From the NCBI GenBank assembly GCA_002633005.1, contig NMRA01000020.1:621522-685521 (forward strand): DNA of 64,000 nucleotides, read 5' to 3'. This document shows positions 1-64,000 of this stretch, piece by piece. The translations under genes and the position numbers were made by a program. Below the pieces are notes generated by a model. That model was not told the DNA's origin, ran no database searches, and saw nothing but the letters and a program-made list of their open reading frames with translations. The DNA is from Phoronis australis (taxonomy: Eukaryota; Animalia; Phoronida). The number at the start of each line of letters is the position of its first letter. Positions within the stretch are counted from its first letter, which is position 1.

Positions 1-309
1 CACATTAAGACATATTACGATACATGTTTTATCAAAGTAAAAGGACTAATTCAATTTTCGTTCTCAGACAGCTAAAGAGGGTGAAATGCAGCTTTACTTA
101 GGAAACATTGCTTGCCTTTATCTTTCTGCTATTAATTTCCAATGTGGTTGACCTACTGATATGTGAATTTTTGAATGTTTTAGTTGGCTAATTCGGGATT
201 TAGGAATTCATGATATCTCTATGTTCAGAGGGACCTTATCAGGAATTCTTCATGTTGGAGCCTCCATTAGTCACTATTTTACAGTATTCATTTTAGGTCC
301 ATGTAACAA

Positions 310-2586
310 TTTTTATGCGCCCACATATTAAATATTTATGGACGCATTACGTTATCTTGTCTGGTTGATCGGTTGTCAAGTTGTTCTGTATACATTTTAA
401 AAAGCCCCTGGTCGTGTCTTGATGAAATTTGGTGCAATAGTGTGGGGCATTGTGAGGTCGATGTATTCCACTTTTCAGTATGCCAGGAGGTTAGGCATTC
501 ATTGTTTTTGCGAGGAAATAATGTTTCTGGATGATGTCTAGAGAACCAATGTACAGTCTTCAGTGGAATTTGTTACAGAGGTGTGTGATTGCAATGCTCT
601 GGCCTTGCTTGATTTTCGAGCATATTCGACTACTGCAGCACATTGCATTGCCATTGATGTCATGACAAAAGTTTTTCTCAGTACTTCTGGGGAAGATTGT
701 TTCCAGACGATATCTAGAAAACGGTTTGACAGATATTTATGAATCTTGACTTGAGTTAAAGATGTGTGCGAGCACCTCTCCATATATTTTGGCAAATTCA
801 CCTGTTGCATCTCACCTTATTTTGGTGTCATTATGGGGCTGTGAGTATGGTAAAGTCTCACCAATTTTGGACAAAAATGATTTTAAAAATTGCTCTTTTT
901 TATTCTTCGAGGGCTTCTATGGTTATTTTGAAAAATTGTGGGCATTTGCATTTGCTGCTGGTAGCTGTGGTGCACAACTTAGTCATCATGGCAAAGCATC
1001 ATACTAGTATATGATTTATGAAAAAAAATGAGAGAATAAAATTTCACCTGTGCATTATATTGTATCCTAAATTGATGAGTTTTCTGTACTTTTGGGATAG
1101 AAAAGTGTTTCCGGATCATATCTATCTGGAGAACTAATTGACAGAGTCTAATGACAATTGACACAGAGGTATGTGATGACAAGGCGCCGACAACAGTTGA
1201 TTTTGGGCTTAATTGGAGTATTGCGGCATCTCATGGTGGCCATTTTGTCTCTGCGAGGGGCTCTTCCTGTATTTTTGTGATGGAAGGACATTTCTAGAGG
1301 ATATCTAAACAACCAATTGAAGGATTTCAATGAAACGTGACATAGAAATGTGCGACAGTGATGTGCCAGCATCTGTCAATTTACAAGTGGATTGGACTGC
1401 TGCAGCATCCCCTTTGGAGATGACGTCAACTACCAGTTTTGGACAGTCCCCATTGTGTCCTTTTTGTATATTGTTGTATCTGTCAAATCTCATGAATGTT
1501 CTTTATTAAAAGAAGTAGACTACACCTGCTCATTTTAGATTGCTAGTGTGTTCCATTGTGGCATTTTCATTTCTTTTTCAAAAATGTTGAAAGTTGCTCA
1601 TTTTTTAAAACTTTTTGATTTGATATTAGTTTAAATGGTAAGGTACCAACGTCGTCGTGTGTCAATTCTGACTATTGCAGTGATCGTCCAATTGGTGTCT
1701 CCTTGTACCTTTCATGAAGTTGATGAGCACCCCTAGAAACATACCGTTTGTGGTGTGCTATGGGCACATATCCACGGTTTGCAATGCTTTTGGTTAATAG
1801 GAGCTTTCTCACTTTAGTTTCCACCCGCAGCCATGTCTAAGACAAATTTTATCTAATTAGAGCTCAGCAACATTACCTAATAGCTTTAACTGTAGACTAT
1901 TCCTAAAACATTTTCAGACTGGTGAGTTTTGTAATAATTTGGACTTTTTCAAATGCAGTTAAGTGCTTACAGTTAAAGGTATATTGAGCACTGTTGAGAT
2001 AATAATGTAAATGTTTTTCATATTAGTTTGGCCTCTGTTTGTATTAAGTTCCTTTGCAAATTTTTATGTAATTTAACAAGCAGGGTTCTATTGATACAAG
2101 TTCTGCCTATTATGTGCCCCCTTTTGTCCATTTTAATTATTTTCGAGTTTATTTTTGTCATCGCCTTTCTGTCGGCCAAATCGCTCAAAGGATCTTCCTA
2201 CTGAAGAGAGCATGGCTCATGTTGATTTTTGTGGCACCCTATACGTCAATTTTTGTACTTCCTTTGATATCTACCAAGCTTCTTGATACCTCTTTGTGAC
2301 ATGTTTGAGGAAAACGTGACAGGTGTTGATTTTTGGACAGATCTGTACTGTGCTGCTCCCTTGTGACAAATTGTCGTTGTGATTGCCAGGTTCTCTACCA
2401 AGCTGTTCTCTGGATCTTAATGAAATCTCACCGATCTATTCATAATGAGGAGCGCGTAACCCATTTTGATTTTCAGATGAGTCTGACTACCGTGTAATTA
2501 TATGAAGAAACAGACACCCTTTAAATGTTATACCATTTGCGGAATGCACAGCGTGGGCGCATATCAACACTTTGCGTTGCTCTTGT
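310..2586 (+). mobile_element. Degenerate Helentron/DINE-like non-autonomous element(s) (HINE family)
   Basis: Starts TTTTTATGCGCCCACA; ends GTGGGCGCAT plus short hairpin plus CTCTTGT. Same termini as the 15426-16856 copy. May be two nested or adjacent copies. Confidence 0.55.
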
Positions 2587-3043
2587 ATTCTTCTTTGACT
2601 TTCCTCATTTTTTCCGTGGCCCTATCGCTTAGATGTGGTTGTGTGAACTTGTGTGCCCTTGTAAAATTGTGGTGTATCTTATTTCCTGGGTTCGAGGTCT
2701 TGCGGAAAGCTGTTTCTTAATTAACATCCAGAGTTAACATTTCAAATTCATTTAACTGTTATCAATTATTAAAAGTTTCTACCAAAATGGCTCATGGTAT
2801 CTGTCACCATGTAACCTTGACCCTGCTTCTGCGGCTACCTTCATTTGAAGCTTTCCATTAACCCAAAGTTTCCCAAGGTTTTTGTTCCTTGCCTGTGTAA
2901 GCGCACCTGGATGAATGCTGTTTTGTTTTTTCCCTCCTTCCTCTTTTCATCTCCATGTTGAAAGGAGATCGCATGAAGTGAAGTGTTCTGCATGACTGTC
3001 AGTTTGTATTCTCACCTTATTTTCTCTCCGCGTCCTTGTCTAG

Positions 3044-3169
3044 ACGGTAAGGCAGACATTGGGCATCAGGCTGTGGACAACGGACATAGGCCGACGCCAC
3101 CTGTTGAAACTATGAAAGTGCCACCGCTGCTACGCAAGGGCAGGCGTAAAAATTTGAGGGACCACATAG
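3044..3169 (+). CDS. GALNT1: GalNAc-transferase candidate stem-region exon E1 (126 nt, phase 1-1; DGKADIGHQ...RKGRRKNLRDHI)
   Basis: Pyrimidine tract plus TAG at 3041-3043, an open and GC-richer frame, and donor AG|GTACTA at 3170. The phase-1 end joins E2 in frame. The stem is not conserved, so assignment rests on splice signals only. Confidence 0.55.
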
Positions 3170-3869
3170 GTACTACTCCGCGGCCGACGGCTTAGTTGTT
3201 AGAGTTAATTGTTGTTGTGGCTTATATGTGTGTTGGTGTGTGTAATCACCTGTGTACGCAGACCTCGTTTGAATTTTGGTGGTGGTCTTTGGTGTCAAGT
3301 GTGAGTACCATAATTTTCTTTGTTAATTTCAACCCTAGTGTTGTGTCTCTCTCCTTGGTTAGCTCTGAGAATATTTACTTCAATTCTCAGCATACGGAAT
3401 GGCTGTTGTAGAAGTTCAAAGTTCTCAGACTAGGACATTTGTGACCAGAGCGATTAGTGTTTAATATCAGTTTCTCGACAATGTTTCTGTCTGTGCATAA
3501 CTTTCCAGGCCTTATCACCTAGTAGTTTGAAGTTTAAACTGCTGGCAAAGACCGACCCAAAATTGAGAAGGACGGATGAAAAATGTGAGATGGGTTGACG
3601 TTTTTACTTTGTGATGTCGTGTCGCGTTACTGAATATTATTGTTGTGTCGTAAGTCAAATGCTAAAATTGTATTCACTTTGCGATAGATGACTACTAAAT
3701 ATGTATGCCCGTATGAAAAACTAGAAAGGTGACTTTCTTGTAAAAATTAATTTAACTCCTGAAAATATGTGGTTTGGCGCTAATTCGACACGGTTGCTTA
3801 ATCTTGCTATTGATTCATTTCAAAAACGGGTATTCACTGTAACTGCTAATAATTCTAACAGTGGCCTAC

Positions 3870-3990
3870 TTTCACAGCTCCCTTCTTCCCATTTCACAGC
3901 TCCCTCCTTCCCATTTCACAGCTCCTTCCCATTTCACAGCTCCCTCCTTCCCATTTCTCACCCATCCTTCCCATTTTCTGGGTCTGTCCT
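3870..3990. repeat. Pyrimidine-rich tandem repeat (~21-25 bp unit TTCACAGCTCCCTCCTTCCCAT)
   Basis: About 5 imperfect copies visible. Confidence 0.85.
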
Positions 3991-5293
3991 TCCATTCAGC
4001 AGGTCCTTTCTTCTCATCGGCAAATGGAGCCTCACATTGGGTGATACATGAAGCCTGTTTTCATCACCACTCAACACTGATGTCTGTTGTTAAGTTAATG
4101 CTTTGTTGAACTGGATTATTATCATATATCCACTATATGATATAGGTATACATATTAAGTGACTCTATTTTCAATATTGATAGTTTTGGTATTACACGAC
4201 TGAGCTTCACTTTTCTGCTGGTATGTCGGTATTAAACATCCCTTTTGTCGAAGATGACATTTTTCTTTTTTTGTCAAAAAACAGACCCGAAGTGTTGGGG
4301 AATGTATCCTCATGGCTATTGTATCGCTTTTTATCTTCTGTGAGTGACTTGTTAATTAACTTACAAATGATTTGACTGGTGTCTGGTCAGGATCTAGCAT
4401 TTTTCTCACATTTTAATAAAACCTCAAGCTAGGTCGTGACAGAGTCTGTTTCTGTGTGATAAGGGTGCACCTGCCAGTCAAATTGTTAATGAAAATCTAA
4501 GGCCTTCTCTAGTTCAGCATTTAGAACCACTAGCATTGCTGCATTTGCTTCATAGTGCATTTTAAGCAAATTAAAGATAGGTCCCAAGCATGATTATTAA
4601 AAAAATTATGAGTTTTTAGATCATTAAAAACTATTGACAATTCATGAGCCTAATATAAATTTTAGGACCTAGACAGTAGAGTTAAGAAATTGCAAATTTT
4701 CAACACTAATCTGTTTTGGTGTGTGAAAACACTACTTCAGTAAAGTTCTGTCTTCCCTTTGACTGGTGGGGAAAATGAGGATGGATTTTGTCTGGTCCTT
4801 AGTACAAAAGTTAGACTTCATATTTTTGTCAAAGGTCTAGTATGCTGAAGAAGTTGGTATTTCAGGAAAACGTTTGTGAGCTTGGAGTATGTTATCTTGT
4901 TAGGACGTGAAACTGGTATTGCACACGTTGGTTTTGTTTTATGGGACAGTGTCACTCTTGTCGTACCATCAGCATTTCCTTTGTATTATTGTCACTAGAT
5001 TTTCTCATGCACCTATTAAAGAAATTATAAAGTAAATACTTATGTATAGGTATAGCAAATTTTAAGTCTGGTCAGCACACCGCTTGTGGCCACTGGTGGC
5101 GTGCAGACCAGACTTAAAAATGCAATATATATTTTCACAACCTTTAAGAATTACATATTTATACATACGTATATGTTTATATGTATATCTTGAAACAGAA
5201 AGGTTAAGTCAATCATTTATATAATTAAGTGAAGTCATAGTGCATTCCTACTGTAATTATTCCTTCTGAATTATTCCCGTTATCAATTCCTGT

Positions 5294-5710
5294 GGCCTGT
5301 TGCATGAAACGGTCCCTATTAGGGACTCAACTAAGTTCCCTAAATGTTTTACATGTTGGTTTCATTCATAGCTCGTACATGTAAGGTTTTACCTTTGTTA
5401 CAAGCTTCTCTTTCACTAATGACATTTTCAAAGAGTATATCTAAAAACTGACCCCTTAATTCAATCAAAACAAATAGGGACTTAATTCTTAAATTTGGGG
5501 CGTTGCATGAAAACATGCTTTCTTATTTTCAATACTACTGAGAATGCGACATAAGAGTTCACTCTAGATTTGTATCAAATCCAAAAATTGACCCAGTAAT
5601 GTTGCTCAAACAGTGAAAGGACAATCAATGTTTTCACAAGGCCACAAATATACTGTAGGTTTAGGGAACATGGTTGAGTCCTTATTTGGTACTGTTTCAT
5701 ACAACCGGGC
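5294..5710. mobile_element. MITE with ~35 bp imperfect TIRs
   Basis: GCCTGTTGCATGAAACGGTCCCTATTAGGGACTCAAC is the inverted match of GTTGAGTCCTTATTTGGTACTGTTTCATACAACCGGGC. Confidence 0.65.
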
Positions 5711-6858
5711 ACTGGTTTCCAAGCTCTGTGCTGCACACATTGACGTTTTTATTAAAGGGAAAAACAACCATTTTGATGTTAACTTATAAGTGGATTTATT
5801 GAAATCCCAGGGTGACTTGGAAAGATATTTTTTCTTTGCCAATGACTTTTTCCCTGGCCTTCTGCGACTTAACATGCAACAATTAATTATTGATTGCTAG
5901 TCATGCAGTCTATGTCAGTCATACTACTGAATTAAGACAGGATTCCAGTCCTTTTCTGAACCATTTGCATCTCTATTCTATTGTTGCGTGCATAGCCGTA
6001 GAGGGCCTGGTAGACATTAATAATGATGAAGAACACCTCTAAGATAACTAGTGATGCTTGTTTACCAGAAAGAAATTGTTGCTTGTCCCTTTAAAGATTA
6101 ATAATGCTGTGAGCCTGTGAGGAATACTATAATAGTTGTTAGCAACTTTAATCCCATCATCTCAGTGTGTGAATATAATGACAAGGACACAGAATGCATT
6201 ACAAAAACAAATAACATTTTTGTAGCACATCCCCAGCCTCTTGGGCTTATAAGTCACCTGATACACTTAAACATGTAAGTGGTTATACACAATACCTGCT
6301 ACTCTTGCAACAATCTAGTGCCCTAATCAAAAACGCCCCAAGAAATTCTGAATAATTTAGAAATAAGTGTAGAATGTGTAGGTGGGCTAACATTTGAATA
6401 TCATATTACAAGAGTGATCCTTGCATTCAGGATTAAAATTACGAGTAGACATTCGCCCTATTGTTTTTTGTGACATTTGGTTTCTGAACACCTACTGCTC
6501 ACATACAGGGTATTATAGTCAAGATAGTGAAATTTTCCCTAAACCTTGAGCAGGAGGCCCGTCAGTTATGCATGTTGGACACTGTTTGAATGATGATATG
6601 ATTTTTCTTGCCTTTGATATTTATGAATCGGTCGATGGCACGTCCTTGTTATAGGTTATTTAATATGCTGTTGATTGATTGGCTCGTGTTTCATTAACAA
6701 GATACATTTGTTGTCTGTTGTAGTCTTCTGCAATAACGATTTTCACTGACTGTCACTAATAGCTCAAGGAGGGTGCACTCTTGGCCTGCTCTGTAACTAG
6801 AATTGACACGTCACTGTGATTGTGACTGTCAACACCAGTTCTTGCAGTTTTCCACAAT

Positions 6859-7279
6859 CAGGGGTGAGAAACAACATGACTGCTGGACCCGAAACAGGAC
6901 CACCAGTCCTCCAAATTGGTCCGACTCTTCACAAAAGGGACCCAGGGGAATCGCGTAGGATTTATGGACCACTGTGTTGGTTTTAGAACAAAATGACTGC
7001 TCAGTTTGTCCAATTTGACTTTTTAGATTTTTGGGTAAAGTATTGTCATAACCGGCATCACACACACAAGAATAGACAACATTTTGTCAGGCAGTCATGT
7101 TCAGTCCCCAGCGGTTCTGTTTTGTGGTGGGGGGGGTCATGTTTTTAGGTGTATCGGTTCCATTTTCTGGTCTGTAAGTCCCATTTGATTCCCTAGGGCC
7201 TGTTTGTGGTGAGGCAGTCCAATTTTGAAGACTGGTGGTCCTGTTTTGGATCCCGAGGTTATGTTGTTTCTCACCCATG
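6859..7279. mobile_element. MITE with ~50 bp imperfect TIRs (CAGGG terminus, hAT-like)
   Basis: CAGGGGTGAGAAACAACAT...AAACAGGACCACCAGTC vs GACTGGTGGTCCTGTTT...ATGTTGTTTCTCACCCATG; TSD not recognisable. Confidence 0.7.
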
Positions 7280-8179
7280 ACTATTATTGGTTTAGTCTTA
7301 CCTGTCTATTGATCAATAGTACACACAGGTTTATAAATTATCAATTGTAATGATCTGGATCAGTTGGGTGAAATACAAATACTGTGTTACCAAGTGCTGT
7401 ACTAAGTGGCTTGATCTTTTAGACTTGAGAAAATTGTTGAGCCAGTGACAATATTGCATTGTATTGACATTTGTTTTATAGAAATTACTGCTTATGGTTA
7501 GAATCTTGTGTTAGATAGTGAGGTATAAAAGATCTGATAGTGCAGATTGAGAGGTTGTCTCTTTGTGGATCTCACTGGTTTTCATGGGAATGATTTAGTG
7601 TAGATAGCATGTACTGTAGACTGAAAGTAGACGGTAGATGGTTTTAGATGTCATGGTGGCTTTAATGTGGCATTGGTTGGTTTTGTAAGCAGATTGAACA
7701 AAAATTTATCGTAAAACTCAATAAAAATATGCACCATGGTATGACGTGCAGAATGCTTGTGTATTGGGAGACGCAATGTTTTTAAATCAATTTCAAGCAA
7801 ACACATGTTTATTTTTTGTTGTTTGAAGAATTGTTGAATAACAGCAGGTGTGGTATTGAATGAAGTTTGCTCAAAGCTGTGATAAGTAACTAAATTTTAT
7901 GTCACATAATATTGAGTTGAAATGTTGGCTTTTTGAACCTTTACTATCTGTGTCGTCATGGCATCAGTCAGTAGTTTTGTGGTGATGATCGAATGTTGTT
8001 AATAGAACTGTTATCCCTTGGATTATAGTTCCTTCCCTGGTTAATTGACAATTGAAGTATTTATAGTGCTGTAACTGTTCACTCTTTTTAATGACTAACA
8101 GTTGACATTTTTGTGCCAGAAACCTGGAGTGGTACTTGCGTTGGCTGCACTGTATCTCACCCAAGTGTTAGTCTCGCGG

Positions 8180-8455
8180 CATGCATGTGTGGTTGTGCCA
8201 TATATGTATGGTTGTGCCATGTATGTATGGTTGTGCCATGTATGTATGGTTGTGCCATGTATGTATGGTTGTGCCATACATGTGTGGTTGCGCCATGTAT
8301 GTATGGTTGTGCCATGTATGTATGGTTGTGCCATACATGTGTGGTTGTGCCATACATGTGTGGTTGTGCCATGTATGTATGGTTGTGCCATGTATGTATG
8401 GTTGTGCCATGTATGTATGGTTGTGCCGTACATGTGTGGTTGTGCCATGTATATG
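8180..8455. repeat. 19-bp minisatellite (CATGTATGTATGGTTGTGC), ~14 copies
   Basis: Direct tandem copies without spacers; explains the six overlapping repetitive ORFs. Confidence 0.95.
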
Positions 8456-8665
8456 CATCACAAAATGGACTATTGTTATCAGTGGTCAAAAAGCTCTTGT
8501 GGAGGGTAACAAATCTGAACCAGTGAACTCCACTGTCATGGTGGGCCTGGTGTCAAGTTAAGAGTCAAAACTGGCTGTACACACAAACTTTTAAGAAATG
8601 TTTCACTGCCATACTCAAACCAAAAGGAAAATTTTTAACGATAGTACTGTCCATGGCTTTTAATA

Positions 8666-9200
8666 TTTTTATGCTCCCACTTATTCATGGGTGCATGTTT
8701 CTGTCATATACCTAAACATCTGGCGTCCACTACTGTGTCCCCTCAATCCCTTACCACGATCTTAGTGAGATTTTGTAGATGTGCTCCCATGGAGCTGATG
8801 ACAGATGACGAAAAGTTTCGGACCTATCCGACTACAGCTGTGTCCCCTCACGGCAATTTCATTTTTTCCATTTCCTTCTTTATCTTGGACTTCCTTGACG
8901 GATTCTCATGAAATTTCGCAAAAGAGGTTTCTGCTAAAAAGACGTCGGATGGAGCTTATGTACTCTATGCCACCTAGTGGACAATTCGTTTTTGAGTCCA
9001 TCTCAAACGATCATTATAAAAATCGCCGTATGTTTTCCCGATGAGAAGACGACTAATGTTGGTTTTCGAACGAATCTGAGTACTGTGGTGACACTAGTGC
9101 ATCTGTAGGATCTTTGTGAAATTTGGCAAGTGAATTCTAATGAACTTGACAACAGGTACATACAGATCTGACTACCGTTGTGCTTCCTAGTGCCAGTTTT
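8666..9200 (+). mobile_element. Partial HINE/DINE-like copy
   Basis: TTTTATGCTCCCAC start; internal motifs (GAAATTT, CGACTAC, CCTAGTGG) shared with the 15426-15850 copy. Confidence 0.45.
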
Positions 9201-9510
9201 ATTTTGACAATTGCTTCTGTATCTTTTGAGTTTCTCGACTAATTTGCATGCTATGGGACAATAGATTTTCCCATTTTCTGACCAAGTTCAATGTATTCTG
9301 CACCATCCATATGATATTGATAAGCACCCATAGAAGCATACCATTTGCTGTGCAGCCGTGAGTACATTTCAGTGCTTTGCGTTTCTGTTGTTTTGCTCTT
9401 CACCAAGTCACACCTTGCATTCATAAATTTGGTATTGTTTGGTCTGTGCCACGAGAACATGTACTTTGTCTTTTACATCACACAGCCTCACTTCTCATAT
9501 GTTCTTACAG

Positions 9511-9682
9511 CCCTTCAGCCAAGGCGCGTGCCCAACGGCCCTGGAGAGATGGGCAGGGCAGTGGTGATCCCGCCAGACAAGAAGGCGTATTCTCAAGAGC
9601 AATTTAAGATCAACCAGTTCAACCTTGTAGCCAGTGAGATGATGTCACTGAACAGAAGCCTGCCGGACTACAGAATGGAGCA
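9511..9682 (+). CDS. GALNT1: GalNAc-T exon E2 (GPGEMGRAV...[24 protein letters not shown])
   Basis: ttacag acceptor, CA|GTGAGT donor; typical GPGEMG and NQFN..S..R.LPD.R motifs of GALNT1/13. Confidence 0.95.
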
Positions 9683-9833
9683 GTGAGTACAGCCGCTTAG
9701 ACTATAACATGCACATAGTGTCTGATTACATGGCAGATTCTCTCATCTTCTGTCTAAAAAATTTCCGTATATGTTCATCAATCAGTCCGCAGGTGAAGTA
9801 GGTGCGTATGATGCGTAGTCAGTGTCACGCATA

Positions 9834-11266
9834 CCGTATTCGCCGTAGTAACCGCCCATGCCCCTATAAGCGCCCCCCACGCGTTTTCAGACTTTGCTGA
9901 AATAAGCGCCCAGTCCATGAACGTGTACATGCGAACAATGACGTACCTTCAGTCCTAAAACTCGGCTACAGTAACGTCTTCAATTTATCAACAAAAAAAA
10001 TTTTCTACGGGTCTTCTAGACCACCAATGGCACTGCTACATTTGTATTTAGCCGTGACTATACACTTCAAAGTAACACAGCGCTTCAAAAAGAACGCAAC
10101 AGCGTTGCTACTTTCGCGACGACTGTGTCCCACTATGGTCTGACCTTTCAGTAGACACATCGACTGTTTAAATAACTCGGTGTTGAATGCACGTGGCCAG
10201 AAAGCGCGCGCTACATATATGAACCTAGCTGTCATCAAAGACATTAGTCGGGAACTATCCATTCATGAAACGGGTAGCATAGCATCCGTAAGAAATGAAT
10301 ATTGGCCCTAATTTCCGACAATTTCTAATACTATAAAACATGTTTGCGTTATTTTTTAAAGGGATTGTTTGATTAACCATAATTGATGTTTTTAAACCGA
10401 ATATCCGATAAAATGACAACTGACAGTGAATGCTTGCACACCCTTACACCGAAAAATAACTGTCAGATAGTTACGTACGCATCCAGCTACACGGCGACTA
10501 ATATGGGCGGCATAATATGGGCCTTACCGAAACAAATGTCGAACGTTTTTAGCACGAGACTGGCAAGTGCTGAATGAAACACGCTCTGGTTTAGGCTTAC
10601 TGCTTGTGCAAATTTCTTTAGACGCAATGCACATCTAGCTCGTTAGATCGCGTGGCTCTGGCCAAAAGACGGTCTCTGCTTTGGCAAATGAACTCTGGTT
10701 ACACGCACGCGCTCGCTTACTCGCAGACGAACTTCAAAACAAACGTCACGTGACAACAACATGTGTGTTCGTCCAGACATTTTTCTCGCCATGTTGCCGA
10801 TCATACATGTAGATGGCACGATGTTGCGCAGATTTGTACTTAAAACTGCCGTAAATCCAGACTCCACGGGAACTTAAAAAAAGTCTTAGGGACGCTATTT
10901 AGAAAACTTAATGAGGATTTCAGGTAATTTGCTTGAGTCGAACCTATTTTTATTGAAGCATTGAAGTCGCCATATCGAAGACGGCAATTTTGAGGCAGTC
11001 ATTCGGCGAGTTTTCGCCCTGGGATTTCAGCACAATTTTCTGTAAAATGATCGTAATTTAGCAGCAAAGTTTGATAACAATGCACCACAGTTTTGTTGGA
11101 AGTCTTTCATAGATTACAGATACGTCACAGAACGTAAATTTGATGAATCTTAGCTTCCGATTTCACCCGTTTCGGAGACCGGGTTTCAACCGCCTTGGGT
11201 TATAATAAGCGCCCCCCTGAACAAAACTTTTCTAAACGCCCTGGGCAGTTATTACGGCGAATACGG
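9834..11266. mobile_element. Non-autonomous Tc1/mariner/pogo-type DNA transposon (1433 bp)
   Basis: 25-bp TIRs CCGTATTCGCCGTA(G/A)TAAC(C/T)GCCCA, 23/25 identical, with TA on both flanks. CpG-rich interior; no transposase ORF. Confidence 0.9.
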
Positions 11267-12319
11267 TAAACGATGTGCAGCAGTGGCCGCATGGTATGCA
11301 GCAGTTGTTGCATGGTGTGCAAGACTTAAGTTAGTGCTGCATTGTTCACTGAGACTGACTTCCATCTTAATGGATAATTTTTGCCATGCCTGGACACTGT
11401 GCACAGTGTATGTGTTTAATTTTCACAGCTTTCTTTATGTGCACTTGCACATAGTCTCAGTGTGGCTATTTTGGAGGCGTATAATTAGTCATGTGACATG
11501 TCAACTGATTATGTGAAACTAGGTCTGGTTCCGTAGATTAGGGTAGAGGGCAGCACAGTGTACCACGTATAAATTGAGTACACAACGTTTAGCAAAATCA
11601 TGCGCGGCTAGCACTACGTAGTGAGACGGCTACATTCAAATGAACGCTATTTGTAGTTTGGGTTTGTGGTAATTGCACGATTCGTTTGTTAGAATGACAG
11701 ACATGCACATTTATTTTGCTGCTCAAATTTGCTAGTAGCATGAGCCATTTCAGTCGCCATCTTGTCGTGTATTTACTATGGGCCGAGTTTGTTGCTGGTT
11801 TTTTCAAGAATTTTTGTTGGCATGTGAATGGAATTTGTTGAAAACTTTTTTGTGTTTATTTAGTCATGAGGAGAGAGTCAGCTGGAAATAGTTGCTTTGA
11901 AATTTCACCAATATAAGATGAGACTTTGTTCACTTTTTTGAAAACAACTTCATTTTGTACTAAGTCTATGTCTTGAGACCTTTACTGGAATCCATATTCA
12001 GCATAATGTTAAAGTGTGCTTGGCTTTTTGGTGTTAAGAAAGGCTTACACTAATCTGAGAGGTATTTGAAGGTGCAATATATGAGGAGATATCGGACTTG
12101 AGGGGACTATTTAATTGTATGGATGGGAATATTTGGGCCTTGAGAATTTCTTGTGATGTTTAAGTGTTTTTCTAAGGGGAATGAAGTCGATACTTGGTCC
12201 CAAAAGTGAGGCCTTGAGGGCCCTGATATGTGCTGTCACCAGTATTTCTCTTAAAAGGGGAATAGTTGTTGGTAGATGTGTTATAAGTTTCAGACTCACA
12301 TTTGGACTTCCATTTTCAG

Positions 12320-12489
12320 GTGTAAGTCCAAAGAGTATAACGTTGAAGAGCTTCCCACAACCAGTGTTGTCATTGTGTTCCATAATGAGGCATGGACTAC
12401 GCTACTTCGCACTGTTTGGAGCATTATCACCCGATCACCACGCCACCTGTTGAAGGAGATTATTCTCGTGGATGATGCTAGTGAACGAG
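12320..12489 (+). CDS. GALNT1: GalNAc-T exon E3 ([22 protein letters not shown]...EIILVDDAS)
   Basis: ttttcag acceptor, G|GTAGGT donor; GT-A Rossmann motif; phase 2->1 consistent. Confidence 0.97.
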
Positions 12490-13023
12490 GTAGGTGACTG
12501 ATGGTGCTTCCACATTGGTGTAGATGACTGGAGTCCCTTAATTGGTGTAAAACTCAGTCTATTCATTCAGAAGAATGTTTAACTTTTCTCATGTGGATTT
12601 TAGTATACCTTAAAGTAATTAAAGTTTTCAAAAGGGACACAAGTAAACAGATGAGTCGGGTGGTTATAAGGGTCACGAAGGGTTGTCCAGGACCAGTTGT
12701 CATTTCTTAACCAAATTAAATGGTCCATACTAAAGATTAGCACTATTTTTTGTATGTAAAAAGGGTGATATGGAGACTGAACTGATTTGTGGCTGATGCT
12801 GGAGTCCTATGCATTTAAAGTCGAACAATAGGTCTGGAAATTGACTTGGAATTTAGTAATTTGATGCAGTTACACAGTTTTGTGTATGTCTTTTTGATGG
12901 ATTTGTCATGCCTTGGGAGATAAAGTGTAATGTTTTTGTACACAAATAAAGTGTAATATGATTGTGTAGTCGAAATTTGCTTCGTCACAACTGAACTCAT
13001 TGTCACGAACAGCGCCAATTATA

Positions 13024-13425
13024 AGTGAACCATGACATTGTGCTAGCTCCACCTATACGTGAACCATAACATGCTAGCACCATCTTTTGGTGAATCATAA
13101 CATGCTATTTGCCATCAATAGGTGAACCATGATGTTGTGGTAACAGCATCAGCAGGTGAACCATAACATCATGTTATCGCCATGTCATATGTGAACCATG
13201 TTATGCTAGCGCCATCTATATTTGAACCATAAACTTATACAACCGCCACCTGTAGGTGAACCATACCATTATGTTAGCACCATCTTTTGGTGAACAACAA
13301 CGTTATGCTGGCACTGTCTATAGGTGAACCATAATGTTATGCTAGCTCTATTTACATGTGAACCCCAACATTATGCCAGCACCATGTATAGGTGAACCAC
13401 AACATTATACTGGCACCATCTATAG
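13024..13425. repeat. Degenerate ~31-33 bp tandem repeat (GGTGAACCATAACATTATGCTAGCACCATCTATA-like), ~12 copies
   Basis: GTGAACCA recurs with ~32 bp period and highly diverged units; ends ~35 bp before the E4 acceptor. Confidence 0.85.
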
Positions 13426-13459
13426 CAGAACTCTTCAGGTATGTTTCATTTGTTTGTAG

Positions 13460-13564
13460 ATTTCCTGGGCAAGAGACTAGAGCAGTACGTGGCCACTCTG
13501 CCCGTATCAGTCAAGGTGATAAGGATGGGCAAAAGGAGTGGATTAATCAGGGCCAGGTTGACAG
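13460..13564 (+). CDS. GALNT1: GalNAc-T exon E4 (DFLGKRLEQY...RSGLIRARL)
   Basis: tttgtag acceptor, G|GTAAGT donor; conserved RxGLIRARL; phase 1->1. Confidence 0.96.
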
Positions 13565-13979
13565 GTAAGTGGTTTAATGACCTATGGTCAGGGGCTGACA
13601 TGACCACAAAGTCATAAGAATAGACAGGCAGTCTATTGGTTTTAGTTTATAGTTCTGAGCATTTGCTAATAAGTTCTGTTCTCACCGGAATAATGGCATT
13701 AACTGATAGCATAGTTCTAGGTTTGGAAAAGCTTAAATTCTTAACATATTATAATGAATGGTAGACAGTAAATGTTTTAGATAGTTGGATACAGAATTGA
13801 GAACTTGATTCTGTGAGTATATGAAATCTTGTCAATATTTCTCAGACCCATAATGGTACATGTTCAAGTAGCGTCTGTTGTTGCATAATGTGAAGTCTTT
13901 ATGTGCATTTGCCGTACGTTGTAAAGTCCGGATACACATTTGCCGTATTGTAAAATTATTTTGTACATTTGTTGTGTAG

Positions 13980-14082
13980 GTGCTGAGGCTACAAAGGGCA
14001 ACGTGATCACATTCCTAGATGCCCACTGTGAATGCACAGAGGGCTGGTTAGAACCACTACTCTATGAAATCTACAAGGACAG
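13980..14082 (+). CDS. GALNT1: GalNAc-T exon E5 with DxH metal-binding motif ([19 protein letters not shown])
   Basis: gtgtag acceptor, AG|GTAAAT donor; [15 protein letters not shown] signature; phase 1->2. Confidence 0.97.
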
Positions 14083-14234
14083 GTAAATTATCTGTTGGCT
14101 GGTGAAATGTCTTCTCATCATTATGTTTAAATTTGTTGTTGTACCAACTGATTAGAATGTGATCAAAGATCAGAAACTCAAATGTGTGAATCGATAATCA
14201 TCAAATCAGTGCTCATTCTGTAATATGTTTTCAG

Positions 14235-14405
14235 GACAAATGTGGTTTGTCCAATCATCGATGTGATCAGCGATGAGACATTTGAATACATCGCAGGGTC
14301 AGACATGACGTGGGGAGGCTTCAACTGGAAGCTCAACTTCAGGTGGTACCCTGTTCCACAGCGGGAACTGACCCGCAGAAACAATGACCGCAGTCTGCCT
14401 CTCAG
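14235..14405 (+). CDS. GALNT1: GalNAc-T exon E6 ([16 protein letters not shown]...[13 protein letters not shown])
   Basis: ttttcag acceptor, AG|GTGTGT donor; conserved GALNT1-type sequence; phase 2->2. Confidence 0.97.
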
Positions 14406-14888
14406 GTGTGTATACGTGCCTCTCAGGTGTGTTTATGTGTGTTTTAGTGTATTTTGTGATGTCGTGTGCACTTTGGATTTGTTGTTTTCAAAAAAATGAC
14501 AAAATTGTAGTGAAATTATTTTGTTTTGTCTAGCCAGTGCAAACATTCTGAAGAATTGGATTTGGGCTTGAATTTGTTTTTGCGTCATTAAGGACATATT
14601 TCAAACAGGTTCGGGGATGGGCCGCGCAAAAAGAACATTCTTTAGTTTACTCTCAACTGTTAAGCTACTGGAAGCTTTTTAATAACATTTTGGTCATGTC
14701 AGAAATTTACTCCCTGGGTATAATCCTCTGGCACTGCCTTCACCTCACTACCAGATGGTAGTTCTCAGTGGCATGTCTTAAAATTTTTATTGGCCAACGC
14801 AGAAATTATTTAACTGTATTATTCTGCTGTAACAGTGAAGAAGTCTGTGTTTGATGTTTCTGTTAGCATCATTTGTTTTTTGTTGTAG

Positions 14889-15006
14889 GTCACCAACCAT
14901 GGCTGGTGGTCTTTTTGCCATAGACAGGAGTTACTTCTATGAGATCGGATCCTATGACCCAGGCATGGATATTTGGGGTGGCGAGAACTTAGAAATGTCC
15001 TTCAGG
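14889..15006 (+). CDS. GALNT1: GalNAc-T exon E7, Gal/GalNAc-T motif (PTMAGGLF...[14 protein letters not shown])
   Basis: ttgtag acceptor, AGG|GTGCGT donor; WGGENLE motif; phase 2->0. Confidence 0.97.
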
Positions 15007-15425
15007 GTGCGTCATCTTTTGTAGTAAAGTTTTAGCCCCACGCATGTGTGGTTTTCTAGGCAGAAACATGCCACTTATCATAATGGAAGTAACTGTATTA
15101 TGCTGCTGATATAGTTTTCATCCAAATGTTTCGTGCAAGGCAGAATTGGACACTTTATGTTAAGTAATTTGTTGAAATCGGTTTGCTACATGGAATTAAA
15201 GTTTGAACGTTCACGTGCCGGTTTCAAATCAACGTTCTGTTAGGCTCAAGCTCTAAATGCCTAAGGATTGTAGTCTTGGTGTCTTGGTGTTTTTCACTGC
15301 GTAATAATTTTTGCTGTCTTGGTTTGGCTTTATGCTGTTACTACAGACACTAAATGTGATTTTTACGAAATCTCGCATCTAAACTGACTGAAGTTTGGAT
15401 AGAATGAAAAAATTTGGACTTTCAT

Positions 15426-16856
15426 TTTTATGCGCCCACATATTATATGTGGACGCATTATGCCGTCATCTCTGTCCGTCCGTCCGGGCGGCGTCCGGCA
15501 TCCGCTGCTCTATCTCCAAAACCCTTTGACATACGTTCATGAAATTTGTTCCATTCATGAATGGGACGGCATGTGCGAACTTTCGGACGGATGCGACTAC
15601 CGGTGTGCCCCCTAGTGGAATTTGGTATGTAGGCACGTATTAGTGAGATGATGCTATCCTGCCGTTTTCAGATGGATTCGACATAGTTTGCGTCACCTAG
15701 TGGCCATTTTTAGTGTTTTCGAGTCTGTTTTTGTGCGTCCACCCCTCTATCAACCAAACCGCTCAAAGGATGATTGTGAAAATTGGCATGTATATGCTTA
15801 CTATGTAGAGGACGGTTGACGATGATTTTCCGACGATTTCGACTACTGTNNNNNNNNNNNNNNNNNNNNNNNNNNNNNNNNNNNNNNNNNNNNNNNNNNN
15901 NNNNNNNNNNNNNNNNNNNNNNNNNNNNNNNNNNNNNNNNNNNNNNNNNNNNNNNNNNNNNNNNNNNNNNNNNNNNNNNNNNNNNNNNNNNNNNNNNNNN
16001 NNNNNNNNNNNNNNNNNNNNNNNNNNNNNNNNNNNNNNNNNNNNNNNNNNNNNNNNNNNNNNNNNNNNNNNNNNNNNNNNNNNNNNNNNNNNNNNNNNNN
16101 NNNNNNNNNNNNNNNNNNNNNNNNNNNNNNNNNNNNNNNNNNNNNNNNNNNNNNNNNNNNNNNNNNNNNNNNNNNNNNNNNNNNNNNNNNNNNNNNNNNN
16201 NNNNNNNNNNNNNNNNNNNNNNNNNNNNNNNNNNNNNNNNNNNNNNNNNNNNNNNNNNNNNNNNNNNNNNNNNNNNNNNNNNNNNNNNNNNNNNNNNNNN
16301 NNNNNNNNNNNNNNNNNNNNNNNNNNNNNNNNNNNNNNNNNNNNNNNNNNNNNNNNNNNNNNNNNNNNNNNNNNNNNNNNNNNNNNNNNNNNNNNNNNNN
16401 NNNNNNNNNNNNNNNNNNNNNNNNNNNNNNNNNNNNNNNNNNNNNNNNNNNNNNNNNNNNNNNNNNNNNNNNNNNNNNNNNNNNNNNNNNNNNNNNNNNN
16501 NNNNNNNNNNNNNNNNNNNNNNNNNNNNNNNNNNNNNNNNNNNNNNNNNNNNNNNNNNNNNNNNNNNNNNNNNNNNNNNNNNNNNNNNNNNNNNNNNNNN
16601 NNNNNNNNNNNNNNNNNNNNNNNNNNNNNNNNNNNNNNNNNNNNNNNNNNNNNNNNNNNNNNNNNNNNNNNNNNNNNNNNNNNNNNNNNNNNNNNNNNNN
16701 NNNNNNNNNNNNNNNNNNNNNNNNNNNNNNNNNNNNNNNNNNNNNNNNNNNNNNNNNNNNNNNNNNNNNNNNNNNNNNNNNNNNNNNNNNNNNNNNNNNN
16801 NNNNNNNNNNNNGGTGCAATTGTGGGCGCATTTCAACGCTCTGCATTGCTCTTGTT
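15426..16856 (+). mobile_element. Helentron-associated/DINE-like element spanning the assembly gap
   Basis: Subterminal inverted repeats ATGCGCCCACA (15430-15440) and TGTGGGCGCAT (16821-16831), GTCC microsatellite near the 5' end, 3' mini-hairpin, T-rich insertion site. Confidence 0.75.
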
Positions 16857-16952
16857 ACGTTTAAGTTTATTTATTCTTTCCTTTGATTTGGACGTCTATT
16901 GTTTCTCTCCTGTTGTTCTATTGTCTGTCATCTCTGGATGTCTCCAAACCAG

Positions 16953-17133
16953 ATCTGGATGTGTGGTGGCCAGGTGCTTATTGTCACGTGCTCCCATGTA
17001 GGACACGTGTTCCGCAAGGCGACGCCGTACACTTTCCCCGGCGGCACAGGGCGCATCATCAACCACAACAATGCCAGGCTATCGGAAGTCTGGCTGGATC
17101 AGTGGAAACATTTCTATTACAAAATCAATCCAG
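16953..17133 (+). CDS. GALNT1: GalNAc-T alternative exon E8a (IWMCGG...[20 protein letters not shown]...FYYKINP)
   Basis: ccag acceptor, CAG|GTTAGA donor, 181 nt, phase 0->1; closest to the GALNT1/13 loop sequence [13 protein letters not shown]. Confidence 0.95.
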
Positions 17134-17572
17134 GTTAGATAATGCGATAAAGCATCGCATGCGAATGGTCATGTTTTAGACTTGCCTGCATGGCTATACT
17201 TGACTTGTATCTTCAACCGCCTGACTGTTCTCTGACCTCAGGTAGTGCGGTGTTCACCTAAGACTTGGGGTTGAGGTTACAATGTTATTTGCCGTTGCAT
17301 GGTAGTTGTGTCTCCGAGGGCAGTACCTATTGTGGTGTTCATTTCCAGGAGTTAAATGTAATCAAAATAAACAGTTCGTATTTCATATTCATTTGAAGTA
17401 AGACTTCACGTGAAGTATTTTGCAAAGCGTACAGTGTCATTTGGATTTCATTACTTCCTCGATGCACCACACGTAATGTCCTCAGGAAACATAGTGCATT
17501 ATTTTGCCTCATTGTGCGGCTGTTCTAAACACGCATTTCTCTCCATCATTCATTCATTTCTGCACACAACAG

Positions 17573-17753
17573 GTGTGGATGTGCGGGGGCTCTGTCTTGA
17601 TCGCCACGTGCTCCCGCGTCGGACACGTCTTCCGAAAGGTCAGCCCATACTCGTGGCCAGGTGGCGTTAGTCGCATCCTCAACCACAACACCCAACGCAC
17701 GGCCGAGGTCTGGATGGACAAATACAAGAACTTCTATTACAAAATCAGCCCAG
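17573..17753 (+). CDS. GALNT1: GalNAc-T alternative exon E8b (VWMCGG...[20 protein letters not shown]...FYYKISP)
   Basis: acag acceptor, CAG|GTTCGA donor; same length (181 nt) and phase as E8a; 40/60 aa identical; no stops. Confidence 0.92.
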
Positions 17754-20451
17754 GTTCGACCTTTCACTCTTGACCTCTGCCTCTGAGGTCAGACCTTTGA
17801 CTCAAAGTGTCCTCTCTGGTTAAAGTTGCTGTGTCATTTCAGTGGGCAACACCACATTCACTTGCTGTTGCTTAATAAGAAAAACCTTCTTTTTAAACGT
17901 ATCAAAATAACCTGTTAATAAAAAACTTCATGAGATTCGATTGTGAGTTGTTTCACTAGCCTCACCCAGTGTATATAATGACTGACTATCTCACTGATGC
18001 AGTGGGTCTGATCATGTCGATTAATACTGACTGCATGTATAACATCACCATGACTGTAATTAATGGAAGTCATGCCATCTATTTCTTAAATGCCTGAGGA
18101 ACCTTCTATTAATATGATGATCATAATGACCATTAGTTAAGAAATGTCCACTGGATGACATGACAACTTCATGCTTGAATGTGTTTTGCTGTCGCCGTCT
18201 GCTTTCAGCTACTAACTTTCATCGTTTCTTCTAATGTTTGCGTTTGTTCTGTTTTCTAGGTCTGTGCGGCTTATTAACATTTATTAACCAATTGTTGTTG
18301 TGTCTGTCTATGAGTTGGCTGCTCACCAATTTGTCAGCATGCATCATATAGTTAGCTGATCACATGCTACTTGGCATGCTTGTGCTTCAGCTTGAGTTCA
18401 AGGGTTACTCGTGCAGCTGATCTCTGTGTGTTTGCATAATATGTGTGTGCATGTGTGTGGTAGAATGTGTGTCTGGTTGTTGAAAATTGTTTCACTGTCT
18501 TAACACTGTCACTGAACAGCACCAGCCGTGCGCAGTAGAGGGGAATGAGAACGCAGTGTTAGATTTCTTTTGGCTGTGTTTAATTGTTAGTCACCACAGT
18601 CATGTTCTGCCTTTATTTTGCATCGTTTTATCCAAAATCTTGTTAACTTTGAAATCATTCTTTACATAGTTTTCTTAATATGAAGTCTTAATATTAAGTG
18701 CCTTTCCTTTAAGAGCCAATCAACACCCGTCCATCAATCGATGACATTTCCATGGAAACAAAGCCACCACTGTCTAGACTTTACATTGTTCATCTTTGCC
18801 TGTACCATTAATTGAGTTAAGATGGTTGCATTCTGTAACCAATCAAATTAATTGCATTTTGTTTGGTGCATTGTCAGTTGACTTTCAAGGTTATTACTTG
18901 TTAACCCTTTGAAGCAAACGTTGCTGTAATCCAAATACAACAAACAGCATCATGTCTATGAAAGCTTAATATGCTATTTTGCACCACTGGTACATAATGG
19001 ATATCAGTGTCATGAGAGACAAGCTTCGTGCTTGCCTGTGTTAACCATCCACTGTTTTTGTGCTAAAATCTTGTTTAGTTTTTCTCCTTTTGTTTTGACT
19101 TTTAATTTGCTTGCATTGATGGTTAGTAAACACTGGAGAACTAGACTAAGTATCGATTATTTGTGGTCCTCAGTGAAATACTATGGTCACTTGGGATCTA
19201 TTAGTGTTTTCACTGTTACGGCTGGTGGGGTTTTTGTTATCCAGTTGAGTTTCAGATTCGCACTGTTTGTTGTGTGTGTAATGTAGTTTGCGTTCACTTG
19301 TTTGGTGTTGTTTACTGGCTGTTCTGAGTATTTGTTTTTAGTCTGGACTGCTGTGGCTGTGATGGTAGTTAGATGTTAATCTTTTTGAATTGTGATTGTC
19401 GCTTAAATAACTGGTCTCAAAATTCTGCAGGCCAGGATACTAAGTGATTTCTAAAATTAAAAAGAAATGGAAGGTCACTAATGATTGATAGAATGCAGTA
19501 CAGTTATGGGGGGGGGGTCTGCCCTGTCAAAATGCCCTGGGTTGTTGTTGATAATCTCTGAATGATGTGTTTTGGGATTGACATATAACTATGGCTGAAG
19601 TCTAGTGTCGTGTTATATCATGGTACGGAAAGTTTAAGGTGCGTTTTGTGTGGTTAACAAATCAGGTGTTTGTTTTAGACAGTGACTTCGAGGATAGGTC
19701 CCTGTAACGCCTGCTAATGCTGAGTGATTGGTGTTTATAAACTCTCGTGGAGGCTATTTTATTTTTGTTTAAAACGAATCACCTACAGTGTAATAAGGGT
19801 GTTTTCACTTAGTCAAAATGTCACCAGTCCCACATAATCAGTCTCCATTGCTTCTTGAGAGTCTCTCATTGGCTGACCAGTGAGGTGTGTTTTCTGGAAA
19901 GCTCAATTTAAGTTAAATCGGACTTTCGGGTGCGTGTCCTAACTATTCTGTTTGTAATCACATAAGGCTGTGTTTCGATTCTGTTTCATATATTATTTTT
20001 CAAAACTGATATCAAGATTTTCAGGGTTTTCCCTCTCCTTTGTGGCACTAGGACATGTAAGTCGACCAAATTGGGATAGCAGAGGCACATTTCATGTCAG
20101 ATCTTGCATTCAATTTTTAAAATGAGCCAAACATAATCTTATATAACCTCACCCCAGATGTGTTCTTACATGGCCTTGCACCATACATGGTCTTACAATT
20201 CCACTGGGTTTGATGAGCTATCTTCCCTCAGATCACCGTTTTGTATTTTTTAAATCTAAAAGCTGAAATGACAATCCTAAGTACGTTGATGATTTCGCAT
20301 TTTATAAAATTTCTCAAAATAACTTTTGCTGCATTACATTGAATGGTTTTGTGAAATATAATCCAGAACAGGGTCGCATTGATTTTAGTAGTCTGTTAGA
20401 AAGTTTCGACTATCCTAGCGCTTAGTATGATTTATCCCGTGTTATCGCCAG

Positions 20452-20591
20452 GCGTACGGCAGACAGATTATGGGGATGTGTCCGAGCGCAAAGCTCTGAG
20501 AGAAAAGCTCAAATGCAAGAGTTTCCATTGGTACTTGGAGAACATCTACCCCGAGTCACAGATGCCTCTGGATTACTACTCTTTGGGAACA
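20452..20591 (+). CDS. GALNT1: GalNAc-T exon E9 ([30 protein letters not shown])
   Basis: gccag acceptor, A|GTGAGT donor; conserved end of catalytic domain and linker; phase 1->0. Confidence 0.97.
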
Positions 20592-20741
20592 GTGAGTGAA
20601 ATTATCGTCTGCGATGAATTAGTCATGCTCTAGTCCTGAATTAAATGGTGTTCATGAAACTGCGCGTAAGTGGAGTTGACATTACTATCTACAGACTGTC
20701 TGCATTGAAGCTTGGATGCCTTTTTGAAGTTCTCTGAGGAA

Positions 20742-20799
20742 TGTGTGTGTGTGTGCGTGCATGCGTGTGTTTGTGTGTGTGTGCGTGCATGCGTGTGTG
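20742..20799. repeat. Imperfect (TG)n microsatellite
   Basis: Directly visible. Confidence 0.9.
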
Positions 20800-21546
20800 A
20801 ACCAGACATGAAGTCAGTTTTATGAAGAGTGACCAAAGTCTTTAGACAGAACTTTGGTCTTATACTCCCTATTCACAATTGCTGAATAAGGATAATTATG
20901 AGAGCATCACGGTTTACAAATAATACATTCAGCAACTAGCAGTTTTCAATTGTGTAACTACATTCTTGGAGATTTTGCGTTTTTTTTGCGCAAATGACGT
21001 TTAATAGTTTTTCAGAAATAGTTCTGCGTAGCACAAAATCAAATTTCGGACTTAAGTCTCATCTAATTCTTCATGAGACAGACCCCTGTTATAGTTTGGA
21101 CTCTGTAGTTAAATTTGTATTACACGTTTCCATAACGTTTTTGCCTTGAGAATGACCTGAGTTGTGTCTTTAACGCACATGTGAGATTCCTCTGATTGAC
21201 CATAGGAAACCCATTTTCAATTGGCTCATGCTTTCATATAAACTGACAAAATGTGCTTGTTCGTAAGGGGTTTGTTGATGTTATGTTCAGCAGCTGTGTT
21301 GACTCAAAATCACTTGTCATGTAGAACTATTTACAGTCCTCTGTTACACAGTGAGCATATGTTTGAAGCAGATGGATCTTGTGGGACCCTGATCACATGT
21401 AGAAAATTTAAAATTTGAAATCTTGCAACTTGTTGACAGTTCAGTATCACTGCATCATTGCTAGTCCATTGAGTATGTATTCAGCTGCTGATGTAGCATT
21501 TTAGCTTTGTTGGTGTATACCGTAACCCCTGTGTGATGACTTTCAG

Positions 21547-21645
21547 ATAAAGAACAAACAAACTGGAAAGTGCCTTGACAGTATGGGTCGAAAGAGTGGG
21601 GAGAAACTGGGAATGGTCAACTGCCACGGAATGGGGGGGAACCAG
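21547..21645 (+). CDS. GALNT1: GalNAc-T exon E10, ricin-B lectin alpha repeat ([25 protein letters not shown])
   Basis: ttttcag acceptor, CAG|GTATTG donor; CLD...CHGxGGNQ motif; 99 nt, phase 0-0. Confidence 0.96.
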
Positions 21646-22307
21646 GTATTGGGATTGTCAGTCGTGTCTGCAGACAAACTTGGAAATTATTATAATCAGT
21701 ATTCAGACTGTCCGATTGTCAGGCTCACTTGGCAGATAGATTTTAGAGAACAATTAAATTTCGAAAATTGCCAAATGTGAAATTTACATGGAATTTACTA
21801 TGACAATATAGAATGGAAAGGATTTTGTATAAAGGTCCTGTGTGATTAACTTTGTTAAGTCTTCGCCTATTTAGTGCTTGCTGTGACTGACTAGTCTGAT
21901 TTTAGTTTGATAAATTTCTCCACAAAAATGTAATGGTTTGAAATGCACAGCTCTCATTATACAGAACCCAGTGAAAGTTTGCTCGTTGCAAGGTTATCGG
22001 CCATTGAAATGATATTTTAACAATTGCCTTGTGTGAAATAGGCGACGAATTGCCATTAAAGTTTTTAGTGATTATTTGAAGATAAAGAAGGCAATAATGT
22101 TTAATCCCATGTCATCCCCTGTCTCATTTACTCTTGAATGTATTGAGACCATAGTTTTGTGTGTTTTACTGTCTATTAACTTAAGTGTAAATAATGCATT
22201 TCAAGCCACGGCTAGTTGACTTGCTTGATCAGTGCTGAGAGCTGTGCTAGAATTGCTGTCATGTTGAGTCGTTCATTGTTTTTTGTACGTTTTTCTCCTG
22301 CTGCCAG

Positions 22308-22442
22308 ATTTTCTCGTACTCAAAGAAGAAGGCATTTCAGACAGATGACGTCTGCATTGATGTGTCGGCCGTCAACGGTCCCGTCAATCTGTTTCAGTGT
22401 CACGGGCTGGGGGGAAACCAGCATTGGGAATACAACCGGCAG
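22308..22442 (+). CDS. GALNT1: GalNAc-T alternative exon E11a, lectin beta repeat (IFSYSKKKAFQTDDVCIDVSAVNGPVNLFQCHGLGGNQHWEYNRQ)
   Basis: ctgccag acceptor, CAG|GTTTGT donor; 135 nt, phase 0-0; CxD..CH...NQxW motif. Confidence 0.94.
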
Positions 22443-23017
22443 GTTTGTCATGACGCATCACCTTGCATGGTTGATGTCGACGTGTGAAGGATGTAGGGAA
22501 TCATGGACAGTCTTGATGGCAGGAGGGCTGTTTCACACATTATCTGACTGTCCTTGTGTGATTTTGAAAATTGTCTTGGAGTTTTGCTTTCCCAGCATGA
22601 CTTCTGAGATCTTAAAAATGGTCTGTTGTATGAACCATTGAATTTTGTTTAAAGTTGCCAAATCCTTACTTTTTTAACCAATTTTGATTTTACGAATTGT
22701 CACAATTTTTGTTCTGTAAACATGCCTGTTACCAACAGCTAATAAATATCCATTGTATTAGTGCCACATGGACTATATTTCTCAGAATGCAAGGAACACA
22801 AACAGATACAGTATGAAACTGGGCCCCTGAACTGTTTATCATTGCACACAATATGCAAATATTCTCCCAGGTGTTTGTGTTTGTGTGTAACGGTTTTGAG
22901 ACTCCACCCTTCCCTCATCTCTCCTGTCCATGATTCGTCGCCATCGTTCACGCCCGGCCCCGTCATCTGTATCACTAACACGGCTCGTCGTTTCACCTTC
23001 GTATTTTTGCTCTTCAG

Positions 23018-23143
23018 ATTTTTTCTTATGTGGCCACCAAACAAATACAGGCCGACGACCTGTGCATAGGTGCACAGTACTACACCGCCATACTAATGTC
23101 TTGTCACACGGTGTCCGGCGGACAATGGCTTTATGATCGACAG
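23018..23143 (+). CDS. GALNT1: GalNAc-T alternative exon E11b, divergent lectin beta repeat (IFSYVATKQIQADDLCIGAQYYTAILMSCHTVSGGQWLYDRQ)
   Basis: Branch point CACTAAC at 22973-22979, tcttcag acceptor, CAG|GTAGTG donor; 126 nt, phase 0-0; shares IFSY, QxDDxCI, CH and WxYxRQ with E11a. Confidence 0.88.
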
Positions 23144-24514
23144 GTAGTGTTGACGCATCTCCTGGGAAGGGTTTGGGTATCTGGTCTGGAAAACGTTTTA
23201 ATGTCTGCCAGTTGCGCTGTTCACGCTTTTTCAATTTTTATGAATTTCGTGTTGAGTTTTGTTCGAAAGCTTTGAATTTTTTTCTCTGTTGAAGAACAAT
23301 GATACAGTTATTGGGAGCATGTTAATAAAGCATTTTGTTATTATTTAATAAACGATGGTCTACTGTGGCAGTCAAATAAGTAGATGTTTTAATTTTTTGA
23401 TACTTTAAAAAGGAATGACTTTATCCTAATGATATTTATTGCATAATTCTCCGTAGCACCGGAAAATTCAGGGATTTCATTTATGGCGCTGCTTCTGTAT
23501 TTCAAATGCATTGTGTGAGGGTTGTCAGTTTGTACTTACTAGGTGATATCACAGATTACTTGTTGATGTGTACACAATGTGAAGGAAAACTTGCGCACAC
23601 GAGAATTATAAGCAAACTCCACTACAACATGTCTTTGGGTGCAAGTGTAACAAAATAGCCATCATAGAAGAAATAAACAGTGAAAGTGAGCCTCTAAAGG
23701 CATCAATATTTGATTAGCAATTTTTGGCGGAAGATTTTCGAGTCATGCCCCATCCAGTCGTTTGGTGTCGGATCTCACCACCTGAAATGCAAATCATGAA
23801 ACAAGTTATACACCCACAAGTTATCTATGTTGTCACTAGATGTTTATGAACTGACAAGTGTCCCACAATGCATTTGGGTAACAACAGCACCGCCACAGGT
23901 GAGATTGCCTGAATTGAGTTGTTTGACCAGGTCTCAAATTGTTGTTTGCTTCTTATTTGTCAAATAGTCGGTGTGGAGTGCTTGGTGCCCTGCTTCTTTA
24001 GTTTCTTCTGAATCGTCAAAACATGATTCATGTTAGCCGAAATCCATTTTTTATCAAGTAATACGGTTGATGAAAGGTTTGTTCAGGTCATGTAGGACTG
24101 TGGCTGATCTAAATGAAACTTTTAGACACTTCCCTTATGCGCTACTCTCCTAAATGCTGTTAGGGATTGGTGTTGAAATTGTCCACCTTTGCATGAGGGC
24201 TTTCAAAAACAAGAATGTCTAATAAAATTTGATCATGCTATTAATACTTTCAAAGTATCATGTTTTTGCTAAAAACTTGGTCATGTGACCTAATGAATGA
24301 CAGATTTGTAAAAAGTCAAAAATCAAATTCTACAGGCTTACTATGTTGGAAAGATAAACTTAGAATCTATAGGTTTGTAGATATTTGGCTAAGTATACTA
24401 AATATAAAAATAATAATTGCAGGTGGTCTGGTATACGTTGTACCAGACACCTCAGGTTGGCCCATTGCACTGATCACCTGGAACCATTTTTATGCTTTGT
24501 TAATATATAATAGT

Positions 24515-24635
24515 TAAAATGGAGCCGAGGAGTTAGAGACCTGACTCGAGGGTCTAGCAGTGTACCCCAGTGAGTCTTGCACCCACGACTTTCAGTTAAA
24601 GAAGTAGGCACTTATCCTATAAAGCCACTCTGCCT
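24515..24635 (-). mobile_element. Degenerate tRNA-derived SINE head
   Basis: Minus strand reads AGTGGCTTTATAGGATAAG...GTCGTGGGTGCAAGACTCACT, with A-box/B-box-like spacing but no intact cloverleaf. Confidence 0.35.
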
Positions 24636-24677
24636 CTTGTCCTACAAAACCTTATATCAACCGCAAAATCTTATCAC

Positions 24678-24826
24678 CAGGGGTGGATCCAGGATTTTTA
24701 GTTAGGGGGGGCATGGCAGAGTATTAGTCAGGATTTTGCCTGTCAGACATTCGCACCCCCCATCTGACAAATGTAAACTGGGAGAATTTTAGGGGGGCCA
24801 TGGCCCCCCTCTAAATCCGCCACTGA
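24678..24826. mobile_element. Short MITE family (CAGGGG(T/C)GGATCCAG...TAAATCCGCCACTG); other copies at 54042-54215 and 55630-55685
   Basis: Three recognisable copies in both orientations with GC-rich terminal inverted motifs. Confidence 0.7.
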
Positions 24827-26239
24827 TCACATCAACCTGATCCTGTTCTTAACTTGAGATTGTTGTTTTAGCTGGTGGAATAGATGATGGACCGTTTTGT
24901 AGTGTGGGGTACTTGAATGTTTTTGTGGCTAGGATTCCCGTTTCCCTGTCGCTCTCCTGTGTGTTGGGATGAGCTTGTCTATGTATGCTCAATCCACCTC
25001 TATAGAAAATTACGTGGTGGGAAGTTTCTTAGTAGTTTTTTTAGCTAATGCAATGTAGTTGAAGGCTGCAGTCATCCAGCACAGTTGACTCCTGCAGCTT
25101 TGCTTGTTAAAGTTTACTAATTGTTTATTGTGGTCAGTTGTTGGACAGGAGCTTGTTTGGGATGCTGAGTCCTGCTGTCAGACCAATTATAAAATGAGGG
25201 ACTAAGTGTTGAAAGTTTTTAAATTTAATTTTGTACTTTTTGGTTCAATAATTTGATTTTTTATTTTATTTGGTACATTTTATACTTTTCTAATTAATTG
25301 GAGTTTTTGTTGTAATTATTATGTTAATTTTCAGCTTGTTGTTATTCTGATCATGATGCCATTTTCCAATCCACCGGTGACTTAAATCATGGACACATCT
25401 TGAAAATTAGCCTATTGTCTCTGCATGATTCCCTGTGCATGGAAAGAAATGTCCCATTCCTACAGATTAGTGACTATTGCTTGACCTTTTCTTGCCCATT
25501 TGGAACACGTAATACAGTAACTGTGAATGACCACTATTTCTAGACGTTTCTGTGTAGGGTTAGTTTACCAGTGAATAGATCCAGATTATTTAGCTTAAGG
25601 CTGCATTCCGTCTTGGTTTAGCTGTCGATGTTGAATTCTTAACCAAAGCACTTTGTGGTTTTAAAACATTGCCGTGCTCATCTGAGTTATTGACCAATAA
25701 ATCTCTGAAGCATTTTTTGAGGCACTGATGGTTTCGATGTTCTTGTTGGTAATGGATGTAGAATCGTGTTTTGGCAAGAAGTATGAGACTGAATTTATGA
25801 CAGTTAAATGTTCCACAGGGTGTAATGCAGCTTTAAAATAGGAAAGAGTTACATCACCTGGAGGAAAGCCAATGAGTTTGGTGTTGGTTTTTGACTAGCA
25901 TACAAATTCCTCGTTTTCTTTAAGACATTTTGCCACTGTTAATTACTGTTCGCCTCGCCCTAATAACTGTGTAGTATACTTAGTGAAGCGACATTAACGG
26001 CTTAGTGAAAAGTCCTCGTCTTGTTTCTGCATTTTCTGGCATTGACTAAAACAAAATGGCCATCTCAGTGTTTAAAAATAGCGTTGCACTCCGGTTTCGT
26101 GTGTCAGTGCTGTACCCCAGTACAAAAACGTTAATTACCGATATTCTACCTCCATTTGCCCCTCTATGTACCGAATCGCTAAACGAATCGTGAAAATTGG
26201 GAAATGTGTTCTTACTGACTGTAGCAAGACTGACATTCA

Positions 26240-26652
26240 TTGATTTTCAGATGTTTCTGACTTCTGTGGTGCCCCCTACTGTCATTTTGTTATGCACCTG
26301 CGACTGTATCTCCTAAACCCCTTGTAGGATTTTTGTGAAATTTGACAAAATGCATCTCTATGAACGTGACAACGTATGACCACTTCTCTCGAATGAATGT
26401 GACTACCACTGTGCCTCCTGGTGATAGTTTTATTTTTTTACAGTTGCCTTTACAACTTCAAAGTTCATAGACAGATTTTCATGAAATTTAACAAACGCAA
26501 TAGATTTCCATAACAAATATGACGGTGCCTTTCCATTTTCAGACGAGCTCTATGTATTGTGCGCCATCCAGTGACCATTTTTTGTAATAAACACCTGGGT
26601 TGCATTTGTTTTGCAGTCGTGAATGCATTTCAACGCTTAAGATTGCTCTTCT
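26240..26652 (+). mobile_element. 3' part of a HINE/DINE-like copy
   Basis: Ends GCATTTCAACGCTTAAGATTGCTCTT, matching the family 3' end at 16828-16853. Confidence 0.5.
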
Positions 26653-28000
26653 GCTAGAAACAAAATTTTGAAAGGAACAGGTTACTGATAATAAGTGGAG
26701 GTGCAAATGTCATTGGAGAATTGAATTATTAGTTGAGATAACACCAACATTGACTTTCTTCTCGAAGTGCTGTTCCCTATGGTTACAAAAGACTTTGAGA
26801 CTACCTGTGTCAGCATCTTGTCTATAATGTCTGGCCCCACTTTTGATCTGTGGACAAAATTTGCTAGATATTGGCTGATCAGTGAAGTAAGACCATAAAA
26901 CGTGAATGGCTTTAAAGACTAATATAATCATATAATGAGTAATTTGATAATTGTACAGTGTGCAAAAACTTTCTTAGTGGACATATTGCTCAGTGCAAAA
27001 CTAAGAGAGAAAATAATTTATTTTTTCAAAGAAGCAACTGGATTTCCAGTATCATTACTGAGAAATGCTATGATCGAAAAGGTCGAAAATTATCTAAAAA
27101 GTGGCGCATGTCAGCTGAGCAAGTGACAGAAAATTTTTTTGGCTAAATAGTTTTTCATAAGGTTTCCTAATTTCAACCACTAGATGTTGTTCAATTTAAA
27201 AAAAAAAATGTCGCTATACCTGCGTTCCACCCACGAAGCAAAATTGTGACTTGGATCAGTTGCCGCTATGAAAAGGGTGTTGATTAGATCCTTACTGGTA
27301 TGACAAGCAATTTCTTAATTAGCAAAGAACTGACCAGATGATATTTGCTGAGACCATGCTCAGCACAATATGACACGTCGTGCCGAGCCAACCCATAGAG
27401 CCTGATGTCTAGCAGTCAAGAGACTGTCAAGTCTTTTGAAACGCTGGAATCATTTGCAAATTGATTAGCAATGGGAACAATTTGGCTTTACAAGTTGGCT
27501 TGTCGCGGTGTGCTATTTTATGCTCCAACCTTTGTTTCATGGAAACCCATAAATATCACTTCTTATCTGAGTACGGAGTTGTGACAGAATGCATGTTTAA
27601 ATCACAGGATCACTTATGGCAACATGCCTGCATTCCAGCCCAAAAAAAAAACAGCTTGATTTAGACCATCAGAATGGAAAGACTTGATCGGTGTTTATTG
27701 CTCGAGACCAGCCTTGATAATTTCGCTTGGAGGGTGGAACACAGATTTACGGCTGCTTTAACTGCTAGCTGTTAAGTGAAGCTGATGCACTGTGCTTTTA
27801 CCAAGAGTTTGTGAAAACATATACGACAAATGCATCGGGATGATTTCAGTTGTGCAGCTTTACCCATGGCAAAATAGTGTCGGTTTTTGACAGTCCACCA
27901 ACCATGATTTTACTGACAGTGGTGAACATCTATTGACCATGTTCTCCCTGTTGTTAGAACTCATGTTTCTGATGTCTGACCCATATTCATCTTTTTGCAG

Positions 28001-28079
28001 ACTCTTACAATAATGCACACTAACTCCAAGCAGTGTCTCGACACACCCAAACCAAATGAACCTAATGTGCCATCTCTTG
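28001..28079 (+). CDS. GALNT1: GalNAc-T exon E12, lectin gamma repeat (TLTIMHTNSKQCLDTPKPNEPNVPSL)
   Basis: tttttgcag acceptor, G|GTGAGT donor; H.NS.QCLD motif; phase 0->1. Confidence 0.93.
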
Positions 28080-28685
28080 GTGAGTTTTAAAACTACTAGG
28101 TCACTGAATACTATGCCAGTGTCCATATCATGTATTGAATTTTTTACACTGCCAGGACTTAATAGTTGATGTGTTCTATGCTTATCATAAATGTCTTTTA
28201 AAACAAAAAATGCGGAGTCCCAGATGAACAAATTGGTAAATGATTGAAGGGTCATAAGTTGGTTGAACTGCTGTCATTGAGTTTAAAGTGAAGGTGTGTA
28301 CAGCATATCCAAGGGTCACAGCTAGTTTATTGGAACACAGTGCATTTCATTGTCAAGTCTTGTTCCTATTTAATTCTGCACTTGTTTTAATAATTGAGGC
28401 ACTGATTAAAAATGAGGCAAGTTTTCTTTAAATTTTTTTCGTTGTTTTTTGTGGTGGTGGGACATTTTTGAGATGTTGAATTGTTTCAAATGTTTTTCAT
28501 TTTTGTTAAACTGCAGAGTCATTAGCCCCAAAAGTATTAAGTCTTATTTTAAGCTACAGTGACAGCTGTTATTGTCATGATGTTAAAATTGAAACACCCG
28601 GCTCACGTTTGTGTATGAAATTAAAGTATTCTCATCTTCTGTTGACTTTTAACTGTTTTTCACTCATCCAAGACATTTTTTCCAG

Positions 28686-28750
28686 GACCCTGCAATGGAA
28701 GCCCATCACAGCAGTGGATCTTGTCCGACATGGACTGGAACAAGATGTAG
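28686..28750 (+). CDS. GALNT1: GalNAc-T terminal coding exon E13 (GPCNGSPSQQWILSDMDWNKM*)
   Basis: tttttccag acceptor; phase matches E12; C.GS.SQQW motif; TAG at 28748-28750. Confidence 0.92.
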
Positions 28751-31700
28751 TTGATAGCATTGCCATTGGGTCTTAGTGTTTATTCTTGGAACATTTAATG
28801 AATTATTGGTTTAAGCTTTCTCTGGCCAAGGATTGCAGAAGTGGTTGGGAAAGCACAACTCTTAAGCTTCATGAACAAAGGTGTGTCAAGTGCTATGTTT
28901 GTAAGTTGTCAATTTCTACTTAATGATCCACGTAGCTGACAATTGTGATTTAAGATGTGTAATAAGCAGGCTAGGCAAAAATTCTTTGTTTGACTTAATA
29001 TAGTGTCTGTCAGTGGCTGAAGACTGAATGGGTGACCTTCAGAAAGCAGTTGGGGCTCATCACTGTGTACTAGTGACTGGCTGTAGCTGGAGGGGGAAAG
29101 TCCCTTTCACAATGTATGGGATTAGATGTGATGGGTTTTAAGTAGAAACTATAAAATGTCTCCTCGTCCGCTAGTTGCCACTGGTATCCAGCCCCATCTG
29201 ATCATTCGGCATGCTGATATTTGAAAGTCTCCCATAAAGGTTTTGTGCTTCGGGGGGAAAAGTGCTGTAGTTTCTTTTGTAATCGCCATGTGAATTGAGT
29301 GTGGTAATCAAGCTTTGTCTCTTAGTCTTGTAGTCACCAGTACTTTGGGACATGAGCGATGAATGCATCTGGAAGTGAGTTCTTCTAAAGCTGATGTAGT
29401 GGACTGTAAATTGTATGTACCTGCCTTTGCTTTCAAGCCAGTGCGTATTAGAGGATATCTCAATGGTTGAATATACCACATCTCTTGTTGTATAGATTTG
29501 TTTTGTATTCTGAATACAGACAGTTGTACTTAAGTTGATTTTGGTTGAGGGGTTGTGTTTATTGTTAGGCTCAGTTGACATGAGCCATCCTTACCTCGCT
29601 CATGGATTGTTCTTCAGTGTGGTTTTTACCAAAAGAAATGGCCTTGTAGTTAGGTAATAGAATCCCAACTTGACCGTCACAGTACTGTAGAGTTCTGCAC
29701 TTTGATGTACTACAGTATTTTGCACTTTACTTTACTGCACTGTTATGTACTTTATTAGTGGGCTGTGTGGCACTTGTGCATTTTCTGGGGGCGTTTCCTC
29801 ACAAAAACAGTGTTGGCGTGTAGATTGAGTATTGTTTTGGTACTCATTTTAAGATGTCTGGGGAGTTATTGTACTCTTGACTGGTTGGAATACATCTCGT
29901 CATTTATACTATTTGGACATTGACGTTGTCAGTGCTGTCTTGTCCTTGGGCTATGCAAGAATCCTAGTTTTGGATTCGCACTAGGCACTGCACACCATGT
30001 TTTGCTTCAAGACATGGTTTTGTTAGAGGCAAAAGTTACAGATCGAGTTGATGTTACGTGCCATCTCCAATCTTTGGTGTCTCCCTATTGGCAGCACTGA
30101 CCTAGTACCTCTATTCGTAATCTCTAGCAAAATTGTATTTGACTGTTAGTGAGTTAAATGATGTTCCATTGTGTGTGTGAGAGAGAAAATTGCTGCTTTT
30201 TACTTGAAGTCACTGGCTGTAGTAGGTTGTTGTAGTTACTGGTACAGAGCAGTTGGTGAACATGGAGGATTGTTGAGCTGTGTTCACGTTACGAGTTGTC
30301 TAGATACAGCAACACGGTGATTAACTGATCTGGCGCAAGTGATTGTCTGGACGAAAATTAATTTGCGGATGCAGCTTGAGAGTGATGCGTCAGTTTACCC
30401 CACCCTTTCAAGGTGGTCACCGGACACCCTGCCATGTTGTTTCATGGCATGCTGTGGAGATAACAGTGTGAACCAAGAATAGTTGGCAGCTTGTACCACT
30501 TCATCCACAATTTCCTTTCCCAACACCACAGGTGAGCAGAGCCACTTGTTAAGACTTTAGCCCAGTCTCTGATGGTGTCCGTGTGATCCATGTGCAGCAC
30601 AGTCAAGTTGCGCCAGGTCAATTTGCTGCTTAGACACTTCATCGGGTATTTCCGATGCCATTTTACTTAAACGCTTGAATAAGACTTACCTACTTGTATT
30701 AAATATAGCAGTGAATAGTTGTTTTGTCAAATAGAATTGAAGCAACGGTCAATAGTAGATTGCTGGTATAGTTGAAGTACTGTTGATTGAAATGTGGTAG
30801 TCCATCCGTACACATACACTAGTGCCGTGATGCAGTACTATGTCATTGTATATTATATATACACAGGCAGTTGGGGTGATCATAATTTATTATGAAAGAT
30901 TTTTGTATGAATTTGTGTCAGCCATTTCTATGAATTCGTGTTAACGGTATGAGATGATGTAAATGGTTGGTAAGAATTCATACAAATAGTCGATATAATT
31001 TTTCACGCAGTTTGTTTTAAATCATAATTTATATGATTTGGTATCACTGAGCATCGATAAATGAACAAAAGAGGTTTTCCGTGATTGATGCCATGAATGT
31101 TCATTTATCACCAACCTGATATGAATTCATATCAATTAAAATGGGGGTGGGATAGTTGTGGTAGAATAGGTATGAATTATGGTATTTTGAGCACCTGTGA
31201 GTTGAACTGGACCGAAATTACCCAGAGGTGTATCTAAGGTTACTTGCCACATGTGCCTGAGGTCGTTAGTTGAGGCAGCCACTACTGGGCCTGGGGTCTC
31301 ATTTTTGAACTCGAAATTGTTGTTGGCATTTTCCGATCTACTTAAGCACAAGTTCAACCTATCTGTCTACAATTCTATGCTCCCATAAGTTAAAGTAGCT
31401 CAAATCTAGCAAACTTGCACTCGTCTGTGTAAACCCTGATGAACTGAAGCAAGGAAAACTAGATATTTAGCTTGAGTTTCTGTTTAGGTAAGACAGAAAA
31501 TATATGATTTCGAGTTCTGAGATAATACCCTGGGCCCTGGTCGTTCTTAGGGCAATATTACACCAAGTGGAAAATGTTGGCAAAAGTAATTTTGACATTG
31601 TTTGCCATATGTGTATATATAGTTGATGTGGGGGTAACTGCAATTCAGTCTTATGACATTGTATGTAAATATTTTTGGTTATTGTGTGTAAGTCTTGGAC

Positions 31701-31959
31701 CAGATTTGAAGTGACTCTAGGTGCTTGTGAGCTTTAATGGTCAAGGTTTAGTGCTTTTGGATTATGGTAAGCACGAGAATATAGATTTGGCTCTCAAATC
31801 CATAAGGAACCTGCAGCGTGTAAATCAGAATTATCCAGGAGGATATATTTATATAATACAGTGGGTAATACTGGATGTTGCGCATTTCGTGCAGGAAAAA
31901 TGGGATACAGTTACTGTGCATCGTTTGTACATTAAGTGGAGGAAATTGTTAGTTTTGTC

Positions 31960-31965
31960 AATAAA
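31960..31965 (+). terminator. Candidate polyadenylation signal of the GalNAc-T gene (implies ~3.2 kb 3'UTR)
   Basis: AATAAA followed by T/GT-rich sequence, where GT-rich UTR-like composition gives way to TE-like sequence. The actual cleavage site is unverified. Confidence 0.45.
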
Positions 31966-33271
31966 AGTAAAAATTGTGCATTTCACTGCTTTCTTTGCCT
32001 ATTTGTAGTAAAAACGACTTATTTTCTGTGGTATTTTTTTTTGAGCTCAAACCTTTTAAACTTTAAGTGTTAGTCATAACATACACAAACAAACTAATAA
32101 CCAAATTAATGTTCATGTCTAGCCTCTTTAAAAGTACTCACCGACGTTCCCTTTCTACTTAGTCCTCTGAGAGCACTAGACAGATAAAAATGTCCTCTCT
32201 CCGGAAGTGCTCGCCATTTGCTGCCGTCAGTGTTGTATTGTTAGCCGAAGCTGTTTGGACATTAAAAGTACTATCGCGCATCCGACCGTTAATTGTTTCT
32301 GAATGAGCCAGCATTTCGTATGGTGCAAGCAGTGCGTACATTTCCCATTCCGCAATTCTAGCGTCAGCCAATTCCTTTAAAATCTGAAGCGTTTTCTCGA
32401 GTCTGAGTGTTCTTGTTGGCGACGCACTCAGAATCCTGTCACGGTAATTAGTACTGTTAGATGGTTGCATGAGGATAACAACAGCTCAATTCGAATTTTG
32501 TTTTTTTTGGCCTTGTAAACGGGGCGAAATACAACTTTAAACACTGTGACTACTAGAATCGACCAAAAATAGTCGAAGGTGCATTTTTACTGGAAAATGT
32601 GTCTGTTTGCTCCCTAACATCAATTTCTTAGAGATTGTTCTAAAACCCCACGACCCATTCTACATAAGCTCGACTCCATCTGAACATAGAACAAGCGCTG
32701 ACTTGCAGGACCAACGAGTTGGGCCGTGAGCTCGACCGGCTGGCATTTCCCTTTTTTGCTATTAAGAGAGTCGAATTGGAAAATTTGAAAGCCAAAAACA
32801 AAACAAAAAAAAACGCGACAAAATCAAATAATGACCTACAAACGTTACAAGTATGTTCCCGGCATTACATGTATGTAATCGTCTCCTCTGCTCTTCAGTG
32901 GATGTCAACTTAAAGCTTTTTTGGCGGGAGAGTGCGAGGAGCCGACGAATATGTAATTTTTCAGTAAACACAGTTTGAAAAAACAAAAGGTTAACTAAAA
33001 AGTACGTCAACGTTATATGGAATATATTGTAAACGAATATACAACAGAAAGCAAATAATAAAAATGCAAAATTATGTCCATTCACGTTAACTTTCACCCT
33101 AAGTTTAGTAGAGCAGGGCCATTGGTAGCCGCTTACCGTGGAACTATTTCCATGACGACGCTAGCACGCTCACAATTCGCTACTTCAGATCATGTTCTGA
33201 CGCAACTTTATGTTTCAAATCACCAGACTATAGCAAGAGCAGATTCGCGTGTAGGTAAGTCTTATGGGTAA

Positions 33272-34737
33272 GTCATCAGGTGGACGAGCACACCGACTGG
33301 TGTTCCAGTCTCGTATACAGCACGAAAAAAGTCGGGTCACTTAGCGTCTGCATCGCCCCCCAGAAGCTTAACAAGAGTCTGAAGCGCTGTCCACAAAAGA
33401 CACCGACCCTGGAAGAGTTGAATACAGAGTTTGCGGAAGCGAAGTTCTTCAGCAAACTCGACGCGAAGATTGGATACTGGTCTGTTCACCTCTATAAACA
33501 ATCCCAAGTCTTGACCACCTGCCATACCCCATTTGGCAGAGTATGTTGGACCCGACTTCCATTTGGCCTCAACGTGTATAAAGACATCTTGCAGACAGGA
33601 CTGGACCAAATTATCGAAGGGCTCAGTGGTGTTGTCAACATGTGGCAGTATTTGGTGCCAACGAAGAAAAGCATGATCGCAACCTACGTTGTCTCATGGA
33701 AGGATCTGCTCAAACTGGCCCAATATCAAGCTGCTTAGCATTTCCTTCTTCGGCAACTTGTACACAGACTCCGGAAACAAACCTGATCCTACCAAGATCA
33801 GAGACATCCTGAAGATGCCTGCACCTCAGAACAAGGAAGCCCTGCAACGTTACGTGGGCATGCTAAACCACCTTTCTCAGTACATTCCCCAATTTGCAGA
33901 CAAGGCTCTTACACTGCGCAACTTTCTGAAATTGGAAACACTCTGGGTGTGGGACGAATCATATCAGTATTGTTACGACGAACTCAAGAATCCAGTCTCA
34001 ACTTATTGCCAGCTGAGTTGTCTTACTACGACCCACGAAAGGCAATTACACTCGAGGTTGACGCGTCTCAGGAAGCGTTAGGTGTGGCACTTATTCAATA
34101 TGGCAAAGCCAGTCGCATCCGGATCTAAGACACTAGGATACTCAAAATATCGAACGAGAAATTTTAGCCATTCTATATGCCGTACAGAGGTATCACACCA
34201 ACCTGTATGGAACATATCATTCCTCGTCATAACTGACCATAAGCCGGTGGCCAGTATATATTTCAAGCCGCTCCACTCAACACCACCACTCACTACAGAA
34301 GATGTTACTGCAGATAAAAGGATATAACTTTCAACTAATCAACAGAACATGTAGCCAGATAACGTAAGCCGATACCAGGAGTAGACTACCAAACCCTGAA
34401 AACGGTGAAGCAATCGAGCAAGACAAGGTACGTATTGATGGTGTCAACGTCAACTTTGACAATCCCCTTGACATCGAAATTAATAGCCATCATAAAAACT
34501 TCTCTGACCGGAAAAGAGAGCCACTTAAAGCGGATACCACCCAAGACTCCATGCTCAAACTGTCTATCAAGGATGGGCTGACAGTGTGAGGGACGTAGTT
34601 AACTTGAAGCAGGCACGTCCATTCTGGGCCTTCAGAGATGAGCTAGCTGTCGAAACCAGAATCCTGTTTATAGCAAGACAAGTCCTGATACCCGAACAGA
34701 TGAGAGACGGTATCCAACGACAACTCCACGATGGGAA
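33272..34737 (+). mobile_element. Ty3/Gypsy pol remnant (RT, RNase H, start of integrase), frameshifted
   Basis: FSKLDAKIGYW, TPFGR...RLPFGL, EVDAS and TDHKP motifs. The RT DD motif is lost by a small deletion near 33640; multiple stops. Confidence 0.9.
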
Positions 34738-37135
34738 CATAACGCTAAACCCTCGTGAGAGACTGCCCCGAGTTGGCTGCTGGAGCAACTCGGGGCGGTC
34801 TGGGATCAAGCGGAAAAACCACAGGGGTAGATCTGTGGTCGACGAATCTATTCGGTCGATTACATTTTATTGCCCGTGAAGCCGCTAAGGGCTGCCTGAA
34901 GAAATATGACTCGCGCGTTTGTATTTCGCCTTTTTCAATGACATGTAAAAGATTCATCAACAAATTCCTCGTAAAAGTCTGAAAACAAGCGTTTTTCTCC
35001 CACGAAAATCGATGAAGTTTTGGCCGAGATATTTCACTTTCGGGTAGCCCTGCACACTCAGAGAATCGTCACACAAGATTACTACGCGGCAATGCGGTTT
35101 CACTGTCAACAAAGGAAGACGTCAAAATCGACTTATAATTGTCATTTTAAACTATTTGCATGTTAAATTGTCAAAATGTAAGTAAACTCGTACTCTATAT
35201 TTAAACAAGAAAACAGCAATTTCATTTTGATGAACATGTCTATAAGGACCTAACTCGCGCATGGTGGTGAGTAGTGAGTCCGGCCAACACGTGAGGATGG
35301 CTGTGTTGTTGTGTTTGCTCTCAACTCAAAAGTAGCCGTTTCAAAATGCAAGATGGACAGAAAATGCAGGCAGTTGACGAAAACGGCCATTGGAAGGAAG
35401 CAATTGAGCGGGGAGTAAATGACAGCGCTGGTAATTCACGTCGGTTTTCCTGGATGGCCGTCTGAGTTTGACCAGCTCGTCGAGCCGTGATTCGTGAGAC
35501 GCTGAGCCGATCGACTACGTCGGGCTCGGTACCTGGACCTGGTGAAGAAAAACGTAAGTATTTTTTGTCATCCCTTATGCTCGCATGATGCTGTTGGCTG
35601 TATAGATAAAGTATACCGTGTTTGCGTGGGATTTTGTGTTCATGAAATTACAGACTATNNNNNNNNNNNNNNNNNNNNNNNNNNNNNNNNNNNNNNNNNN
35701 NNNNNNNNNNNNNNNNNNNNNNNNNNNNNNNNNNNNNNNNNNNNNNNNNNNNNNNNNNNNNNNNNNNNNNNNNNNNNNNNNNNNNNNNNNNNNNNNNNNN
35801 NNNNNNNNNNNNNNNNNNNNNNNNNNNNNNNNNNNNNNNNNNNNNNNNNNNNNNNNNNNNNNNNNNNNNNNNNNNNNNNNNNNNNNNNNNNNNNNNNNNN
35901 NNNNNNNNNNNNNNNNNNNNNNNNNNNNNNNNNNNNNNNNNNNNNNNNNNNNNNNNNNNNNNNNNNNNNNNNNNNNNNNNNNNNNNNNNNNNNNNNNNNN
36001 NNNNNNNNNNNNNNNNNNNNNNNNNNNNNNNNNNNNNNNNNNNNNNNNNNNNNNNNNNNNNNNNNNNNNNNNNNNNNNNNNNNNNNNNNNNNNNNNNNNN
36101 NNNNNNNNNNNNNNNNNNNNNNNNNNNNNNNNNNNNNNNNNNNNNNNNNNNNNNNNNNNNNNNNNNNNNNNNNNNNNNNNNNNNNNNNNNNNNNNNNNNN
36201 NNNNNNNNNNNNNNNNNNNNNNNNNNNNNNNNNNNNNNNNNNNNNNNNNNNNNNNNNNNNNNNNNNNNNNNNNNNNNNNNNNNNNNNNNNNNNNNNNNNN
36301 NNNNNNNNNNNNNNNNNNNNNNNNNNNNNNNNNNNNNNNNNNNNNNNNNNNNNNNNNNNNNNNNNNNNNNNNNNNNNNNNNNNNNNNNNNNNNNNNNNNN
36401 NNNNNNNNNNNNNNNNNNNNNNNNNNNNNNNNNNNNNNNNNNNNNNNNNNNNNNNNNNNNNNNNNNNNNNNNNNNNNNNNNNNNNNNNNNNNNNNNNNNN
36501 NNNNNNNNNNNNNNNNNNNNNNNNNNNNNNNNNNNNNNNNNNNNNNNNNNNNNNNNNNNNNNNNNNNNNNNNNNNNNNNNNNNNNNNNNNNNNNNNNNNN
36601 NNNNNNNNNNNNNNNNNNNNCTTGACAGTTGCATTTATGTACACGTTGAAGCCTGGAGAATACAGACTTGATCAGGGCTTGGGATTTCCGTCTTTTAAGA
36701 GGAATTCTTTTTTTGGTGTCGATTTTCTCTGATTGGATTTCCAGTTTCCTCTTTTTATGATTTTTTCGACTTCATTAAATGTTTAGTTCAGGTAAATTTT
36801 ACATCCAAAAATGTCTATCACCCAAGCCTATTTTTTGTGTATCATACATCAGCTGGAAATTTCTCCGCTGTTTTTGTTATTGCTCATTCCAATGAGCTAT
36901 ACCAGGGTATAGCTAGCTATACCAGGGTATAGCTCATTGCTCATTCCAAGCTCTGCTTATTTTTCGTGAAGTAACTAGAATGGATTTCATAACATACCAG
37001 TTTATTGTACTGGATTCTTCTTGGGTTTATTAACTGTAAACTAACACTAATAGGAGCATAGGATAATAGCCACCCGTCTTAAGTTCGCACAAAAGTAGAG
37101 TACAAAATTCCAAACATAATTTCAAGTTCCAATTC

Positions 37136-37542
37136 CTGGGCCCGGTCTCTAATCTTTGTACTCGAAACGAACTCGAAACTATTTTTGGCAATTTCTCTGC
37201 TCCTTTTGTGCGAACTTAAGATAACTGGTTATCAGACTGTGCTCGAATACATTATAGTTTATGCATAGGAGGTTCTAGCTCAAGTTTGCCCATGAAGACC
37301 CTTGTATTCTTGCTACAAACTCGAGTAAAAAAATCGAAATTTCGAGTTCAAACTCGAACTTATTGCTTTAATATTGGGTTTACAAACTGTGAACTAGAGG
37401 CAATAAATTATCTACGTAAGTTATTGTATACTCGGCCATAGAATAATAGACTTTATCGTGAGTTCGCCCAAAAGTAGAGTAGAAAATGCCAAACCTAAAT
37501 TCGAGTTCCATTTCGAGTAAAAAGATTGGAGACCGGGCCCAG
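37136..37542. mobile_element. MITE (~405 bp) with ~32 bp TIRs; partial copies near 31285-31420 and 56080-56230
   Basis: CTGGGCCCGGTCTCTAATCTTTGTACTCGAAA vs TTTCGAGTAAAAAGATTGGAGACCGGGCCCAG. Confidence 0.8.
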
Positions 37543-39566
37543 TAAAAAGATCAATGACAGGGCCCAGGTATCAATTCCGGTATTTTTGGCACTTAATCAT
37601 GTTTGAAAGTGTTGTACTGTGTTTGGAAATTTGTTTGAAAGGCTGTTTTTTTTCTGCTCAACAGCTTATGACCTTACTGGATTTAAGGGCCCACCAGAGC
37701 ATTTATAAGTGTGCCCTCCACTCATTTTCAATGTTCTATGTGTATCAAATGCTTTGAGATGCCAGCAGGGTAGTATTCTACATGCAGCTTTGTTGACCAC
37801 TGTGGTCAGTGAGAATGTCCTACTCACATGTGTATGAATGCATAGTATGTGCACCTCTTCATGTACCACATCAGTATTGCCTGTGTGGTTTTGGAAATGT
37901 GTAAGCTGCTTGTGTTGTATGGGCATTGTTGAGCTTGAAATGCTAGTTTTACTCCTATCAATAGCTCATTGCTCCTATAAAACTAGGGATGTATTTATTG
38001 CGACATGTGTCCGTTATTGTTGTTACTAGTTTATTGCTTAACCAGTGTATCTATTTTGAATATTCTTCAAGCCTTGGATGACTGATCTTTTCAGTTTAGG
38101 ATAGTTATTGTTTGCATCCCATGAAGTGAATTACATACTGTCTTTTTTAGTAATTTTATTCAGTGACTCCTGGTGTGGTTTTGAAAATGGTTGTTTTTTA
38201 GGCTGAAATGCAGATTTTTTACTAAGTTCTGCAATGACCCTGTCATTTCCACATGGTTATCTTGAAAAGCAAATTCTTGTATACATATTATTGTCATCTT
38301 GTGAGGTGTGCAATTTATTGCGGTTTTCAGTGACTGGTTTCACCAAGGATAGCAGTATTGTGCACCTACCGGTACTTTGCTCAAACCCATGTTTCATCTA
38401 ATTATATTGATAACTTTTCCTCGTGAAGGTAGTGATCTCAGCAGTTATATCACTTATGGTGTTTTGTCAAGTAGTAGAACCTTGTACTGCTATGACACAA
38501 ATTTTNNNNNNNNNNNNNNNNNNNNNNNNNNNNNNNNNNNNNNNNNNNNNNNNNNNNNNNNNNNNNNNNNNNNNNNNNNNNNNNNNNNNNNNNNNNNNNN
38601 NNNNNNNNNNNNNNNNNNNNNNNNNNNNNNNNNNNNNNNNNNNNNNNNNNNNNNNNNNNNNNNNNNNNNNNNNNNNNNNNNNNNNNNNNNNNNNNNNNNN
38701 NNNNNNNNNNNNNNNNNNNNNNNNNNNNNNNNNNNNNNNNNNNNNNNNNNNNNNNNNNNNNNNNNNNNNNNNNNNNNNNNNNNNNNNNNNNNNNNNNNNN
38801 NNNNNNNNNNNNNNNNNNNNNNNNNNNNNNNNNNNNNNNNNNNNNNNNNNNNNNNNNNNNNNNNNNNNNNNNNNNNNNNNNNNNNNNNNNNNNNNNNNNN
38901 NNNNNNNNNNNNNNNNNNNNNNNNNNNNNNNNNNNNNNNNNNNNNNNNNNNNNNNNNNNNNNNNNNNNNNNNNNNNNNNNNNNNNNNNNNNNNNNNNNNN
39001 NNNNNNNNNNNNNNNNNNNNNNNNNNNNNNNNNNNNNNNNNNNNNNNNNNNNNNNNNNNNNNNNNNNNNNNNNNNNNNNNNNNNNNNNNNNNNNNNNNNN
39101 NNNNNNNNNNNNNNNNNNNNNNNNNNAACGTCAGAAAATATTTGTTTTCTCTTTCTCGCTTATAATGATTTTCAAGGGTTTCCGTTATTCAATTTCGGCA
39201 AGGTCGTCGCTTTCTCGCAAAACTACCGATTGGATGATCAATTACGCACTTATTTGCTCTCCGTTTTAACGTCGATCATCGTCAATACACCTCCAAAAAT
39301 TGTACATCGTCTTTGCGCAAACTACATTATGATTTAATTCTCCCGAAAAAAGTTGACGATCGGATAGTGTTTAAAAGTCTAATTCTAAATTTCTCCAATT
39401 AGTGCACAAATGAAGTAAACGAAAGTAGTTCTGCTTGTCGCGTCAGCTGTTGGTATCATTATCTCGATTTATGACCCACAACGCGTGACTGGACAAAGCC
39501 TTTTCAAATTAGCCGGTGGAGCGTGAGACCCCTGAGGTCGAGTCCTCACGACAACTCCGCGTTATG

Positions 39567-40620
39567 ACCCAGGCGTCGAGAAGACACGATTGTTATCCCG
39601 AGAATGTGTATACTCGGGGTAAACTTCAAAGCGGACATGGAGCGACTAGGCAAGTCTTTCTTTGTCAGCCCTTCCAGTATGCTAATACTTGACAACCATT
39701 CAACCCCAGCCTTCAAGGAATTTGTCACCTCTTGAAGCATCAAACATGTCACCAGCTCACCTCATTACCCCCGCAGCAACGATTTCGTCCAACACCATGT
39801 AACGGCGTTGTGAAGAAGTGCCTACGACAAAGTCTGACGTCACCGTAGCACTACTTGAACTCGGAGCCACGCCGATCGATTCAAAGCTTCCATCACCAGG
39901 GGAACTGCTATTTGGCCGACCAATTTTCAAGACTTTACTGAGCCCCTCTGAGGCTGTTGACGGTGCACATTGCAGAAGATTGGATAAACGAGCTACAAAC
40001 ATGAGGGACCATCATGACAAACGATGCTTGAAACAAACGCTTCCAAGCTTGTTTCGTGGTTATTATGCTAGAATCCGGGACACAGAAACCAAGACCTGGC
40101 GCCCGGGTGCAATCATCATACACCAAGACGGAACCCGTACAGTTATGTTGTTGAAACCCCAAATGGCACTGCGGTAGGCTTCGCAGCAATAGACACCATC
40201 TGCGGGACATGACACCGAAACCTGTCCATTTCAGTGACGACACGCCTCGCTCACGTAAGACATCAGAGGTTCCTGCTAGTGCACCAGTAGCAGCTAAACC
40301 AGAGTCGATCACCAGGAGATCAGAGCGAAATACTTCTAACCGTTTCGCTACAAGGATTATGTTTAAATATTTGGACACCAACTCAATAGGACATTTATAT
40401 ACACAATCATACATAGTTATTTAGCAACAACAAGCTCAAGTTGTCATCATTTGTTACTGTTTTGCAACCCTATTTGCTGGGGGGATGTTGCAAAATCGTA
40501 TTACTGTGTATTCTGTGAATGAAGTAGTACTCTGGGTTGTTAGTCTAGCCTCAAATATAAAGATATTGTCTTAAACCTGATGTCTTCATTATCGCCTGTT
40601 ACTCGTCAAAAATGCTTCAA
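39567..40620 (+). mobile_element. Gypsy integrase remnant, polypurine tract and start of 3' LTR
   Basis: GVEKTRLLSRECVY, IKHVTSSPHYP, PSPGELLFGR, SYVVET and SNRHHLR in broken frames. GGGGGGA (40479-40485) is followed by TGTTG. The LTR end is uncertain. Confidence 0.8.
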
Positions 40621-41614
40621 TTATCGAGTTTTTCATAGCCCAATTTGGAATACAGAATATTTGACGTCACAAAGCACGTGACGACTCAAACAAAGTAAAG
40701 CGACATCATACGGGACATTCGACAGCAATGTCGAATCCACTGGCGTACGCCTCTACGTTTAGAAGGGTGGCGTTGCCTGGTCATAAGGCCAAGACCAGGA
40801 AATCGCCCAGGAAGGAAGTCCCAAAGTGTCCTGCGGAGTCATGGTAAAACATTTCTAGGGAAAAACACTCCAGTACATTGCGTTGTTAAAAGGATACCGA
40901 ACCCGATGATTTTCATCGTCATGTACCACTAGCTCAATTTTGAATCAGAAACAAGTGGCTTGTCACCCCAGTTAATCCTCAAATGTTTGGAACAAGTTTA
41001 AAAAATACTCTTTACAAGTCCTACCAACTTGACAAGCGCGACTTGTTTATTAGCGCTTTTGGGTAAATTTATAGACAGCCATGGAGAATCCCATAAACAA
41101 TTTGGGGAATTAAAACAGATGATCACCTGTGACTGAAAAATTGCTACTTATTCCCTCGAGTGAGAAAACCATCATTCAGCTTCTCTGGTTCGAGGTGGGT
41201 GGTATCTTTCCAAGAAAGCGTCGATGTACTGGCATCGAGTTTTCAAAGTCTACATGCATTTGAAGTCCACTCAGTAGCTGCCAGAGTGGGCAGGTGCTCG
41301 CAAAAATCTGCTGCCGCAGGTGGCGAAGCTGGTAAGATATTGGCGAAAAGTGATAGCGACCTAGGTCGAGTAAAGCTTAAAGTGTCAGAACCTTTAGGCC
41401 TGGTATGCTAGCACACGGTATAGTATTCAAATGAGTTAGGTTTAAGCTCATTGGTTTGACGCTTGCAATTTTCACGTTGATGACCCTTGGGAGAATTGAT
41501 TGAATATTCATATTGTGTCAAATTTTGAGATGTAATTCAGTTATTTTCTGGCTCCAGAGAGCCTAACCTAGAAAATATTGCACGAGAAGGAACTATGCAG
41601 AAATGGCATCCCCT

Positions 41615-43470
41615 ACCCCTTAGCGTGAGAAAAAGTCCACTGAAATCGAAGTAATTTGACGAACAAAATGGAAAACAAAAAAAACATCATGGCATACACT
41701 AAATAGCGGATGAAAAGACAACTCGGTACATGTCACACAATTTCGTTTTATATTTCTAATTGAAGTACACAAAATTAATATATTCTTGTTTAAAGTAAGA
41801 AAATTGCAAACACCGAAAGGTTACAATTGGCCTTCGGTATTAAAATGAAAACCAAGATGGCTGACGAAATGGCCGGCAATTCTATCGACACTAACTTACC
41901 CTGTGTAAACTTTTAAACGGTTGTAATAATAACGTTTCAGTCAGTCAGGTGGAACGACATTTGTTGATTAAGTTACCAAGTATATCCACTACACTGTTGT
42001 TTTTGTGGTGGAGGTGGTCCATCAATTAAAGATCCGTCGTGTTCGAAAATTGAATAGAGATGTTTGATACTGGTCTTATCTTCAGCGGTGAAATGGTAAT
42101 CAGGTCGAAGATACGCAAAAGTGAAAAGCGAGCGAAAGATTTTGGACTTTTCATGTAGTTTACTGCACAATGTCAGTTACTCAATAATAAATATGGCAAA
42201 GTGACTCAGTCAGACATAATACAAACAGCAGTAGAGAACACGGTACAATCATAGCCCACTATATTTATTGCTGATAATACCGGCTCGTTGATTCTCTTGG
42301 GCTATCGTGCAACTCCTCAGCTATTTCCCTTTACAAGAGATGGAAAAGCAAGAGAAGATTCTGGAACACCAATAGATTGCGACCCTCTTTTGGTACCGAA
42401 CTATGCTCGCTTATACCATTTATGCATGCAATAGTTGGTTGCCAAACAACATCCGGGTGTTTGGCATTGACAAAGATCTTCATTTCAAGAAAACTGCTCT
42501 TTCGACAACTAAACAAAAACGCTGGGATAGTCTCTAGACCCATGCAGTTGAGATGGTGAAAGAGTGATTCCCATGCTTTATGGTGTAGCAAGTGCAGAAT
42601 AGTTGGATGATTTACGACAAACAATTTTACAAAAGGTGCCATCAAGCGTTGCTCCGGTCCAAGTACAAGCATTACCATGCAACGACTGCTAAAACAACTT
42701 AATTTCATGTTGCCAGAGAATACGACCAAGTACAGCAGCACCAAACAACCTGTTCAAAGTGGCATGATTCTCACCGTGTAAGTCTGAGTGTAGTCTAAGA
42801 GATACACGATCAAGAAGGCAGACTTGCCTTGATCGGTTCTATATGGTGGAGAATGCTGTGTGGAAGTTGCTTTAACTGAAGACAAGCTAAAATTAGTTGC
42901 TTGGTTATTGAAGTCTGTGAAGAACAGAATCCATGCTTTATTAAGTTCTTCCTAAAACAGTTGTTTGGTGACCATCTTGAAAAATGGCGGAAGTCGTAAG
43001 CACTTCTAAACGCAATGCATCTGAACGGGCTATTCGATCCAGAAACTCACGCCAAAATTCTTAAATCAAGACATCATATCTCTTCGTTCGGACGCTGTCT
43101 GGGTCTCAGATTTCGACAGCCATATAGAAAAATTGAAAAACTCTCCACTACAGTCAACGGATCAGTTGACTCTGAAGGTAACAACTCGTCGCTTGAAGCG
43201 GAAGCACCCCTTCATTCAGAAGCTGGGCCTCAAAATATTTCTGGCGGCCATTTTGGCGAGCGGAGTCACTACAGGCATTGAATATTACTTTCAGTGGACG
43301 TGTTGGGCTAAAGGACTTGGGCAAACACTTTTTTAATTTCCATTCCATCACATCCTCGTCTCCATTTATAGCGATTACTAACCATTCTGGCAGCCATTCG
43401 GTCCGCCACCATGAAAAAACAACTTCAACCGCTCCAATTTCGGTGGATTGTTTTTCCTGTTAGCGGTTTG
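41615..43470 (+). mobile_element. Internally deleted XPG/PIN-nuclease DNA transposon (Academ-like)
   Basis: Remnant MHAIVGCQTTS (H3TH-like). The 3' region (AAAATGGCGG motifs, 43380-43470) is similar to 62545-62630. The left end ACCCCTTAGCGTGAGAAAAAGTC is the inverted match of 62607-62630. Confidence 0.6.
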
Positions 43471-43662
43471 GAGAAAACCATTCACGTAATAAATCCTTCT
43501 CTTGCAATTTCCTTAACAAGGATGAACATTTGGAAAAGTTGGAACAAGTTGTCCCTCAATATATGCGTCACGTAAACTTTAAGTTTACTGAAAGGTCATC
43601 GACTTGGATATAATATGCATGTTTTTGGTTTTCTTATCAATTTTGCTATTCTCGTTACATAG

Positions 43663-46096
43663 GGAAAAGACTGGCAATAATCCAAAGGTCGTTAGTAGAA
43701 ACCAACTGAAATCAAGCCTGTCTTCAAATAAAGACCGCCTTAAAGCTCTGGTGCTGAAAAAGATACCTAAAGAAGAACTTTTAACAATTCTGAATAAGAA
43801 AAGGGAATTAGAAAAAGCCTTTCAAGGGAAGAGGCAGCTAAATGTATGCTCTGATAGCTCTAATAACACCACAGAAGAAATTTCAAAGCGATTTTACCAA
43901 AACTCTTATAACGCTGGTCGACAGCAAGAACACATTTGTGAACGAGAAAAACTCTATGTTGAGTTGAGTATGACTACCCTTAATGCTACAGTGGCAGACA
44001 GAGTGGTTCTTTATTTTCTGCAGGCTGTAAAAGAAATTCTCAAGCCTCATTACTGTTGGACCAATAGTGTCGTATCCAGAAAGAGTATGTGCACACCAGA
44101 AGTGTCTCCAGTCGCGACACACGTTGCGGCCACAAGACAAAGTGTGCTTCTGAAGGATGCCACGCAGGACAGAAGATTTAATAACAGGTCTGTAGTCAAC
44201 AATGAACTCTCAGTCATCTGTATTCCTTTAATTAACGTCGACAAGGAACTAGTTGGCGTTATTGAGTTAAGCAGAGGCCAAGAAAGACCACCGTTTACAG
44301 AAAAGCATTACCGTATTGCCGAGGGGTTCATTGTGTGGGCGTGCCTCGGAATCAACCAAGTGATGCAAAAGTTTGTCAACAAACAAAAAAAGAAATTGAA
44401 TACTTTCCTGCTGGATGTTACCAACGACATATTTTACGACGTTAGACAACTTCACAACGTGATGGCGAAGACAATGACTCATTCTAAAGCCCTCGTAGGC
44501 GCTGAACGCTGCGCCGTGGCGTTTTTGGACAAGCTTCACAGTGAACTTTGCGTGACATTGCGGGACGTGGGTGAACAAGATAGTTCAGGGCAGCCGGTGT
44601 ACTCGAACCTAGTCAAAAGTCTGAGGTTCCCTGTCAGCGAATCTTTCATCCAACGCATTGCCAGCTCGGGAAATATATTTGTCCATGACAAAATGGACCA
44701 AAAGTTCACCAGTTGCGTTAAGGTTCTAAGTGAGCTTTGCAACGTGGAAGTGAGGAACATGATTTATAATTTTGTTGTGTACAAAGGCGAGACCCTTGGA
44801 ATGCTAGCAGTTCTAAACAAGCCAGAAAACGAAACCTTTTGTGAAGAGGACGTTGAAATGTTGAAAGTGTTTGGTGGCTATTTCTCGATAGCGCTAAATT
44901 ACTCAAAAATTTACAGTGAGATGAAAGTGAAAGAAGACTGTGCTAACGTTGCTATAGAGCAACTTCAAAGCCAGGCTATGAAACAAGACAAGAGTCTGGG
45001 AGAGAACTTGATGAAGAATCCTATCACGAAAGACAACGTTCCACAAGATATCTACTCTCACTTGTTTTCTATCGAGGATAATATTAAGGGTATATTAGAT
45101 AGTCTGTTCATCTTCATGGTTCACGATTTATTTGGTAACATACTGGATGAAGTAAAACTCTGCAGCTTCACAGAGGCTGTGTACCGTAACTACAGAACAG
45201 TGCCTTATCACAACTGGCAGCATGCCTTCTATGTCTCTCATTGCATGTACATAGTTCTGAAAGACCCCATTATGGTCACAGGTCTTACCGAGCTGGAGCG
45301 ATTGGGCCTTCTCATTGCTTGCATTTGTCACGACTTGGATCATCGCGGATACAATAACACGTTCTTCGAGAAGTTGAACCTTCCGCTCGCTGCCTTGTAT
45401 TCGACATCCGTGATGGAGCAACACCATTTTCACACGACGGTGCTAATTTTACAACAGGATAGTAACACTATTTTCGACCACTTCTCAACAGAACAATATC
45501 AGGAGATGCTGGCATTTATACGACACGCTATTATTTCAACGGATTTGTCTGTTTACTTTGGGCTCAATAAGCCAAAGCTAGAAGGTTTGGTGAAAAGTCA
45601 AACATTCGATGTTTCTAACCCTGAACACAAAGATGTGATGATTGCAGTCACTATGACTGCTTGTGATTTGTGTGCAGCTGCCAAACCTTGGACGCATCAG
45701 GTTAAAAGTGTGAAAGCTCTCTACGATGAGTTTTACGTTCAAGGTGACATCGAGAAAGATCGTGGTTTCGAGCCAATAGCAATGATGAACCGCGAAAACA
45801 ACGAGAAACTTGCCGACCAGCAAAGTGGATTCATGAAGTTCGTAGCTGTTCCTTTATACTCGACTCTTGGAAAAGTGATTCCCGTGGTCAAAGAAATAGA
45901 AGCCACCGTCAATGCAAATTTGGAAAATTGGATTAGAATCGGTATGGGGGAGACGATCCCTCCATGGGAGCCATCAATGACTTCAACCATAGGTACAGAC
46001 ACTGCATGGGCTCACAAAGAATCACTCCGTTCGGTAAAGTCACTGTTCCCATTTAACGAGGCAGAAAACATCAATCAAAAACCAAAGAATCACTAA
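43663..46096 (+). CDS. PDE10A: PDE10-like GAF-GAF cyclic nucleotide phosphodiesterase, single 2.4 kb coding exon; start at ATG 43619 or in an unidentified upstream exon
   Basis: Frame open from 43604 to 46096. YHNWQHAF, CHDLDHRGYNN...PLAALYSTSVMEQHHF, MTACDLC, EF..QGD and QSGF (invariant Gln plus Phe clamp) match the PDE10 pattern. GAF-B has NK...F..D.E. A pyrimidine tract and catag acceptor end at 43662. AATAAA at 46274-46279. Confidence 0.9.
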
Positions 46097-46748
46097 ATGG
46101 AGACTTGGTGAACAGAGTCATAGTTATGTTTTAACTACAGTTAGCATTTAAGATATTCCTCGCTAAATCAATGTATCTGTATTGTTAAAATGCCTAGACT
46201 CCAACGCATTGGAACATCTTCTTAGTTCTGTTATTGCATGAATCAAGTGACTTCAAAACGTCGTTGTAAAAGCAATAAAATAACTTAAAGAAGTACTAAA
46301 ACTCTTTTAGAGAACAGAAAATTGACTCAAACATAAAGGGGCAGACTACTGGCAAATTAATCAATCGCGAGATTGACTTTCGCTGTTCCTTCTCGACCAC
46401 GCCTTAGACAAAAGAATGGCCGCAAGCAATCAAATGTGGGTAAGTGATAGGCCGGGCGATTTTTGAATATTTGTTACTCTGTAAGCGGTCATTTCAAATT
46501 CAAGGACGGCGACTGGCCTGTGAACCTCGCGTTAACTCTTTCAAACTTTTAACTTTCCTACTTGAGTAAAGATGGGATATTTGGAAGTCTGTGAGAAGAG
46601 ACTTTCGATCACGGACAAAAGCCGGGGACAATAGGGTCCACGTTCCATTAAAAGTTACTCTAAGCGCTTGAATTTAGAACAAAATTCTTCCTGTATTACT
46701 GTATTGAATGGCTAATTTAACGTAGAGAAACTTTTCTCAGGCTGGTGG

Positions 46749-46909
46749 TGTTATAGGATATCACTTCATATGTATGTAGTTTGGTAGTTCATATATGTGA
46801 TGTAGGAGGGCGCTACACACTATACTCTCTCTCTAGTGTTCACCAAATAAATGGCTGAGCTATGGCTACCAGAGTCTCTTGTATTTTATTGAAAATACAC
46901 AACACAACA
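46749..46909 (+). mobile_element. Short LTR (TG...CA, internal AATAAA)
   Basis: TGTT...AACA ends, directly abutting Gypsy RT sequence; ~90% identical partial copy at 54263-54370. Confidence 0.7.
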
Positions 46910-48822
46910 TAAATACGCAAATACCCAATTCAGTTAACTGAAGAACTTAAGGCCAAGCTTAATGAAATGCAGAACCTGGGTGTGATAGCAAAAGTGGATG
47001 ATTCTATGGCTAGTGAATGGGTTAACTCTCTAGCATTTGCTAGAAAACCCAATTAATAGCGAATTGAGAGTATTTATTGACCCTAAGGATCTCAACTTGG
47101 CTATAAAACGTACCTATCGCAAAACCCTACACTTGAAGAAATTAGCCACAACTTGCACGGGTCCACAGTTTTCTCAAAGGTAGATGCAAAGCATGGCTAC
47201 TGGAGTATCGAACTTGACGAACCCAGTAGTAACCTATGTACTTTCCAGAGTCCTTTCGGAAAGTACAAATTCTGTAGACTACCCTCTGGACTATGTGTAT
47301 CGCAAGATATCTTTCAGAAACACATGGATGACGTCATTAGGACAGCTGGTCATGGTGTCATAGGCATAGCAGACGACCTAGTAGTCTATGGCAATAACTT
47401 AGAGGATCATGACAAAGCCTTGCATAGAGTCATGGCAGCCGCCAGACAACATGGACTTGTACTCAGGGCTAAAAAGTGCAAAATTCGACTGGAATCAGTC
47501 ACCTTCTTTGGCCTTATCTGGTCACGGGACGGCATAAAGCCCGACCACAGCAAATGCGACGCACTAAAAAGCAAGGATGCACCCAAAAATGTCCAGGAAT
47601 TACAAAGCTTCCTTGGATTAGTACAGTACCTTGCACCGTTCATACCGCCTTTTGCTAACAAGACACACATACTAAAATAACTTTGCAAAAAACATTCTGA
47701 ATCGAAATGGTGTGCCGAACACCAATGAACTGCAAAATGCAGTAAACTGTTATATGTAGTTGCAGTATTTTGACCCTAAGACTCCCGTACAGACAGAAGT
47801 AGATGCTTCAATGAAGGGTTTAGGAACCGCTTTGATTCAGAACGGCAAACCCATTGCATTTGCATCCAAAGCCTTGACTCCTACTGAATCCAGATATGCA
47901 AACATTGAGGTGAGCTCTTGGTCGTTGTATACGGCCTCGAGAAGTTTCACACTTACATGTACGTGTACTGCAAGCTAGTCACAATCTATAGTGACCATAA
48001 GCGGCTTGTGAATATCAAGTTGAAACAGCTTGGTAGAGCACCCCCAAGATTGCATAGAATGTTATTGAGAATAGAGCCCTATGAAGTGAGCCTTTGTTAC
48101 AGGCCAGGTAACAAAATATGCTATGCTGACTATCTCTCACGAGTGTCCCCAACCACTGGATGATTAACTATAGAGATTGGTAAAGCTATACATGTTATTC
48201 AAATATCAGAGGGTCAGTTGGAAAACGTGAGAACTGCATCGAGAACTGATCATGAGCTTAGTAGTCTAGGTGAACAAATTAGAATAGGATAGCCAGACGA
48301 AGCAAAGTTAGTTCCGAAAACTATTCGTAGCTACTGGTCTAACAGATATTTCCTATCTGTAGAAGATGGATTAGTATTGTATGGCTCTCGACTAGTTATC
48401 CCTTCGAGTATAAGGAATGAATATCTTGATCGCATTCACACTAGTCATTTAGGTCAGACCAAATGTATACTCAGAGCTAAAGAATCGGTATATTGGCCCA
48501 ATATGACTTCAGATATCACTCAGTGAAGGATTGTACGATTTGCTTACAAAACGCCAAAAACAATCCCAAGGAGCCTATAATGGCCCACGAAATTCCTTGT
48601 ACTCCACAGTGACTACTTCCAGTTGGCAGCTGGTGACAAGTACATCCTGTTAGTGGATCAGTTCAGTAAAATCCCATTTGTAAGAGCTGTGAAAGATGAG
48701 TCAGCCAGAGAAGTCATTAAGTTTTGCAAAGACCTCTTTGCTGCTCACGGCATACCCAAAATAATGTACTCAGAAAATGGAGCACAATATGCTTCAGCAG
48801 AATTTAGGAATTTTGCTCTTAA
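46910..48822 (+). mobile_element. Ty3/Gypsy pol remnant (RT-RNase H-integrase); gag/protease deleted, 3' truncated
   Basis: FSKVDAKHGYW, IADDLVVYG, EVDASMKGLG, SDHK, IHTSHLGQTKC..RAKESVYWPNM and S(E)NGAQY motifs; several stops and frameshifts. Confidence 0.92.
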
Positions 48823-50610
48823 AGGCCTATGGTCCGAGTTATAGAAGAAAAAAACCTCTTAACGCCGTTTAAGCTGTTTTTTTGATGTGAAATGGAGTTC
48901 AAAAAGTTATTAACTTTCAAGTTGTGCAAAAATTTTGAAAAAAATCGTAAATACTACAAACGAATGAAATGTTTTGCAAAGAATTTGGTATCCGGGATGC
49001 TAAACAGATTATAAACATTGCAACAACGCATGCGCAGCCACAGATCTAGAGGTCAACAGAATTAATACAAAACAAATGGCGGAGACTAGTAGGTCTATGT
49101 AGTGTACGTCCGAAGGCGAAACTGGCAGTCGTCCTGCTCTACAAGATTCAGAAAAAGACGTGTTAGCCAGTACAAAAAGCGGCATTACCAACAAACCGTG
49201 TACCTGTAAGAGACTCGTTCGATAGGTGAGAAACAATGAGGACAAAACTGAATGTTCGAACTCGTGAAGGTTTTACATTACAACAAATGAACAATACCAG
49301 GCTTTCGATGGACAAGTGTAAGTCAATAAGTGTGCTGTTTGTGAAATGTTCAATGACTCGTACATGTATACACGGTTAGAGCATTCACTGATGGGTGACT
49401 GATCTCAGTCAGCATACATCGGACTCGAATCATTTTGAAGAGCCTAAATTCGATCAGCTGTTCAGTTTTTGTTCTAATACTACTAGTAGTAGTACTGATT
49501 CACGCTGACCCGGACTAGTTGCACCATGTTAGTGTTTTAACAGGTAGTTAAAACTGGTAAGGCCCTTTAATTCTAACGTCGACATGGCGATGTTTTGGGG
49601 GAGTTGCAGTCAGTATGGAGGGTTAACTTCGGTCCTGAATCGAAGTTAACTGTGCCACTTGACTTCACAGTAGACAAGCGGAGCGTCGATACTGTGGTGT
49701 ACGGTAGTATGAAGGATCAACATCGGTTATATCGAAGAAGTTATTGTTAGGGGCCACTGCTATCATCGACAATTACAGGGTAATCCCGTCGCTAAAAGCT
49801 GCTCATATTTTGCTCGAATAGTTACTAATCGAATTAGAAGTAGGTTTTGTGTCCATTAGCACATGTCAATGTTCCCAAATTATCACATTAAAAAATCCTG
49901 GTGTACAAGTGTTGCATCTGCACTACGTTGCTATTACTTCGATGACAACATCATCAGCTACAGTTTACTTAGACATCCAAAGCCGGTAAAAACGGTTCAA
50001 TTAACTTTCCAGTTCATGTCGACACCTGCTCAGACCGAAATCAAGTACAAAAGGGCTTTTAGATCGATTTCAACTAGCACTGTAGCAGGTGGTGTAAAGA
50101 ATTGTGGCGGGAGAGGGGGGGTGTTTGTAGGATGTGTTAGGGACTTCGCCTGGCCACGCCAATAGCTTTATTAGAAAGCTCATATCAGTGTTTGTCGTAC
50201 TGAGTACAGTGGGGGGGGGGGATAAGTCTTGGTCAAGATGGCTATACTTGAGAATGTCTTATTAGTTTTGCTTTATTTTTTCCAGTTAGGAGAATACTGA
50301 CCACCTACAGGGGCCCGTGTAACCGTAAGTTGATCTTTCTTATTCCATTAAGTTTTAAAAGAAAGAATAGGTGTGCTAAACTTCAGTTATTGATGGCCAC
50401 TTTTCTCTGTATTTCCATCTTAGACTGTGCAGGTTAGGAGAAAATGGTTAATTGCAATCTGCATGGTCCAGGTACATTACTTGAACTCACAACCTCAAAA
50501 AATTAGCCAGTCAAATCACGTGATTGGAGTACAAATCTTATGTTTTCTCATGTCATGGAATTGCTAAATTTTCGTGTTGTGTATCGAATACAGAGATTAG
50601 GCTATGGCCT
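48823..50610. mobile_element. Possible non-autonomous TTAA-target (Kolobok-like) insertion
   Basis: TTAA|AGGCC at 48819-48827, exactly where integrase homology stops, and GGCCT|TTAA at 50606-50614. TIR similarity beyond 5 bp is weak. Confidence 0.4.
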
Positions 50611-53600
50611 TTAACGTAAGCCGGAATTTTCATCAATTATAAGTCTCTTAAGTCGCTGTCAGTTTAGAATAATGCTGTCTCAGCTACAAATTTTGCCTTC
50701 TGGTAATTAAATCAAAGTTGTTTTAAGCATAAAGGTGTGACAAATTGACTGAAAGTACATTCTTAAATCTTGTGATTGCTCCTGGTAAAGTGAGTCAAAT
50801 TGTATTTAAACCCTCCTTCATCATCTGTACTTTCAGAATGAGTGGTTTAGACAACGCCCTCTACAAACTTCTTTGCAAGAGTCCCAAACTGGTCATCACC
50901 TGAAGAAACCTTGAGGTATTGTTTCATTCATTTCCTTAATATCTCATGGAGTGACATTTCACATTTTATTCAACTCACAACTCACAATCCTAACCAAAGA
51001 TATCACTGTTTCATTTACAGTATTTAAAGATGCCTTGTTTAAAGCCTGTTCAATTTCTATTCAGGGATTCACCCAGGATTTCGAAAATAGGGTGTCCAAA
51101 TGGGATTCTCAATATTTCGGAGTGTCCGTGTTTCCGACAACACATTACTCCTACCACCGTGCAGTGCACCAGCAACCCCTACACTGATTTTTTACAAAAA
51201 TACATAGATCAAAGCGTTTTCATCTGCGTTTTCAAACTAACCCCCTGTAGCGAGCTTTTTTTTACTAAAAAACCTGCTTGGACCTAGACTTTTACACCTA
51301 AACTTATGAATACAGCCAAGCAGCTTACCAGACAAATATTAGAGATATTTTTGAAGGATGAGTGCACTTTGCAGATGATGGTGTCACTGCTGTTCCATAT
51401 TAAAACATGGAAATGCACATTGAAATGCACGAAACAGTGTTTCATTTGAGTTATTTATATTAGGTTTGTGTAAACCGTACTTTAGTGTGAAGTTTTTATT
51501 CTAATGGAACATTGCTTTGGAGGATGTCAAGTTGAGCAAAGACCATTTGTAATATAGCTAATTTGCATGTGACAATTTTCAACTCGGTTACAACTGTAGT
51601 ATAAATGCAAGCTAACTCCAGCTGCTGGTTGAAATTCTGTGCATCATGTTTGGCGTGGGGGCAATTATGATTTCTAAAAACCTTATTTTGAAAATTTGCC
51701 CTTTTACGATTCCATCTGTCGATTCAATGTCACTGTTTCAGATTCATATATACATGTCTGAGTTTTCAGTGTAGAGGCCTCAGAATAAATTTTAAACTGA
51801 ATGTCTTCTTACAAATGCCACTATTGTCATCTTGCAGGGATTCAGAGCTGATGTTCACCCTTGTCCTTATCTTCTTTGTCACCTGCATCCTCACAATCTG
51901 CATCAAAGGTTTGTGTCTGCTCTTGTAAAGACTCTATGCTCTATTGGAATTTAAAGTAGATATAGGCATGCCTTATGTCACGAAAACCAACTGTTTATTT
52001 AGACCATGTACCATTAGTATGATATTGATCTCGAATTGGGAGTTCTTTATGTTGACGTGTCACAGCATGCCATTTCATTCATCTGACATGGTCACAACCA
52101 TAATGAACTGACAATTCTTTGCAAGACCAAAACTTGTTTCTCATCGGAATGAGGAAAGAAGTTAAAATCAAAAGTTAAGTTGCACGGATAACAGGGTTTA
52201 TAGCAGCAGAAATTATTCTCTGAAAACGCAACTCTATTTTCTCTTAATGTATGTCCGAAAAGATTTCTGCCCTAGACAGGGACGGGCAGAAATCTTTTTG
52301 GATTGATATTCATTAGGCCACGTGATGTGACCAAAAACATGGCGTGCTGACGGGACAAGCTGTTTGCGACATTTTTCCATGTTTTATTGAAAATGATATA
52401 TTTATACATACTTTATACAATGTACTGTTGGCAATCCATTGTTATGGCTATTTTGGTATTTATACTTAAATTTCAGATAAACAATAAGCAAAACTCAAAT
52501 AAGGAATGTGTTTTATTGTGTTTTGTTTAGTTTGACTAAAACTGGACCTTATCAAGAACCTGCCAATAACCCATAGATAGTCTTTTTGAATATTCATGTC
52601 ACAGGCGTACTGTCAGGGCCGTAATAATGTTTTCACTTCACAATTGCCAAGTAAAGGTTTAGTCCAGTTATCGTTAATACCTAATAGCCTGGAAATAATT
52701 TGTTCACATTTTCTCATTAAGTAACAATTATGAGCATATTTTCAGATAATTTATTTATTTGTTATATTGAGTTTTGGGTATTTGTCTGAAACATTTATGT
52801 TGAGTGCAAGACCAAATCTCTGTAGCCAGAGCCTTGGAAGGAAAATGGTAAAAGGTTATTACAAGTGTCATGTCAGCAGTGTTTTCTTTCACAGAGTCAC
52901 ATGTGTGCATAATGAGGGTGCTTAACTGGATTTTCAAAACTGTCTTTATAAGAAATACTCACAGGCATAAGCAAAATGCAGGTGACAGGTTGCTTCTTAT
53001 AGATCTTTTCAGTGTAGTGGACACTCCTCAGCATCTGCCACANNNNNNNNNNNNNNNNNNNNNNNNNNNNNNNNNNNNNNNNNNNNNNNNNNNNNNNNNN
53101 NNNNNNNNNNNNNNNNNNNNNNNNNNNNNNNNNNNNNNNNNNNNNNNNNNNNNNNNNNNNNNNNNNNNNNNNNNNNNNNNNNNNNNNNNNNNNNNNNNNN
53201 NNNNNNNNNNNNNNNNNNNNNNNNNNNNNNNNNNNNNNNNNNNNNNNNNNNNNNNNNNNNNNNNNNNNNNNNNNNNNNNNNNNNNNNNNNNNNNNNNNNN
53301 NNNNNNNNNNNNNNNNNNNNNNNNNNNNNNNNNNNNNNNNNNNNNNNNNNNNNNNNNNNNNNNNNNNNNNNNNNNNNNNNNNNNNNNNNNNNNNNNNNNN
53401 NNNNNNNNNNNNNNNNNNNNNNNNNNNNNNNNNNNNNNNNNNNNNNNNNNNNNNNNNNNNNNNNNNNNNNNNNNNNNNNNNNNNNNNNNNNNNNNNNNNN
53501 NNNNNNNNNNNNNNNNNNNNNNNNNNNNNNNNNNNNNNNNNNNNNNNNNNNNNNNNNNNNNNNNNNNNNNNNNNNNNNNNNNNNNNNNNNNNNNNNNNNN

Positions 53601-54262
53601 NNNNNNNNNNNNNNNNNNNNNNNNNNNNNNNNNNNNNNNNNNNNNNNNNNNNNNNNNNNNNNNNNNNNNNNNNNNNNNNNNNNNNNNNNNNNNNNNNNNN
53701 NNNNNNNNNNNNNNNNNNNNNNNNNNNNNNNNNNNNNNNNNNNNNNNNNNNNNNNNNNNNNNNNNNNNNCCTTTTGCCTTTGAGGAGGTCCCATACATAG
53801 TATATTGTTCTGTAATGATGTGACCACTCCCAGTGTCCTGCAATTTGAGAACCAGATTTCTTCACTGAATAACAGGCATCAAATTTGTTGCATCCCATTC
53901 CCAACCATGGTTTTGTATGATCTCACTATTCTCGCAACAAGCTTCAGCCTACCGGCACTTCCCAAGTTTGCTTGCATGCAATCCGAGGATTCATCGCTGA
54001 TTCAGTGGGTTGTGTTCAAGTGGACTAGCTAGCTGACTAGTCAGTGGTGGATTTAGAGGGGGGCTATGGCCTCCCTAAAATTCTCACAGCTCCCATTTGG
54101 CAGTTCGGGGCTGCAAATGTTTGGTGAACTAAATCCTGGCCAATACTCTGCCCTGTTCCCCCAACTCAAAATCCTGGATCCGCCCCAGGGGCGGATCCAG
54201 TATTTTGAGTTAGGGGAGCCAGGGCACAGGAATAACCAGAATTTTGCGACATTCGCGAGCCC

Positions 54263-54370
54263 AGTTTGGTAGTTCACATATGTGATGTAGGAGGTTGCTG
54301 CACACTATGCTCTCTAGTGTTCACCCAATAAATGGGTGGACTATGGCTACCAGAGTCTCTTGTATTTTAT
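54263..54370 (+). mobile_element. Partial second copy of the 46749 LTR
   Basis: Aligns to ~46779-46889 with about 9 substitutions and one 4-bp indel. Confidence 0.85.
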
Positions 54371-57300
54371 AGTTGTTCTTTCTGCAAAAATTTCTCGAAG
54401 ATTCGCGAACAGTTGGCAAAAACCGGATATTCCAAAATGGCCACCTAATTCCTATTGCGAATGAACTCTGTCAAACATGTCAAAATATGTTAATTTGACA
54501 GGAATTTTGCGTGGAATTTCTATGTAAGGAATGTGACAAAGAACTACAAAGCCACGTAAATGTCGCAGCTAGAGGTCACGGGCCTGCAGCCATGCCCATT
54601 CCCACGTTATTCTATATACAACTTGGAAATGTCTACATTTAAATGAAGATTTACAAATAAATTGCATCTTTGGTACAGCCTCGTTAACTTAAGTGCAAGA
54701 GTACACTTTCCATGAACAATATGCAAGTTCAACGTAGTCACCGGTATGCTCGAATTCTCGGTTTACTTTCCGGATATCCCTTGGGTTTTGTAGTTTTGGA
54801 AATGAAATTTGAATTATAGCCTGCTCCTCCTTTAAATAATCCCGATGTATTTGCTGTCTTATTTCCGCAATGCCCATTGACACTTTTTAACTATTTTCCT
54901 TGGAATTCACCGACACTTGCATTTGTTTTATACAAAAATGGCTAAGGTACATTTCTGATAGTAAGAAGTCATTACCGAATTCACTTGCCAGAGTTGCACT
55001 TTGTAAATTGTAAACACGACTTATCACCCAATCCCATACATGCTCTACAGCTATAGGTTTCTCGTGTTTCTGTGCAGTGAACAGAATGTCTTATTTGGTC
55101 GAAATTTCGGGCCACATATATAAACACGTACATTTTTGACATTCTCATAGGCAATTTATCTCATCTGCTCGTCCGCCATACAGTATGTAGCCAATGTTAT
55201 TTGAAAGTTCACGAATCCAATTGGAATTGACGGGTTCTCTTACTGCAACTCAGTATTTGGGGGTTGGGCATTAATCAATCAATCTCTTTCGTTTATATAA
55301 TGCATTTGACGTCACGAAAGAATGACGAAAGGTTGGTACCAACTGGAATGGGAAAACACTCCAGGTCCTCTCAAGTACGATAACATTTAACCAGAGCAGG
55401 GAGTGTGCCAGTAACCACACTTACACTGAGGATTTCCCTGCTCAGAAGCATGGAGAAGCCAGTGACAGACCAAGAGAGGTAAGGGATGCTCAGTGCAGAA
55501 TTAGCAGTGCTGGTTGTAGCATAACGTGTCAAAAAGCTTTATTGGGATAATTTTCTCGCTTTATTTTGTGTGCAGGGCGGAGTATTTTGCCCGTCAAGTC
55601 GACATTCGCATCCACGAACCGCAAAGTAGAATCTGGGAGGACTTTTTAGGGGCATGGCCCCCTTGCCCTCCTAAGTCCGCCACTGATCTAAAACTTTTAA
55701 ATAAAATTTTGATGGCAATGATATAATAGAACCAAACAACACATGTCACGATCACCCAACACTATTTCTGATCACTGCTTGGAGGGTTGGTAAGCTCAAA
55801 ATTCCGGTTTAACAAAATTTTATTTTGTTTTAAACATCTTTACAACATGGTCATAAATGCTTGAATTGGTTTACCAAGACTTTTGGATATTTTGAGTATT
55901 TGTTCTTCAATTTGTGTACTTGTAATCAGGAAATAAACTCAAAAATAAAAAGTATATTACGTCATCAGTTGAAGTCTGGTCTCCGCCATTGTGTTGTTGT
56001 ACATCAGCCGTAAGTCGAAGTGGTCTCGAAAGTAATTGAATTTTGCCTTACGGTAATGAGGCGACTAAGTAGGTCATTTCAGGGCCCCGAATCTAATCTT
56101 TGTACTCGAAACAGAATCAAAATTAGTCTTGGCAATTTCTCTGCTACTTTTGTGCAAACCCAAGATAAGTGCATGGTTGTTAGAGTGTTCTCGAATACAT
56201 TATAGTTTATGCATATGAGTTTCTCGAGCAAAAACCCAAAATGGGGCTATTCGGAAAATCTACAATAACCAGAGGGCGTGCGTGTACTACTGGTGATAGA
56301 TTAACAGCCTCGATTTCGCGAGCCCTTTAAATACATGGTGAAATGGCTTGCAGCCGTGCCAGCTGAATCTGAGATTGCGTAAAAAGGGTGCTTCTATGAG
56401 AGGAAGTAAGCACGACCTCATACAAAGGTAAGGTTTGTGATTATTTTAACGATTATTCCATGATTATTCTACCGATGCCTGTTAACTGAGGCACTCGCCG
56501 ATGTCGACTTCGCGGCAGTCAGTCGCCAGCCAGAGTCTGGTTAATCTTTGTATATTGTGATATGTGATACGATACTTGACGAAGCAATCTTGATCTTTTC
56601 GTACATCAAAGCATTATTATTGTTTGGAATGATTTCTAAAAGTTTATCAGTGACAGTTACATCAATCAATGCTGAATGTTTATGCTGTCGACTCGATACA
56701 GGTTAATGAGTTAAGATTACAATCCAATCCCAATGGCAAAGGGTACGTGAGTGANNNNNNNNNNNNNNNNNNNNNNNNNNNNNNNNNNNNNNNNNNNNNN
56801 NNNNNNNNNNNNNNNNNNNNNNNNNNNNNNNNNNNNNNNNNNNNNNNNNNNNNNNNNNNNNNNNNNNNNNNNNNNNNNNNNNNNNNNNNNNNNNNNNNNN
56901 NNNNNNNNNNNNNNNNNNNNNNNNNNNNNNNNNNNNNNNNNNNNNNNNNNNNNNNNNNNNNNNNNNNNNNNNNNNNNNNNNNNNNNNNNNNNNNNNNNNN
57001 NNNNNNNNNNNNNNNNNNNNNNNNNNNNNNNNNNNNNNNNNNNNNNNNNNNNNNNNNNNNNNNNNNNNNNNNNNNNNNNNNNNNNNNNNNNNNNNNNNNN
57101 NNNNNNNNNNNNNNNNNNNNNNNNNNNNNNNNNNNNNNNNNNNNNNNNNNNNNNNNNNNNNNNNNNNNNNNNNNNNNNNNNNNNNNNNNNNNNNNNNNNN
57201 NNNNNNNNNNNNNNNNNNNNNNNNNNNNNNNNNNNNNNNNNNNNNNNNNNNNNNNNNNNNNNNNNNNNNNNNNNNNNNNNNNTAATTATTTACTTTTATG

Positions 57301-60300
57301 TGAAACTGTAGACCAATCACCATATATTTTTGAAAAACAGGGATAACATTTTTGATCCAATCTGGAGTACTTAATTATTCATATTTCAATATTTGTTCCA
57401 GGTTCAGTGACATTTTAAGGCCACTTCAAGCTGCATCATAGACAAGCTTTGTTACTGCGTTCTCTTCCCACAGCACTTCCACACAACAGCAGTGCTGCAT
57501 GGCACAATGTGCAAGTCAGTGGCTCTGGAGAAATGTGAATCGCAGAACTAAGTTACCATAAGACAATGTGCCAGTGGAGTGTCTGTGTATCCAGACGAAC
57601 TATATCTGACTGCTGCACAAATAAGCCTTGTTGGTGAAGGATGCCCTTTCATATTAGGCAATGAGTCATGTGCGGACAATAGCTTATTTCCTTTCCTGGA
57701 AGAAACATGAGGAACTGAAGCTAAAGAAGACCTAGTCACACTCTGGTCTAGTTCAGAGTCTGATTTTGGGCTCAAAAGTATTCAAGTGATATGCTGCTGT
57801 GTTTACCTTCAAGGGTCTGATTGTGGATGTTATTGAGGCTGAATGAGGTTACATGAAAGAAAGCCACGTGTTGAAACTGAACCTTTTTTACAAGCGCTTC
57901 TATAGGCCATTGAAACTAGAACCCAGTGAAATGAAAGCCAAAAGCTGAGTGACATTAAATTTTCCTTTCAGAAGAAAGGCTTTATACTATTGGTAAAAAC
58001 TTTTCAATTTGGTACAGATTATGGGGAAATGACATTCAGTTTCTTATTGTATGTTTTCAATTGCAGCTAGCTGGATAAGAATCTGCTATGCACAAGATTC
58101 GAGAATAAACAATTATCAGTGTATTTAAAAACAAATGGCTAACTGAAAAAGCACAGAAAGAAACAACGTTGCGAGGGAGTCCATAATCAGGCATATCAGG
58201 TGCTGAATTTCTGAATTATGTTCAATTCTCTCAGGTTATTGCTGAAGGATTGCTTTTCACTTTGTCCAATGGTGAAATAGATGGTCAGGTGGTTGGTTTC
58301 AGTTGTTTTTTCTTGCCTGTAACAGAATAGAAATATTAGCAAATTGTGAAAGAAAAGACAAGACAAAACTACTTTTGTAAAGCTGAACATACTTGACATT
58401 TCATCTTCATGTTTATGTGTAGAAACTAATAACCTTTGTACCCAATGTTATTTAATATCTGAATTAAAATATGTGAAACAGGCTAAAAGTGATTTAACAA
58501 TGTGTATTTTTCATGGCGCTTAAAATGTGCTTCTGATCTCAACAAGTAAAATTCATTCTAGGTGTCAATTTTTTTCCAATGCAATGTTACGACATTTATT
58601 GAATTAAGGCTTATTCATGTTAATTCGATAACTGAGCTGGTGGTCCTTGGGGTGGGGTCCACAATAAAATAAGGAAACTCACTCATCTAGAGAATTTTAT
58701 TGGAAACAGCATAGTTTTGAAGAGAAACTGTTGTGAAAAAGTCACTCTTGACTTCTGTGCATCACGTACCATACACCTCTTATTTTGGGAGCACTCCCAC
58801 CCAGCCTGAGGACGATATGAATATGTGCTGCTAGCCTACCCGGCATCGGGTGAGATTCCAAAAAACACTTAGTAAGTTCCACTCAATAAAACTGTTATTC
58901 AGTGGCGTAACTGGTGGGGATAACATCACCGAACGATGTTGATAGAAACTGATTGCTAAAAACTTACCAAGTAATGTTGTGTAGTCTCCGAATGGAACTG
59001 CATAGTCATAGAGCACACACGGGGCTTCAGCATCCACACACTTTTTGTCAGTTAGTTGACCCTGTTGACCGCAATTGTCCACGAATATAGTAACCTTAGG
59101 TCTTTTGGGAATTTGTGGCCACCTGTCGAAGACTTGCACCAGGGAAATTAGCAGTAATCAGCCTTAGCGCGACGACGTATTTTGATAAAAATTCCATCTT
59201 TTACCAGTTGTTTACATGCAGACAGCCACGCATGCGCAATTCAATCACCCCTAGTACAGCAGCGACACCGCGAGGAGAATTCTCCGAATAGCCCCATTAT
59301 AACAACTCAATATTTGAGAGCGCTGTGACTCTTTTCACTTTCCCGTGTGAAATTATTAGAGAAGCGCAGATATGGCAAATTTACACAAGAAACTTGCTTG
59401 TTGGTGGACATGACACACTGGTGCTGGGTACGTTCATACGTCATGCCCGTGGACATGAAAACTCGTTTTTCTTCTGACTTATCGTCTTTGAGATATTGAA
59501 TTAACGATTGTGATACACATGTATCCGTTGCAATAAAGGAAGGTTTAGAGATGCTGACAATGTAGTCACTTTTCGAAACAAGATAAACGGTGGCTTTGAA
59601 CACCTTAAGGCTACATCGATTAGGCCACCATATCTTAAAAAAAAGACTATGAGTCATTTAAATAATAATATCTTCATTTGATTGGATTCCCTTGCAAATT
59701 CGCTTGAGATTGCATCAGCTTCCACGCCCAATGTGCTACGTTTGCTATCCAACCAAGAATGCGGTGTCTCGTGAGTAACGAAAGGGTGTCACTGCCAGCA
59801 TCGACTTGGGAACTTGCAATGATGAAACATTGGCTGCCTTTGCTTATATTCGTGTGTCCTGATCCCGTCTCGTTAGACTAGTTCCCGTTCAAGTCCAGGT
59901 CACAACTTTATTCAGACGTTAACTGACGCTGTTTTCCATAGCAGGAAAAAAACGAGAAACAAATGGTAGATAGTCTTGCAAAACGTCGTACATGCTGTAG
60001 GCCTTACTAAATCTTGGCGAATTTTACGCTACTGAGCGTTCGTCATGTCTACGACGAGAAAAAGTAATTATCAATCAAACGTTGATTTGTTGCCATCGCT
60101 ATTTTTATGACGTCAAAAGTACGCTAGCTTGAGAAGGATAAACCATGAGAGGGATTAATAGAGACGCTGCTCATAGGCTCATTTAATCCTAACTCTCAAA
60201 GACAGCAGTCACATTCAATTTTAGGGCTATCGCAAAACATAGTGTGAAAAGCTGCTTGGAGGATTTACAAAACAAGCCTGTTCTTGTGACGATACAGACG

Positions 60301-60689
60301 TAACGAAATAAATCCATGGGGCCTGTTTCCGTAAAAATGTCTCATTCTTAGTTTTGCTCAAATTTCAACAAGTTAACTGACAACGGCCGGCCAGGAAACG
60401 ACCATATCAATAAGATATTGTACATGACCACTAGTGTTGGCTCATGACGTAGCGAACGATTTTGAACTCTTTTAAGGGTTAAAATTCTTTGGATGTCGAT
60501 TTCTACATTGTATAGGTAACTGTGATTAACAGTTGAAATTGACTGCTTTCTCTTGGTCACAAACAATTCGCCACACGATGTTGATCTGTTTGTCTTCATG
60601 ATGGAATATTACAACAACAGTTTCACATCTCTAGCTCCTCGCTTCCGTCGTAATTGGTGTATTGTCTATATGTATCAATGTATATATCT

Positions 60690-62630
60690 AATATATGAAA
60701 TGATTTAAGGTGTTTGGGGCAATAGAGTCGGCTGAGCGGCCCGTGCGTCCCCAGGGCATCGTGCATCGGACAACCTGCATTATTTTTGTCTGATGACAAG
60801 TTGTCTGTACTTGCGGTTCGGGCATGCCCGAGCACAAAAGACTTCTCTCACATAGTACGCTGTTCCCCTCTCGGGACTTTTTGTGTCTCACAGACAGCTA
60901 CAAACCCTTGAAAAATGAAACAAGTCAGCGACATAAATAATGTACCCATGCAAGACTGTTGCGCGGTGACAAAGACATCATCAGTCTTGTTGAATTTCTC
61001 CACAACAGAAACCCATTTAAAAAGGAAACATTACAGAACATCGCCACTGGTGTGACTGTAGGCACATGCGTCGATGCCGAAAATACCAGAAAAGTGGGAA
61101 AGGTAATTCTCTTGTCTATGGAGGGGTCGAGTGTGAAGGACTTCAGATTCAGAAAGAAAGACGAGATTGTGACAATTACTAGTGCTATTTCTGCGATTAT
61201 TTACAGCTGCTGAAAGCAACAGTGAAAGTATTTCAAACCTCTTGAAGTTTAAGCTCTGTGTTGGTTCCCTCGCTCTTTTTGATACATCTGGTCTTCCCAG
61301 AGTCGATATTTGCTGATGCATTGTGGTCCAGTAGGGGACTACCTGAGAATTATCAATTTCCAAAAACACAAGGATGCATGTACATGCAATCGACGGCGGT
61401 TCTCTCCTTCATCGTATTCCATAGCCTAGAGGTGCAACGTTTTAGTCAGTTGGCAGAGCTAATGTGAATTACGTCGACAAATACACCCAGCCTATAGTTG
61501 TTTTTGATGGTTATGGAGATGGTGCATTAACTAAAGATATCTCCCATATTCGAAGACTGGGTGGCGTGGTTGGAACTGACGTTCACTTCAATGGTGACAT
61601 GGTGATCAAGTCAAAGAAGGAGCATTTTTGGCAAACAGCAAAAACAAGCAAGGGTTCATTCACTTCTTGTCAGTTTTGCTACGAAATGCTGGTTTCACAG
61701 TGATACAAACTCAAAGTGACGCAGACGTCTTACTTGTAGAAACTGCAGTAGAGAACACATCACAAGGTCATACTACCCTCATTTCAGACGATACAGGCGT
61801 GTTGATTCTTTTGTGTTACCATACTTTTTCACAACAATTTAAATTTTGTTCATGAAATCCGAGAAGAGGTACCAAAGCCAGAAGAGAGTCTGGGACATCA
61901 ATAAACTACAGTTGTCTCTTGGTGCCGAAACTTGCTTGCTTTTGTCATTTGCGCACGCAATTGCTAACTGCGACACAACATCAAGACTGTGTGGTATTGG
62001 CAAGGTTCTCCTATTCAAGATTATCAGTAAATTAATGGCAGAGAATTATTTTCAATACAGCACATATTTTCAGGAGCAGAGTGACACCTCAGTCTACGCG
62101 AACTTGATGTTCACCACCCAAATAAGCAATTGCTCGTTGAACCTTCTTGGAAATGGTAGTCATAATCATAAGAGCCCGACAAAAATTATTTAAGTGCAAA
62201 CGTTGACATAAAAATTAATGATATTAAATCTGTGAAGATGGCGTGTCTCTTCCATTTGAAGTTCTTACATGGTGGCCATGTTAAAAATGGCGGAAGTAAT
62301 CACTGCAGCCAAACGCAAATAGTGTCAAAGGCCACACTCATCTGTTCGTTTTGAAGTTGAGCGTCTCGAAGTGGTTTTGGCGGCTGTCTTGGGAAATGGC
62401 CGAAGTTGTCACCACAGCCATGCAAAATCATTTCCAATGGATTTGTTGACCCACAAAAGATTGTCAAACCGTTAAATTGAATTTTACTCTATCACATTCC
62501 ACTCTCAAGTTACAGTGTACATGTATATATGTAGGTCGTCTGCAAATTTGGCAGCCATTTTGTCCGCTTTCTTGAAAAACCTACTTCTACCACTCCGATT
62601 CCGTTAGACTTTTTTCTCACACTAAGGGGT
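60690..62630 (+). mobile_element. Degenerate XPG/PIN-nuclease DNA transposon (Academ-like), 3' part
   Basis: Frameshifted peptides VVFDGY...TKD, ANSKNKQGFI, SDADVLLV, DDTGVLILL and FAHAIANCDTTS..GIGK fit PIN/XPG acidic residues plus H3TH. Terminal repeat shared with 41615. Confidence 0.7.
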
Positions 62631-63357
62631 GTGAGAGTATACGATTTATGCAATGAAATTTTCTGTTGCAAATTTTTTCCGGGTCATAGTAGAATGTCTG
62701 CCCTTTTTCGATTCGATTTTAAGGGGGAGGGTGGCCTTGGAAAACGCATCATTTCGTACTGCAGAAAGTTACGCGACCAACTGCATAGCAATTTAAACCA
62801 ACACATCACATCCACAGTTCTGTTTATATCTGCACTTTCGCAATAGGCTAAAATTTGCTCTACATTGAATATTAATGCGTGTTATTCAAGACAAAATCAG
62901 GCGAAATTATAACAGCTTTAGTAGCCCCGATGGCCCGAGCTCAGCAATCGTAGTGCGACAATGAGTTTTTCATAGACCAATGCCGCAGGGCACGCTCATA
63001 AAATTAACGCTGAGATGGCATCGACATTTTTGCAGTGAAGTTTTATAAACTGAATATCATTCACAGTATGTAGTGAAAGAGACAGTTTTGTATAATTTTG
63101 CGATATTCAAATAAATCATTGACAAAAACGAGGTAGGGAGGGAGTAAAGTTGGTCAGTAAACAAATTATGTCCACGAGAAGCGAAAGCAAAACGTGTCGG
63201 TGAAACATTATGTCAGCGAAGGGGAAATTCATTATGCGACAGGTTGGCCTTGATTTGCTACCTCTTCGTCCTTACACTGAAAAGGGGTGAAAATTGTCTG
63301 AGGTGTCAGTTGATTAACTGTATCACTGACAGACACGACCCTCAAAATTCATGGTCA

Positions 63358-64000
63358 TGTAAAATCTCCCAGACATTCTAAGTTAAATGTATATGTTCAT
63401 GTCGACAAGAGCTGCAGAAATTTCAGCTAGATATCAAACTTGAAAGTTAGCGCCATCTGCAGAGCTTTTTGGAACTTACCACGCCACTATTGGTTTCCCG
63501 TTTATTACTTTACGCGAGTTATTCGTTTGACTATTTTTGTTAGTCCTTCCGGTTTCGCCATTTGCAATAAATAAACACAAGTATTTTGAGTTCACACATT
63601 TACTCTCATTTTACTGGCGTGGCGGCAGCGTGTTCTTAACGAACCATGGCTAAGGCACCCAAGCAGTGGTGTCTGACGAAATCTGAAACTATCAACTCCT
63701 TCGACAATTGGAGACATAATATAACCTATGTTTTATCGCTGGACGCTAACTTTGCTGACTTTTTGCAAGGCGATTTTACTTGGGACAAGGCAAAGGTCCC
63801 TCTACGAGGGTTGTTCAATGACCCGGACACTGTTCCTGAGGCGCGGCGCCGAACCGCCGCCCAAAAACTAACTCATCTGAACTTAATGTTGGGACAAATC
63901 GCGAATTTTTGTCCAGTTATTTCACGTAACACCATCATTAAGCAGTCAACATCACTTGCCTCTATCTGGCAAACCATACGTGCTCACTATGGGTTCCAAA
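63358..64000 (+). mobile_element. 5' end of a Gypsy-type LTR retrotransposon (LTR, PBS, gag-pol start)
   Basis: AATAAATAAA-containing LTR-like segment (boundaries approximate), PBS-like TGGCGGCAGCG at 63620-63630 (tRNA-Leu-like), ORF starting 16 nt later. Confidence 0.7.
63646..64000 (+). CDS. N-terminus of retrotransposon gag/polyprotein ([22 protein letters not shown]...[20 protein letters not shown]...IRAHYGFQ), runs off the window
   Basis: ACCATGG start and 118 open codons to the window edge; resembles, from memory, N-termini of marine-invertebrate Gypsy polyproteins. Confidence 0.75.

Follow-up and report, generated by a model that had tools for sequence, protein, structure and literature searches.

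A phoronid GALNT1/GALNT13/pgant5 orthologue with two pairs of mutually exclusive tandem exons, predicted to vary its catalytic loop and its lectin beta repeat

Thousands of O-glycosites are served by about 10-20 polypeptide GalNAc-transferase (GalNAc-T) isoenzymes, in a way that is not yet understood. A gene of the phoronid Phoronis australis poses a related question for a single locus: may one GalNAc-T gene vary both its peptide preference and its lectin by splicing? The gene lies in a 64,000-nucleotide stretch of contig NMRA01000020.1, the whole of which is here called the window. The encoded protein carries the GT27 hallmarks, namely the DxH and GHVF motifs of the GT-A domain (exons E5, E7 and E8) and a C-terminal ricin-type lectin, with PF00652 matched in E10 and E11a, and is classified on its sequence as a predicted polypeptide GalNAc-transferase of the T1/T13/PGANT5 group. 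The closest solved relative is GalNAc-T1 (homologue P0005, E-values of 6e-250 to mouse T1 versus 7e-149 to PGANT9), and by sequence the gene is the GALNT1/GALNT13/pgant5 orthologue.

All exons are encoded on the + strand. Downstream of a transmembrane exon that is unlocated, E2 (9511..9682; GT-AG, open frame) encodes the stem and the start of the catalytic domain, followed by E3 with the FHNEA motif (12320..12489; sequence, frame), E4 (13460..13564; frame), E5 with the DAH metal-binding motif (13980..14082; sequence, frame), E6 (14235..14405; frame) and E7 (14889..15006), which carries SPTMAGG and WGGEN and is the shared exon upstream of the E8 pair, its end letters being those of the loose ends found before E8a and E8b in RNA. 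The pair itself, E8a (16953..17133) and E8b (17573..17753), covers the catalytic flexible loop and a helix-turn-helix. It is followed by the common linker exon E9 (20452..20591; 99 E9>E10 junction reads), the common lectin alpha repeat E10 (21547..21645; PF00652 positions 5-38), the alternative beta repeats E11a (22308..22442; PF00652 positions 40-86) and E11b (23018..23143), the common gamma repeat E12 (28001..28079; RNA, frame) and the coding part of E13 up to the stop (28686..28750; RNA, frame), beyond which 3' UTR coverage was observed. The four alternative exons all have GT-AG sites, and all four a/b combinations (with E2-E7, E9, E10, E12 and E13) are open to one stop at 28750. Frame tests indicated that E8a and E8b together, or the skipping of E8, shift the frame to an early stop, while E11a and E11b together, or the skipping of E11, leave it intact. 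The original prediction of two tandem-duplicated pairs of open exons (181/181 and 135/126 nt) was borne out by this exon structure and these tests. No third copy of the E8 or E11 exons was found by tblastn within the window; a 963-N assembly gap (15850..16812) in the intron between E7 and E8a may conceal a further copy, and none of the loose ends listed before E9 was foreign.

Both pairs are mutually exclusive tandem duplicated exons, and all four exons are used in RNA. In three runs with the same species label and from one study (X1, X2 and X3), with about 18-19 % of the reads of each sampled, E8a was joined to E9 by 11, 2 and 5 reads, respectively (18 reads), and E8b by 2, 6 and 8 (16 reads). 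The E10>E11a junction was read 16, 10 and 14 times and E11a>E12 12, 4 and 20 times (40 entry and 36 exit reads), while E10>E11b was read 8, 1 and 7 times and E11b>E12 3, 16 and 25 times (16 entry and 44 exit reads), with E11b also present in a Logan contig. E7-lettered loose ends occurred before E8a (nine in X1, four in X3) and before E8b (three in X1, five in X3), with none listed for X2. The junction reads proposed as a check on the b exons thus join both to the common flanks. At this low depth, and with a listing threshold of three reads from two starts, no E8a>E8b, E11a>E11b or E10>E12 joint was listed in X1-X3.

The reading that we favour, with a probability of roughly 0.58, is that each message takes a single catalytic-loop exon from the E8 pair and a single beta-repeat exon from the E11 pair, so that splicing would set both the peptide preference and the beta pocket of the enzyme. 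The resulting enzymes would likely differ in peptide preference through E8 and in GalNAc binding by the beta pocket through E11, which is predicted to be on with E11a and off with E11b. All four combinations are probably made, in tissue-biased and co-regulated proportions. Since no molecule was seen to span both clusters (the 151-nt reads are shorter than the 239 nt which separate E8 from E11), we infer these four combinations. The two switches had been described as independent, and this is not supported, given that no read spans both clusters and that the b-exon shares at the exit junctions fit a coupling of like with like: they amount to 0.15, 0.78 and 0.62 for E8b, and 0.20, 0.80 and 0.56 for E11b, in X1, X2 and X3, respectively. 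If the choices were coupled, mainly two enzymes would be made, a T1-like, bidirectional E8a+E11a form and an E8b+E11b form with an altered groove and only the alpha pocket. The shares match in all three samples, strict a-a/b-b coupling fits them (p 0.97) and goes unrejected (p 0.35-0.99), a-b/b-a coupling is rejected (p below 0.001), and X1 is also lowest for both b exons by depth (0.43 and 0.39). However, these are three samples from one study, in which a shared tissue regulator would give the same marginals without coupling at the level of the molecule; the depth-based shares diverge in X3 (0.71 versus 0.54), and the X2 entry junctions disagree. The E11 entry counts in X2 (10 a, 1 b) differ from the exit counts (4 a, 16 b; Fisher p 0.0004), such that the counts must be noisier than binomial. 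Double inclusion was rejected as the cause of this mismatch, as the loose ends behind E11a carry E12 letters only. Furthermore, both E11 types go with an E8b-type exon in molluscs, the same E11 type is joined by E8a or by E8b in the relatives P0067 and P0193, and no long-range pairing between the two clusters was outstanding. Coupling is thus considered unlikely, if still a serious alternative to the reading in which all four enzymes are made.

E8a and E8b share 40 of their 60 residues (67 %) and 123 of 181 DNA positions, and align column for column with the dipteran models (residues 398-457). E8a is of the GalNAc-T1/PGANT5B-like type, while E8b is a spiralian-type alternative for the same residues. 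From E8a to E8b the groove would change through H>R, A-T>V-S, F>W and T>V. Position 419 is Lys and position 457 is Pro in both exons; the Asp/Lys charge mechanism of the fly is ruled out for E8 by the Lys shared between them. The dN/dS values of E8b against three loci (0.07-0.16) show purifying selection at the sequence level, and the conservation expected of this b exon was likewise observed in its orthologues. The same order, E8a then E8b, both of 181 nt and with GT-AG sites, occurs in loci L039 and L041, and one Lingula model contains exons of both types. A recent duplication giving rise to the E8a and E8b of the window is rejected (p-AU 0.0013), while support values of 100/99 were obtained for the E8b clade in a 40-row tree and of 95/91 for the spiralian E8a clade in a 51-row tree, although the latter is not starred in the 40-row tree. 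As judged from these comparisons with Lingula, L039 and L041, the E8 pair is an old spiralian pair. The suggestion that the pairs may be ancient holds in that both are old; the E8 pair may or may not descend from the duplication behind the fly pair. The order is reversed in arthropods, where the T1-like copy is second rather than first, the arthropod copies group together in the free tree (92/90), and AU tests reject neither a grouping of arthropod A with E8b (p-AU 0.26) nor one of the spiralian a and b exons (p-AU 0.25).

E11a and E11b are only 44 % identical. The D-H-N triad is present in the alpha repeat (E10) and in the beta repeat encoded by E11a, but absent from E11b, where the Asp is replaced by Gly and the Asn is missing, with both Cys and the final Trp retained. 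Five of five database models with two E11 copies keep D-H-N in the first of them and lack the complete triad in the second, while locus L041 has D-H-N in both of its copies; overall, D-H-N occurs in 31 of 57 aligned beta-repeat rows. No Pfam match was obtained for E11b alone, and a homologue search with it gave one candidate and none scoring. An E11 profile search gave at least 150 matches, and the printed segments, mostly a-type or clitellate-type, include no close E11b match and no vertebrate alternative exon. In a structure model of the oyster b-type isoform, for which mouse T1 is the best match, the lectin strands are kept (pLDDT block means of 86-91 over residues 491-530). In the part of the source available, D484, H498 and N503 are GalNAc-binding residues in T1, and kcat/KM for a beta-dependent glycopeptide drops 29-fold in the D484A mutant (PMC10901373). 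The loss of this GalNAc-binding triad suggests that E11b likely switches the beta pocket off while E11a keeps it on. Enzymes with E11a may then extend glycosylation both ways from an earlier GalNAc, as GalNAc-T1 does, while those with E11b may resemble the T1 D484A mutant, with N-terminal follow-up lost.

E11b may, instead of a plain off switch, be a relaxed or re-tuned repeat of small effect, or act via surface charge or the alpha repeat. The second E11 copies diverge fast and have only F, two C and W in common, E11b reaching a best identity of ~45 % to another second copy. In the poorly resolved E11 tree, with its long branches, neither a window-specific duplication (p-AU 0.18) nor a single origin of the second copies (p-AU 0.42) is rejected. 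A lectin-exon variant of human GalNAc-T13 reportedly has nearly unchanged activity. Moreover, the available portions of two reports describe PGANT9A/B as acting through the charge of the swapped repeat (PMC6115407), and T1's alpha and beta repeats as affecting each other (PMC10901373). However, gastropods, bivalves, cephalopods and a chiton all retain a triad-less second copy, the one here is abundant in RNA, and the net charges of E11a (0) and E11b (-1) are nearly equal, so that a re-tuned repeat appears improbable beside the proposed off switch. A reading of E8b and E11b as dead duplicates or as artefacts of assembly, for which the assembly gap in the region and the lack of a piece on either E8 exon among the X4 Logan contigs might speak, is refuted by stranded raw-read junctions at either end of each b exon, by six of six listed exonic variant sites being synonymous and by the conserved E8b orthologues, and retains a negligible probability.

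Under the proposed four-enzyme scheme, double inclusion at E8 would be policed via frameshift and decay, while at E11, where it is in frame, it may be blocked by a stem in the 575-nt E11a-E11b intron. This predicted long-range stem pairs a 5' arm (22482..22527) with a 3' arm (22907..22953) through a 13-bp perfect core (22498-22510 with 22924-22936), with pair probabilities of 0.98-1.0 at 22482-22488, 22490-22492, 22498-22510 and 22515-22518, and 0.6-0.9 elsewhere in the 5' arm. The intron folds with a z of -3.23 (0/100 shuffles as strong), the core was matched in 0/300 shuffles and is the strongest among ten introns tested, and the end-to-end duplex reaches -75 kcal/mol versus -28.6 to -49.3 in the other ten introns (0/483 random pairs). 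The stem would shorten the path from the E11a donor to the likely E11b branch point (22973..22979, branch A 22978, from a consensus match in a pattern scan) to ~60 nt, a little more than the steric limit of 50 nt applied in PMC5740500, as far as that source was available. The same stem is absent from the intron of L041, the only other locus compared with two E11 copies (z +0.80), there is no covariation support, and comparison with eight loci gave no intron conservation beyond the splice sites. Elsewhere, the E8a-E8b intron folds moderately (z -2.10) with an ordinary longest perfect stem (222/300 shuffles), and a 12-bp stem within the E10-E11a intron (4/300 shuffles) is borderline after ten tests. 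A 9-mer that recurs directly behind each E11 donor was also considered as a docking site, but nothing between E10 and E12 complements it perfectly, and its 12 near matches in the window versus 9.8 expected are at chance level, hence no docking site is claimed.

Of the 44 mollusc sequences listed in four clusters, 41 have only an E8b-type exon, the remaining three being fragments without the region, so that the molluscs seen show one switch and not two. A tentative, on balance doubtful, scenario is that the ancestral spiralian GalNAc-T1 gene was an RNA-clamped machine with two switches, one for the groove and one for the beta pocket and hence the direction of follow-up. All four enzymes would have been kept here, while molluscs would have fixed E8b, nemerteans show E8a only, and clitellate-like genomes would have collapsed to a single E8b-type exon and a single beta exon lacking the triad. 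The lineage pattern also provides an instance in which exons were duplicated and lost repeatedly at the same functional positions, and E11b is a predicted natural counterpart of the beta-pocket knockout engineered in GalNAc-T1.

Among known systems, the alternative exon of vertebrate GALNT13, a member of the same orthologous group in which the beta exon boundaries are those of E11 (genomic ORFs P0248 and P0251), is presumably the beta exon ('Ex10b'). A literature search found no paper with the term 'Ex10b', the isoform was not reached via protein cluster look-ups, and GALNT13 had no match in the supplements of PMC5740500. A GALNT13 tandem-exon event, as had been suggested, does exist in the accessible table, where it is listed as convergent and in a region different from that of pgant5 (PMC9741552 table S5). 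The suggestion of a pgant5 alternative exon at one of the two positions was correct, the available part of the preprint placing the PGANT5A/B alternative exon at residues 398-457 (bioRxiv 10.64898/2025.12.22.695686), the position of E8. It belongs to the same orthologous group and swaps the same 60-residue loop and helix-turn-helix, with E8a of the PGANT5B/T1 type, but the fly determinants given there (Asp versus Lys 419, Thr versus Pro 457) are both missing here, and the arthropod models have a single beta exon. The PGANT5 exon also alters lectin-aided glycopeptide activity, owing to the contact of helix II with the alpha repeat, according to the same part of that preprint, and the clean division of labour between peptide and glycopeptide selection that had been proposed is thus not supported. 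Lectin-exon switching in pgant9A/pgant9B, cited as precedent, likewise replaces a single ricin-type lectin repeat within a GalNAc-T, but in the available text it concerns another paralogue and the alpha repeat, with opposite net charge (PMC6115407), while here the beta repeat is swapped, the triad lost and the charge unchanged. Validated mutually exclusive GalNAc-T exons of 3n length are described in the accessible part of PMC4165533 for Caenorhabditis elegans gly-5 (exons 9b/9c/9a) and gly-6 (exons 8b/8a), but these are of 102-111 nt, a length nearer that of E10 than that of E11, and are excluded through introns of 34 and 11 nt, in contrast to the 575 nt here. The Dscam two-exon cluster is described, in the portion available, as one where RNA structure works jointly with steric limits, as opposed to the predicted stem alone here. 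RefSeq X1/X2 isoforms of GALNT1/13-like genes in Crassostrea, Dreissena, Liolophura, Octopus and other molluscs already carry E11a/E11b alternatives as automatic annotation. The system is not novel in kind, as every part has precedent and the mollusc isoforms are already in RefSeq; the exon swaps known singly in the fly (PGANT5 loop, PGANT9 alpha repeat) are represented here by loop and lectin-repeat swaps in one scaffold.

The GalNAc-transferase locus, a member of a known gene family, does contain two clusters of mutually exclusive exons. The gene lies on the plus strand of the window, with coding exons extending from E2 (9511) to E13 (stop at 28750); its transmembrane exon was not located in the window. 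For a full-length homologue, the match to mouse GalNAc-T1 is far stronger than those to PGANT9 or T2. Best protein matches of the constitutive exons reach 80–82 %, and among named proteins the E8 exons come closest to those of annelids (Capitella 88 %, Owenia 87 %). The source would be a spiralian, probably of annelid-like type. Both pairs of the original prediction were recovered on the plus strand, open, with GT-AG sites and the expected sizes: E8a (16953–17133) and E8b (17573–17753), covering the catalytic flexible loop, and E11a (22308–22442) and E11b (23018–23143), at the lectin beta repeat. No third copy of either was found in the window, which includes 963 N between E7 and E8a. All four a/b combinations are open and reach the same stop. 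Joint inclusion or joint omission of the E8 exons causes a frameshift and early stop; the same events at E11 retain the frame. At 16813–16858 lies the edge of a dispersed repeat, which recurs next to varied flanking sequences in RNA reads numbering in the hundreds. Elsewhere in the window, an 834-codon stop-free frame (43592–46093, plus strand) combines a pair of GAF domains with a phosphodiesterase domain for cyclic nucleotides (PF00233, E 3e-68). Absence of introns is unusual for an animal GAF-PDE gene; this frame is apparently intronless and may be a retrocopy, and it lies between two reverse-transcriptase fragments (PF00078; 33259–33735 and 47087–47677, plus strand) which are probably retrotransposon remnants.

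Exon use was followed in three raw-read RNA runs (X1–X3; one study, same species label), of which about 18–19 % each was examined, and one contig set (X4). Junction counts, the check proposed with the original prediction, gave reads for both E8b and E11b in X1, X2 and X3. In that order, the counts are 11/2/5 for E8a–E9, 2/6/8 for E8b–E9 (seven for X2 in a second mapping), 42/23/34 for E9–E10, 16/10/14 for E10–E11a, 8/1/7 for E10–E11b, 12/4/20 for E11a–E12 and 3/16/25 for E11b–E12, with a/b ratios that may be biased because the read-mapping tool removed reads resembling human DNA. Loose read ends bearing E7 letters precede E8a (nine in X1, four in X3) and E8b (three in X1, five in X3). Neither a-to-b joints nor E10–E12 skips occur among the joints listed for X1–X3. 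The X4 contigs include both E11 forms and no piece covering E8. All six exonic variant sites listed are synonymous. RefSeq isoforms of Biomphalaria (P0205, X5) and Mytilus (P0216, X6) lack any beta exon, and skipping of this kind was not seen in the window's RNA reads.

Messages with both E8 exons, being frameshifted, would presumably be removed by decay. The two E11 exons flank a 575-nt intron whose likely branch point, an A at 22978, is a long way from the donor of E11a. A stem is predicted in this intron between 22482–22527 and 22907–22953 (z -3.23), with a perfect 13-bp core reached by 0/300 shuffles. The end-to-end duplex energy in this intron is -75 kcal/mol, versus -28.6 to -49.3 in the ten other introns tested, and was matched by 0/483 random pairs. 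With the stem closed, the path from donor to branch point would shorten to about 39 + 24 nt, close to the steric limit of 50 nt used in PMC5740500. Weaker predicted pairs (0.4–0.6) link the surroundings of the donor with sequence immediately beyond the branch point. No comparable stem was found in L041, a locus of another genome. A paper on Dscam exon 17 reportedly proposes a comparable exclusion idea. The same 9-mer directly follows both E11 donors (22451–22459 and 23151–23159), as either a duplication relic or a common regulatory site; no docking partner was found for it. The E10–E11a intron contains a perfect 12-bp inverted repeat (21945–21956/22236–22247; 4/300 shuffles).

In the message, 239 nt separate the two clusters, more than a 151-nt read can bridge, and the counts come from single reads. 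By exit junction, the b share differs among X1/X2/X3 both for E8 (0.15/0.78/0.62; p 0.008) and E11 (0.20/0.80/0.56; p 0.002), and these counts reject a-b/b-a coupling and do not reject a-a/b-b coupling. This agreement deserves little weight, since in X2 the E11 entry junctions (10 E11a : 1 E11b) conflict with the exit junctions (4 : 16; p 0.0004), and shares by depth are 0.43/0.54/0.71 for E8 versus 0.39/0.52/0.54 for E11. The b-share pattern hints at co-regulation of the clusters and does not demonstrate the independence originally predicted. The E8b-type exon of molluscs is paired with both E11 types, and the protein models P0067 and P0193, identical at 535/581 residues, combine one E11 type with either E8a or E8b; as models or assemblies of other species, these lend weak support.

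The E11a exon matches positions 40–86 of PF00652 and contains the D-H-N triad, whereas E11b has no Pfam match, with Gly replacing the triad Asp and the Asn absent, and both Cys and the Trp kept. According to PMC10901373, the GalNAc-T1 beta repeat binds GalNAc via D484, H498 and N503 and steers glycosylation to the N-terminal side of a sugar already in place, and D484A lowers kcat/KM 29-fold on a substrate needing such follow-up. The first E11 copy has the triad and the second lacks it in 5/5 two-copy database models (Lamellibrachia, Argonauta, Tegillarca, Biomphalaria and Bradybaena), and D-H-N occurs in 31/57 aligned rows, two proteins whose segment was not extracted being left out. L041, which also has E8a and E8b, is the exception: both of its beta exons (14687–14821 and 15329–15463) keep the triad. 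The E11 tree allows a single origin of the second copies (p-AU 0.42) and also a duplication confined to the window (0.18). In an AlphaFold model of a b-type isoform from oyster the lectin strands are retained, and mouse T1 is its best match. Because the triad is lost, the Cys and Trp are kept and the oyster model retains its strands, E11b is likely a folded repeat with its beta pocket off.

The proposed antiquity of the pairs was borne out for E8 insofar as the tests reject a duplication confined to the window (p-AU 0.0013); a duplication shared with arthropods is allowed (0.26), as is a spiralian one (0.25). Tandem E8a–E8b order recurs in L039, L041 and one Lingula model, and dN/dS of E8b, where a value near 1 would have counted against the original prediction, is 0.07–0.16 against three loci. 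Trees of 51 rows, and of 40 after removal of 11 mostly long or redundant rows, recovered one clade of spiralian b exons (100/99) and one of arthropod A exons (96/96), whereas the spiralian a clade was starred in the 51-row tree only. Type-diagnostic differences (9 a-type, 14 b-type rows) include H412R, A420V/T, T421S, F425W, T429V, N437T and L440T/I. The T1-like copy is first in the window and second in arthropod models, and this reversed order favours separate origins of the E8 pair and the arthropod one. Among L001–L055, 13 loci hold both E7 and E9, of which one has two E8 exons and 12 (including L022, which looks spliced) a single b-type exon, in a survey whose query favoured b-type matches. 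Among the cluster members listed, E8 is always of b type in four mollusc clusters (41/44, the other three being without this region) and always of a type in two clusters from nemerteans (7/7). Five loci spanning E10–E12 (L001, L002, L010, L017 and L034) have a single beta exon, in most cases with an incomplete triad, together with one E8 exon of b type, an apparent collapse of both clusters.

The GALNT13 event reportedly concerns the beta exon, with activity little affected. Substitution between tandem exons is already recorded for GALNT13, Pgant5 and gly-5 in PMC9741552, where GALNT13 is placed in another region than Pgant5. Clusters of gly-5 and gly-6 are described as validated in PMC4165533. 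The PGANT9 lectin switch invoked originally is real, but swaps the alpha repeat (PMC6115407), whereas E11 swaps the beta repeat. For E8, the suggested fly parallel proved direct: pgant5 isoforms differ at residues 398–457, the same segment, where Asp419 confers preference for basic mucin peptides and Pro457 raises lectin-aided activity (10.64898/2025.12.22.695686). In the window, position 419 is Lys and position 457 is Pro in E8a and E8b alike, so these fly determinants are absent. The loop switch thus has a published parallel. No two-cluster GalNAc-T gene or triad-less beta exon was found in a literature search of general scope, with few subscription journals and no mollusc or annelid focus. 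Two switches in one gene, the conserved loss of the beta pocket and the candidate RNA clamp are likely the new points relative to these known systems.

Follow-up and report, generated by a model that had tools for sequence, protein, structure and literature searches.

Mutually exclusive exons in a Phoronis GalNAc-transferase gene and a possible downstream-docking RNA switch that would bias their choice

The window considered here is a stretch of 64,000 nucleotides of the Phoronis australis genome (contig NMRA01000020.1). Its + strand carries a gene for a polypeptide GalNAc-transferase of the GALNT1/13 (pgant5, gly-5) type, with Glycos_transf_2 and ricin-type lectin domains, whose exons span approximately 9513 to 28747, as shown by tblastn with homologs; GalNAc-T1 is the closest GalNAc-transferase type in the homology comparison. 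Between the constitutive exons 7 and 9 there are two tandem exons, 8a and 8b (Table 1), which have the same length and the same phases and share 68% DNA identity. Exon 8a shows 89% identity to a protein of Capitella and 87% to one of Lingula, and exon 8b is 85% identical to the Owenia and 82% identical to the Lamellibrachia sequence; b-type exons are found also in annelid, brachiopod and bryozoan proteins. Both types occur in tandem within one Lingula gene model, and the duplication is therefore old. A Pfam search with the 61-residue exons alone gave no match. Exon 8a can be aligned with GalNAc-T1 and, in GalNAc-T2, covers residues 342-399; these include R362, which belongs to the catalytic flexible loop (PMC6789641), and the sequence of this loop differs between 8a and 8b. 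Because the loop folds over both UDP-GalNAc and the peptide (PMC6789641), the choice of exon could change which substrates are glycosylated.

The intron before 8a contains a very high-copy, transcribed interspersed repeat (at approximately 15440-15849 and 16813-16858) flanking an N gap (15850-16812). A third exon 8 inside this gap was considered and rejected; none is visible, nor does the listing, with its threshold of three reads, hold a further loose end before exon 9. At position 17695, a third codon position in 8b, the window has an A, and all RNA reads and both contig sets have a G; positions 17048 and 17617 vary among reads.

Table 1. Exons, pairing elements and candidate splicing signals around exons 8a and 8b.
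Feature	Position	Strand	Basis or remark
Exon 7, constitutive	14889..15006	+	tblastn with homologs; RNA joint 15006 -> 17573; donor GTGCGT
Exon 8a, a-type, 181 nt	16953..17133	+	18 RNA reads joined to exon 9
Exon 8b, b-type, 181 nt	17573..17753	+	17 RNA reads joined to exon 9
Exon 9, constitutive	20452..20591	+	RNA joints from 17133 and 17753
Three GCATG motifs, candidate Rbfox-type (17157; TGCATG at 17187 and 17296)	17157..17301	+	motif scan
Acceptor look-alike fused to donor look-alike, overlapping S1 (CTGAC, pyrimidines, CAG/GTAGTG)	17220..17247	+	
S1, upstream selector-like partner, TCTGACCTCAG	17231..17241	+	coordinate check; folds
Proposed local partner of S1, TGAGGTTA	17272..17279	+	no support in longer folds
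X, GAGGTC-bearing stretch within exon 8b	17701..17714	+	predicted to pair with whichever of S1/S2 is free
S2, local partner, forming an 8-bp hairpin with D	17770..17777	+	coordinate check; folds
D, shared docking-like site, CTGAGGTCAGA	17783..17793	+	position +30 of the intron after 8b

Both 8a and 8b are real exons; they are spliced in one at a time and are mutually exclusive. The RNA data are three stranded raw-read runs with the same species label, of which approximately 18-19% each was examined, and the listing holds joints with at least three reads. In the exon 8-9 region the only joints listed are 8a-9 (11, 2 and 5 reads in the three runs) and 8b-9 (2, 7 and 8 reads). In two of the runs the exon 7 sequence, with its 3' end, precedes 8a as a loose end in 9 and 4 reads and 8b in 3 and 5 reads. 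The listing for the three runs has no joint between 8a and 8b at the three-read threshold, which hides rarer joints, so that rare double inclusion could still occur. The 8a/8b ratio varies between the runs (chi-square P = 0.008). Another run (X3), labelled as DNA by guess, contains spliced contigs and has a depth of 146 on 8b and of 25 on 8a and its introns; it looks like an 8b-dominant RNA sample.

The 8a-8b intron (439 nt) is not too short to be spliced, which rules out steric hindrance as the source of the exclusivity. Each of the two exons has a length of 3n+1, and in a frame test of exons 7-10 inclusion of both leads to a stop at codon 132 of 239 and skipping of both to a stop at codon 55 of 119, with no stop when a single exon is included. 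Decay of frameshifted messages would then remove the double-exon products. As the double products stop early, pairing is not supported as the source of the exclusivity, and the possibility that decay masks double inclusion counts against the switch.

The introns following 8a and 8b contain elements that can pair with each other. It had been proposed from the sequence that S1 is the exact 11-nt reverse complement of D and that D can instead pair locally; the first is correct, with all coordinates, and the second is borne out in the folds, in which D is predicted to form a hairpin with TGACCTC at 17771-17777. This heptamer, which is common to S1 and S2, has just two copies on the + strand of the window, one after each exon. 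D is approximately 2.66 kb ahead of exon 9, and the cassette from 8a to D is shorter than 900 nt. Two mutually exclusive helices of similar energy are predicted: S1:D and S2:D use common nucleotides, and their probabilities trade off, being 0.12-0.79 for S1:D and 0.2-0.88 for S2:D in the six fold windows that hold both helices. The constrained ensembles of the two states have energies of -229.5 and -230.1 kcal/mol (a gap of 0.6 kcal/mol), and a comparable two-state site occurs in 1 of 40 shuffles. A version of the S1:D duplex lengthened to 18 bp (-26.7 kcal/mol when isolated) was discarded, as the probability of the extension is 0 in context. The additional local helix that had been suggested for S1 (17233-40 with 17272-79) does form in fragments of 71 and 181 nt, but its probability is approximately 0 in all seven longer folds containing it. 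When S2:D is formed, S1 is predicted to pair with X in exon 8b, which would enclose the 8b acceptor, and X is thus a predicted fourth pairing partner; it is not specific, because the same Glu-Val codons recur in 5 of 16 b-type rows. The 8b splice sites are predicted to be open to nearly the same extent in the two states (0.40/0.40 for the acceptor and 0.36/0.44 for the donor), so that folding alone would not make a clean switch.

By itself, the 11-nt S1/D match is ordinary. It is one of three exact 11-nt inverted repeats in 16813-20500, and a match of this length to any part of the downstream intron has P = 0.295 in shuffles and 0.29 among 841 window positions; with the partner limited to the first 100 nt, the values are 0.006 and 0.019. 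The best duplex energy (-26.1 kcal/mol) is borderline, with P = 0.067 (150 shuffles) and 0.043 (139 window positions). The triad, in which one site has an 11-nt distal match and also forms a local stem of 7 nt within 60 nt, is found in 30 of 3000 shuffles and at 69 of 3365 overlapping window positions (the true locus included), which corresponds to 1-2%; when limited post hoc to the first 100 nt it is found in 2 of 20000, and a looser 10+6 triad is common (366 of 3000), all of these tests having been devised after the motif was known. At the sensitivity tested, for which the 11-nt element itself is too short, the locus does not belong to a dispersed repeat: in DNA run X1 only two contigs cover 16875-20680 at 90%, the depth is flat, and no long self-match was found in the window. 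An Rfam search gave nothing of note, the one match (E 0.69) being a chance match.

For comparison, 80 related loci were collected in one metagenome scan. Two exon-8 copies are present in 20 of these, and 18 were tested, L008 and L011 being near copies of L007 and L005. The loci are distant, and all their introns are unalignable to the window. The pairing elements are not seen to be conserved: no related locus has an exact S1 or D, or a near match at the homologous place, and the 11+7 triad is present in none of the 18 two-exon loci, including L006 and L019, which have the same a/b pair. As the introns cannot be aligned and known switches can be clade-specific (approximately 80 million years for srp; PMC4691838), this absence is weak evidence against the switch and no refutation. 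The distal match alone reaches a shuffle P of at most 0.025 in 4 of the 18 loci (two of low complexity, one of 12 nt and one, in L005, of 14 nt), a warning that the shuffle P flatters or that there are other pairings. Among eight related two-exon loci of one clade, the same-locus duplexes (-22.1) and the cross-locus duplexes (-22.0) give no locus-specific signal. In a second sample of the same species the elements are unchanged, but the two samples are nearly identical throughout. Within the window, the introns after 8a and 8b resemble each other only in the 7-mer (P 0.1-0.65 for their first 150 nt); a long alignment between them, convincing by eye, was dismissed, as it is not significant when compared with controls.

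Some of the related loci have arrangements of their own. In L012 (2664-3390), and likewise in the equivalent region of L017, the middle intron has two nested 8-nt complements to the last one, accompanied by a local hairpin; the layout is that of the window, with P of approximately 0.45, the two loci being too alike to test. In L005, a 14-nt exact complement (intron positions 412 and 180; shuffle P 0.007) would loop out the second exon, and there is a 6-nt second partner near the donor. In the arthropod-type loci the a-like exon is paired with a different, upstream exon, and in a clade of eight loci (L015, L021, L025, L034, L038, L040, L047 and L073) the a-type exon is followed by a divergent exon-8 type of 190 nt, after which there are conserved GCATG-rich blocks.

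The donors of 8a (GTTAGA at 17134) and 8b (GTTCGA at 17754) are indeed non-consensus, as had been noted before. Among the related loci, 10 with two exons have donors that agree with GTAAGT at 2-4 of 6 positions, and in six of seven single-exon loci the agreement is at 5-6 of 6. The intron after 8a also contains the GCATG motifs of Table 1, GCATG being an Rbfox element (PMC11874969), and there is none in the 250 nt after 8b. Over 24 loci, 30 GCATG motifs are observed within 250 nt of the a-type exons, where 12.4 are expected; after the a-type exon of 14 arthropod-type loci there are 17 (5.4 expected), and after b-type exons of 11 loci there are none (2.5 expected). There is no clear excess after exon 7 (5 versus 7.9 expected, 24 loci), exon 9 (8 versus 5.3, 24 loci) or exon 6 (6 versus 4.1, 15 loci), some of the exon 6 and exon 9 control donors being loosely called. 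A divergent third exon type of one clade has 13 motifs (4.8 expected, 7 loci). The motif is present in 10 of 12 lineage clusters, three GALNT1-like loci without a visible second exon having been dropped. Throughout these counts cDNA-like and truncated loci are excluded, and many of the loci are related and hence not independent. As judged from these sequence comparisons, GCAUG after the a-type exon is a better conserved signal than the pairing elements, and its apparent conservation in two phyla, with annelid-like and arthropod-like loci, is a separate and firmer lead. In addition, 2-4 copies of the motif [A/T]CTAA[C/T], which we take to be of the QKI/How type, lie within 250 nt downstream of the first arthropod-type exon (the first exon-8 copy) in six of eight loci (L007, L012, L017, L018, L023 and L028).

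It is possible that these features together form a working downstream-docking switch, in which pairing is one layer that biases the choice between 8a and 8b. S1:D pairing would loop out 8b and favour 8a, the S2:D hairpin would leave 8b free, the weak donors would make both exons optional, and an Rbfox-type protein on GCAUG would promote 8a in some tissues. The pairing would be expected to alter splicing as a bias on the choice and not as the sole guard of exclusivity. Since D is close to the 8b donor and far from exon 9, such a switch would work by hiding 8b and not by drawing 8a near exon 9. The chances that this switch operates are judged to be about evenly balanced. The main rival is that the complementarity is due to chance, that weak donors and RNA-binding proteins (Rbfox-type, on GCAUG) make the choice and that frameshift decay enforces the exclusivity. 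This rival, which is possible but held to be rather doubtful, is favoured by the GCATG enrichment after a-type exons across the lineage clusters, by the early stops when both exons or neither are included, by the sample-dependent 8a/8b ratio and by the Rbfox control described for a mutually exclusive pair in C. elegans unc-32 (PMC3585155). The low frequency of the triad and the balanced energies of the two states argue against chance, the motif counts have the limits given above, and, since Rbfox and RNA structure can act jointly, as described in PMC12772994, the GCAUG motifs are also compatible with pairing.

Two narrower explanations concern single elements. S1 could be kept as a splice signal, either as a recursive site, by which exon 7 would skip 8a in two steps, or as a decoy that would absorb the 8a donor, masking by D being optional in both cases. 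As an acceptor, the look-alike that overlaps S1 equals the genuine ones of the gene in quality (CTGAC approximately 20 nt upstream, pyrimidines at 14 of 20 positions and no other AG within 40 nt); just three such acceptor-donor fusions occur on the + strand, one of them at the start of a coding exon of the same gene (12320), and GTAGTG also follows the predicted exon 23018-23143. No joint or loose end is listed in the RNA at 17241/17242, where the intron depth is only 0-2 reads, recursive sites are known mostly from long introns, and this explanation does not account for S2 and D; it is considered quite improbable. It could also be that the active structure is just the local S2:D hairpin next to the weak 8b donor and that the distal match is incidental. 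This hairpin has a probability of approximately 0.8 in the fold of 17573-17900 and would form before S1:D by proximity, but the distal match, with its 11 nt, exceeds it in both length and stability (-18.6 versus -12.7 kcal/mol for the isolated duplexes), and the hairpin-only explanation is the least probable of all. The original prediction did not include three features that compete with it, namely X, the GCAUG motifs after 8a and the look-alike. Its central claim, that the docking/selector logic of insect genes operates here, holds in part: the exclusive exons, the two-partner docking geometry, the near-equal energies and the weak donors agree with it, and the third helix, conservation and pairing as the source of exclusivity are not supported.

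A second, candidate tandem exon pair is present in the lectin domain of the same gene (22308-22442 and 23018-23143, + strand; 135 and 126 nt; 42% amino-acid identity), and the Lingula protein P0002 has a divergent variant at the lectin-domain exon. Both exon lengths are multiples of three, so that decay could not enforce any exclusivity of this pair. Right after the donors there is a 20-nt element with 16 of 20 positions identical (22451-22470 and 23151-23170, + strand; P 0.001-0.004 in shuffles and window controls over the first 40 nt), which was not found among the 80 related loci. Each copy is able to pair with a stretch within the first exon of this pair, and a search for a shared docking site gave no convincing candidate. 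A more far-reaching proposal would be that a four-element switch (S1, S2, D and the exon 8b stretch), together with Rbfox sites and masking a recursive site, selects the version of the flexible loop, that tissue-specific folding thereby sets the mucin-type targets and that the lectin-domain pair, with its own duplicated intron element, diversifies the enzyme further; this full combination is unlikely.

If the docking switch is real, the downstream-docking mechanism would extend beyond insects and mammals, and to a glycosyltransferase, and the short 8a-to-D cassette makes it easily testable. In the literature covered, with most subscription journals outside its scope, no RNA-structure control of GALNT exons and no annelid docking switch was found. 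For GALNT13/Pgant5/gly-5 a tandem exon substitution event is on record in vertebrates, arthropods and nematodes (PMC9741552); this is the same gene family, and the passage of that paper with the listing names neither the exon nor a mechanism. Lophotrochozoan Mhc clusters are described without pairing data in the account of PMC3912159.

The closest relatives of the proposed arrangement are the downstream-docking clusters described for insect 14-3-3zeta exon 5, Mhc, MRP1 and Dscam1 exons 4 and 9 (PMC4691838, PMC6071210), in which, as here, one site after the last variant complements an element after an upstream variant, thereby looping out the downstream variant, and in which the splice sites of the variants are weak. 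The layout corresponds to the right-docker variant of PMC6071210. In the insect cases described, the elements were found by conservation and tested by compensatory mutation, whereas here they come from the sequence and from folding, and D is far from the next constitutive exon. The competitor here is the arm of a local hairpin, 17 nt after the last donor, whereas in the earlier model the proximal exon is included when the docking site is unpaired (PMC4691838). In the model of partial stem-loop duplication (Ivanov and Pervouchine 2018, PMC6071210), an exon is duplicated together with one hairpin arm, which generates two like selectors and one docker. This is in agreement with the TGACCTC shared by S1 and S2, each of which follows an exon; unlike in that model, the duplication is very old and the two introns have no wider similarity, so that descent of S1 and S2 from one hairpin arm is not supported.

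The mammalian cases are similar in other respects. Exons 7a and 7b of human ATE1 are also a two-exon cluster in which three elements compete for one site, and there pairing hinders a 3' splice site, as described in PMC7797038; here S1 overlaps the acceptor look-alike. The competing helices of ATE1 act on the genuine exon acceptors, which they block (PMC7797038), whereas here all three elements follow donors. Exons 5a and 5b of SCN9A, as described in PMC12772994, combine duplicated exons, Rbfox sites and a pairing within the intron by which skipping of the second exon is promoted, as is proposed here for 8a and 8b.

Follow-up and report, generated by a model that had tools for sequence, protein, structure and literature searches.

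Exons 11a and 11b of a polypeptide N-acetylgalactosaminyltransferase gene of Phoronis australis are mutually exclusive in vivo, and the two ends of the intron that separates them form an unusual long duplex, one arm of which (Y) also matches the end and donor of exon 11b. The exon pair and the duplex are real; the mechanism is proposed. We favor a model in which the 11a–11b intron would be a two-state RNA switch around hub Y, with competing folds of the kind described for ATE1, a reading that we hold to be possible, if somewhat short of probable. The two rival folds predicted for the intron likely hide one exon or the other rather than simply shortening the gap between donor and branch point.

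Exons 11a and 11b are mutually exclusive

The window, by which we mean the whole 64-kb stretch of DNA that was analysed (64,000 nt), encodes the transferase between about 9.5 and 28.75 kb on its + strand. A full-length Owenia homologue aligns to the gene exon by exon, and one catalytic exon finds its top named matches, at 75–85% identity, among GALNT1/13-like proteins of annelids, brachiopods, and bryozoans. The lectin alpha repeat (Pfam Ricin_B_lectin positions 5–38) is encoded by the constitutive exon 10 (21547..21645, +), which reads join to 11a or 11b. Exon 11a (22308..22442, +) carries a conserved lectin beta repeat (Ricin_B_lectin positions 40–86), with database relatives that are up to 82% identical; exon 11b (23018..23143, +) carries a diverged one. 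Between them lies a GT-AG intron (22443..23017, +), whose length of 575 nt was confirmed from the sequence, and both exons are joined by reads to the constitutive exon 12 (28001..28079, +), the start of the lectin gamma repeat. The two exons encode the same beta repeat of the ricin-type lectin domain (the Pfam match is that of 11a) and are 44% identical. As the preliminary description had it, the pair is frame-symmetric, with lengths of 135 and 126 nt and phase 0-0 in both. Exon 11b as the sole query (42 residues) retrieved no database relative, which is weak evidence at such a query length, and no third exon-11 copy was found in the 64-kb window. The CID motif of 11a reads CIG in 11b, with Gly replacing the Asp that follows the first Cys; presumably, this change would likely abolish sugar binding by that ricin-type repeat.

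Splicing was read from three raw RNA runs, chosen by species label, of which about 18–19% each was covered. The 136 junction reads fall on four either/or joints: E10-11a (40), E10-11b (16), 11a-E12 (36), and 11b-E12 (44). A fourth run has the same four joints in its contigs. In the three runs, 11a-11b and E10-E12 joints both stay below the threshold for listing, set at 3 reads with 2 starts in each run, and the common 11a-11b junctions that had been named as refuting the earlier proposal are thus not seen at that threshold. The exons form a homologous pair of compatible phase, each is spliced to both flanks, as expected of mutually exclusive tandem exons, and we conclude that they are used as such. 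Overall 11a and 11b are used about equally, with an 11a:11b read ratio that varies by run (28:11, 14:17, and 34:32). Since inclusion of both exons would keep the frame, message decay (NMD) cannot account for the absent 11a-11b joint.

A further twin pair, E8a/E8b (16953-17133 and 17573-17753), encodes part of the catalytic domain; its copies are 181 nt each and 67% identical, a message that included both would be thrown out of frame, and their intervening intron lacks an end duplex. Both E8 copies are present in two of the fetched loci (L001 and L010) and stand in tandem in a Lingula gene model (P0001).

About 30 of the first intron bases are alike after the 11a and 11b donors, with 16 of 20 identical in the core (22451-22470 vs 23151-23170), a likeness that 0 of 1000 shuffles match. 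It may reflect a shared element, or a recent duplication followed by fast exon change. The TGACGCATC motif common to both donor flanks was considered as a pairing element and set aside, as it has no outstanding partner in the scan.

An unusual duplex joins the ends of the 11a–11b intron

The preliminary description reported that the intron can zip into a long duplex. Its central helices are borne out: 22498-22510 is the exact complement of 22924-22936, a 13-bp pairing (runs of at least 13 occur in 2 of 2000 shuffles), and 22482-22493 pairs with 22942-22953 with one G-U pair and one G.G mismatch. The duplex exceeds that description, with added helices 22515-19/22915-19 and 22522-27/22907-12. 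The 5′ arm, X (22482..22527, +), forms with 22907-22953 35 predicted pairs in five main helices (mean probability 0.71–1.0); the 3′ arm, Y, spans 22906..22963 (+).

The comparison with shuffled sequence that had been suggested as a check gives a whole-intron MFE z of −3.23, with 0 of 100 shuffles as low. For the first 100 nt of the intron against its last 130 nt, the pairing energy is −72.8 kcal/mol (z −4.55, 0/1000 shuffles). None of 1129 equally spaced window tiles is as strong, and none of the other 17 introns among the 18 compared goes beyond z −1.83; four control introns had ends that were 1–2 nt off, which is immaterial for windows of 100 and 130 nt. The frame-shifting E8a/E8b intron, with an end-to-end z of −0.94, forms no duplex. 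X pairs with Y at −53.7 kcal/mol and with its next partner among 725 windows at −36.0 kcal/mol. The intron-end duplex is therefore real and unusual.

The second-strongest end-to-end duplex of the window (−70.5 kcal/mol) is that of tile 3501-4075, which has purine-rich and pyrimidine-rich arms. A downstream docking site for X at 25419-34 was rejected, as it lies outside the six best partners of X. Rfam yielded no family match inside the 11a–11b intron and one chance match outside it. A perfect 8-bp local hairpin at 22505-22553 occludes some of the X core early in transcription; folding of the growing transcript gives it a probability of about 1 until ~22900 has been transcribed, and it could, by this prediction, delay the long duplex.

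Arm Y has a second predicted partner at the 11b donor

Y is a hub for which X competes with another predicted partner, the end of exon 11b plus its donor. When Y was scanned against 724 windows from E9 to E12, segment Z (23108..23172, +), which comprises the exon 11b end, the donor, and 29 nt of intron, was second best after X, at −40.1 vs a mean of −14.6 kcal/mol. Shuffles of either strand did as well in 5 and 2 of 2000 cases; against a best-of-region null the match is borderline, with 4 of 60 shuffled arms doing equally well. A fixed test of intron positions −130..−40 against the exon end and donor gave Y–Z a z of −3.73 (0/200), the best of 27 exon tests (next, −2.26), which are not all independent because three of the loci (L007, L009, and L010) appear to be one sequence. 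The Y–Z match was found after the fact. No donor-masking pairing of this kind is present in the frame-shifting E8 pair.

The Y–Z helices are 22906-14/23164-72 (9 bp), 22923-28/23139-44 (6 bp over the donor), and 22940-44/23125-29. Their probability is 0.96–0.99 with X absent or blocked, and the 11b donor is then predicted to be covered at 0.99. Nineteen Y bases are common to the X and Z pairings, and the two partners are computed to be mutually incompatible. X and Z each match the complement of Y as only 1 and 3 of 1000 shuffles do; in local alignment to one another they do no better than 494 of 1000 shuffles, so that the partners are not selector-like. In the unconstrained fold Y–Z lies 12 kcal/mol above X–Y. 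The gap narrows to 5–7 kcal/mol when exon 11a and its donor are held open, and Y–Z becomes the minimum once the covered part reaches +48.

When the duplex forms, two segments of exon 11a (22341-50 and 22404-11, +) find predicted partners at 22961-70 and 22953-60, with a probability of 0.38–0.95 that depends on the fold window. When the 65 nt that precede the branch point are shuffled, 8 of 1000 trials equal the 10-bp perfect match of these segments, and when the whole intron is shuffled, 84 of 1000 do; by duplex energy 173 of 1000 shuffles are as good, which makes this pairing statistically weak. The last 60 nt of exon 11a against the intron end were not significant in any of 17 tests. In simulated transcription the predicted probability of a hairpin at the 11a donor rises from about 0.1 to 0.9 only after 22953-22970 has been made. 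G-rich 11a codons that match an intron-end element were dismissed as too weak a signal (1/40 each in the window and L013, 10/40 in L001).

The switch model joins the observed exon use and complementarities to predicted folds and energies, from which we infer the effects on splicing. In the X–Y state, the predicted energy minimum, the duplex would extend into exon 11a, with 22953-22970 pairing there; the 11a donor would be shut in a small hairpin, which would leave 11b for splicing. X would be blocked by early occupation of exon 11a and its donor together with roughly the first 48 bases of the intron. Candidate blockers are U1 and perhaps an RBFOX protein at +22, where a UGCAUG (RBFOX-type motif; 22464..22469, +) lies in a local hairpin loop 13 nt before X and could serve as a handle for tissue control. 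With X blocked, Y would reach over exon 11b to pair with the 11b donor and would thereby silence that exon. Given that 11a and 11b see about equal use while Y–Z is worse by 12 kcal/mol in the unconstrained fold, the switch would need early commitment to 11a.

Alternative explanations

The duplex might instead be a real but incidental inverted repeat, left by an old insertion or a local inversion, with splicing proteins enforcing exclusivity. We consider this account somewhat unlikely; comparison with relatives speaks for it. Both exon-11 copies were seen in 2 of 18 fetched genomic loci (L001 and L013), whose introns are unrelated; several other fetched loci show one copy and then E12, the second copy not being seen. 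In the two loci with both copies, both of them distant, neither the end duplex (z 0.03 and 0.09) nor the donor-masking pairing (z −0.43 and 0.52) was detected. These animals keep the twin exons with neither pairing, so the structure is either lineage-specific or incidental. Competing structures are reported to be usually not conserved over long distances (PMC5740500), a remark that softens the objection from non-conservation but does not remove it.

The sequence of the duplex is likewise compatible with an incidental origin. The antisense strand pairs its ends almost as well as the sense strand (−69.4 vs −72.8 kcal/mol); there is thus no strand-specific G-U signature, and the sequence alone is no proof of selection on RNA. 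The window has about eight sites with perfect inverted repeats of at least 13 bp at a spacing of 100–1000 nt, and one tile comes close to the intron in score. On the other hand, contig depth is flat over both arms in two runs (X1 and X3), which makes X and Y single-copy at 85% likeness, in contrast to the hairpin element 300 nt past exon 11b, which is multi-copy. Flat depth also led us to reject the arms as a miniature inverted-repeat transposon, of which older, decayed copies are possible. The arms moreover sit, one at each end, in the single intron for which a lock is needed, and the second partner of Y coincides with the donor of the twin exon. X and Y show no difference in one contig of a second sample.

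In L001, a segment just before exon 11a (9973-9985) forms 13 pairs, G-U included, with the same place in both twin exons; judged from the sequence, this may be a different lock in that animal.

The preliminary description saw in the duplex a steric device: fully zipped, it would leave ~20 nt between the 11a donor and the branch point and so prevent 11a from joining 11b. The predicted branch point that it named, CACTAAC at 22973..22979 (+), is there; its A (22978) lies 39 nt before the last intron base, the motif is the only YTRAY match in the last 270 nt of the intron, and no AG occurs from 22901 to 23015. The linear distance from donor to branch point is 535 nt, well outside the linear limit of <~50 nt. 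Zipping to ~20 nt would require an outer helix between 22450-22455 and 22961-22966. These hexamers are indeed complementary, but their predicted pairing probability is only 0.00–0.04, whether at 37 or 20 °C, whether exons are included or not, and also when the splice signals are held open. Forcing the helix costs 2.5 kcal/mol for the intron alone or 5.3 with exons. The stable duplex begins 39 nt past the donor and stops 24–25 nt before the branch A, and the commonest linker outside it, rather than ~20 nt, is 64 nt for the intron alone (194 of 300 samples) and 64–68 nt with exons. An effective distance of 18 nt is reached only in a state 2.5–5.3 kcal/mol above the minimum, which renders the steric state unlikely.

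A structure-made steric block, in which the duplex would zip as far as +8 on one side and 11 nt short of the branch A on the other, U1 on the 11a donor and U2 on the 11b branch point could not coexist, and proteins would choose the exon, is in our estimation unlikely. Every complementarity that it calls for exists, the cost of zipping is within model error, and a local hairpin at +8..+35, if closed with the splice signals open, would also shorten the path from donor to branch point to about 36 unpaired nt. The threshold of ~50 nt is documented for linear distance (PMC5740500, PMC7969005). The predicted geometry is instead that of a zipper stem, defined in yeast as at least 6 bp with a linker of 42–85 nt in total, at least 10 nt from the donor and 20 nt or more away from the branch point, and modeled there as compatible with the A complex (PMC12350175). 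With 39 and 24–25 nt, X–Y fits that definition, and is therefore not expected on its own to block 11a-11b joining; zipper-like stems usually aid splicing (PMC12350175, PMC7404189). The claim that the duplex acts by cutting the donor–branch distance below ~50 nt is thus not supported. A steric block also leaves the match of Y to the 11b donor unexplained, and its branch point is placed by motif.

A composite of the two ideas would have folding alone make the 575-nt intron too short, the hub alternatively mask the 11b donor, and A-to-I editing at A-C mismatches of the inner stem tighten the fold and tune the lectin repeat. Taken jointly, with a duplex that closes up to 18 nt from donor and branch point, and with steric interference that needs no distant branch point, it strikes us as unlikely. 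No report of a fold-made steric block was found in a literature search whose scope left out most subscription journals. A paper on Dscam exon 17 is reportedly titled on steric hindrance plus RNA structure and may anticipate part of the present proposal.

Finally, a bridge like that of FGFR2, in which the duplex would do no more than place the +22 UGCAUG near the 11b branch point, a single bound RBFOX protein then promoting 11a and repressing 11b in some cell types, is improbable: the hexamer next to X, the FGFR2 IAS2-ISAR stem, which acts with gcaug elements and Fox proteins to activate IIIb and repress IIIc (PMC2471395), nematode exon pairs under RBFOX control through UGCAUG (PMC3585155), and the unequal 11a:11b ratio between runs all speak for it, but the hexamer is alone against a window background of 0.53 per kb, was not found at the corresponding place in L001, L013, or L002, and would cover repression of 11b and neither the silencing of 11a nor the Y–Z match.

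Comparison with known systems

Among the systems compared, the two-state switch proposed here would work most like exons 7a/7b of human ATE1. There, too, an intronic hub between twin exons has two rival partners (R1-R3 vs R3-R4), one pairing lies inside the intervening intron, and a splice site is overlapped (PMC7797038). The two ATE1 partners resemble one another, each lying immediately upstream of an exon, whereas X and Z are unlike each other and one of them masks a donor. The ATE1 pairings are, in addition, conserved across vertebrates and backed by mutational proof (PMC7797038), whereas the case made here is computational. FGFR2 IIIb/IIIc shares with the present locus a stem between mutually exclusive exons and gcaug elements nearby; its stem bridges protein-binding elements, and no rival pairing with a downstream donor is described in the excerpted text of that report (PMC2471395). 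Yeast zipper stems such as that of RPS17B promote removal of their own intron (PMC12350175), whereas the 11a–11b intron is not seen removed. Steric exon pairs (OGDH 4a/4b, PMC7969005; 57 human clusters, PMC5740500) are likewise mutually exclusive twins, but their branch point lies <50 nt from the donor in linear distance, compared with 535 nt here.

At the protein level, the gene parallels exon 8A/8B of Drosophila pgant9, in which alternative exons also swap a lectin subdomain of a GalNAc-transferase and thereby alter substrate choice (PMC6115407). In pgant9 the alpha repeat is exchanged (PMC6115407); in the present gene it is the beta repeat, and another twin pair encodes part of the catalytic domain. 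For lectin-domain twin exons in GALNT1/13 no report was found, most subscription journals being outside the scope of the search.

Lectin-beta twin exons turn up again in gene models from annelids and bivalves as well as from one snail and one octopod, where the two are often erroneously strung together. A rule-based count over the 145 proteins that match the beta repeat finds two tandem copies in 4 (Lamellibrachia, Tegillarca, Argonauta, and Dreissena), and tandem copies were also recognized by eye in Biomphalaria. The second beta-repeat copies of P0004, P0061, P0062, P0064, and P0086 are diverged, as in exon 11b. This recurrence suggests that one GALNT1-like gene may yield several enzymes, as for pgant9.

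Steric, U12, or frame effects explain a minority of mutually exclusive exons in a human survey (PMC5740500), and most frame-symmetric pairs are without a known lock. The present locus, at <1 kb, would allow the steric, bridging, and competing-fold models to be separated with a handful of mutants, and would likewise show whether the spliceosome treats a folded intron as a short one.

Inner stem and neighboring elements

Nested in the duplex is an inner stem (22530..22819, +), in which 22530-22567 pairs with 22782-22819 at helix probabilities of 0.72–0.99; the duplex interior alone has a fold z of −1.55. In run X4, one contig that spans the intron shows two differences, A>G at 22801 and 22813. 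A22801 and A22813 face C22548 and C22536 as A-C mismatches of the inner stem, and the two changes rank 11 and 3 among 105 possible A>G changes for stabilizing the fold (chance about 0.01). ADAR prefers A-C mismatches. X4, which is listed as DNA yet has spliced contigs, carries 7 substitutions that are absent from X1 and X3, of which five are sense-strand A>G (22801, 22813, 23819, 23880, and 23881; binomial p 0.002–0.013). All five lie in or beside predicted duplexes, three of them (23819, 23880, and 23881) within the repeat hairpin downstream of exon 11b. Two reads of another run (X7) that cover 22801/22813 show A. The differences could possibly stem from A-to-I editing of pre-mRNA, or be alleles; A>G at A-C mismatches would be an indirect sign that the intron folds in cells, and one that concerns the inner stem, not X–Y.

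The repeat hairpin (23450-23920), 300 nt after exon 11b, is about 470 nt long, folds at −150.9 kcal/mol, and has multi-copy, MITE-like arms. Farther downstream in the window, an intronless ORF of 834 codons (43592-46093) encodes two GAF domains and a cyclic-nucleotide phosphodiesterase domain; it is flanked by retroelement remnants and is possibly a retrogene. Two broken ORFs (33259-34876 and 47087-48841) are LTR-retroelement pol-like pieces, recognized by eye from their translations.
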